In this document: positions 1 through 34,101 of the stretch, piece by piece | Layout: the number at the start of each line of letters is the position of its first letter | Numbering within the stretch: the stretch's first letter is position 1 | Origin: a bacterium | GTDB taxonomy: Bacteria > Patescibacteriota > Patescibacteriia > Patescibacteriales > UBA12465 | Length of the DNA: 34,101 nucleotides | Direction: 5' to 3' | Assembly: GCA_035400585.1 (NCBI GenBank) | Contig: DAOMZR010000003.1 | Coordinates: forward strand, 1 to 34,101 | Translations under genes and position numbers: made by a program | Notes under the pieces: model-generated | What the model was told of the DNA's origin: nothing | What the model saw: the letters and a program-made list of their open reading frames with translations, nothing else | The model's database searches: none

Positions 1-95
1 CCCGTGCGCGGACATTTCTGTGTAAAATGACCCGAATGCCGAGCATTTCAGGGTTCGATTCCTAGATAGGTGCTAACACCTCTGTGGTAATAGAA
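1..95 (+). ncRNA. 3' end of an unidentified structured RNA gene cut by the window edge (tRNA-like T-loop motif; tmRNA-type or other ncRNA possible)
   Basis: Positions 1-60 are ~52% GC against ~30% for the window and carry no ORF. They contain GGTTCGATTCC (52-62, T-loop-like) and are followed by a strong intrinsic terminator at 122-156. T-stem pairing is imperfect (CAGGG/CCTAG) and no clean acceptor stem or CCA is visible, so identity is unresolved. Confidence 0.3.
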
Positions 96-121
96 AATTA
101 GCCAAATTAGCAGGTTTTTAG

Positions 122-156
122 CAAGGGCGCTCTTAATTAGAGTGCCCTTGTTTTGG
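122..156 (+). terminator. Rho-independent terminator
   Basis: 11-bp stem CAAGGGCGCTC (122-132) / GAGTGCCCTTG (140-150) with one G-T pair, 7-nt loop, then TTTT. Confidence 0.7.
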
Positions 157-211
157 TTTACAAATGGCTAAATTATTGGTAAAGTAAAGATAAGATTTTA
201 CTGGATAAAAT

Positions 212-3200
212 ATGAAATTTGAGCAAATAAAAAAGGAGAATAAAATTGAATATTGGGGAAAAATTGATAGAGAACTTGGCTTATCAGCGGAGCTTTTTAG
301 TCATTATTTTAAAAAAATCGGTCAAGATAAAAAAGTGGAGGATATTGTTCAGGAATGGTTGCAAGAATTGATGGATTGGCGATCAAATAATGAAACTAGT
401 CCAATTCAAAATCCGGAGAAAGATATTTCTGATTTAAAAGAATTATTAACTGCTAAAGCCGAAAATGATTTATTGAGTGAAAAAGCCACGGTTGACAGCT
501 GTTATTATAATCACTTGCTATTATTAAGCCTCGGCACTTCAGAAATTCAGAAAAACTCAGAATTGCAATATAAAAAAGAACAGGATGTAGACCATGAGGA
601 CATACTTGACGTTGCGGTTAATGATGGTCGAAAAGGGGCTTTTTATAAAGCGGCTAAAAATTATTTATCAAATAAAAATGAGTATAATAGAAATAAAGGT
701 GCTAATAAATACAATCTTGAAAAAAATGATCTTGATTCTGACACTCTGCTAGCTCTGAATAAACTTCAGGTTCTAGATAGTTTTTATAGAGATCGTGATT
801 ATTATAGTTTTAAGACTTTGCCGTCTTTTGTCGCCGATAAAATGATTGAAAATAAACAGCAGTCTGATTTATATTATTCCCAAATTTTTCCTAAATTTGA
901 ATCTTTTAGTAATTTAGTGGCTAAAGATATTTTTAATAATGGAGCCGATGATGTAATAGATAAATTTTTACATCATTTTGATCGTTTTTCAGAAACTAAG
1001 CCTCTTTGGGCTTTAGATAAAATTTTAAAGTGCTTTAATTTAGACACAAGAGAGGGTTTGATATTAGATTTTATTGATAAACATATTAAGAGTCCATCGG
1101 AATTAAAAAAGGCCTATGCGTTAATTATTTATTATGGAATAACAGTTGCAGATGATGAAATTAATAATAGTTTGTCAGAAGAAGATAAACAAGAATATCG
1201 AGATACTAGAGATAAGTTTATTACTGATATAACTCTGGTATTGGGTGATAATCATAATAATCGCAACCACGCAAACGTTAAAGATTTAGAAAAATTTTAT
1301 GAAATGGCTGAAAATGGTTATGCCCCAGTCCTTTTAGAAAGAACTGCGAATTATGACGTTGGTTTTGATAAAAAAATATTAATTGAGAAATTAAAGAAAA
1401 ATAGGCAAAGTTCTTATATTTTAAGAAGATATGACCTTAAAGAAGGGATTGCCACGGATAGTTTAATTGCAAATATTATAAATGAAGGCGATATGGATGT
1501 TTTGGCGGCAAAAATAAACAGGATAGATAATGTTGGAGAAGAAAATATTATTAAATTATGGGAAAATGGTTATGTGGGGGCTATCAAAAAAAATATAAAA
1601 AACTTTTCTCATTTATCCGATAAAGTTTTGCAATTATTTATTGATGCCGGCGAAGAATATATTATCTTCTCAAATTTTAACAGTTTTAAACCAAGCTTGG
1701 AGGCTCTAAAGGGCTTGATTGATAATTTTGGAGATAGATTTGCGAATAGCAGTATTGATTTAAAATATTTTGAAGATTGCGGTCTTTTCGATTATTTTTT
1801 AGAAAAAGTTAATAGTGCTAATTCTTTAAAGAAGTTGTTGGATAAAGGTTTTATCGGCCTAACAGCTGATAATAAAAATAAGTTTGTCGAAGCAATAAGC
1901 AGAACTGATGCTTTTGAAGATTTTTTAATTTATGCTATTAAAAATAATTATTTGTCAGATTTAGATTTCCAAATTTCCGGAGATTATCTTGATAAGTTTA
2001 TTGAAAGAAATACTGGTGAAAAGATTGTTTTATTTTTTTCAATTATAAAAAGTATTAAAAATAAACCCGAAGACTCTTTTTATATAAAAAATATAGATTT
2101 ATTTACTAACGATGATAATCGGGTTTTGACTTCTTTTTTTATTAAATTATCAAATGAAAATATTTTATCTCGTTCTCAAGAAGATTTAGATCTATGTTTC
2201 GCGGCCGATAAATATTTGGCCAATAGATTGATTGAGGCAGGTAATATTAATTTATTAATTGATAATTTGGAAAAATTTAAAAAATTAGATCAGGAAATAG
2301 CCTTAAAGTTAGTTGAGGCAAAAGCCGTTGACTCTTTAGTTAATAATATAGAAAAATTTGAGAATCTTAATCGGGATTTTGGCAATGAATTAATAAATTC
2401 GCTTCAAGAATTTTCTAAAATTGTAAAAATTAATGAATATTTTAATCCCCCCTTAGATAAATTGGTCGCTAAAACCTCGGAAATATTTGGAACTTTTGCT
2501 AGCGCTGATAATTACAATATGATTAAAGGTATTAGTGGCGATGATAAAGAAATTATAAAAAAATTAAAATTAAAAAAGGGTGGTAATGATGGTTTGAGGG
2601 AGCTACAAGAGAGATTTATTGAATTTAAAAAAGAGATTGTTTCAGAAAATTTCAACCCCGAAGTTTTATTGCCGGGGAATGATAATTCTTTGTATTTACC
2701 ATATTTTCAATCATACATAAGGTTGCAAGAGGCTAATTGGGGAACGAAGGATGACGAGAGTTTTAAAAGTATTATTGTTAATTATATTAACAATAAAAAC
2801 AATGGTGAAATAAAAGAGCTTAATCATAATTTCAAGCCCAGCCCAGAATTATTAATAGCTAAATCTGATATTGCAGGCAGAGAAAACCATCATTTTAATG
2901 AGCATTTTTTAAATAGATTTTCCGTGTTAGTTAACTCTATCAAAACAGCCAAAAACTTGTATCAAGAAAAATTCCCTCTTAGTGAGTTAGTAGAAAAAAT
3001 AGAGGCTAAGAGATTAGAATTAATTAAAGAATTAAAAGAGAAATCTAATAATATGCCCAATCCTATGGCCAGGGAGGGAATTAATCAAAAAATAAACTTA
3101 CTTGAATCTATTAATATAAGAGATTTGAAAGATTTTCAAAATAATTTTTCCATTTTAGCCAGGAATAACGAATTTAATGAATTATTAAGGCAAACAGTTT

Positions 3201-3952
3201 TTTTAACGAGCTTTGCTAAAAACAAGCAAAGTTTAAATTTCGACTTGGATAATATTGATTTAGATAAGCCAAATATTAGTGATATGTCTTGGGTTCTTGA
3301 TTTTATTGATCATATTACTAATCAAGAGACTATGTCCAAATATTTTACTGATAAGAAAGCGAAAAAAATGTTCAATGAAATAATTTCGGCTCAAGCTATT
3401 AGTGAAGAGATGGCTTTGTTGCAAGATGTCGGTGGTCAATCTAAGGATGTTTCTAGGATTCAATTAATTCCGACCAGGGGGGTATTAACTGAATTTTCTG
3501 GACATATAGCTGATGCTTGTTGGGCTTCAAAGTATAGTAGTATTTTGAAAGAATTTCCTAATTTTACCCCGGTTATTATTAGGCAAAATCCAGAAACAAA
3601 ATATGAGAGATTAGCCGGAGCTTTTATGTTGATTGAAACAAAATCAAAAAATGGAGAGCCGTTGTTGGTTGTCAGAGGTTTTAACCCAATAGAAAATTTA
3701 ATTAATTCATTATCGGTTAAAGACTTTTATGATAAGGTTATAGGGTATGTAAAAAGTTTGGCCGAAAAAGAAAATCGCAAAACGGCTATTGTAATCGATG
3801 ATCATTCAGGCGGTTCGGCAAGTAATAGGCCGGTACTTTTTAAATATCTAAGCGAGTTATCAAAAACCTTAGAGGCTGTTGATTTAAAGTCGGAGGATGA
3901 CACTAAGTTTAATGGATATAATATTGTTAGACAGACTTATTTAGTGGATTAA
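212..3952 (+). CDS. Large orphan protein (1246 aa), no signal peptide or TM segment evident; more conserved-looking C-terminal globular domain
   Basis: Uninterrupted 3.7-kb ORF in an AT-rich genome where random ORFs are short. N-terminal ~1050 aa are N/K/D/E/L-rich and helical-looking. The C-terminal ~170 aa (about 3440-3949) are less biased and contain ADACWAS (Cys codon 3518-3520) and DDHSGGSASN (His codon 3803-3805). Confidence 0.85.
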   Translation: MKFEQIKKENKIEYWGKIDRELGLSAELFSHYFKKIGQDKKVEDIVQEWLQELMDWRSNNETSPIQNPEKDISDLKELLTAKAENDLLSEKATVDSCYYNHLLLLSLGTSEIQKNSELQYKKEQDVDHEDILDVAVNDGRKGAFYKAAKNYLSNKNEYNRNKGANKYNLEKNDLDSDTLLALNKLQVLDSFYRDRDYYSFKTLPSFVADKMIENKQQSDLYYSQIFPKFESFSNLVAKDIFNNGADDVIDKFLHHFDRFSETKPLWALDKILKCFNLDTREGLILDFIDKHIKSPSELKKAYALIIYYGITVADDEINNSLSEEDKQEYRDTRDKFITDITLVLGDNHNNRNHANVKDLEKFYEMAENGYAPVLLERTANYDVGFDKKILIEKLKKNRQSSYILRRYDLKEGIATDSLIANIINEGDMDVLAAKINRIDNVGEENIIKLWENGYVGAIKKNIKNFSHLSDKVLQLFIDAGEEYIIFSNFNSFKPSLEALKGLIDNFGDRFANSSIDLKYFEDCGLFDYFLEKVNSANSLKKLLDKGFIGLTADNKNKFVEAISRTDAFEDFLIYAIKNNYLSDLDFQISGDYLDKFIERNTGEKIVLFFSIIKSIKNKPEDSFYIKNIDLFTNDDNRVLTSFFIKLSNENILSRSQEDLDLCFAADKYLANRLIEAGNINLLIDNLEKFKKLDQEIALKLVEAKAVDSLVNNIEKFENLNRDFGNELINSLQEFSKIVKINEYFNPPLDKLVAKTSEIFGTFASADNYNMIKGISGDDKEIIKKLKLKKGGNDGLRELQERFIEFKKEIVSENFNPEVLLPGNDNSLYLPYFQSYIRLQEANWGTKDDESFKSIIVNYINNKNNGEIKELNHNFKPSPELLIAKSDIAGRENHHFNEHFLNRFSVLVNSIKTAKNLYQEKFPLSELVEKIEAKRLELIKELKEKSNNMPNPMAREGINQKINLLESINIRDLKDFQNNFSILARNNEFNELLRQTVFLTSFAKNKQSLNFDLDNIDLDKPNISDMSWVLDFIDHITNQETMSKYFTDKKAKKMFNEIISAQAISEEMALLQDVGGQSKDVSRIQLIPTRGVLTEFSGHIADACWASKYSSILKEFPNFTPVIIRQNPETKYERLAGAFMLIETKSKNGEPLLVVRGFNPIENLINSLSVKDFYDKVIGYVKSLAEKENRKTAIVIDDHSGGSASNRPVLFKYLSELSKTLEAVDLKSEDDTKFNGYNIVRQTYLVD

Positions 3953-4022
3953 TTTACTAAATTAATCGATTTAATGATAACTTCAGTTCTAACATAGTCC
4001 ACGACCCCGTGCCAAGTAGTAA

Positions 4023-4055
4023 AACAGGCTCTAAAAGACCTGTTCTTCCTTTATT
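4023..4055 (+). terminator. Weak terminator-like hairpin after the 1246-aa gene
   Basis: AACAGG (4023-4028) / CCTGTT (4039-4044) with a 10-nt loop, followed by a T-rich tract (CTTCCTTTATTT). Short stem. Confidence 0.3.
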
Positions 4056-4101
4056 TATAGGTTTTTCCTTGGGTTCTATTATATCTTTACTGGGGTTATT
4101 A

Positions 4102-4130
4102 TTGACAAAAAAATAGTATTATGGTATAAT
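4102..4130 (+). promoter_or_regulatory. Consensus sigma70 promoter with extended -10
   Basis: TTGACA (4102-4107), exact 17-nt spacer, TGgTATAAT (4122-4130). It lies ~49 nt upstream of the ATG at 4179. Confidence 0.6.
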
Positions 4131-4178
4131 AAAGGGCACTGATAAATAAAATAAGTTGTAAATTAAAATATCATAACC

Positions 4179-4358
4179 ATGAAAAAAGCGTTTGTTGCAA
4201 TTTTCACAAATTTTTCAGGATCAACTGCCGAAGCAACGTTGATTAATTTTATTAATCGCAACAATCTTCAGCCAAATGATTATCATTTGATAACCTCAGA
4301 ACGAGAAAAAATTTATAATATCAAATGCATATATCATGCAGAGAAAGAACTGTATTAA
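4179..4358 (+). CDS. Small orphan protein (59 aa), not in the supplied ORF track
   Basis: ATG at 4179 to TAA at 4356-4358 encodes MKKAFVAIFTNFSGSTAEATLINFINRNNLQPNDYHLITSEREKIYNIKCIYHAEKELY. It is bracketed by its own consensus promoter (4102-4130) and terminator (4382-4407). Confidence 0.5.
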   Translation: MKKAFVAIFTNFSGSTAEATLINFINRNNLQPNDYHLITSEREKIYNIKCIYHAEKELY

Positions 4359-4381
4359 AAATTTTTAACAAAATTTAAAAA

Positions 4382-4407
4382 AGATCCAATCTTCGGGTCT
4401 TTTTTTA
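4382..4407 (+). terminator. Rho-independent terminator
   Basis: AGATCC (4382-4387) / GGGTCT (4395-4400) with one T-G pair, 7-nt loop, then a T7 run (4401-4407). Confidence 0.6.
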
Positions 4408-4414
4408 TTTTATA

Positions 4415-4423
4415 TGCTATAAT
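4415..4423 (+). promoter_or_regulatory. Extended -10 promoter element (TGcTATAAT), no good -35
   Basis: TGCTATAAT at 4415-4423, directly after the terminator and ~12 nt upstream of the ATG at 4435. Confidence 0.4.
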
Positions 4424-4537
4424 TATTTTGAAAAATGTTAAACAATAATTACGAAAAAATATAAAATTATAGTAAGTATTACTGGCAAAAACGCAAAAGA
4501 ATGTATTAACAAGATAAATGAAGCAATAAAATTTAAA

Positions 4538-5125
4538 TTGCCAGAAGTAGCTTTATTTTTAGAACGCCTTAAATTAAGTGATCGTCAACGAGTTTATGAT
4601 AGTCTTAAAAAATCCAACATTCGAAGTATTCCTTTAGTTCATTTACGTGCAGACATGACTCGAGATGAAGTTAAGATGTTATTTTTAAGATATAAAGTGA
4701 AGTGCTTTACTATTCACGAAGATCATTTTAAAATTATAAAAAACTGGCGAGGATTTTATAAAAAATTATATTTAGAAATGTCAACTGATGATTATGTAGC
4801 TCCCAATGTTAAAGTTGAAAAAATTGGTGGTTTTTGTGTTGACTTGGCTCACTATAGAAAACAAGCAATTCTTAATAATAACGATTATAAATACGTTTAT
4901 AAATATAGAAATAATAAAAGATTATTCATCTGTAATCATCTTAGTGGTTATGATCCAAAAGCTAATCAGGATATGCATTTGGTTCAATCAAAAAAAGACT
5001 TTTTGTATTTGAGGGATTTGCCCGATTTTATTTTTGGTAAATTAATAGCCTTTGAAATTGATAATTCAATAGAAGAGCAACTTAATTATAATGATTTCAT
5101 TAAATCTTTGATAGAGAAAAGATGA
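4538..5125 (+). CDS. Orphan protein; start uncertain (called start is TTG, frame open from 4442)
   Basis: 195-aa ORF ending in TGA at 5123-5125. The same frame is open for 32 more codons upstream (TIITKKYKIIVSITGKNAKECINKINEAIKFK), which reads like genuine protein. An ATG at 4435 is one frame away across an A6 run. Confidence 0.7.
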   Translation: MPEVALFLERLKLSDRQRVYDSLKKSNIRSIPLVHLRADMTRDEVKMLFLRYKVKCFTIHEDHFKIIKNWRGFYKKLYLEMSTDDYVAPNVKVEKIGGFCVDLAHYRKQAILNNNDYKYVYKYRNNKRLFICNHLSGYDPKANQDMHLVQSKKDFLYLRDLPDFIFGKLIAFEIDNSIEEQLNYNDFIKSLIEKR

Positions 5126-5201
5126 TAAACTGGTTTGTTTTGTTTATATCGGTGATTCGTGTTTTTTTAAAAGTTAATTAAAACTGACTCTTTTTTTATA
5201 A

Positions 5202-5230
5202 TTGACAAATCGAATCTTTTATGATAGGAT
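5202..5230 (+). promoter_or_regulatory. Sigma70-like promoter
   Basis: TTGACA (5202-5207), 17-nt spacer, TAGGAT (5225-5230); upstream of the ATG at 5293. Confidence 0.4.
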
Positions 5231-5292
5231 ACTTGAGTGATTTTAAATTTGTGAATGAACTTTAAAATAATAAAAATCTTAAAACTACAAGC

Positions 5293-5709
5293 ATGAATGA
5301 AGTTGTAAAACTTGAAAATTGTGGCTTAAAAACCAATGAAAATGAACTTGATGATCGTTTGGAAAAAATTGAAATTGGAAACAATTTGGGAGCGAGAGAA
5401 TCTACCTACAGATTTATGCATCAACAATTAAGAATTGTAATGTGTTTAGTTCCTTTTTTTGCAGCTTTTTTTATAACCATAATTCCTTTGTTTGGCCCAG
5501 CCATTATGGGAATAGCTGTTTATCGATTAAACGAAAGCAAACTAATAAAACAAACAAGAGAAATTTTCATTTCTTCGTTGCTCGGAGTGTTTGCTCATTG
5601 CTTACTTTTTTATCTTCCTGGTTGGCCAATTGAAGTTTTTACGGTAGTGTCGGTGTTGAATATTTTATTCTATGGTAGCGGTTTCTTTTGGAAAATAATT
5701 TTTAAATAA
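5293..5709 (+). CDS. Small integral membrane protein (138 aa), orphan
   Basis: Polar N-terminal ~45 aa followed by three to four hydrophobic segments (VMCLVPFFAAFFITIIPLFGPAIMGIAVY, ISSLLGVFAHCLLFYL, VFTVVSVLNILFYGSGFFW). Confidence 0.7.
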   Translation: MNEVVKLENCGLKTNENELDDRLEKIEIGNNLGARESTYRFMHQQLRIVMCLVPFFAAFFITIIPLFGPAIMGIAVYRLNESKLIKQTREIFISSLLGVFAHCLLFYLPGWPIEVFTVVSVLNILFYGSGFFWKIIFK

Positions 5710-5720
5710 AAAAATATACC

Positions 5721-6077
5721 ATGAAAGTTGTTTTAAAGGGAGCAAATAGAAATAAAGAAATCGAGAATTTCTTTATGGAAAACATTTTTCCGATTTTGGA
5801 TTTTGGTATAGCAATTGAACCGTCTGGTAACATTATTACTGTTTATAAAAAAAATGGTAATAAAGTTGAGGAGTTTATTGATCCAACCGCGGAAGTGGTA
5901 GTGGAGTTGTCGGGAGAAGTTATTAATCTAATAAAAGATAAAAATATTAGTGATGACTTACTTCGCGAAAAGGCTGGTAATTTTTTTGACGAAGCTTTGG
6001 CTATTAAAAAAATTGAAGAACTTAAACCTAATTTTTCAATTGAATATTATTCTTGTCGCTACACTCCGCCCGCTTAA
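5721..6077 (+). CDS. Orphan protein (118 aa)
   Basis: ORF starts 12 nt after the previous stop and ends just before a strong terminator. No recognisable motif. Confidence 0.65.
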   Translation: MKVVLKGANRNKEIENFFMENIFPILDFGIAIEPSGNIITVYKKNGNKVEEFIDPTAEVVVELSGEVINLIKDKNISDDLLREKAGNFFDEALAIKKIEELKPNFSIEYYSCRYTPPA

Positions 6078-6083
6078 ATAAAT

Positions 6084-6112
6084 AAGGGTTGTCATTTGAC
6101 AACCCTTTTATA
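6084..6112 (+). terminator. Rho-independent terminator
   Basis: Perfect inverted repeat AAGGGTTGTCA (6084-6094) / TGACAACCCTT (6097-6107) followed by TTTATATT. Confidence 0.75.
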
Positions 6113-6174
6113 TTAGATTTTATATAAAAAAAACAAAAATTCCTGTTTCTTTATTAATTTGCTATAATTTAATT

Positions 6175-6516
6175 ATGAAAGACTATGCTATTAAATTTTT
6201 GAACAAAATAGTTCAAGTGAAAATAGATAGACCGCTCGGATCTAAACACCCTAGGCATAATATTTATTATTCGCTTAATTATGGCTATGTTCCAGGAGTA
6301 TTGGCTCCAGATGGAGAAGAATTGGATGCTTATATTTTAGGAGTTTTTGAACCAATTGAAGAATTCATTGGAAAGTGTATAGCCATTGTTCATCGGCTCG
6401 ATGATGACGATGACAAATTGATAGTTGTTCCAAGTGAAAAAAACTATACTAAAGAACAAATTTATTCTTTAATTGAATTTCAAGAACGATTTTTTAAATC
6501 AAAAATTATTATATGA
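6175..6516 (+). CDS. Short inorganic pyrophosphatase-like protein (family I PPase core, 113 aa)
   Basis: Motifs match the family I PPase active-site region (NYGFIP, DGDPLDVLVL and an acidic cluster): DRPLGSKHP, NYGYVPGVLAPDGEELDAYILG and HRLDDDDDKLIVVP. It is shorter than the canonical ~175-aa enzyme. Confidence 0.6.
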   Translation: MKDYAIKFLNKIVQVKIDRPLGSKHPRHNIYYSLNYGYVPGVLAPDGEELDAYILGVFEPIEEFIGKCIAIVHRLDDDDDKLIVVPSEKNYTKEQIYSLIEFQERFFKSKIII

Positions 6517-7106
6517 AAATTGAATACGAAGCAACTTTTATAAACATTAACAAAGATGAAATCCGTAAAAAATTAAAAGAAATTGGAGCATCTTTGTCTA
6601 AGCCGGAATTTCTCCAAAGAAGAGAGGTTTTTGATCTGCCATCTGGCCATCAAAAAGAAGGCGCTTGGTTAAGAGTTAGGGATGAGGGAGATAAAAATAC
6701 TTTGAGTTTAAAAATAATCAACGGCGATAAAATTGAAGATCAAAAAGAAATTTCATTAATGATAAATGATTTTGAAGGAGCTTCAGAAATGTTAGCTCTT
6801 GTTGGTTGTAGAAGAAAGGCCTATCAGGAAAGCAAAAGAGAGCTTTGGATTTTAAATGATGTCGAAATCACTATTGATGAATGGCCATACTTAGAGCCGT
6901 ATGTTGAAATTGAGGGACAATCAGAGGAATCAGTTAAAAATGTGAGTCATAAAATGGGATTCGATTATTCTAAGGCTTTATTTTGTTCTGTCGATAAATT
7001 GTATGAGATGAAATATGGTGTTCCTCGAGAAATTATTTGTCATCAAATGCCCAAAATAACCTTTGATGATGAGAACCCTTTTTTGAAATTAAGTATTAAA
7101 AAATAA
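6513..7106 (+). CDS. CYTH-domain protein (triphosphate tunnel metalloenzyme / CyaB-like)
   Basis: N-terminal KIEYEATF (ExE of the ExExK motif, but the K position is Thr). Also WLRVRDEGDKNTLSLK and ITIDEWPYLEPYVEIEG, which fit the CYTH pattern. The start overlaps the upstream stop (ATGA at 6513-6516). Confidence 0.7.
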   Translation: MKIEYEATFININKDEIRKKLKEIGASLSKPEFLQRREVFDLPSGHQKEGAWLRVRDEGDKNTLSLKIINGDKIEDQKEISLMINDFEGASEMLALVGCRRKAYQESKRELWILNDVEITIDEWPYLEPYVEIEGQSEESVKNVSHKMGFDYSKALFCSVDKLYEMKYGVPREIICHQMPKITFDDENPFLKLSIKK

Positions 7107-7111
7107 TATTT

Positions 7112-7195
7112 ATGTTTCTTATCGGAGTTATTTTTTTCTTGATCTTGGTTGGCTTGTTTATATATTTAGGTATTTACGAAGATGGAAAAAAATAA
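7112..7195 (+). CDS. Possible 27-aa single-TM micropeptide (speculative)
   Basis: ATG at 7112 to TAA at 7193-7195 encodes MFLIGVIFFLILVGLFIYLGIYEDGKK, a hydrophobic helix with a charged tail. It starts 6 nt after the CYTH stop. No independent support. Confidence 0.25.
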   Translation: MFLIGVIFFLILVGLFIYLGIYEDGKK

Positions 7196-7228
7196 AAAAT
7201 AACCTTTATTTTTATGGTTTTTGACCAA

Positions 7229-7257
7229 TTGACAATTTAGTCAAAAGAATATATTAT
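7229..7257 (+). promoter_or_regulatory. Sigma70 promoter for the radical SAM gene
   Basis: TTGACA (7229-7234), 17-nt spacer, TATTAT (7252-7257); 25 nt upstream of the ATG at 7282. Confidence 0.5.
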
Positions 7258-7281
7258 AGCCAGAAGTACTTTGAAATTTAA

Positions 7282-8418
7282 ATGAAAGCTCATAATATGG
7301 AAAAATCTCAAGAGTTTTTGAAGGTGCGACTAAGGGTCGCTTGGATTGTGGTTACCTATGCTTGTAATAATAAATGTAATTTTTGTTACGCTCAAAGCAT
7401 GGTAAAAAAATTTATTGAAGGCGAAAGTTTACTACACATGCCTTTAAACTTTGCTTATCAGTTAGTTGATGAACTTAGAAAAATGGGTATTAAAAAGTTT
7501 CACTTAATAGGTGGCGAGCCAACGGTTTATCCTCATTTAATAGATTTAATCGAATATATTAAAATGGATAAAGGTTGTTATGTGGCCGTAGTTACCAATG
7601 GCAGGAAAATGGGTGATGAAAATTATTTACAGGAATTAATCAGAGCTGGCGTTGATAGTTTTCAAATTTCAATTCAAGGAGCTGACGCTGAAAGACATAA
7701 TATGGTAACTGGTAGTTGTAGCTTTGATATGTCTTATAAAGCTTTATTAAATCTAGCCCATCTCAAGTTTCCTAAATTTTTTTCAGCAATTACTGTCAGC
7801 AAGGACAATTACGATCAGGTTGAAGATTTTATTCGAACTATGAAGAGGGAAATTTTTGTTGGAAATCATTCCGGTAAAATTTTTATCAATTTTGCAACTC
7901 CGAGTATAAATTTTGATTCCCCAGGAGCTGTTAATGGTGATTATGCTTTAAATCCTAGGGAAGTTGCCGATTTTGTAGTTAAAATTGACTCACTCTTTCC
8001 CCATGACTTGTATCCAGAAATTGTTTTTTCAAGCCGAGTTCCTATATGTTTTTATCCTGATGATTTTTTGGATAAGCTAGTTAAAAATGAAAGATTGAGT
8101 AGTGGTTGTTCTTGTGGTGTCCACAAATCTGGAATTGTTTCCATCGATCCCCAGGGAGATGTTTTGCCCTGTACTAATTTTGCCGGAACAAAACTTTTTA
8201 ACTGTCGTGATTCAAATGGCGACTTTGACCGAGATTCTTTTATTAATGGAATAAATAATTATTTTCCTAAAATAAAAGAAATCACACACTCTTATCCATC
8301 AAAAAATTGTCGAGGATGCTCTAAATTTTATAAATGTTTTGGCGCCTGCTTATTTTGGTGGACCTATTTTAATCCTGATGAATATATAAAGCCGTTGCCA
8401 TATGATAAACTCTCTTGA
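7282..8418 (+). CDS. Radical SAM enzyme with complete C-terminal SPASM domain (peptide-modifying maturase type)
   Basis: CX3CX2C cluster motif CNNKCNFC near the N-terminus, with GGEPT downstream. The SPASM signature is complete: C-x13-G-x4-C (CGVHKSGIVSIDPQGDVLPC) and CX2CX5CX3C (CRGCSKFYKCFGAC). There is no N-terminal extension that could hold an RRE domain. Confidence 0.85.
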   Translation: MKAHNMEKSQEFLKVRLRVAWIVVTYACNNKCNFCYAQSMVKKFIEGESLLHMPLNFAYQLVDELRKMGIKKFHLIGGEPTVYPHLIDLIEYIKMDKGCYVAVVTNGRKMGDENYLQELIRAGVDSFQISIQGADAERHNMVTGSCSFDMSYKALLNLAHLKFPKFFSAITVSKDNYDQVEDFIRTMKREIFVGNHSGKIFINFATPSINFDSPGAVNGDYALNPREVADFVVKIDSLFPHDLYPEIVFSSRVPICFYPDDFLDKLVKNERLSSGCSCGVHKSGIVSIDPQGDVLPCTNFAGTKLFNCRDSNGDFDRDSFINGINNYFPKIKEITHSYPSKNCRGCSKFYKCFGACLFWWTYFNPDEYIKPLPYDKLS

Positions 8419-8573
8419 TTTTCTCTCTGAGAAATTGGGTAGTAGACAAAAAATGAATTCGATAGATCGAATCAAATTTGTCTTCTTCAAAAATGGTTTC
8501 AATAAAAAAGTGGTTATTTTATCTTTTTTAAAGAAGCACATGTTTTTCTTCCTATATTTATTAGCTCTCACTA

Positions 8574-8610
8574 CTTACCTATTGGTAAGGTTATTTTCTA
8601 ATTTTTAGTT
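8574..8610 (+). promoter_or_regulatory. Hairpin plus T-rich tract upstream of small ORF A (attenuator/terminator-like), copy 1
   Basis: CTTACC (8574-8579) / GGTAAG (8584-8589), loop TATT, then GTTATTTTCTAATTTTTAGTTTTTT. Copy 2 keeps the structure through two compensatory base-pair changes. Confidence 0.45.
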
Positions 8611-8634
8611 TTTTAAATTTTAAAATTTTCTATC

Positions 8635-8784
8635 ATGGATCCGGTTGTAGGCGGTTTAATTATCGGAGGCCTTATCGCTGTTATTCAAGAAATTAGAGGC
8701 AGCAATGATAAGGGGAGTGACAAAGACGATGATAAGAATAGTGATTATGACAATGGATGCAATTGCTCCGTTGACCAAAATTAA
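8635..8784 (+). CDS. Candidate precursor peptide A (49 aa), not in the ORF track
   Basis: Encodes MDPVVGGLIIGGLIAVIQEIRGSNDKGSDKDDDKNSDYDNGCNCSVDQN. A paralog lies 625 bp downstream. The two copies differ mostly by synonymous or conservative changes plus an in-frame 9-nt indel, which indicates a translated sequence. Confidence 0.6.
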   Translation: MDPVVGGLIIGGLIAVIQEIRGSNDKGSDKDDDKNSDYDNGCNCSVDQN

Positions 8785-8876
8785 CATTCTTATATTCTTT
8801 TCTTAAGCCTAAAACCAAAAAATACGTGAAGAAGAACAATTAACTATTATTAGCTTATGCTAATGCTAACCCTAAA

Positions 8877-8910
8877 CCCCCTGAGAATCTCAGGGGGTGT
8901 TATATTTATA
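8877..8910 (+). terminator. Hairpin/terminator after small ORF A
   Basis: Perfect 9-bp stem CCCCCTGAG (8877-8885) / CTCAGGGGG (8889-8897), loop AAT, followed by TGTTATATTTATA. It is preceded by a second conserved hairpin, ATTAGC-TTAT-GCTAAT. Both are conserved in copy 2. Confidence 0.5.
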
Positions 8911-8924
8911 TCCACCTTTTATCA

Positions 8925-8953
8925 TTGACATTTCTAATATAAAACGATAAAAT
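8925..8953 (+). promoter_or_regulatory. Sigma70 promoter P1 inside the repeat unit
   Basis: TTGACA (8925-8930), 17-nt spacer, TAAAAT (8948-8953). Duplicated at 9554-9582. Confidence 0.55.
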
Positions 8954-8965
8954 TTTTGCAAAGAT

Positions 8966-8996
8966 TTCATCACCCTTGTTCGTACAAGAAGATGAG
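8966..8996 (+). promoter_or_regulatory. 5' leader stem-loop just downstream of P1
   Basis: TTCATC (8966-8971) / GATGAG (8991-8996) plus inner CTTGT (8975-8979) / ACAAG (8984-8988). The equivalent position in copy 2 forms a perfect 10-bp stem of different sequence. Confidence 0.4.
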
Positions 8997-9206
8997 TTTT
9001 AAGCAACTTAAAATTTGAATAATAATTAAAATATTAATTATAAAAATAAAAAGTTTAAAGAGGCCGGATCTTAATTTAATTTCAGGTTTGCTTGAAATTT
9101 TAAGATAAAATCTCTCAGAAAGTAATGGCTTCAATGAAAAAGTGGTTGTTCTAAGTTTTTTTAAAGAAGCATGTGTTTTTCTTCCTATGTTTATCAACTC
9201 TCACTA

Positions 9207-9240
9207 CTTGCTATGAGCAAGGTTCTTTTCTAACTTTTAA
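9207..9240 (+). promoter_or_regulatory. Hairpin plus T-rich tract upstream of small ORF B, copy 2
   Basis: CTTGCT (9207-9212) / AGCAAG (9216-9221), loop ATG, then GTTCTTTTCTAACTTTT. It covaries with copy 1. Confidence 0.45.
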
Positions 9241-9259
9241 ATTTTAATGTTTTCTTACC

Positions 9260-9400
9260 ATGGATCCACTAATCGGTTGCCTCATTATTGGGGGAATTAT
9301 CGGCATCATCCAGGAGGTCAGTGGCAGCAGCGACAAAGGGAAGGATGACGATGACAAGGATTATGACAATGGATGCAATTGTTCCATTGATCAAAATTAG
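9260..9400 (+). CDS. Candidate precursor peptide B (46 aa), not in the ORF track
   Basis: Encodes MDPLIGCLIIGGIIGIIQEVSGSSDKGKDDDDKDYDNGCNCSIDQN. The C-terminal 13 residues DYDNGCNCS(V/I)DQN match peptide A except for one V/I change. Confidence 0.6.
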   Translation: MDPLIGCLIIGGIIGIIQEVSGSSDKGKDDDDKDYDNGCNCSIDQN

Positions 9401-9506
9401 TGTTTTTATTTTTTTGTAAATCAAAAAAGTGGAGGGCTTTAAGTCTAAACAAATTGGAAAAAGAGAACATTAACTATGATTAGCTTATGCTAATACAAAC
9501 CCTAAT

Positions 9507-9540
9507 CCCCCTGAGGTTCTCAGGGGGATTATATTTATAT
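9507..9540 (+). terminator. Hairpin/terminator after small ORF B
   Basis: CCCCCTGAG (9507-9515) / CTCAGGGGG (9519-9527), loop GTT, followed by ATTATATTTATAT. Confidence 0.5.
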
Positions 9541-9553
9541 CCACCTTTTATCA

Positions 9554-9582
9554 TTGACATTTTTAATATAAAATGATAATAT
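9554..9582 (+). promoter_or_regulatory. Sigma70 promoter P2 (duplicate of P1), drives the 519/552-aa gene
   Basis: TTGACA (9554-9559), 17-nt spacer, TAATAT (9577-9582). Confidence 0.55.
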
Positions 9583-9594
9583 TTTCGGAAAGAT

Positions 9595-9625
9595 TTCATT
9601 ACTTTTAATAATATTAAGTAATGAA
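9595..9625 (+). promoter_or_regulatory. 5' leader stem-loop just downstream of P2
   Basis: Perfect 10-bp stem TTCATTACTT (9595-9604) / AAGTAATGAA (9616-9625). Confidence 0.45.
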
Positions 9626-9770
9626 GTTTAAGTAACTTAAAATCTGAATAATAACTAAAAAAATAATAATCATGAGAACAAAAAGTTTAAAGAGCCTAGG
9701 TCTTAACTTAAGTTTAAGCGCGCTCAGAATATTGAGAGGCATATCTGCCCAAAAAGTGGTTATAGTTGAA

Positions 9771-11330
9771 ATGAACTTTTTTTATAGGTTCTTAAATTTT
9801 TTCGGTTTCCTTTATTTAAGTTTAGAGGAATTTAGCAAACTATATTTTTATTTACCCGTTGAACGTTTTTCTGAAATTAGCACCGAGTTAAAAAAAATTG
9901 CTGATGATTTTATTTCTTGGAAAAGATTTTTTGAACTGAATCGTTATTCTGCCAAAACACTCAAAGATATGGCCCTAAATGAAATGAGTAAATTGGCGAA
10001 AACTTTTCAGCAGGCTAACGATGGTTTTAGATTGTCGTTTGGCAATATTGTTATGGAGGAGAAATTTTTAGAAATAATGGAATTACACGCTGTTTCTTTT
10101 GAAGAAAAAATGATCCTTGTTAAATGTAGAAATCCAATTAATGAAGAAAGATTAGATGAACTTTTGCCAATGATAAAAACTTTTTTAAGCGCTGAACAAT
10201 TTGTTAGTATTGTTGGTGTTAGCCAAAAATATAAAAACAAAGGCCTTAAAAAAATGCTTAGCCTAGCCAGCTCTTACAGGGAGCTGATTAGAACCCATCG
10301 TAGAGTTAAACCAGGATCCCCCTTGCGTCGCTTAATAGTAAGTGAGGTTGAGAAATATGAAATGTTGCAAGAAGAGCTGCTACAATCCTATTACGAAGAA
10401 AAGAATTGGAGCAGGCTTAAAAGAATGTTGTATGGAAAGATAGAAAAATTAGTCTTAGGTATCGAGGATTGGATTGAAATTTTACTCAAATACGGCGATG
10501 ATAAAAAATTAAAGAATCTGGCCATGAGTAAAATGCGTCAATTGGGATTGGGTTTTGATCAGCTCAATAACACCTTAGCTCGCGCCAAAGATCCTGAAGT
10601 TAAAGAGGTTATTTTGGAAGAAATGCTTTCTCTGGCTGAGGGAATTTTTGACAGATTAACTATTGTTGCCATTAAATCCGATGAATTTCCTCAAATATTT
10701 GGCAAAGCCTTTTTGTCGTTGGTGGATATCGTGCAAACGCTGGAGGAGTCAAAAAGGATTTGTGAAATTTTAACAACTTCCAAGAATAAAAATAATTCTG
10801 ATTTTATATCAAGAATTTTAAAACTCGATGTTGATTTTTCTATTTTGGAAAAGTTGTTTGTGAAATCATCCAAAGAGGGAAAAGAATTATTAATCCCCAC
10901 ATTATATATTCTGGCCAAAGGAAATTTTGATAATTTATCAAAAACATTTGATCATAGTTTGGCTCTGGAAAACAAGGACAGAAAAAAAATTCAAACCAAA
11001 TGCCTAAGGGATGTGTTTTCTCTAGAAAAAGAAAGCAACGATTTGGGCAAATTGATTAGAGTTTATAATATGGCTTTAATCATCGGCGATTTTCAGATAT
11101 CAGAAAAAATTGTAAATACAATCAGTAAACTAGAATTTGATTTTAAAACACTATTAACAGCCTATGAGAATTTAGAGAAATTAAGAATTACTAATAATGG
11201 TTTAGCTAAGTTCTTGCAAACAGAAATGATTAGCAAAGCTCAAACCGAAGAAGAGAAAAGACAGGCGTTTATTAAAGCGCCAATCCAAATACAAAATATT
11301 GCCCTCACCAATTTGTTGGGAGCGGCCTAA
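9771..11330 (+). CDS. All-helical orphan protein (519 aa from ATG 9771; ORF track start 9672 probably too early)
   Basis: Long ORF rich in L/E/K with repeated helix-like segments and no recognised motif. Nucleotides 9680-9765 are homologous to non-coding repeat DNA at 9048-9135, where the same frame has stops. This favours the in-frame ATG at 9771 (MNFFYRF...). Confidence 0.7.
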   Translation: MNFFYRFLNFFGFLYLSLEEFSKLYFYLPVERFSEISTELKKIADDFISWKRFFELNRYSAKTLKDMALNEMSKLAKTFQQANDGFRLSFGNIVMEEKFLEIMELHAVSFEEKMILVKCRNPINEERLDELLPMIKTFLSAEQFVSIVGVSQKYKNKGLKKMLSLASSYRELIRTHRRVKPGSPLRRLIVSEVEKYEMLQEELLQSYYEEKNWSRLKRMLYGKIEKLVLGIEDWIEILLKYGDDKKLKNLAMSKMRQLGLGFDQLNNTLARAKDPEVKEVILEEMLSLAEGIFDRLTIVAIKSDEFPQIFGKAFLSLVDIVQTLEESKRICEILTTSKNKNNSDFISRILKLDVDFSILEKLFVKSSKEGKELLIPTLYILAKGNFDNLSKTFDHSLALENKDRKKIQTKCLRDVFSLEKESNDLGKLIRVYNMALIIGDFQISEKIVNTISKLEFDFKTLLTAYENLEKLRITNNGLAKFLQTEMISKAQTEEEKRQAFIKAPIQIQNIALTNLLGAA

Positions 11331-11355
11331 AGAAGCGTTCTTTGAATTATATTTC

Positions 11356-11388
11356 AACCCACTAAAGTATTTAGTGGGTTTTTTTATT
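11356..11388 (+). terminator. Rho-independent terminator
   Basis: Perfect 11-bp stem AACCCACTAAA (11356-11366) / TTTAGTGGGTT (11370-11380), loop GTA, then TTTTTATTATTT. Confidence 0.8.
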
Positions 11389-11475
11389 ATTTACACCCCT
11401 TATTGCTTAATTTTAAAGCCAATGGTACTATTGTAATATGATTATTTATAGGACTTGCATCTTTCGTCATGTTAA

Positions 11476-11502
11476 AAGTGACCAGCAGACGCCGGGTCAC
11501 TT
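11476..11502 (+). promoter_or_regulatory. GC-rich hairpin in the helicase leader or extreme 5' coding region
   Basis: AAGTGACC (11476-11483) / GGTCACTT (11495-11502) with an 11-nt GC-rich loop. It sits between the two candidate ATG starts (11469 and 11508). Confidence 0.4.
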
Positions 11503-11507
11503 ATTTT

Positions 11508-13469
11508 ATGTTAAACAATAAAGAAAAACATTTGAAATTTGGGGATTTAGCAATAAAACCCGCTATTTTAACTACTTTGGAGAAAAATGGCTTAATAGAG
11601 CCGACACCTATTCAATCCAAGGCTATTCCTGTTGCTATTTCTGGCAAAGATTTGATAGGTATTGCTCAAACAGGAACGGGAAAGACTTTGGCTTTTGGTA
11701 TACCACTAGTCCAAAGATTGCTTCAAGATAAATCTAGAGCTTTAGTTCTTTTACCAACCAGAGAATTGGCTGTTCAAGTTGAGGAAAGTTTAAGAAAAAT
11801 ATCATTAAATTCTGGATTAAGAACAATATCTTTGATTGGTGGAGAAGCTATTAATCGTCAAATATATGGTTTGAAATATAATCCCAGAATTATGATTGCT
11901 ACTCCTGGTAGATTGTTGGATCATTATAAGAGAAAAACAATTAATTTAGAAAATATTTCAGTTTTAGTCTTGGACGAAGCCGATATGATGTTTGATTTAG
12001 GATTTGCCCCTCAAATTGAAGAGATTATTCAGCTGACACCGATCAATAGACAAACTCTTCTTTTTTCAGCCACTATGCCAGCTCCAATTATTAAATTAGC
12101 TGAAAAATATTTAAAATCACCACTTCAAATAGAGGTGGCTCCAGCCGGTACCACAGCTGAACTAGTTGATCAAGAAATTTATCTAGTTCATCGAGAGGAG
12201 CGTTTGGAAACTTTAAAAAAAATATTGCTTGATTATAAAAATTTAGTTTTAATTTTTGTTAGAACAAAACATGGAGCGACTAATTTAACTGAAAAACTTA
12301 AAACTGACGGTCATCAAGTAAGTGAAATTCATTCCAATTTATCCTTTGGTCAGCGTAAAATGGCCTTAGCTTCTTTTAAAAATGGAACCAAGAGAATATT
12401 AGTAGCTACCGATGTGGCGGCTCGTGGACTAGATATTAAAGATATAGAGTTGGTTCTTAATTTTGATTTGCCAGATAACTCAGAAGATTATGTTCATCGT
12501 ATAGGTAGAACAGCTAGAGCAGGTAAAGGGGGAAAAGCTATTTCTTTTGCCCTTCCTCATCAACGCAGAGAAATACAAAGAATAGAACGTTTAATCAGAA
12601 AAAATTTACCATTATTGAAGATTGGATCTTTGAAGGCTGAGCCAGAAAGAAGAACAAGAACTAAAGAAACAGCTAGTTCTTACAGTAAATTTGGCAAAAA
12701 TAATTTCGCTAAGTCAAGAGATTTTAACAGAAACAATCAATCAGGTTTTAGTCGTTCAAGATTTTCTGAAAACAAAAAATTTGAACAAAAAAAGTTTGTA
12801 AGATCGGAAAATCCAGCATCTTTTAATGACAGAAAGAATGAAGACAGAAAATATGGTAAAGATGAAAAATATAAAAAAGAAGGAGGGTATAGTTTTGGTG
12901 AAAGATATAATAAAGACAAGAAGTATGATAGAGACGAGAAATATGATAGAGACAAAAAATATGACAGGGGAGAAAAATATGATAAAAATAAAAAGTATGA
13001 CAGAAATGAAAGGTATAACAAAGATAAAAAGTATGGTAAAGATGAAAAATATGGTAAAAACAAATTTTCAAGATTAGAAAATTTTAGCAAGAATGATTTC
13101 AGAGGAATAAGTGAGCAAAAATTTTTTGGAGGCAGAAAAAGCGATACAAGCAGAAACGAAGGCTCTTTTAAGGGTGGAAAATTTTCAAAACCCAGAACAA
13201 GCAATTCTTCTTTTTATGGAAATAAATATGAAAATAAAAAAGCAGATAATGCTTTTTCATCTCCTAGATCAGAAAAAAAGAGTAGTTTTTCTAAATTTAA
13301 GGGTCCAGAGAAAAATGATTATTCTAAATTTAAACCATCTAAATTAAAATCTTCAGAAAATTCTTCTCGCTCTAAAAATAAAAGAGGAGAGATGAGCAGG
13401 GTAAGCTTTTCTAAAAAATTTACAAAAAAAGACAGCTCTCGAAGATTTAAAACAAATAAAAAATATTAA
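11508..13469 (+). CDS. DEAD-box ATP-dependent RNA helicase with a long basic low-complexity C-terminal tail (alternative start 11469)
   Basis: All core motifs are present: Q motif (FGDL...PTPIQ), AQTGTGKT, PTRELA, TPGR, DEAD, SAT, ARGLD and HRIGRTARAG. The last ~270 aa are K/R/D/N/Y/S-rich. Confidence 0.9.
   Translation: MLNNKEKHLKFGDLAIKPAILTTLEKNGLIEPTPIQSKAIPVAISGKDLIGIAQTGTGKTLAFGIPLVQRLLQDKSRALVLLPTRELAVQVEESLRKISLNSGLRTISLIGGEAINRQIYGLKYNPRIMIATPGRLLDHYKRKTINLENISVLVLDEADMMFDLGFAPQIEEIIQLTPINRQTLLFSATMPAPIIKLAEKYLKSPLQIEVAPAGTTAELVDQEIYLVHREERLETLKKILLDYKNLVLIFVRTKHGATNLTEKLKTDGHQVSEIHSNLSFGQRKMALASFKNGTKRILVATDVAARGLDIKDIELVLNFDLPDNSEDYVHRIGRTARAGKGGKAISFALPHQRREIQRIERLIRKNLPLLKIGSLKAEPERRTRTKETASSYSKFGKNNFAKSRDFNRNNQSGFSRSRFSENKKFEQKKFVRSENPASFNDRKNEDRKYGKDEKYKKEGGYSFGERYNKDKKYDRDEKYDRDKKYDRGEKYDKNKKYDRNERYNKDKKYGKDEKYGKNKFSRLENFSKNDFRGISEQKFFGGRKSDTSRNEGSFKGGKFSKPRTSNSSFYGNKYENKKADNAFSSPRSEKKSSFSKFKGPEKNDYSKFKPSKLKSSENSSRSKNKRGEMSRVSFSKKFTKKDSSRRFKTNKKY
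12849..13065 (+). repeat. In-frame 18-nt (hexapeptide) tandem repeats, consensus K-Y-D/G-R/K-D/N-E/K, about 10-12 units
   Basis: Reads KYGKDE KYKKEG ... KYDRDE KYDRDK KYDRGE KYDKNK KYDRNE RYNKDK KYGKDE KYGKNK. The nucleotide units AAATATGATAGAGACNNN are visibly reiterated. Confidence 0.7.
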
Positions 13470-13478
13470 TTTTATTAT

Positions 13479-13901
13479 ATGTGGTTAGTATATGCTTTGC
13501 TTTCAGCTATTTTTGCAGCTGGAGTAGCTATTGTTGGTAAATTGGGTTTAAAAAATATTGATTCAACTTTAGCTACTACCGTTAGATCGGTTATTATGGC
13601 TGTTTTCTTGTTAATTGTTAGTTTTTTATTAAAGAAATTTCAAAATTTTTCTTTTTCCTCTTTTTCTTCCAAAGATTGGTGGTTGATAGCTTTTTCTGGT
13701 ATTTTCGGTGCTCTTTCCTGGTTATTTTATTTTTTCGCCTTAAAAGACGGACAAGCAACGGCCGTAGTAGCTATTGATCGTTTGAGCATGGCTTTTGTGT
13801 TTATTTTGGCACTTATCTTTTTAGGCGAAACATTTAGTATTAAAGGATTGATCGGAGTTGTTTTAATAGTTGCTGGAGCTATTTTGTTTTCCTTGAAATA
13901 A
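13479..13901 (+). CDS. Half-size EamA/DMT-family membrane transporter (140 aa)
   Basis: Four to five TM segments and a typical EamA-domain C-terminal pattern: LSWLFYFFALKDGQATAVVAIDRLSMAFVFILALIFLGE...GAILF. Confidence 0.7.
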   Translation: MWLVYALLSAIFAAGVAIVGKLGLKNIDSTLATTVRSVIMAVFLLIVSFLLKKFQNFSFSSFSSKDWWLIAFSGIFGALSWLFYFFALKDGQATAVVAIDRLSMAFVFILALIFLGETFSIKGLIGVVLIVAGAILFSLK

Positions 13902-13932
13902 TATTTATTTTTTTCAAATAATTTTTGCATTT

Positions 13933-13966
13933 AAAAAAGACTTTTTTTAAAAAGTCTTTTTTTGTT
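13933..13966. terminator. Bidirectional terminator between convergent genes
   Basis: AAAAAAGACT (13933-13942) / AGTCTTTTTT (13953-13962). A-run and T-run flanks allow function on both strands. Confidence 0.65.
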
Positions 13967-13978
13967 TTCTACATTTAA

Positions 13979-14248
13979 TTAAATTTGAGCCATCTGGTAT
14001 TTTTCAGCTACAAATTTTTTAATTCTTTGCCTAACTTTTTGATTTTCTTCATTACAAAACCAAACACTCCAGCCTTTGTTTTTTTTGTAAAGTGAAATCC
14101 TTTCTTTCAAGTTTTCGGTTTCACCGATATCGGCTATTTTGTTTTTGGGATTAGCAACAACATAAACTCCCGGTTTTTTGTCAAAAGAGAAGTTGACGGG
14201 GAATTTTCCTTTAAAGGCAAAACCTCTAATAACTACTTGCTTATCCAT
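13979..14248 (-). CDS. Small stand-alone GIY-YIG-like domain protein (89 aa)
   Basis: PGVYVVANPKNKIADIGETENLKERI fits the GIY-(x10)-YIG-x-T/S-x-N-L-x-x-R spacing of GIY-YIG nucleases. It is transcribed divergently from the LexA-like gene. Confidence 0.5.
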   Translation of the reverse strand: MDKQVVIRGFAFKGKFPVNFSFDKKPGVYVVANPKNKIADIGETENLKERISLYKKNKGWSVWFCNEENQKVRQRIKKFVAEKYQMAQI

Positions 14249-14321
14249 TTGTTTATTTATTTTTAATAATTAGATTTAACTTAATTATCAAAAATATTGA
14301 TTAATTATTTTTTATATTTTT

Positions 14322-14350
14322 ATTTTAGTAAATAAAAAATATCTTGTCAA
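14322..14350 (-). promoter_or_regulatory. Sigma70 promoter for the GIY-YIG gene (minus strand)
   Basis: On the minus strand: TTGACA (14350-14345), 17-nt spacer, TAAAAT (14327-14322). Confidence 0.5.
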
Positions 14351-14402
14351 TAAGTAAAACTTGTCAAGACCTGTGGATAAGTTTGACAAAAAAACTTGAC
14401 AG
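14343..14402. promoter_or_regulatory. Four copies of a 9-bp palindrome YTTG-N-CAAR (candidate operator array)
   Basis: The four sites are CTTGTCAAT (14343-14351), CTTGTCAAG (14360-14368), TTTGACAAA (14382-14390) and CTTGACAG (14395-14402). The outer boxes coincide with the -35 hexamers of the two divergent promoters. Confidence 0.45.
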
Positions 14403-14424
14403 ATTTGTAAAATAGGCTTAAAAT
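14396..14424 (+). promoter_or_regulatory. Sigma70 promoter for the LexA-like gene
   Basis: TTGACA (14396-14401), 17-nt spacer, TAAAAT (14419-14424); 30 nt upstream of the ATG at 14454. Confidence 0.55.
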
Positions 14425-14453
14425 AAAGATATAATAATTAAAACACCATTTTT

Positions 14454-15086
14454 ATGCATGATTTACAAAAGAAATTATTAAAATTATCATCAAATAGTGA
14501 TATTTCAGAGATGACCTTACGTGATATTAGTGAGGCTGTGGGTGAGGGTCGAGAAAATCCTCAAAAAATAAAACATCATCTCCAGCAATTAGTAAAAAGA
14601 GGTCTTTTGAAGAGCGAAAATGGTAAATATAGAAAAATATCGGATATTATTAATAATGTAAAATCAAACCTAATGTCTCTGCCGATATTTGGTTCGGCTA
14701 ACTGTGGAGAGGCAATTTCTTTTGCCGAAGATCACATTGAAGGCTATTTAAAGGTTTCTCCTAAAATAACAAATAACAATAAGAATCTTTTCGTGGTTAA
14801 GGCTAGGGGTAATTCAATGAATAAAGCCCTAATTAATGGGGAGAATATAGATGATGGTGATTATGTTTTAGTTGATTCGGAAAAGAAAAGCCCTGAAAAT
14901 GGTGATTATGTCTTGTCAATTATTGATGGTTTGGCCAATATTAAGAAATTTAAAGAAGATAAAAATCGTGGAATAATAATGCTAATATCAGAGTCTACTT
15001 CTAGCTATGACCCAATCTATATTCATCAGGATGATCGAGATTTTTATTCTGTCGCTGGCAAGGTGGTTGGAATTCTGAAAAATTAA
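14454..15086 (+). CDS. lexA: LexA-like repressor (N-terminal winged HTH plus C-terminal S24 self-cleaving peptidase)
   Basis: 210 aa. The N-terminus resembles the LexA DNA-binding domain (MTLRDISEAVG...KIKHHLQQLVKRGLL). The linker GSANCGEA is equivalent to the VAAGEP cleavage loop. The S24 Ser motif is RGNSM and the Lys motif is ANIKKF. Confidence 0.75.
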   Translation: MHDLQKKLLKLSSNSDISEMTLRDISEAVGEGRENPQKIKHHLQQLVKRGLLKSENGKYRKISDIINNVKSNLMSLPIFGSANCGEAISFAEDHIEGYLKVSPKITNNNKNLFVVKARGNSMNKALINGENIDDGDYVLVDSEKKSPENGDYVLSIIDGLANIKKFKEDKNRGIIMLISESTSSYDPIYIHQDDRDFYSVAGKVVGILKN

Positions 15087-15100
15087 GACATAGAAAGGAT

Positions 15101-15131
15101 AAAAACGACAATACTATTTGTCGTTTTTTTT
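15101..15131 (+). terminator. Rho-independent terminator
   Basis: ACGACAA (15105-15111) / TTGTCGT (15118-15124), 6-nt loop, then T8. Confidence 0.75.
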
Positions 15132-15204
15132 ATTTTATGTTATTATTGTATTAGAAATTTGAACAAAGATTTTCTTTGTTTGTTCTAAAATTAACCTAAT
15201 TTTT

Positions 15205-15441
15205 ATGAGTGAAGAAGAAAAAAAAATAAAAAGAAAAAAAGTGTTAATGGAACTTAGAGCCGAAGAAGAAACCGAAAATCAATTGATTTGGCTTTATCAA
15301 ACTCTGATAGATTTAGGTATTGAAAATTGTTTTTCTGAAGATAACAAAGCTTTTTTTAGTGATGGCATGAAAACCCTAAGGGACGAATCAAAGGCCCATA
15401 AATTACTGATTAATAGCGTCATTAATAAATACGATAATTAA
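15205..15441 (+). CDS. Small acidic helical protein (78 aa), orphan
   Basis: First ORF after the lexA terminator. Predicted two-helix hairpin, with Glu-rich helix 1 and DESKAH in helix 2. Confidence 0.55.
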   Translation: MSEEEKKIKRKKVLMELRAEEETENQLIWLYQTLIDLGIENCFSEDNKAFFSDGMKTLRDESKAHKLLINSVINKYDN

Positions 15442-15452
15442 AGTCTAAACAT

Positions 15453-15680
15453 ATGAAATTTAATCAATGCTCAATGAGCCAAGAAGGAATTTTGCTTAAC
15501 TTACAAAAAGGTTTAGACAGTGAAGTTCGGGCCAGAGATTTGTGTCAAGAATTGTTGGAAGTACTAGACGATGAGAATGACAAAAAAATAGTTGAAAAAA
15601 TACTTAAAGACGAGGAAAGGCATATTAAAATAACCGAAGAGTTAATATCCATTGCTAAAGCTTTTTATATTAACCAATAG
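15453..15680 (+). CDS. Small helical protein (75 aa) with an E-x29-ExxH ferritin-like half-motif (tentative)
   Basis: LDSEVRARDL...KDEERHIKITEEL has Glu followed 30 residues later by E-x-x-H, the half-site pattern of diiron four-helix-bundle proteins. Confidence 0.55.
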   Translation: MKFNQCSMSQEGILLNLQKGLDSEVRARDLCQELLEVLDDENDKKIVEKILKDEERHIKITEELISIAKAFYINQ

Positions 15681-15695
15681 GATTTTTTCTATCCT

Positions 15696-16091
15696 ATGAT
15701 TGCTAGTCCTAAGAAAATTTTAATAGTTGAAGATGAAAGACCTTTTGCTAGAGCTTTAGAATTAAAGCTTTCTAGCATTGGTTTTAAAACTAGAACTGCC
15801 TTTGACGGGCAGGAGGCTTTGGATTATCTCAAAAAGGATAAATTTGATTTAATGCTTTTAGATTTGGTTATGCCCAACATTAGTGGTTTTGATGTTTTAT
15901 TAAAATTACAACAAGCTAAGAGCAAGGTGCCAGTAATCATTACTTCTAATCTTGGACAAGAAGATGACTTGAAAAAAGTTCAGGCTTTTGGTGTTTTAAA
16001 ATATTTTGTAAAATCAGATGTTGGCATCATTGAAATAGTAAATTATGTTCGTGATTTTTTAAATAATAATGCTAAAGACGATAAAAAATAA
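15696..16091 (+). CDS. Stand-alone CheY-like response-regulator receiver domain
   Basis: KILIVEDE..., phospho-acceptor context DLMLLDLVMP, VPVIITSN, and Lys in KYFVKS. There is no output domain. Confidence 0.85.
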   Translation: MIASPKKILIVEDERPFARALELKLSSIGFKTRTAFDGQEALDYLKKDKFDLMLLDLVMPNISGFDVLLKLQQAKSKVPVIITSNLGQEDDLKKVQAFGVLKYFVKSDVGIIEIVNYVRDFLNNNAKDDKK

Positions 16092-16103
16092 AAAATAAAA
16101 ATT

Positions 16104-17747
16104 ATGAATTTGGACGAGAATAAAATTAGGCAAATACTTTTAGATCAAAATTATATCACCACGCTTGATTTACAAAAGGCAGAAAAATCTGTAGGCGATA
16201 ATGCTTCAATCGTTGATTATTTTTTAGATCAAGGAATTTTAAATAAAAAACTTTTAGGGCAAGCTCTAGCTGAGTATGAAAAAGTTCCTTATTTTGACTT
16301 GAAGAATAATTTGCCATCTTATGAGCAAATACTTAAATTTCCAGAAGAAATTGCTAGAGAATATCGCTTAATCTTTACTAAAGAAGATGAAGATAAAATG
16401 TTTTTTACTTCCGATATTCCAAGCGAATCAAAAAAAGTTTTTATGAGTATGGGTGATTTATTTCCGATTGAAAATATAACAATTTCATACTCACTGCCAG
16501 AAGATATTGATTTTGCTTTGGATTATTTTTATAAAAAACCTCTTAAAACCAGATTTAGTGATATTATTAAAAGTGGTCGCAAAGTGGCCCAGGAAATAGT
16601 TACTGAAATTTTTAGAGATGCATTATCTTATAATTCTTCTGATATTCACTTTGAACCACAGGGAAAAGAAACTATTATTCGTTTTAGAGTCGATGGTGTT
16701 TTACAAGAGGCTGGTAGAGTTTCCAATGAATACTACAACAACATTTTAAATTTTATAAAAGTTCAAAGTGGTCTTAGAATAGATGAACACTATTCAGCTC
16801 AAGATGGCTCAATGAATTATAAATTCGGTAAACAAGAAGTGGATATGCGTATTTCTATTTTGCCAGTAGTTAGTGGTGAAAAAATAGCTATCCGTATTTT
16901 AGCTAAATATATTAAAGGTTTTGGTTTGCATGAAATTGGGCTAGAAAAAAAAGATAGGGATTTAATGAGAAAAGAAATTCAAAGACCGTTTGGTATGATT
17001 TTAACTTCCGGTCCAACTGGAAGTGGTAAAACAACTACTCTTTATTCTTTGCTTAGACTTTTGAATAATCCTCGAGTAAATATAACTACCCTTGAAGACC
17101 CAATCGAATATAGAATAAAAGGCACAAACCAAATACAGGTTAATTCAGTTACTAATTTAACATTTTCTAGGGGTCTTAGAACTATTGTTCGTCAAGATCC
17201 AGATGTTATTATGGTTGGAGAAATTAGAGATGAAGAAACAGCTGAAATGGCGGTTAATGCTTCTTTGACCGGACATTTATTATTATCAACTTTTCATGCT
17301 AATGATTCAGCTACTACTATTGCTCGTCTTTTAGATATGGGGGTCGAACCATTTTTATTGGCCTCTACCTTAAGAGTTGTTATTGCTCAAAGGTTAGTAA
17401 GAAAGCTTTGTGAAAAATGTCGCTATAGCGTCTCTATTTCTAAAGATGATTTTAAAAAAGAACATCCTGATGTAGCTAAATATTTAAAAAAAGATAATAA
17501 TATTTTTTATCAGTCTCATGGTTGCGAGGCTTGCGGTTATACTGGTTATAATGGTCGAACGGCTATTTTCGAAATAATATTAAACACTCCGGAATTACAA
17601 GATTTAATTCTTTCCAGGCCATCAGCTAAACAAATTTGGGAACTAGCCAAGCAACAAGGATCTGGTTCTTTGTTTTCTGATGGTATGCAGAAAGTTAAGG
17701 CTGGCGTTACATCTTTAGATGATTTATTACGCGTTGCTTTACCATAG
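16104..17747 (+). CDS. pilB: Type IV pilus assembly ATPase PilB (GspE family)
   Basis: N-terminal GSPII-E N-domain-like region, Walker A SGPTGSGKTTT, Asp box, Walker B DPDVIMVGEIRD, His box, and tetracysteine CEKC...CEAC. Confidence 0.9.
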   Translation: MNLDENKIRQILLDQNYITTLDLQKAEKSVGDNASIVDYFLDQGILNKKLLGQALAEYEKVPYFDLKNNLPSYEQILKFPEEIAREYRLIFTKEDEDKMFFTSDIPSESKKVFMSMGDLFPIENITISYSLPEDIDFALDYFYKKPLKTRFSDIIKSGRKVAQEIVTEIFRDALSYNSSDIHFEPQGKETIIRFRVDGVLQEAGRVSNEYYNNILNFIKVQSGLRIDEHYSAQDGSMNYKFGKQEVDMRISILPVVSGEKIAIRILAKYIKGFGLHEIGLEKKDRDLMRKEIQRPFGMILTSGPTGSGKTTTLYSLLRLLNNPRVNITTLEDPIEYRIKGTNQIQVNSVTNLTFSRGLRTIVRQDPDVIMVGEIRDEETAEMAVNASLTGHLLLSTFHANDSATTIARLLDMGVEPFLLASTLRVVIAQRLVRKLCEKCRYSVSISKDDFKKEHPDVAKYLKKDNNIFYQSHGCEACGYTGYNGRTAIFEIILNTPELQDLILSRPSAKQIWELAKQQGSGSLFSDGMQKVKAGVTSLDDLLRVALP

Positions 17748-17750
17748 TTT

Positions 17751-18791
17751 ATGTCTTTAAATAAAAGCTATCTAATAGAAAATTTAGCAACCTTAGTTGA
17801 AGCCGGAATAAATATTCCCGAGGCTTTATCGATTGTATCTTCTGGTGTCAAAAACAAATCTTTTAAATCAGTTGTTGACGGAATTAAGGATAGTGTTGAT
17901 TCTGGTTTTTCTTTGTGGCAATCTTTTGAAAAGACTGGAATCTTTTCTAAGAGAGATATTTCTTTGATTATGATCGGAGAAGACTCTGGGCATTTAGTAG
18001 AAAATTTAAATATTTTATCGCTTCAACATCAAAAAGAAAAATTTTTTAGATATAAAGTTTATTCAGCTTTAATGTATCCCAGTTTAGTTCTTTTTTTGGT
18101 TTTGGTTATTGGAACTGGAATGAGTTGGTTTCTTTTGCCAAGATTAGCCTTAGTTTTTGTTCAATTAGATGCTAAATTGCCGACTATAACTAAAGTTATG
18201 ATTTCTGTTGGTAATTTTTTTGGAAACTATGGCTTGTTTTTCTTTCCTTTGCTTTTCATCTTTTTATTTTTATTCTTTTATATAATCTTTGTTCACAAAA
18301 AAACAAAAGTTATTGGTCAAAAATTTTTATTTAATTTTTTTAGTACTCGAAAATTAATTTTAGAAGCTGAACTATCTCGTTTTGGTTATGTTTTAGGAAC
18401 ACTGCTTAATGCCGGCTTCTCTATAGACGAATCTTTAAGATTAATGAATCAGGCCAGTACTCTTCCTTTTTACGGCGATTTCTATCTTTATTTATCGGAA
18501 AGCGTTTCTGATGGTATATCTCTTAAAGATAGTTTTAATTCTTTTAATGGCTCACAAAAATTAATACCAAGTTCTGTTCAGGAGATGATTTTTGTTGGTG
18601 AGCGCTCTGGCAAATTACCAGAAATACTTCTTAAAATAGGAAAGAATTACGAAGAGAAGCTGGATATTACTACCAGAAATTTGTCAGCTGTTTTAGAACC
18701 GGTTCTTTTAATAGCTGTTTGGTTGGGCGTGGTATTTCTTGCTTTATCTATCATTCTTCCGGTTTATAATTTAATTAGCAATATTAATTAG
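17751..18791 (+). CDS. pilC: Type IV pilus platform protein PilC (GspF family)
   Basis: 346 aa with the duplicated GspF-type cytoplasmic domain (SLWQSFEK.../SLKDSFNS...) and three TM segments. It lies immediately after pilB. Confidence 0.85.
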   Translation: MSLNKSYLIENLATLVEAGINIPEALSIVSSGVKNKSFKSVVDGIKDSVDSGFSLWQSFEKTGIFSKRDISLIMIGEDSGHLVENLNILSLQHQKEKFFRYKVYSALMYPSLVLFLVLVIGTGMSWFLLPRLALVFVQLDAKLPTITKVMISVGNFFGNYGLFFFPLLFIFLFLFFYIIFVHKKTKVIGQKFLFNFFSTRKLILEAELSRFGYVLGTLLNAGFSIDESLRLMNQASTLPFYGDFYLYLSESVSDGISLKDSFNSFNGSQKLIPSSVQEMIFVGERSGKLPEILLKIGKNYEEKLDITTRNLSAVLEPVLLIAVWLGVVFLALSIILPVYNLISNIN

Positions 18792-18796
18792 TTTTT

Positions 18797-19231
18797 ATGA
18801 ATAGTAAAAAAGCCTTTACTTTGTTGGAAGTGCTTTTAACTGTCTCTATTTTGGTTTTGTCGGCTGGAGTTATGTCTCCTATCTATTTTTCTGCCAAAAA
18901 TAAAGAAGATTTAAGTTCTTCGGTCGATATGGTTGTTGCTTCTTTGCGCAGAGCTCAAGCTTTGTCTATCGGTGGACAACATGATACTTCCTGGGGTGTT
19001 AAAGTACTAAATGGCAATATTATTGTTTTTAGTGGCAATGATTTTTTATCCAGAAATTCAGCTTTTGATGAAAAAATTTTAACAAATAAAAATATTATTA
19101 TTAGTGGTAATAATGAATTTGTTTTTGATAAGATTACTGGAAGTACATCTGATTTTGGAAGTGTAATTTTAAGCTTGAGATTAAATTCAAACACGATTAG
19201 TGTTAATAAAAGAGGAATTGTTTCTCATTAA
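18797..19231 (+). CDS. Minor pilin/pseudopilin (FimT/GspH-like), class III signal peptide
   Basis: MNSKKA|FTLLEVLLTVSILVL has Glu at +5 and Ala instead of Gly at -1. SLRRAQALSI resembles GspH/FimT. Confidence 0.75.
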   Translation: MNSKKAFTLLEVLLTVSILVLSAGVMSPIYFSAKNKEDLSSSVDMVVASLRRAQALSIGGQHDTSWGVKVLNGNIIVFSGNDFLSRNSAFDEKILTNKNIIISGNNEFVFDKITGSTSDFGSVILSLRLNSNTISVNKRGIVSH

Positions 19232-19234
19232 AGT

Positions 19235-20767
19235 ATGTTTGTAAATATTAAAAACAAAAAAAGAGGTTTTAGTAGCGTTGAAATTCTTTTAGCCGGATCG
19301 GTTATGGGTCTGGTTCTTATTTCTTTGTTGGGATTTTTGTTTTATGCTAGCGATTCTATTAAAGGTGATAATATCAGCTCTAGATCATCTTTTGTTGCCA
19401 AAGAAGGACTGGAAGCTGTTTCTAGTATTAGAGACAGGGGTTTTGTTAATTTAGTTGATGGTGTCTATGGCTTATCATTTACTTCTGGTCAATGGGATTT
19501 TTCTGGGGCAAGCGATCAGGTTGGTGATTTTAACAGAGCGGTAACTATTAGCACTATTTCAGAAAATATTAAGAAAGCTACCGTTTTAGTTACTTGGACT
19601 AAAAGTCCTGGACGTTCTGGAAGTTTATTTTTAAGTAAATATTTTACCAATTGGCAAGAACAAGGTAGTGGAGTTGTGTTAACTCAAGCTGAACAATTAA
19701 TAGTTGATACTTCTGGTCTATTAATAAATAATAATCAGGTAAATGGAACGCTTCTTTCAAATAGTGGTCCAGATGAAACCATAACTATAGATAGCATAGA
19801 ACTTATATGGATGGGTGTAAACTCCAACACTAGAATAAATTCAATGGTTATTGGAGGAACAACTGTCTGGAGTGGTTCGGGAACTTCTGGCTCAACTTTT
19901 TATTTATCTACCCCTTATGATATTAATTTATCAGCTGGCACATATCCCATATCTTTTAATTTTAGTAGAAGAGTAACGGCAATAACCTTATACGCTAGAT
20001 TTAATATGTCGGATGGTTCTTACAAGCAAGCCGATATTACATCTGGTGCTGGTGAAGATTTAACCCCACCGGCGGCTATAAATGATTTAATGTCAATTTA
20101 TAGTGACCACGAACTAGTTACTCTTATTTGGACTGCTCCTGGTGATGATGATTGGACTGGTCTAGCTACGGCCTATGAAATTAGATATTCACAGAGCCCA
20201 ATAAATGACACTAATTGGGAATCAGCCACTCTTTTTTCTTCTCCACCTGCCCCGCAGATTGCTGGTAGTTTTGAATTTGTGGATGTAACCGGTTTATCAC
20301 CTAGCACTGCTTATTATTTTGCTATTAAGACTAGTGATGAAAATGAAAATATTTCTGGTTTGTCGAATGTTGTTTCAGAAAGCACCACTGCTATTATGCA
20401 AGCCGCTTATTTGCAAATAGATATGAGTGGGGCAGCTGTGGCTATCCCACCCTTAAACAACAGAAATGTTTCTAATATACTTCTTTCTAATGGTGGGGCT
20501 AGCGATATTTCAATAAGATCAATAGGTGGGTTTTGGAGTGGTAGGACATTGCAGCAAATTTATATTAATGGCATTTCTGTGTGGAGTGGCAACATAAGTT
20601 CTGGTGGAACAGCCACTTTATCAACTCCTTATACTTTAATTTCTTCTGGTGGGCCATATGACTTACGTTTGAGATTTAATAATAGATTTTCCGGTCAAAC
20701 AATATATTATCTTGAATTCACGATGACCGATGGATCTATTCAGTATAGTGATTCTAAAAGTTTTTAG
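19235..20767 (+). CDS. Large pilin-like protein (510 aa): prepilin N-terminus, two paralogous beta-rich modules flanking an FN3-like domain
   Basis: N-terminus KKRG|FSSVEILLAGSVMGLVL. Residues ~150-268 and ~388-508 align with each other (QAEQLIVDTSG/QAAYLQIDMSG, TVWSGSGTSGSTFYLSTPY/SVWSGNISSGGTATLSTPY, FNMSDGSY/FTMTDGSI). Residues ~275-385 read as FN3 (DLTPPAAINDL...YEIRYS...LSPSTAYYFAIKTSDENEN). Confidence 0.75.
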   Translation: MFVNIKNKKRGFSSVEILLAGSVMGLVLISLLGFLFYASDSIKGDNISSRSSFVAKEGLEAVSSIRDRGFVNLVDGVYGLSFTSGQWDFSGASDQVGDFNRAVTISTISENIKKATVLVTWTKSPGRSGSLFLSKYFTNWQEQGSGVVLTQAEQLIVDTSGLLINNNQVNGTLLSNSGPDETITIDSIELIWMGVNSNTRINSMVIGGTTVWSGSGTSGSTFYLSTPYDINLSAGTYPISFNFSRRVTAITLYARFNMSDGSYKQADITSGAGEDLTPPAAINDLMSIYSDHELVTLIWTAPGDDDWTGLATAYEIRYSQSPINDTNWESATLFSSPPAPQIAGSFEFVDVTGLSPSTAYYFAIKTSDENENISGLSNVVSESTTAIMQAAYLQIDMSGAAVAIPPLNNRNVSNILLSNGGASDISIRSIGGFWSGRTLQQIYINGISVWSGNISSGGTATLSTPYTLISSGGPYDLRLRFNNRFSGQTIYYLEFTMTDGSIQYSDSKSF

Positions 20768-20773
20768 CTATTT

Positions 20774-21295
20774 ATGAAAATATTTTTTACAAAAAAAATT
20801 AAGAAAGGAATGACTCTTATCGAAACTATGTTTTATTTAAGCTTGTTTATCGTCATGTTTTCGATACTTTTTACTTCTTTAAATATTTTTTATAGTAACA
20901 AAATAAAAAACAAAACAATTTTAGAAGTTGAACAACAAGGATTTATTGCTTCGACTATAATTAGCCAAGAAATTAGAAACGCTCAATCTATAAATTCTCC
21001 TTCAATTGGAGCGACCTCAGATACTTTATCTTTAGAGCATTTTGATGCTCTAAAAAATCCCTTAGTAATTTCTTTAATAAATAATCAAATAAATATCGAT
21101 GAAGGTGGTGAATCTAATTATTTAAATTCATCTCTAGTTAATGTTAGTAATTTAAGTTTTGTCAACAATTCAATCGTTGATGGCAATCAATCAATTTCTT
21201 TTAGTTTTGATGTTAATTATAATTCTGACAGCAATAGGCAAGAATATAAATATAGCAAAAATTTTTTTGGCACGGTTAATCTTCGTAAAAAATAA
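20774..21295 (+). CDS. Minor pilin/pseudopilin
   Basis: KKG|MTLIETMFYLSLFIVMF prepilin-type N-terminus with Glu at +5. Confidence 0.7.
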   Translation: MKIFFTKKIKKGMTLIETMFYLSLFIVMFSILFTSLNIFYSNKIKNKTILEVEQQGFIASTIISQEIRNAQSINSPSIGATSDTLSLEHFDALKNPLVISLINNQINIDEGGESNYLNSSLVNVSNLSFVNNSIVDGNQSISFSFDVNYNSDSNRQEYKYSKNFFGTVNLRKK

Positions 21296-21296
21296 T

Positions 21297-21704
21297 ATGT
21301 TGAAATTAAAACATGAAAACAAGTCAGGTTTTGTAGTAATGATTAGCGTTCTTATAGTCAGTGTTATTGTTTTATCAATTTCAGTTACTATCGCTTTTTT
21401 AAATACCGGGGCTGGAAAAAATAGCCTGACCTTAAAAGATTCTGATCAGGCAAGATTATTGGCTGAAACTTGTTCAGAGCAGGCTTTACTGGAGATATCA
21501 TTAAACAGGGCTTATTTGGGTAACGCTAATCTAAGCTTTTTAGAAGGAGATTGTTCTTATAATGTTATTTCTGGAGCAGGAGAAAATAGAACAATAGAAT
21601 CTTCTGGTTTTTCTGGTGATAGTGTTAGAAAAGAAAGAATATTGATTAATGCCTTAAATCCTGATATAATTATTTCGTCATGGCAGGAAATAGCCGATTT
21701 TTAA
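21297..21704 (+). CDS. PilX/GspK-like minor pilin (135 aa from ATG 21297)
   Basis: MLKLKHENKSGFVVMISVLIVSVIVLSISV has a hydrophobic N-terminal helix without Glu at +5, as in PilX-type proteins. The ATG lies 1 nt after the upstream stop. The longer track ORF from 21159 overlaps the previous gene in another frame. Confidence 0.6.
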   Translation: MLKLKHENKSGFVVMISVLIVSVIVLSISVTIAFLNTGAGKNSLTLKDSDQARLLAETCSEQALLEISLNRAYLGNANLSFLEGDCSYNVISGAGENRTIESSGFSGDSVRKERILINALNPDIIISSWQEIADF

Positions 21705-21734
21705 TTGTTCACATTTTTTTAACAGTTATAAAAT

Positions 21735-21763
21735 TTGGAGATTTTTGATTTTTGTGTTATATT
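21735..21763 (+). promoter_or_regulatory. Possible promoter for the major pilin gene
   Basis: TTGGAG (21735-21740), 17-nt spacer, TGtTATATT (21755-21763), within a 158-nt AT-rich intergenic region. Confidence 0.3.
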
Positions 21764-21862
21764 AAATTTAAAGTAAAAAATAATAAAGGTCGATAGATTT
21801 ATTATTTTTTTATTAATATAAATTAAAATATTTTTCATGTTTTATTTTTTAAAAGATAATTC

Positions 21863-22327
21863 ATGAAAATAAAAAAAATTATGAATAAAAAGAGAAACCA
21901 AGGTTTCACTTTGCTTGAAATCTTGTTGGCGGTAGCTGCTTTGGTTATCTTAGCTAGTATCGTTATCTTGGCTCTTAACCCAGGAAAACAATTAGCTGAT
22001 ACCAGAAACTCACAAAGATGGGTTGATGTTAATACTATCTTAAATGCTGTTTATCAGTACGCTATTGACAATGACGGTGATGTACCAGACACTATCCCAG
22101 TTGACACTGCTACTGGAACCGATATTTGTATTAAATCTGGTATCGCAACCACTAGTTGTGATGTAGATTTGTCAGCTTTAGTACCAACTTATTTAGTTAG
22201 CGTTCCAGTTGACCCTCGAGCAACTGCCTCTGCTAACTATACAATCGTTTCTTCTTCAACTACTGGAAGAATTACCGTTGAAGCTCCTTTGGCTGAACAA
22301 GGCAAAACTATTACTGTTACTAGATAG
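21863..22327 (+). CDS. pilA: Major type IV pilin candidate (start may be the ATG at 21881)
   Basis: MNKKRNQG|FTLLEILLAVAALVILASIVILAL is a canonical class III signal with Glu at +5. It has its own intergenic region and a strong terminator. Small size (154 aa) and a T/S/A/V-rich C-terminal globular part. Confidence 0.8.
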   Translation: MKIKKIMNKKRNQGFTLLEILLAVAALVILASIVILALNPGKQLADTRNSQRWVDVNTILNAVYQYAIDNDGDVPDTIPVDTATGTDICIKSGIATTSCDVDLSALVPTYLVSVPVDPRATASANYTIVSSSTTGRITVEAPLAEQGKTITVTR

Positions 22328-22344
22328 TTTGATGTATATAAAAA

Positions 22345-22375
22345 AGACACTCCTTTCCGGGGTGTCTTTTTTTGT
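22345..22375 (+). terminator. Rho-independent terminator
   Basis: AGACACTCC (22345-22353) / GGGGTGTCT (22359-22367) with one G-T pair, then T7. Confidence 0.75.
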
Positions 22376-22398
22376 TTAAAAATGCTAAAATACTGTTG

Positions 22399-24444
22399 AT
22401 GTTTGGTAAAGACAAAAAAGACTTTGATCCTTTTGTGGTCAAGGAAAAAAAATTTAAATTTGGTAATCTTAAGGACTCTTTCTACCATTTAGGGTGGATG
22501 GAAGATTCTTTTTTATTTGGTGAAAACAATAATGAGACTTTGAAAAAAACTTTTGATTCCAGCAAAACTAAACATATTTTTTCCTTCTTATTGTTGTTTT
22601 TCTTTATATTGTTGGCTCGTCTTTTTTGGCTGCAAATTTTTAAAGGGGATGAATATCGTGCTATGGCGGAAGGTAATAGGGTTAGGACCGTTAGTATTGA
22701 GCCCAAAAGAGGTATTATTTATGATTCTAATAGAATTTCTTTAGTTAAAAATGAAGCTAACTTTGTTCTTTATTTAATCCCTTCTGAAATGCCAAAAGAT
22801 GAGCTAGAGCGCGATCGAATTTTGCGCCAGCTTTCTTTTATAATTGACAATAAAACCGAAGATACCGACGCTCAAAATGTAACTGAAAATACAGGAGATT
22901 ATTCTTCCTTTGAATTTTTAGAAGATAGTGATTATTTTTATTTTGTTAAAAACAAATTAGATAAGATTAAATATGGCTCCTTAGAATCTTTTAGGCCCTT
23001 GTTTATAATGGATAATTTAGAACATGAGGCTGTTATTGCCATATCCCTAGAAACTGAAAAAATGCCAGGGGTTTCTCTCTCTGTTAAAATGGGTCGTTCG
23101 TATGTTGGTTCAGAAAGTTCTTTATCAAGTCTTTCTCATGTTATTGGATATACTGGCAAAATTTCTGAAAAAGATTTGGATGTTTTTGGTGAAGAATATT
23201 CTTTAATTGATTATATTGGAAAAACTGGATTGGAATATTTTTATGAAAATGAATTAAAAGGACAGAAGGGAAAAAAATACACTGAAGTTGACGCTTTAGG
23301 TAGAGAGAAAAAAATTATTAATAAAACATTGCCAGTAGATGGTTCCAACTTGGTTTTGAGTCTAAATTCTAAATTGCAAGCCAAAATTGAAGAAATATTA
23401 AAAGAAAGGCTTAAAAAAAATAATTTGGGTCGATCATCGGTTGTAGTTTTGGACCCGAGAAACGGCGAGATTTTGTCTTTAGTTTCTTGGCCAGCTTATG
23501 ATAATAATATTTTTTCCAAAGGAGTAAGCCAATCTGATTATAGTAAATTATTAAATGATCCCGACAGACCTTTGTTTAATAGGGCTGTTAATGGCACTTT
23601 TCCCTCTGGCTCAACGCTTAAACCAACTATCGCTGCCGCCGCTCTTGAGGAGGGAGTTGTTAAAGAAAGCACTTATGTTAATAGTCGCGGTGGCATTAAT
23701 GTTGGCCAGTGGTTTTTTCCTGATTGGAAAGCCGGTGGTCATGGCATGACTGATGTTAAAAAAGCTATTGCTGAATCAGTAAACACCTTTTTTTATTATA
23801 TTGGCGGTGGTTATGAAAATTTTTCTGGACTTGGAATTGATAGAATTGTTAAATATTTAAATCTTTTTGGTTTGGGTGCTCAGAGTGGATTAGACCTACC
23901 TCAAGAAGCTAGGGGCTTTGTTCCAACTCCAGAGTGGAAAGAAGAATCAAGAGGTGAGGTTTGGTATATCGGAAATACTTATCACGTTTCTATCGGTCAA
24001 GGTGATATTTTAGTCACACCACTTCAAGTAGCTAATTTTACCGCTTTTTTTGCTAATGGCGGCAAATTATATCGCCCCCATTTAGTTAAAGAAATATTAG
24101 ATGGTGAAAATCAATTAATTAGAAAAATAGAGCCAGAAATTATTAGAGATAATTTTATAAGCGATAAGAATATAAAAATAGTTAAAGACGGCATGAGACA
24201 AACCGTTGTTTCAGGCAGTGCTAGACGCTTGGATATTTTGCCTTACAAAATATCTGGCAAGACCGGAACGGCTCAATGGGGAACCAATAAAACTCCCCAT
24301 GCTTGGTTTACCTCTTTTGCGCCTTACGATGATCCAGAAATAGTCATTACCATTTTGATAGAAGAAGGAAAGGAAGGCAGTGATTTACCAGTGACCATTG
24401 CTGGTGAAATATTTGATTATTATTTTTCCGAGAAAAATAGATAG
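22399..24444 (+). CDS. mrdA: Penicillin-binding protein 2 (class B transpeptidase); first ATG at 22399
   Basis: N-terminal TM anchor (IFSFLLLFFFILLARLFWLQ), PBP dimerisation region, SxxK (STLK), SxN (SVN) and KTG (KTGTA). The track start at 22372 is a TTG inside the pilin terminator T-run. Confidence 0.85.
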   Translation: MFGKDKKDFDPFVVKEKKFKFGNLKDSFYHLGWMEDSFLFGENNNETLKKTFDSSKTKHIFSFLLLFFFILLARLFWLQIFKGDEYRAMAEGNRVRTVSIEPKRGIIYDSNRISLVKNEANFVLYLIPSEMPKDELERDRILRQLSFIIDNKTEDTDAQNVTENTGDYSSFEFLEDSDYFYFVKNKLDKIKYGSLESFRPLFIMDNLEHEAVIAISLETEKMPGVSLSVKMGRSYVGSESSLSSLSHVIGYTGKISEKDLDVFGEEYSLIDYIGKTGLEYFYENELKGQKGKKYTEVDALGREKKIINKTLPVDGSNLVLSLNSKLQAKIEEILKERLKKNNLGRSSVVVLDPRNGEILSLVSWPAYDNNIFSKGVSQSDYSKLLNDPDRPLFNRAVNGTFPSGSTLKPTIAAAALEEGVVKESTYVNSRGGINVGQWFFPDWKAGGHGMTDVKKAIAESVNTFFYYIGGGYENFSGLGIDRIVKYLNLFGLGAQSGLDLPQEARGFVPTPEWKEESRGEVWYIGNTYHVSIGQGDILVTPLQVANFTAFFANGGKLYRPHLVKEILDGENQLIRKIEPEIIRDNFISDKNIKIVKDGMRQTVVSGSARRLDILPYKISGKTGTAQWGTNKTPHAWFTSFAPYDDPEIVITILIEEGKEGSDLPVTIAGEIFDYYFSEKNR

Positions 24445-24514
24445 TTTTTATTGTTTTTATTATCTATATTTGTTATTATATTTATATAGCAACAAACCTC
24501 TCATAGATTTTGTA

Positions 24515-24543
24515 TTGACTTTTTTTTGTAAATATGGTATAAT
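24515..24543 (+). promoter_or_regulatory. Consensus-like sigma70 promoter with extended -10
   Basis: TTGACT (24515-24520), 17-nt spacer, TGgTATAAT (24535-24543). This leaves a ~150-nt AT-rich leader before the ATG at 24702. Confidence 0.55.
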
Positions 24544-24701
24544 TAACAGTTATATAGCTTGATGTTTTTTGAATAAGCTAACAACAGATTATTTTAAGAT
24601 AACTTAAATAAAAATAATATTTTAAAATTATTAAATAAATATTAAAAAAATAAAAACTTTATTTTTAATAATAATCAATAATATATTTAATCTATAAAAT
24701 T

Positions 24702-27700
24702 ATGCCAGAACAAATTACATTGGGGCGTAAAAATGAGACACAAGATGATGATTCTTTTTTAAAAAAAGCAGTCGAAGCTGGTTTTAGCATTGTTGATGTT
24801 GAAGGGGAAACAAAAAAACTAAAAACCAGATTAAACAGATTAGATCGGGGCGGCAAGGAACAGTTTAAGGGCGAAAGAGAGGTCTTAATTGGTAGATTAA
24901 AAAAATACGGAGTGGAATATGTCAGCAAAAAAGGGGAGAACTTAATTGATGATACAGAAAAATCAGCTAAAAATAAAGAAGAAGAAAAAAGGGATGAGGA
25001 AAAACCACAAGACTCATCTACTGATTTAAAAAAGATGGGTATTGATATTTCTGAAAGTGAACCAGCGGTTAATAATGAAAAAAATGAAATTGATGGTGAG
25101 CAAAAAGAAGGTGACAAAGAAGCAGAAAAAAAACAAGAACTAGAAATTTCTAAATATTTAAAAGAAGAATTAAAATCTTTGGGAATTACTGAAGAAAAAC
25201 TAAAAAGTGAAAGTTATAAGAAATTTAATGAACTAAGCAATGGATCAAAATTGTTAGTTTTGAAAAATTTAAAAGGTGTAATTTTAGAAAATGTTTCTTC
25301 TTATGCTGTTAAAGAGGCCAGGGAAATGGTTAGTCCGACCAATGGACTTTTTAGTAAGCTAAGAGCTAATTTAAAAGAGAATAATTTAACTAAAAAAATA
25401 AAACAAAGAGAGTTAAAGGCTTTGTCTGGTGAGGGTATCGGAGAGGATAATGAAAAGAAACTAGAATCTTTGTCGGAAATAATGAGCAGCTTGGAAGTGG
25501 ATGTTTCTGAAAAAAATGGCAAAACTGAAATTGCTTTAATGAAAATTGAAGAAGGAATGAACGATGAACAAAAAAAAGCTATCGAAGATTTGAATTTATT
25601 GGCCAATAAATTTTTAGAAATTCCAAAGGAAATGGCTTATGAAAGCGCCACTGAAGCAGATAGGAAAAAATATAATCAAGCCAAAGAAAATTATTTTAAT
25701 GCCAAAATAGAAACCTTAAAACAATTAGGAAATTCTGGTGATGTTTTATCTAAAATAAACAAAGCCGATTTTCAACTAAAAATGGTTCGTGATCTAAGCA
25801 ATGATTCTGTTTTAAGTGAAGAATGGAAACAAGCCATTAAAAATCCAGGATTTTTTAAGAGGGTTGTTTTATCGATGAGTAGTAAGGAAAAAATGGCTTA
25901 TATGGCTTCGGGTTATACTGTTCGTTCTGTTTTTGGGGCTTTATCATTATCAGCTTCAGCTATTCCTTTAATAATGACTATTGGTGGTATAAGGGGAAAT
26001 AGGACAGCCAAAGAAAAACTTAGAAAACAAGATAAACTTGATATATACAAGTCTAAAATTGAAAGTCCAATTTCTCTACAAAAAAAGAATCTTAAGAAAC
26101 AAATGGATGTTTTGATTCCGGCTGAGTTTCGTTTGGAACCAGACAAGTGGTTGGAAAATGAAAATACCAAACCAGAAGATGCGCAGAAATATTTGAATTT
26201 AAGAGTAGAGTATTTAAAATTAGATGAAAAATTAACTAAAGAGAAATCAGAAAGATTAAATATAGCCAGTGCTGAAAGCTTGAAAGACAAATTGGACAAC
26301 TTAGCCGAGAAAATAAAAGAAGAAAGCTTGAAAGACGAACCAGACGCAAATAAACTAAAGGACTTAGCGGAATCTTTAAGTTTGAGAATGTTGTTTACTC
26401 GTGAAAAAATTGCCAAAGAATTGGTAAATTATGGTAGTAATGAGGCAAAAATGTTGAACCATCTTGATTTACAAAGAAGCTTGGATGAAGCTGACTTGAT
26501 TTTATCATCTCAAATTGTTTCTCAATATTTATTTGCTGACCAAGAAGGAGTTGGCGGAGAGGAAAAAGAAGATAGAATAAGTAAAAAGGGTAAATTTAAA
26601 GCTGGCCAGGAACTTTTAAATAAAATATTAGAAAATTATTCAAAAGATTTATCAAGCAAAAGAAAAAAATATATTGTTAAAAAAACTATTTATGGCGCTT
26701 TGACTGCCGGCGCCTTTGCTAGTGTTGGTGCTTTAATCAGAGAAGTTGGTGATTTAGATTTGTTTAGTGACAGTGAACCAATTAGTCATAACGAAAATGT
26801 TCAAGCTTTTGTAAAGGGATTTGATTCCATGCAGGAAACACAGAGTGTTAATCAAACCAATTTTGTTGAAAATGTTAGCGCAGAAAACACATTTCATTAT
26901 AATAACTTCTCTGAAAATTTAACTAGCTCACCAGAAAATTTTGTTGAAACCGGAGAACAAGTAATTGAAAAAACTTCTTTAATCGGGGTTAACACTGAAA
27001 GCTTAAGTCCCGAAGCAATTGAATCACTAGAAAAAGTTGGAAATTTAAATAAAGTGGTTGTTTTAGAGAAGGGAAATGGTGTTTCTAAAATATTTGATGG
27101 TCATATGGGCAATGAATATAAGGTTAACTTTATTGATGCCAAAACTGGAGAAATGACTGAAGCAGCTGCTTTTAGCAAAAACGTGAATCCTGGTGATCAG
27201 GTTATTTTGGGAGAGGATGGAAAGGTTTATGTTGTTTGCAATGAAGGTATAAAGGATAACCCTCTTTATCATAAGGTCGCAATAGAGAAAGAGGTGTTAA
27301 ATGAGGAGAATTTAAGACCGACAGAAAAAATAGAAAAATTGGCCAGTTATCAAATCAAAGAAGTAAATGTTGGGCCAGATGGTAAAATTCATTTTGAAAG
27401 CCAACTTGTTAGCGAGAATCATAATAAATTAGAGGGGTTAACTAATATTTCTTCAGAAAAAATGTCTGGCGTTGAAAATTCAAGCTCTGGGTTAGATGGT
27501 TGGGAATATCCTGACATGAAGGATCTCGGAGAAAACGATCCAGTAATTTTATCAAAAGATTCAGATTTAATTATTTTAGAAAATAATAGCGATCTGGATA
27601 AAATTGCTAGCATTACTAAAATAGAGGGTGGTTATAAAATAACTTTAGAAGACGGAAGCTCTTTAAACTATAAACTAAGCGAAGAAGGAGTTGGTGCTGC

Positions 27701-28484
27701 TAAAGCTAATTTTTATTCCGTAGATAATACAGTCATTGAAAACGCAACAGTTGAAGGTAGCCTGGACAAAATAGAAGAACTCTCTAATAAATTGGGAGAA
27801 AACAATTGGATTGACATTCTGAAAACCGAGTTTGATGTTAAAATGGAGGGTAATGATGTTTTTTCTATCAAAGACCAATTAAATGATTCTGTTAAGATAA
27901 AATTTGGTTCTATTAGACTGGATAACATTTCTCATGTTGATCCAGTATATGGCAATAGTGGGTTTGGTGAGATTGAAGAAATTGATGTTTTTATGAAAAA
28001 CGGGCAGAAAATAAACTTTGTTCCAATGGAAGGTGATGGTGGTACCTTTTACGTTCCAGAAGGAACCAATAATGAAGTTGCTAGTTTAGATGATAATTTA
28101 GCAAATGAAAGTCTAAATAGTGGTTTGCCGATAGAATCGGTTGCGATTAATGAAGTTCCTACTGGTAATATTGAAGAAAGCTTTAGAAGTGCCGATCAAA
28201 TAAAAAATCTTTTTGACAAGGATCTAAAAGATATGAATTTAAAAGTAATAAAAGATAGTTCTAGTGGTGGTTGGACTATTAATAAGGGAAGTCAAATGGC
28301 TTTGGTCAAGATTTATGAAGACAAATTGATAATAGAAAAAATTGGTCTTGGTGGGGGCATGGAAGCTTCGATGTTAAGTGGCGGTGAAATAGATCTCGGT
28401 AGTGACCAGGTAGAGATTGAAGTTAAAAATAAAGTTTTTGATGCAGCTGTTTTCAGAGATAAAATTAAAGAATTTTTAAAATAA
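24702..28484 (+). CDS. Large orphan protein (1260 aa): K/E-rich coiled-coil-like N-terminal half, two predicted TM segments, acidic N/E/S/G-rich C-terminal ~575 aa
   Basis: Uninterrupted 3.8-kb ORF. Hydrophobic segments MASGYTVRSVFGALSLSASAIPLIMTIGGI (~25893-25997) and TIYGALTAGAFASVGALI (~26683-26750). No recognisable catalytic motif. Confidence 0.85.
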   Translation: MPEQITLGRKNETQDDDSFLKKAVEAGFSIVDVEGETKKLKTRLNRLDRGGKEQFKGEREVLIGRLKKYGVEYVSKKGENLIDDTEKSAKNKEEEKRDEEKPQDSSTDLKKMGIDISESEPAVNNEKNEIDGEQKEGDKEAEKKQELEISKYLKEELKSLGITEEKLKSESYKKFNELSNGSKLLVLKNLKGVILENVSSYAVKEAREMVSPTNGLFSKLRANLKENNLTKKIKQRELKALSGEGIGEDNEKKLESLSEIMSSLEVDVSEKNGKTEIALMKIEEGMNDEQKKAIEDLNLLANKFLEIPKEMAYESATEADRKKYNQAKENYFNAKIETLKQLGNSGDVLSKINKADFQLKMVRDLSNDSVLSEEWKQAIKNPGFFKRVVLSMSSKEKMAYMASGYTVRSVFGALSLSASAIPLIMTIGGIRGNRTAKEKLRKQDKLDIYKSKIESPISLQKKNLKKQMDVLIPAEFRLEPDKWLENENTKPEDAQKYLNLRVEYLKLDEKLTKEKSERLNIASAESLKDKLDNLAEKIKEESLKDEPDANKLKDLAESLSLRMLFTREKIAKELVNYGSNEAKMLNHLDLQRSLDEADLILSSQIVSQYLFADQEGVGGEEKEDRISKKGKFKAGQELLNKILENYSKDLSSKRKKYIVKKTIYGALTAGAFASVGALIREVGDLDLFSDSEPISHNENVQAFVKGFDSMQETQSVNQTNFVENVSAENTFHYNNFSENLTSSPENFVETGEQVIEKTSLIGVNTESLSPEAIESLEKVGNLNKVVVLEKGNGVSKIFDGHMGNEYKVNFIDAKTGEMTEAAAFSKNVNPGDQVILGEDGKVYVVCNEGIKDNPLYHKVAIEKEVLNEENLRPTEKIEKLASYQIKEVNVGPDGKIHFESQLVSENHNKLEGLTNISSEKMSGVENSSSGLDGWEYPDMKDLGENDPVILSKDSDLIILENNSDLDKIASITKIEGGYKITLEDGSSLNYKLSEEGVGAAKANFYSVDNTVIENATVEGSLDKIEELSNKLGENNWIDILKTEFDVKMEGNDVFSIKDQLNDSVKIKFGSIRLDNISHVDPVYGNSGFGEIEEIDVFMKNGQKINFVPMEGDGGTFYVPEGTNNEVASLDDNLANESLNSGLPIESVAINEVPTGNIEESFRSADQIKNLFDKDLKDMNLKVIKDSSSGGWTINKGSQMALVKIYEDKLIIEKIGLGGGMEASMLSGGEIDLGSDQVEIEVKNKVFDAAVFRDKIKEFLK

Positions 28485-28497
28485 ATTTTACGCTAAT

Positions 28498-28530
28498 AAA
28501 GGACTCCCAAAAAGGAGTCCTTTATTGATT
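28498..28530 (+). terminator. Rho-independent terminator
   Basis: Perfect 10-bp stem AAAGGACTCC (28498-28507) / GGAGTCCTTT (28514-28523), loop CAAAAA, then ATTGATTTT. Confidence 0.7.
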
Positions 28531-28559
28531 TTATGAGTCTTTTTTGATAAGCTCTTCTT

Positions 28560-30329
28560 ATGACTAATATCAAAAAAATAATCAAAAATATAGGTAGAAT
28601 AACCCAAAAAGATAGGTTTTTAATTATTATCATTGCTTTTTCTGCGGTTTTTTTTCTAATGACTTCGATTTTGACCAATTTTCAGGAAAAAAACAATTTT
28701 TTGAAATTTTTTTCTCCCGATGAAAATGCCAACTATGTCTTTACTAAATTGTACGCTCAAACCGATAATCTCTATGTTTTTGAAAAATATAATCTTATAG
28801 CCGAAGATATTGTTCGACCAAGGAGTTATATCAGTGAAAATGGCTTTATTAAGCCTGTTAGTTTTTTGGGGATGACAATTTATTATGGTTTTTTAGCTAA
28901 GATTTTTGGCGTTGGTATAATTCCTTATTTAACTCCTTTTTTTGCTTCTTTAGCTTTAATATTTTACTATTTGTTGATTAAGAAGTTATTTGGAAGTAAA
29001 AATGCCTTTATCTCATCTTTGTTATTATTTTCTTTTCCGGTTCTAATATATTATTCAACCAGAAGTTTGTTCCACAATGTTTTATTTCTTTCTTTTTTAA
29101 TTATTGCTTTGTATTTTCTAGCAGTTTTGTTTGATAAAAGAATTACTACCCCCGAAAAGGATAAAAATAATTATTTTAGAAGATTATTTTATTTCGATTT
29201 TCTAATGGCATCACTAAGTGGTTTGTTTTTTGGTTTGGCTATAGCTGTCAGATCTTCGGAACTTATTTGGTTATTAGTAGCTGGTTTTGTTTTTTTGATT
29301 TTAAAAAACAAAAAATTAAGTTTAATTCGTTTGACCGCCTTGGTTTGTTTTTTTATTTTAGCCTTGATACCGATTTTTTATAATAACCAGATTTTATATG
29401 GTTCGCCTTTCTATGGCGGTTATTATGAAATGAATAAATCCATCAGCCAAATTAGTCAGGCTAGCGGAGGTATTATCAAATCAGTTTTTATTGGTAGTCT
29501 ACTGGATGTTAAAATTTTAATAAAGTTTGTTTTTAAAACTATTTTTTATTTTGGTTTTTATCCGATGCAGTCACTGGAAATGTTTGATAAGTATTTTGTA
29601 AAAATGTTTTGGTATTTATGTTGGCCAGCTCTTATTGGCTTTGTCTGGTATATTTTTTCTGAAAAAAAGAAGTTAAAAAAATTTTATCCTTATTTGCTTT
29701 CTTGGTTTTTGGTTTCTTTCTTTCTGATTTTTTATTACGGTTCCTGGAAATTTGTTGATAATCCCGATCCTAGCAGATTTACAATTGGTAATTCTTACAC
29801 TCGCTATTGGCTACCGATTTATATTGGTGTTTTGCCGTTTGTTTCTTATTTTATTCTAAAAATTAGTTTAATTTCTAGTTTTTGGAAAAATAAAAAAATT
29901 GCCAAAATTATTGGTATTTCAACCTCTGCTTTGACTTTGGTTTTTATGATGTTTTTATCTTTTAAGTATGTTTATAGTGGATCAGAAGAAGGTTTAAAAC
30001 ATTATTTTTCTAAAACCATTAAAGCTAAGACAGAGGTATCTAAAATAATCGAGCTAACAGAGAATAATTCGGTTGTGATAACCGAATATCATGATAAATT
30101 TCTTTTTCCCGAAAGAAAGGTTATAGTTGGTCGATTTAATGATGATAATATGAACAGAAACTATGCCAAACTAGTTAATTATTTACCAGTTTATTATTAT
30201 AATTTTACCTTGCCAGAAAAGGATGTTGATTATTTAAATAATCGAAGATTAAAAGATTTTGGTTTGCAAATTAAATTAGTAGAAAATATTAACGAAACCT
30301 TTTCTTTATATAAACTAGCAAAACCATAG
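28560..30329 (+). CDS. Polytopic membrane protein, GT-C-type glycosyltransferase-like (ArnT/PMT family 39-like)
   Basis: 589 aa with ≥10 TM segments. There is an acidic DE motif in the first extracytoplasmic loop (FFSPDENANYVF) and a soluble C-terminal ~110 aa, the general architecture of GT-C enzymes. Assigned from architecture only. Confidence 0.5.
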   Translation: MTNIKKIIKNIGRITQKDRFLIIIIAFSAVFFLMTSILTNFQEKNNFLKFFSPDENANYVFTKLYAQTDNLYVFEKYNLIAEDIVRPRSYISENGFIKPVSFLGMTIYYGFLAKIFGVGIIPYLTPFFASLALIFYYLLIKKLFGSKNAFISSLLLFSFPVLIYYSTRSLFHNVLFLSFLIIALYFLAVLFDKRITTPEKDKNNYFRRLFYFDFLMASLSGLFFGLAIAVRSSELIWLLVAGFVFLILKNKKLSLIRLTALVCFFILALIPIFYNNQILYGSPFYGGYYEMNKSISQISQASGGIIKSVFIGSLLDVKILIKFVFKTIFYFGFYPMQSLEMFDKYFVKMFWYLCWPALIGFVWYIFSEKKKLKKFYPYLLSWFLVSFFLIFYYGSWKFVDNPDPSRFTIGNSYTRYWLPIYIGVLPFVSYFILKISLISSFWKNKKIAKIIGISTSALTLVFMMFLSFKYVYSGSEEGLKHYFSKTIKAKTEVSKIIELTENNSVVITEYHDKFLFPERKVIVGRFNDDNMNRNYAKLVNYLPVYYYNFTLPEKDVDYLNNRRLKDFGLQIKLVENINETFSLYKLAKP

Positions 30330-30389
30330 AAGATTGTCTGTGGAGAAAGTTGTTTACTGAAACAATTTAGTTAAATTTTATGATTTTTT

Positions 30390-32705
30390 ATGACCTATAA
30401 TATAATTACAATTGGCTGCCAAATGAACAGGGCTGATAGTGAGCGTTTGGCAAGTTATTTAGAAAAACTTGGATTTAAACATAATCCTGATTTTTTATTA
30501 GCTAAATTGGTTATTTTTGTTACTTGCGGAGTAAAGCAATCAGCCGAAGATAGAATTCATGGCTTAATAAATCAAATTTTTAAAAATAACAAAAAAACAG
30601 TCATAGTTGTTACTGGTTGTTTAAGCGAACGTGAAGACTTGCAAAAAAGCTTGGGAAAGAGAGTTAAAATTTGGTTTAATATTTCTGATTTATTAAATCT
30701 TGATAAAAGACTTATTAATTTTTTTCCTAAAGTTAAATTAATAAAAAACAAGGAAAAAAGTTATTTGGATTTAAAAGCTGATTATTCTTCTAGTTTTTCT
30801 GCGTTTGTCCCAATTGGCAATGGTTGTAATAATTTTTGTTCTTATTGTGTTGTTCCCTATGCTCGAGGCAGGGAGGTTTATCGCCCAGCTTATGATATTT
30901 TAAAGGAAGTTAAAGGTTTAATTAAAAAAGGATTTAAAGAAATAAATTTGATAGCCCAAAATGTTAATAGTTATTATTCTGAAAACGACGATCGAATAAG
31001 TAAAGAGTTTGGCTTTAAAATAAAATCAAAAAAAATAGATTTTGCCGATCTTTTATCAATAATTGATGGACTGAAAGGTGATTTTTGGTTAAGATTTTCC
31101 TCTAGCCACCCCAAAGATGTTAGTGATAAATTAATTAGAGTTTTAAAAAAGGCGGAGCATGTTTGTGAACATTTTCATTTAGCAGTCCAATCTGGAGATA
31201 ATGATATTTTAGAGGCAATGAACAGAAAATATACCATTGAGAGTTATAAAGAAAGTGTTAAAAAAATTAGAGAAGCACTGGATTTCAAAAATGGCTTTTC
31301 AGCTTCAATAACTAGCGATGTTATTGTCGGCTTTCCGGGGGAAAAATTTAAAAACTTTAATAATACTAAAAAGCTTTTTAAAGAAATAAGCTTTGATTTG
31401 GTTTATATTTCTAAATATAGTCCTCGCTATAAAACAGTTTCATCTTATCTAAAAGATGATGTCGATTTGGAAGAAAAAAAGAGAAGGGAAAGGGAGTTAA
31501 ATATTGTTTTAAGAAAAACTGCTTTAGAAAATAATAAACAATATTTAAATAAAGAAGTTGATGTTTTAATAGAAGGCTTTGATCGCAAGGGTTTTTTAAC
31601 CGGCAGAACTAGAACGGCTAAAATAGTTAGAACAAAGCAGAAAGCTGATTGCCCCAATGATTTTATTGGTAAATTTGTTAAAGTTCAAATTGAGAAAGTT
31701 TTTGAATTTGAAATTCAGGGAAAAATTATTGATAAGAACTTTTCTTGTTCATTAAGAGATAAAGACAAAAAAGAAACAAAAATTAAAGTTAAAAAGGATA
31801 AGGTTATTGCAATACTTGGTCCAACGGCCAGTGGCAAAACTTCTTTAGCCGTAAAACTAGCTGATAAATTTAATGGAGAAATAGTTAGCGCTGATAGTCG
31901 TCAAGTTTATAAAGGAATGGATATTGGAACTGGTAAGGATTTAAACGAATATTTTGTTGATGGTAAAAAAATTAATTATCATTTAATCGATGTTGCCGAT
32001 CCACAAAAAGTATTTACTCTAGCTGATTACCAGGTTCAAGCTTTCAAAGCTTTTGATGATATTTTAGGTAGAAAGAAGCTACCGTTTTTGGTTGGCGGAA
32101 GCGGTTTATATTTAGAGGCGGTAGTTGATAATTATCTTTTATCAGATTCCAAGCCATCTCTCGAAAAAAGAGAAGAGTATGAGTCTTTAGAGCTATCCGA
32201 CTTGCAAAACAGAATTAAAAAAATAAATAAAACTTTTTTTGCTGGCATTAACAATAGTGATTTAAATAACAAAAGAAGATTGGCTCGTTATTTAGAAGTA
32301 TTACTTGATGAAAAATCTTTTAATCCTAAAAAAGGGAAGAGAAAATATGATTTTTTAATTTTAGGACTTAATCCTGAAAGGGAAGTAATAAAAGAAAAAA
32401 TATATAAAAGATTATTAGATAGAATAAACAACGAAGATATGATTGGTGAGGTTAAAAGACTTCATGAATCTGGTGTTAGTTTTGAAAGATTGGAAAGTTT
32501 TGGTTTGGAATATCGTTTTGTATCTTTGTTCCTGCAAAATAAAATAAGCGAACAACAATTGATTGATCGCTTATTTACGGCTATTTGCCAGTTTTCTAAG
32601 AGACAAATGTCTTGGTTTAGAAGATGGGAAAAAATGGGAGCTAAGATTGTTTGGTTGGAAGATAAAGATGAAGCTGAAAAAATAATAAAACAGTTTATTA
32701 CTTAG
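30390..32705 (+). CDS. miaB/miaA: Fusion of MiaB-type tRNA methylthiotransferase (N-terminal ~450 aa) and MiaA tRNA dimethylallyltransferase (C-terminal ~300 aa)
   Basis: MiaB part: UPF0004 domain (ITIGCQMNRADSE, VTCGV, VTGCL), radical SAM CNNFCSYC, and a TRAM-like end (VDVLIEGFDRKG...KVQIEKV). A K-rich linker spans ~31731-31803. MiaA part: P-loop ILGPTASGKTSLAV, SADSRQVYKGMDIGTGK, LVGGSGLY and KRQMSWFRR. Confidence 0.85.
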   Translation: MTYNIITIGCQMNRADSERLASYLEKLGFKHNPDFLLAKLVIFVTCGVKQSAEDRIHGLINQIFKNNKKTVIVVTGCLSEREDLQKSLGKRVKIWFNISDLLNLDKRLINFFPKVKLIKNKEKSYLDLKADYSSSFSAFVPIGNGCNNFCSYCVVPYARGREVYRPAYDILKEVKGLIKKGFKEINLIAQNVNSYYSENDDRISKEFGFKIKSKKIDFADLLSIIDGLKGDFWLRFSSSHPKDVSDKLIRVLKKAEHVCEHFHLAVQSGDNDILEAMNRKYTIESYKESVKKIREALDFKNGFSASITSDVIVGFPGEKFKNFNNTKKLFKEISFDLVYISKYSPRYKTVSSYLKDDVDLEEKKRRERELNIVLRKTALENNKQYLNKEVDVLIEGFDRKGFLTGRTRTAKIVRTKQKADCPNDFIGKFVKVQIEKVFEFEIQGKIIDKNFSCSLRDKDKKETKIKVKKDKVIAILGPTASGKTSLAVKLADKFNGEIVSADSRQVYKGMDIGTGKDLNEYFVDGKKINYHLIDVADPQKVFTLADYQVQAFKAFDDILGRKKLPFLVGGSGLYLEAVVDNYLLSDSKPSLEKREEYESLELSDLQNRIKKINKTFFAGINNSDLNNKRRLARYLEVLLDEKSFNPKKGKRKYDFLILGLNPEREVIKEKIYKRLLDRINNEDMIGEVKRLHESGVSFERLESFGLEYRFVSLFLQNKISEQQLIDRLFTAICQFSKRQMSWFRRWEKMGAKIVWLEDKDEAEKIIKQFIT

Positions 32706-33745
32706 TCTTTTAAACATCTTATACTTAAACCACACTGAACAAAAGCTCTGCTTCTATATGATCCGGAACTTGTTGAATAAAGCTGTCTTTGCCATGATGC
32801 TCCCGAGCTAGTTATTGATGACCAAACAGCAAACGTAGAACCGAGAGACCCGAAAGAACCGTCAGTATACATCAAACCAGATGGTAGCGCGGAAAAGCCA
32901 TAATCATCAGTTCCATTGTTAGATGTCCAACCAGTTATTGTTTTTAATTTAGATCCTTCATTTGTTCCTCTTGTGCCAACGGTTGTAGTATCATAAGGAA
33001 AATCTGTTAAACAGGTGCCAGAAGAACAAACGGCTCTTTCCAGTGTTGTTAGTTCATCGTGAGTTGGTATGTGCCAACCACTAGGGCAAATGTTATTTTG
33101 AGTTATGCTCCATTGATATAGTTTACCATAGGTCAAACAATTTGCTGATGTATTATCATAACAACCACACCAACCGTTGTCTGTTCCGCTTACAAAGGGA
33201 ATAGAAGCACAGCCATTGTCATAATTTAAATTTTCAGCCATCCAGCATTGTTCACCTATTTTTGTTGTCTCGTAAGTTTTTCCGTCTCTCACGTCGACTA
33301 TTTTATCTGTACCACAAACAAAACCACAGCTTATTATCCCAGTTGGTCCAAAACAATTTTGACCAGCATCGTAATCATTATTTTTTCTTTCTAAACAATT
33401 TCTTAATTCGTAGCCACTGTTTGTTTTTGCATAATAATATTCAGTTTCGCTACAATCACTTGATCTTGGTTGAGGATTTTGTGGAATTTTAGCCATGTAT
33501 ATTTTATCGGTAGTTGATCCAACTAAACTCTCACCGAAATTTAATGAATCAGGGTAGGTGCCCTCATCCAAATAATATTCTTCTAAGGCTAGTTGAATTT
33601 GTTCGATATCACTTAGTCTTTTGGTATCGCGAGCACTTCTTCTTAATTCTCCCAAAGAAAAAGAAACTATTGAAAATATTAAGCCAATAACAATAATTGC
33701 TAAAACAATTTCGGCTAAAGTAAAAGCTGGTTTTTTTGCTTTCAT
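32702..33745 (-). CDS. Pilin-leader protein with C-terminal FISUMP (Fibrobacter succinogenes major paralogous) domain
   Basis: N-terminus MKAKKPA|FTLAEIVLAIIVIGLIF is prepilin-type with Glu at +5. The C-terminal ~200 aa carry the FISUMP hallmarks: KIGEQCWMAENLNY, GKLYQW, CPSGWHIPTHDELTTL, GFSALPSG and the final Cys-rich end. Confidence 0.75.
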   Translation of the reverse strand: MKAKKPAFTLAEIVLAIIVIGLIFSIVSFSLGELRRSARDTKRLSDIEQIQLALEEYYLDEGTYPDSLNFGESLVGSTTDKIYMAKIPQNPQPRSSDCSETEYYYAKTNSGYELRNCLERKNNDYDAGQNCFGPTGIISCGFVCGTDKIVDVRDGKTYETTKIGEQCWMAENLNYDNGCASIPFVSGTDNGWCGCYDNTSANCLTYGKLYQWSITQNNICPSGWHIPTHDELTTLERAVCSSGTCLTDFPYDTTTVGTRGTNEGSKLKTITGWTSNNGTDDYGFSALPSGLMYTDGSFGSLGSTFAVWSSITSSGASWQRQLYSTSSGSYRSRAFVQCGLSIRCLKD

Positions 33746-33747
33746 AT

Positions 33748-34101
33748 TTATTTAATTGATTTTATTATTTCAATTATTTTTTTAGGATTATATTTTCCTT
33801 TGGTCTCGGCCATTACTTGTCCAATAAAATACTGCAACAACGATTCTTTGCCATTTTTAAAATCTTCAAATTGCTCTGGGTTTTTAGATATAATTTCTTT
33901 AATTATATTTTCTAAATCTTCTGACGATTCTTCGTTATTTTGTTCTAGTCCTAGATCTTTCATAATGTTGCTAGGATCTCCGCCTTTTTCAAAAATAATT
34001 TTTAATATTTTTTGTCCAGAGGTAGAATTTATTTTTTCTTGATAAATTAAAGAGATTAATTCAGCAAAATTTTCGGCTGTTATTTTTAAATCTTTTATTT
34101 T
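33748..34101 (-). CDS. gatB: Asp/Glu-tRNA amidotransferase subunit B, C-terminal part (partial, continues beyond the window)
   Basis: The minus-strand frame is open to the window edge and reads KIKDLKITAENFAELISLIYQEKINSTSGQKILKIIFEKGGDPSNIMKDLGLEQ...LQYFIGQVMAETKGKYNPKKIIEIIKSIK. This is the GatB/YqeY C-terminal domain pattern (GQVMK.TKGKANP). Confidence 0.8.
   Translation of the reverse strand, partial: KIKDLKITAENFAELISLIYQEKINSTSGQKILKIIFEKGGDPSNIMKDLGLEQNNEESSEDLENIIKEIISKNPEQFEDFKNGKESLLQYFIGQVMAETKGKYNPKKIIEIIKSIK

Follow-up and report, generated by a model that had tools for sequence, protein, structure and literature searches.

A radical SAM/SPASM enzyme, a small basic protein and a short Cys-containing peptide form a conserved candidate peptide-modification cassette in a patescibacterial genome

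Analysis of a 34,101-nt stretch of DNA from a member of the Patescibacteriota (the window) points to a three-gene cassette on the forward strand in which a radical SAM/SPASM enzyme (378 aa, 7282..8418) would modify the C-terminal core of a short peptide, introducing thioether rings; we put the probability of this reading at roughly 0.6. The other components are orfB (8402..8608), a basic protein of 68 amino acids, and peptide 1 (49 aa, 8635..8784), of which a paralogue, peptide 2 (46 aa, 9260..9400), is encoded further downstream. The enzyme most probably matures the peptide core D-x-D-x-x-C-N-C-S-(V/I)-D-Q-N, with the peptide as probable substrate, and the crosslinks are plausibly thioethers from Cys to Asp or Asn. 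The arrangement expected of a RiPP locus in general, a short precursor with a conserved core that is itself conserved beside a modifying enzyme, is found in three lineages with differing flanking genes.

The enzyme is a member of the radical SAM superfamily, with the CX3CX2C site (C28-x3-C32-x2-C35) and a match to the Pfam family Radical_SAM PF04055 above cutoff (E 1.4e-26, 94.1 bits against 29.5). The SPASM cysteines that an initial annotation had read from the sequence are also in place (C278-x13-G292-x4-C297 and C343-x2-C346-x5-C352-x3-C356). The description of this region as textbook SPASM stands in part: the isolated C-terminal domain scores above the cutoff of TIGR04085 (33.2 bits against 27) and below that of PF13186 (16.1 bits against 21.5), and a Pfam scan with the full-length protein gives no SPASM match. 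The cysteine pattern that binds two auxiliary [4Fe-4S] clusters, in full CX9-15GX4C ... CX2CX5CX3C ... C, ends with a Cys that does not occur C-terminal of C356, either here or in 96 of 114 members of the family. C256, upstream of the SPASM motifs, is the seventh conserved C-terminal Cys besides 278, 297, 343, 346, 352 and 356. In an AlphaFold2 model (pLDDT 92.8, pTM 0.91) the radical SAM core, with a partial TIM barrel, begins at about residue 19, and an N-terminal RRE domain is absent. The nearest PDB structures found with Foldseek are BlsE, CteB, SuiB and anSME (query-normalised TM-score 0.58-0.67), and the fold is that of a radical SAM/SPASM enzyme.

With NCBIfam models the enzyme stays far below the cutoff of every named family, the top full-length match being the mycofactocin maturase MftC with about 90 bits against 265. 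The C-terminal domain gives 13 named NCBIfam matches, of which 12 are peptide- or protein-maturation enzymes (ScfB-like, SCIFF, PapB, DynA, DarE, MftC and QhpD among them), all far under their cutoffs. It counts against crosslink formation that the enzyme reaches the curated cutoff of no thioether-forming family model; the ranthipeptide and sactipeptide maturase models considered were PapB NF047865 (45.8 bits against 340), StsB NF045574 (63.5 against 625), the SCIFF maturase TIGR03974 (24.7 against 425) and SkfB TIGR04403. Clustering with sulfatase maturases or cofactor enzymes, named earlier as an outcome that would speak against a peptide-crosslinking role, is not what was found, with no named NCBIfam cutoff approached and with relatives that form a large unnamed family.

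The two small ORFs proposed downstream of the enzyme gene are both present at their claimed positions and lengths. In peptide 1, residues 3-20 form a hydrophobic, Gly-rich N-terminus, which is followed by an acidic D/K linker and by the invariant C-terminal core; both window peptides terminate in DYDNGCNCS(V/I)DQN. Their overall identity is 72%, and in the last 13 residues they vary only by V/I. Conservation is strictest in this soluble, Cys-bearing C-terminus and not in the anchor; the only aromatic residue, Y38, is replaced by R in the contig L010. It had been claimed that the copies differ at 12 or more synonymous third positions, that their length difference is an in-frame 9-nt indel and that the flanking repeat DNA has frame-breaking indels, and this holds: differences at codon positions 1/2/3 are 9/4/28 over 47 codons (Nei-Gojobori pS 0.86, pN 0.15), the gaps within the ORF total 9 nt and keep the frame, and the flanks show gaps of 1, 2, 4, 5 and 9 nt. 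Coding-type conservation is evident from the dN/dS of the peptide (0.10-0.18, synonymous sites saturated) and from indels that are in frame in every case. Both small ORFs are protein-coding and under purifying selection. The peptides have a charge of -1 to -7 and a maximum Kyte-Doolittle hydropathy (15- or 19-residue window) of 1.6-2.6, as compared to 0.1-1.2 for leaders of the wider enzyme family, and the N-terminus is predicted to be membrane-anchor-like. The peptide family comprises just 4 clusters among 1.84 billion representatives. The initial annotation had not recognised it as any named RiPP family, and it matches none of the named models: when tested against the precursor families of NCBIfam and Pfam, including SCIFF TIGR03973, four peptides gave no NCBIfam match at E<=10 and only sub-threshold noise in Pfam.

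The peptides had been placed directly 3' of the enzyme gene. This is incorrect, since the conserved orfB, which overlaps the stop codon of the enzyme gene by 17 nt, intervenes before peptide 1. The earlier sequence reading did not report orfB. The protein is kept in Falkowbacteria HGW-1 (L001, 70 aa) and in L010 (68 aa) with dN/dS of 0.13-0.15 and saturated synonymous sites, while codon swaps in strain L012 (Leu TTA to CTA, Ser TCT to AGT) leave the protein unchanged. Among GTDB genomes, it was found only in Falkowbacteria HGW-1. A charge of +8 (+8 to +10 among homologs) and a C-terminal hydrophobic helix suggest a tail-anchored membrane protein. No Pfam or NCBIfam model matches it at E<=10, the PqqD/RRE models included.

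A consensus scan revealed a promoter-like element TTGACA-17-TATTAT (7229..7257, plus strand, 11/12 matches) located 25 nt 5' of the enzyme start, which is the likely start of an enzyme-orfB-peptide 1 transcript. Peptide 1 is followed on the same strand by a terminator-like hairpin with a 10-bp stem, 7 G-C pairs and a T-rich tail (8876..8898, -19.3 kcal/mol, z-score -4.2). The peptide copies belong to a tandem duplication of ~630 bp. Upstream of peptide 2, the plus strand carries a second promoter-like sequence, TTGACA-17-TAAAAT (8925..8953), which duplicates that of the 552-aa gene. Where the duplicated units join, non-coding remnants are left on the same strand (9050..9241). Positions 9050-9123 derive from the start of the 552-aa gene (~25 codons), now with stops, and 9124-9241 from the 3' half of orfB with 1-nt indels and a premature stop. 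The second hairpin copy has a 13-bp stem (9503..9531, plus strand, -22.5 kcal/mol, z-score -4.2), and the promoter-like site of the 552-aa gene itself, TTGACA-17-TAATAT, is at 9554..9582 (plus strand, consensus scan). The duplication is lacking in some near-identical strains; peptide 2 is identical in L004 and missing from L012-L017. At the precursor gene, near-identical strains differ by duplication, gene conversion and deletion, a worked example of recent copy-number change.

Orthologous enzymes were compared in three lineages, i.e. the window species (L004, L012-L017), Falkowbacteria HGW-1 with an enzyme of 70% identity, and the ENA contig L010. Had the orthologs lacked an adjacent small ORF, the proposed pairing would have been weakened; a homologous peptide is encoded in all three lineages with downstream DNA. 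The trio is flanked by a CYTH gene and the 552-aa gene in the window and by an HD-like gene and a PPase/CYTH pair in HGW-1, and is followed by a GNAT gene in L010, showing that the enzyme-orfB-peptide cassette is conserved across rearranged contexts. HMM and neighbourhood searches agree with the earlier remark that no RRE domain, protease or exporter is visible nearby; an EamA half-transporter ~4 kb away is the sole transporter encoded in the window. The failure to find an RRE, leader peptidase or exporter at the locus counts against the crosslinked-peptide reading.

The window enzyme is not an orphan, and the locus is new only in so far as it represents a divergent subfamily within a larger family that has no name. 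A profile search at E<=1e-8 retrieved 343 proteins, encoded by CPR bacteria, DPANN archaea and gut Firmicutes; the group is without a Pfam or NCBIfam name. Membership of the window enzyme is clear from full-length homology (25-33% identity over >90% of the length; tblastn E 5e-54 to ~1e-22 over residues ~15-370) and from ten shared Cys (28, 32, 35, 256, 278, 297, 343, 346, 352 and 356), although its clade forms a long separate branch. Genomic loci were recovered in 80 cases. Of 79 family loci, 59 have a small ORF with Cys and acidic residues within 450 nt (odds ratio 14, p 1e-29), and the wider family is systematically paired with Cys/acidic peptides. As in the window, the adjacent ORFs have a C-terminus rich in Cys and Asp/Asn, with cores such as DCNC(V/I)D and DCNCTSD that resemble GCNCS(V/I)D. 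There are also differences. Family precursors contain 4-20 Cys and a leader of the type L-x-x-L-L...G-(T/G), whereas the window peptide has a minimal core with 2 Cys and a hydrophobic N-terminus, both of which count against the crosslinked-peptide reading. Here orfB overlaps the 3' end of the enzyme gene in the way that the precursor gene does in a sister CPR clade. Furthermore, a ~220-aa HExxH protein adjoins the enzyme in 24/79 family loci (CPR and DPANN), whereas the window has orfB and no such protein; an HMM of the HExxH protein detects it in locus L007 (E 1.4e-70) and gives nothing below E 0.5 in the window, L001, L004, L010 and L012. Homology between the window peptides and family precursors is undetectable (hhalign probability 1.4%), which again counts against the crosslinked-peptide reading, and the proposed tie between them draws on enzyme homology, gene position and the short motif.

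Thioether formation in the core would proceed as in ranthipeptide or QhpD systems. The SAM-bound [4Fe-4S] cluster would generate a 5'-deoxyadenosyl radical, and the enzyme would target the invariant C-terminal core, where the radical most likely takes a hydrogen from an Asp or Asn, either at the alpha carbon or at a side-chain carbon. The carbon so activated could then bond to a Cys thiolate bound by an auxiliary cluster, and one or two thioether rings would form within the peptide. Radical SAM/SPASM enzymes are known to form Cys-Asp, Cys-Glu and Cys-Asn thioethers (PapB, QhpD and NxxcB; PMC9413430, PMC10739248, PMC10114670). The basic cytoplasmic part of orfB would face the acidic tail of the peptide, and orfB may serve in presentation of the peptide, as an adaptor or chaperone. 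Because a peptidase and exporter are missing and the peptide N-terminus is membrane-anchor-like, the product is probably cell-associated rather than a secreted antibiotic.

Other explanations were weighed against formation of thioether rings. A chance origin of the small reading frames within repetitive intergenic DNA is effectively refuted: the non-coding parts of the tandem repeat are also conserved (84-91%) and no Shine-Dalgarno sequence is evident 5' of the ORFs, but dN/dS is 0.1-0.2 against three other lineages, third positions dominate the differences, ORF indels stay in frame next to frame-broken remnants, and the same protein was called independently in other assemblies. A possibility that we consider unlikely, but worth keeping in mind, is that the same enzyme-peptide pairing serves a different chemistry, with orfB in the role of a small partner protein such as MftB or PqqD. 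The reaction could be Cys oxidation as in formylglycine formation by anSME, epimerisation, maturation of a metal-binding Cys/Asp site, or a C-terminal oxidative decarboxylation or C-C crosslinking as with MftC and PqqE, yielding a peptide-derived cofactor. MftABC and PqqADE combine an enzyme with a small protein and a short peptide, and the present trio with its invariant extreme C-terminus DQN echoes them. The best full-length NCBIfam match (mycofactocin maturase, albeit at 90 bits against 265), the presence of anSME among the nearest folds (TM 0.63-0.67) and the D/C-rich cores of the wider family, which look like metal ligands, fit this as well. On the other hand, orfB lacks PqqD/RRE similarity, the peptides contain no C-terminal Gly-Val-Tyr, Glu/Tyr pair or C/S-x-P/A-x-R motif, their single aromatic residue is not conserved, and tailoring genes of a cofactor pathway are absent from the 34 kb.

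We regard it as improbable that the small ORFs encode ordinary membrane proteins that are merely co-transcribed with an enzyme acting on a lipid, a cofactor or another protein. Such a role would agree with the anchor-like hydrophobic stretch in both small proteins, with the lack of leader-like similarity to known RiPP precursors, and with the best PDB sequence match of the enzyme, the lipid-modifying radical SAM protein GDGT-MAS (E 1.3e-9). It is hard to reconcile with a trio that persists while its neighbours change, with the strictest conservation falling on the Cys-containing C-terminus, and with enzyme relatives in three phylum-level groups that also adjoin Cys/acidic peptides. There is also a slim chance that an ancestral precursor was split into two membrane-anchored polypeptides, with the peptide as Cys core and orfB as a leader acting in trans. 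The N-terminus of orfB (M-x-N-S-L-D-F-L-x-E-K-L-G) resembles the family leader motif and orfB occupies the precursor position of the sister CPR clade, for which reason it would carry the leader; the two polypeptides could associate by contacts between hydrophobic helices and by their opposite charges. If so, the crosslinked product would be tethered to the membrane of the CPR cell as a surface or membrane component and would not be a secreted natural product.

The genomes of CPR bacteria and DPANN archaea are tiny and contain few recognisable biosynthetic pathways, and for this reason a conserved radical SAM system for peptide modification is probably of importance to these organisms. With two Cys, three invariant Asp and 13 conserved residues, the peptide is a minimal candidate substrate and thus offers a tractable route to the chemistry of the large unnamed family, which gut Firmicutes also encode. 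The precursor design is unusual in combining a membrane-anchor-like N-terminus with a putative dedicated small basic membrane partner, and the absence of a peptidase and exporter suggests that the product remains on the cell.

Among known systems, mycofactocin (MftA/B/C) and PQQ (PqqA/D/E) biosynthesis likewise combine three components, namely a radical SAM/SPASM enzyme, a small accessory protein and a very short peptide that is modified close to the C-terminus. These differ in that orfB is a predicted membrane protein without PqqD/RRE signature and that their substrate motifs and downstream pathway genes are missing here. MftC (TIGR03962) was rejected as an assignment on a score of 89.9 bits against 265, mostly from residues 13-187, on peptides that terminate in DQN and on the lack of an MftB-like protein. 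The sulfatase maturase anSME shares the radical SAM core with SPASM, the absence of an RRE and a size of ~370 aa, with TM-scores as given above; unlike its targets, the peptides have no C/S-x-P/A-x-R motif, and no sulfatase gene is nearby. The corresponding model (TIGR03942, cutoff 349) is absent from the best 25 NCBIfam matches of the enzyme and was rejected; relatives of the enzyme score 45-57 bits with it. QhpD is a radical SAM/SPASM enzyme that forms intra-chain Cys-to-Asp/Glu methylene thioethers in a product that is not secreted but stays in the machinery of the cell (PMC10114670). The window enzyme scores 13.5 bits against 453 with the model for QhpD, which belongs to the QhpD/QhpC system for maturation of the quinohemoprotein amine dehydrogenase gamma-subunit; unlike in that system, no amine dehydrogenase genes are nearby and the candidate substrate is a 46-49-aa peptide with a hydrophobic N-terminus. 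From ranthipeptide systems (PapB/PapA of freyrasin, NxxcB, CteB/Tte1186) the locus differs by having two Cys, no RRE domain, no peptidase or exporter, a membrane-anchor-like precursor N-terminus and an additional 68-aa putative membrane protein. PapB joins Cys to Asp in C-x3-D motifs (PMC9413430, PMC10739248), and the thioethers made by NxxcB and PapB involve non-alpha carbons (PMC10114670). The likeness to these systems lies in a radical SAM/SPASM enzyme encoded beside a short precursor, in a C-terminal core that mixes Cys with Asp, Asn or Ser, and in the enzyme itself, which has CteB among its nearest folds and ScfB-like, SCIFF and PapB among the nearest named models of its SPASM region.

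The gene at 7282-8418 on the plus strand encodes a protein of 378 amino acids which carries the radical SAM site (C28-x3-C32-x2-C35) and the SPASM cysteine motifs (C278-x13-G292-x4-C297 and C343-x2-C346-x5-C352-x3-C356), as the initial annotation had read from the sequence; Pfam Radical_SAM is matched with an E-value of 1.4e-26. The description of the C-terminal part as a textbook SPASM domain is correct only in part. When isolated, this domain passes the NCBIfam SPASM model TIGR04085 (33.2 bits, cutoff 27) but stays below the cutoff of Pfam SPASM (16.1 versus 21.5 bits), and the full-length enzyme gives no SPASM match in Pfam. A confident AlphaFold2 model obtained with 114 relatives as input (pLDDT 92.8, pTM 0.91) is closest to the solved folds of BlsE, CteB, SuiB and anSME, with TM-scores normalised to the query of 0.58-0.67. 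With the radical SAM core beginning at about residue 19 of the model, the enzyme lacks an RRE-type domain at its N-terminus. Sequence matches in the PDB were all weak and generic for radical SAM proteins (lowest E 1.3e-9), and no relatives were found on viral contigs. Near relatives of the enzyme are rare: a search of 5.8 billion proteins gave only four clusters, with 57-99% identity.

Translation confirmed the two small plus-strand ORFs reported downstream of the enzyme, which encode peptide 1 (49 amino acids, 8635-8784) and peptide 2 (46 amino acids, 9260-9400). The claim that they are translated is upheld by their divergence. Over 47 codons the two differ at 9, 4 and 28 first, second and third positions, respectively, corresponding to pS 0.86 and pN 0.15 by Nei-Gojobori counting. 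Homologues occur in two further lineages, Falkowbacteria HGW-1 (L001, 54 amino acids) and an ENA contig (L010, 46 amino acids); comparison with the window peptides gives dN/dS values of 0.10-0.18, and indels are in frame without exception. The small ORFs are genes. At synonymous sites, peptide 2 is nearest to the L010 allele (pS 0.57). A third small gene had been overlooked: orfB (68 amino acids, 8402-8608, plus strand) overlaps the stop codon of the enzyme gene and lies 5' of peptide 1. It is kept in L001 (70 amino acids) and L010 (68 amino acids) with dN/dS of 0.13-0.15. The orfB proteins are strongly basic (charge +8 to +10), and one hydrophobic helix lies towards their C-terminus. With charges of -1 to -7 the peptides are acidic; they have a hydrophobic, Gly-rich N-terminal stretch (Kyte-Doolittle mean 1.6-1.9 over 19 residues) and a C-terminal core in which D37, D39, C42, N43, C44, S45, D47, Q48 and N49 are invariant.

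Sequence downstream of the enzyme gene was available for the window species, L001 and L010; the gene order enzyme-orfB-peptide is the same in each of these three lineages, with varying flanking genes. The contigs of two other enzymes, L002 and L003 (57% and 79% identical), stop at the enzyme gene and hence fall outside this comparison. In the window, a pair of short pyrophosphatase-like and CYTH-domain genes (6175-7106) adjoins the cassette on the 5' side and a gene for a 552-amino acid protein (9672-11330) follows on the 3' side; in L001 an HD-like gene is found 5' and the pyrophosphatase-like/CYTH pair 3' (7671-8614), while L010 has a GNAT gene 3'. The 552-amino acid protein, which has no match in Pfam or NCBIfam, is kept in Falkowbacteria HGW-1 (555 amino acids) about 2 kb from the cassette. 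The peptide family is narrow. A word-indexed search of 5.8 billion proteins gave only four clusters, and scanning 1.84 billion representatives exhaustively with an HMM yielded nothing beyond these. The strict DNA pattern CNCS[VI]DQN-stop matches in one GTDB genome, and orfB was found in GTDB only in that same genome.

Judged by sequence, the window enzyme is not an orphan, its relatives forming a large unnamed family. A weak metagenome match (L007, 26% identity) has a small ORF directly upstream that ends in ...SDCDCDCDCQGTDCSECGGGDCSDCNCTSDTND, and a profile extended with this enzyme retrieved 343 proteins at E<=1e-8, with lengths of 335-365 amino acids and 25-33% identity to the window enzyme. 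Scanning GTDB genomes gave 80 loci. The hosts are CPR bacteria (Uhr-, Veblen-, Falkow-, Morani-, Shapiro- and Saccharibacteria), DPANN archaea (Woese-, Pace- and Nanoarchaeota) and gut or rumen Clostridia, Bacilli and Erysipelotrichaceae. In almost every locus (set L022-L100; for example L022 2983-4923, L063 2806-4675 and L045 2971-4284) a same-strand ORF of 44-115 amino acids with a Cys/Asp-rich C-terminus, such as SCDCCDCADCSCDCVN from Uhrbacteria, DCDCDCDCECDCDCD, DLDCNCVDGDCSTETYEY or DNLDCNCIDCGDDADCSTPW, adjoins the enzyme on its 5' or 3' side. When one set criterion was applied throughout, a Cys/Asp-type small ORF lay within 450 nt of the enzyme in 59 of 79 loci. Of the small ORFs close to the enzyme, 67 out of 782 are of this type, against 18 out of 2786 in the remaining parts of these loci (odds ratio 14, p 1e-29). 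A protein of about 220 amino acids with a conserved HExxH motif, possibly the peptidase that removes the leader in the wider family, is encoded just 3' of the enzyme in 24 of the 79 loci, in CPR and DPANN genomes (for example L022 4219-4923, L063 4022-4675 and L007 4070-4774).

Pfam and NCBIfam hold no curated name for the enzymes, the peptides or the HExxH partner of this family, and the HExxH protein and the peptides belong to no Pfam family. The best matches of 114 family enzymes to generic models reach only about 1e-30, and five further enzymes and five peptides gave no specific match; the literature search turned up no account of this family. By neighbour joining, the window clade forms a long branch whose sister is the CPR/DPANN group. 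Ten cysteines are conserved across the wider family: the three of the SAM cluster and residues 256, 278, 297, 343, 346, 352 and 356 in the C-terminal half. The L007 enzyme has an in-frame TGA (about 5967-5969) at the column of Cys356, beyond which the conserved tail PIYWTKFMPDNEI runs on; the codon may stand for selenocysteine or result from a sequencing error.

The anSME structure provides a template for auxiliary cluster ligation. Read across to the wider family, the ten-Cys set would provide every ligand of one auxiliary cluster but three cysteines for a second, whose fourth position would be open or filled by a non-Cys ligand. In CteB (entry 5WGG) a substrate cysteine is bound at such an open site of an auxiliary cluster. 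Since neither a peptidase nor an exporter is present, the product would be expected to stay cell-associated. The radical SAM/SPASM enzymes PapB, QhpD and NxxcB join Cys sulfur to carbons of Asp, Glu or Asn (PMC9413430, PMC10739248, PMC10114670). In view of these established precedents we assign a probability of roughly 0.6-0.65 to the peptide being the substrate of the enzyme; a thioether crosslink is proposed tentatively as the modification, and here doubt prevails.

Two roles can be considered for orfB. Its basic cytoplasmic part and the acidic tail of the peptide suggest an adaptor that would present the peptide. Alternatively, the precursor could be split, so that orfB would supply the leader and the separate peptide the core. 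The place taken by orfB is that of the precursor gene in the sister CPR clade, where this gene overlaps the 3' end of the enzyme gene, and the orfB N-terminus (M-I/V-N-S-L-D-F-L-x-E-K-L-G) is akin to leaders from archaea and CPR bacteria, for example MVNSLIALLDGLKLTG. A leader HMM built from the full set of 54 placed the window orfB sixth of 489 ORFs with an E-value of 2.3; with a hand-picked archaeal/CPR leader HMM the three orfB orthologues ranked 2, 3 and 12 of 489 (E 0.3-3.9), and hhalign of orfB against wider-family leaders gave a probability of 0.9%. With such values homology of orfB to these leaders is suggestive only and was rejected as an established relationship; the split precursor is a speculative and improbable arrangement.

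Peptide 2 arose by tandem duplication of a segment of about 630 bp. Because this segment spans from mid-orfB to about codon 25 of the 552-amino acid gene, copy 2 opens with two dead fragments, a piece of the latter gene with stops and the 3' half of orfB with 1-nt indels, followed by the intact peptide gene. Each unit has a strong plus-strand terminator-like hairpin (8876-8898 and 9503-9531; folding z-score about -4.2) and, by consensus match on the same strand, a promoter-like site (TTGACA-17-TAAAAT at 8925-8953 and TAATAT as the second element at 9554-9582), so peptide 2 is probably driven by a copy of the promoter of the 552-amino acid gene. The whole window has no Rfam match, and the conserved non-coding parts of the repeat thus correspond to no known RNA. 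Two short minus-strand ORFs in the terminator/promoter block (8890-9006 and 9480-9599), which have MKS..K.Y.FIL.MSMIKGGYKYN in common, are probably a by-product of DNA conservation. A hairpin inside orfB (8574-8589) consists of 6 bp and a subsequent T-rich run, and the dead copy (9207-9221) retains it with other bases; an attenuator role was rejected since the folding z-scores are not significant.

The duplication is polymorphic among near-identical strains (window 8420-9760; L012 5500-6200). The two-copy arrangement is also present in L004, another contig of the window species. In a near-identical strain, represented by six contigs (L012-L017), there is a single copy, identical to copy 1 up to about 8935 and to the tail of copy 2 beyond. 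Such a chimera is as expected from unequal crossing-over within the non-coding terminator/promoter block, which is 91% identical between the copies (8839-8957 and 9469-9586). Divergence is a mosaic: the peptide ORFs are 74% identical with saturated synonymous sites, and the flanking blocks 84-91%. In L012, orfB has a short conversion patch with Leu TTA->CTA and Ser TCT->AGT that leaves the protein unchanged; the patch derives from the dead copy. Together, mosaic and patch point to ongoing gene conversion or to an old duplication with later deletion. The saturated peptide copies beside a 91%-identical block would reflect either mosaic gene conversion or an imported foreign allele.

The remainder of the window, for example 16104-18791 and 22372-24444, looks ordinary for a CPR genome. 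Its genes include a type IV pilus ATPase and platform protein, a PBP2-type transpeptidase, a LexA-like S24 peptidase and an EamA half-transporter; no Pfam family matches three large ORFs, which are 1246, 1260 and 510 amino acids long. A tandem repeat with a period of 18/36 nt (12848-13064) encodes the K/Y/D/R-rich repetitive tail of a DEAD-box helicase (11469-13469).

The proposal that the maturase and the small ORFs are a candidate new RiPP-type locus withstood all the computable refutation tests named in the initial annotation. Compared with the wider family, the window clade differs in several respects. Its peptide has two cysteines, whereas those of the wider family have 4-20, and its N-terminus is hydrophobic, unlike the wider-family leaders, which reach a maximum Kyte-Doolittle value of 0.1-1.2 (15- or 19-residue window) and follow a loose common pattern L-x-x-L-L ... 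G-(T/G). Furthermore, orfB is a feature of the window clade, and the HExxH protein of the wider family is absent from the window. Homology between the window peptide and wider-family precursors was undetectable by hhalign (probability 1.4%) and is therefore not claimed; the proposed link rests on homology at the enzyme level, on where the genes lie and on a shared C-terminal motif of the (D/N/G)-C-N/D-C-(S/T/V/I)-D type. The locus is not categorically new as a system; it is best classed as a divergent variant, restricted to its lineage, within a large unnamed family of radical SAM/SPASM enzymes with Cys/Asp-rich peptides.
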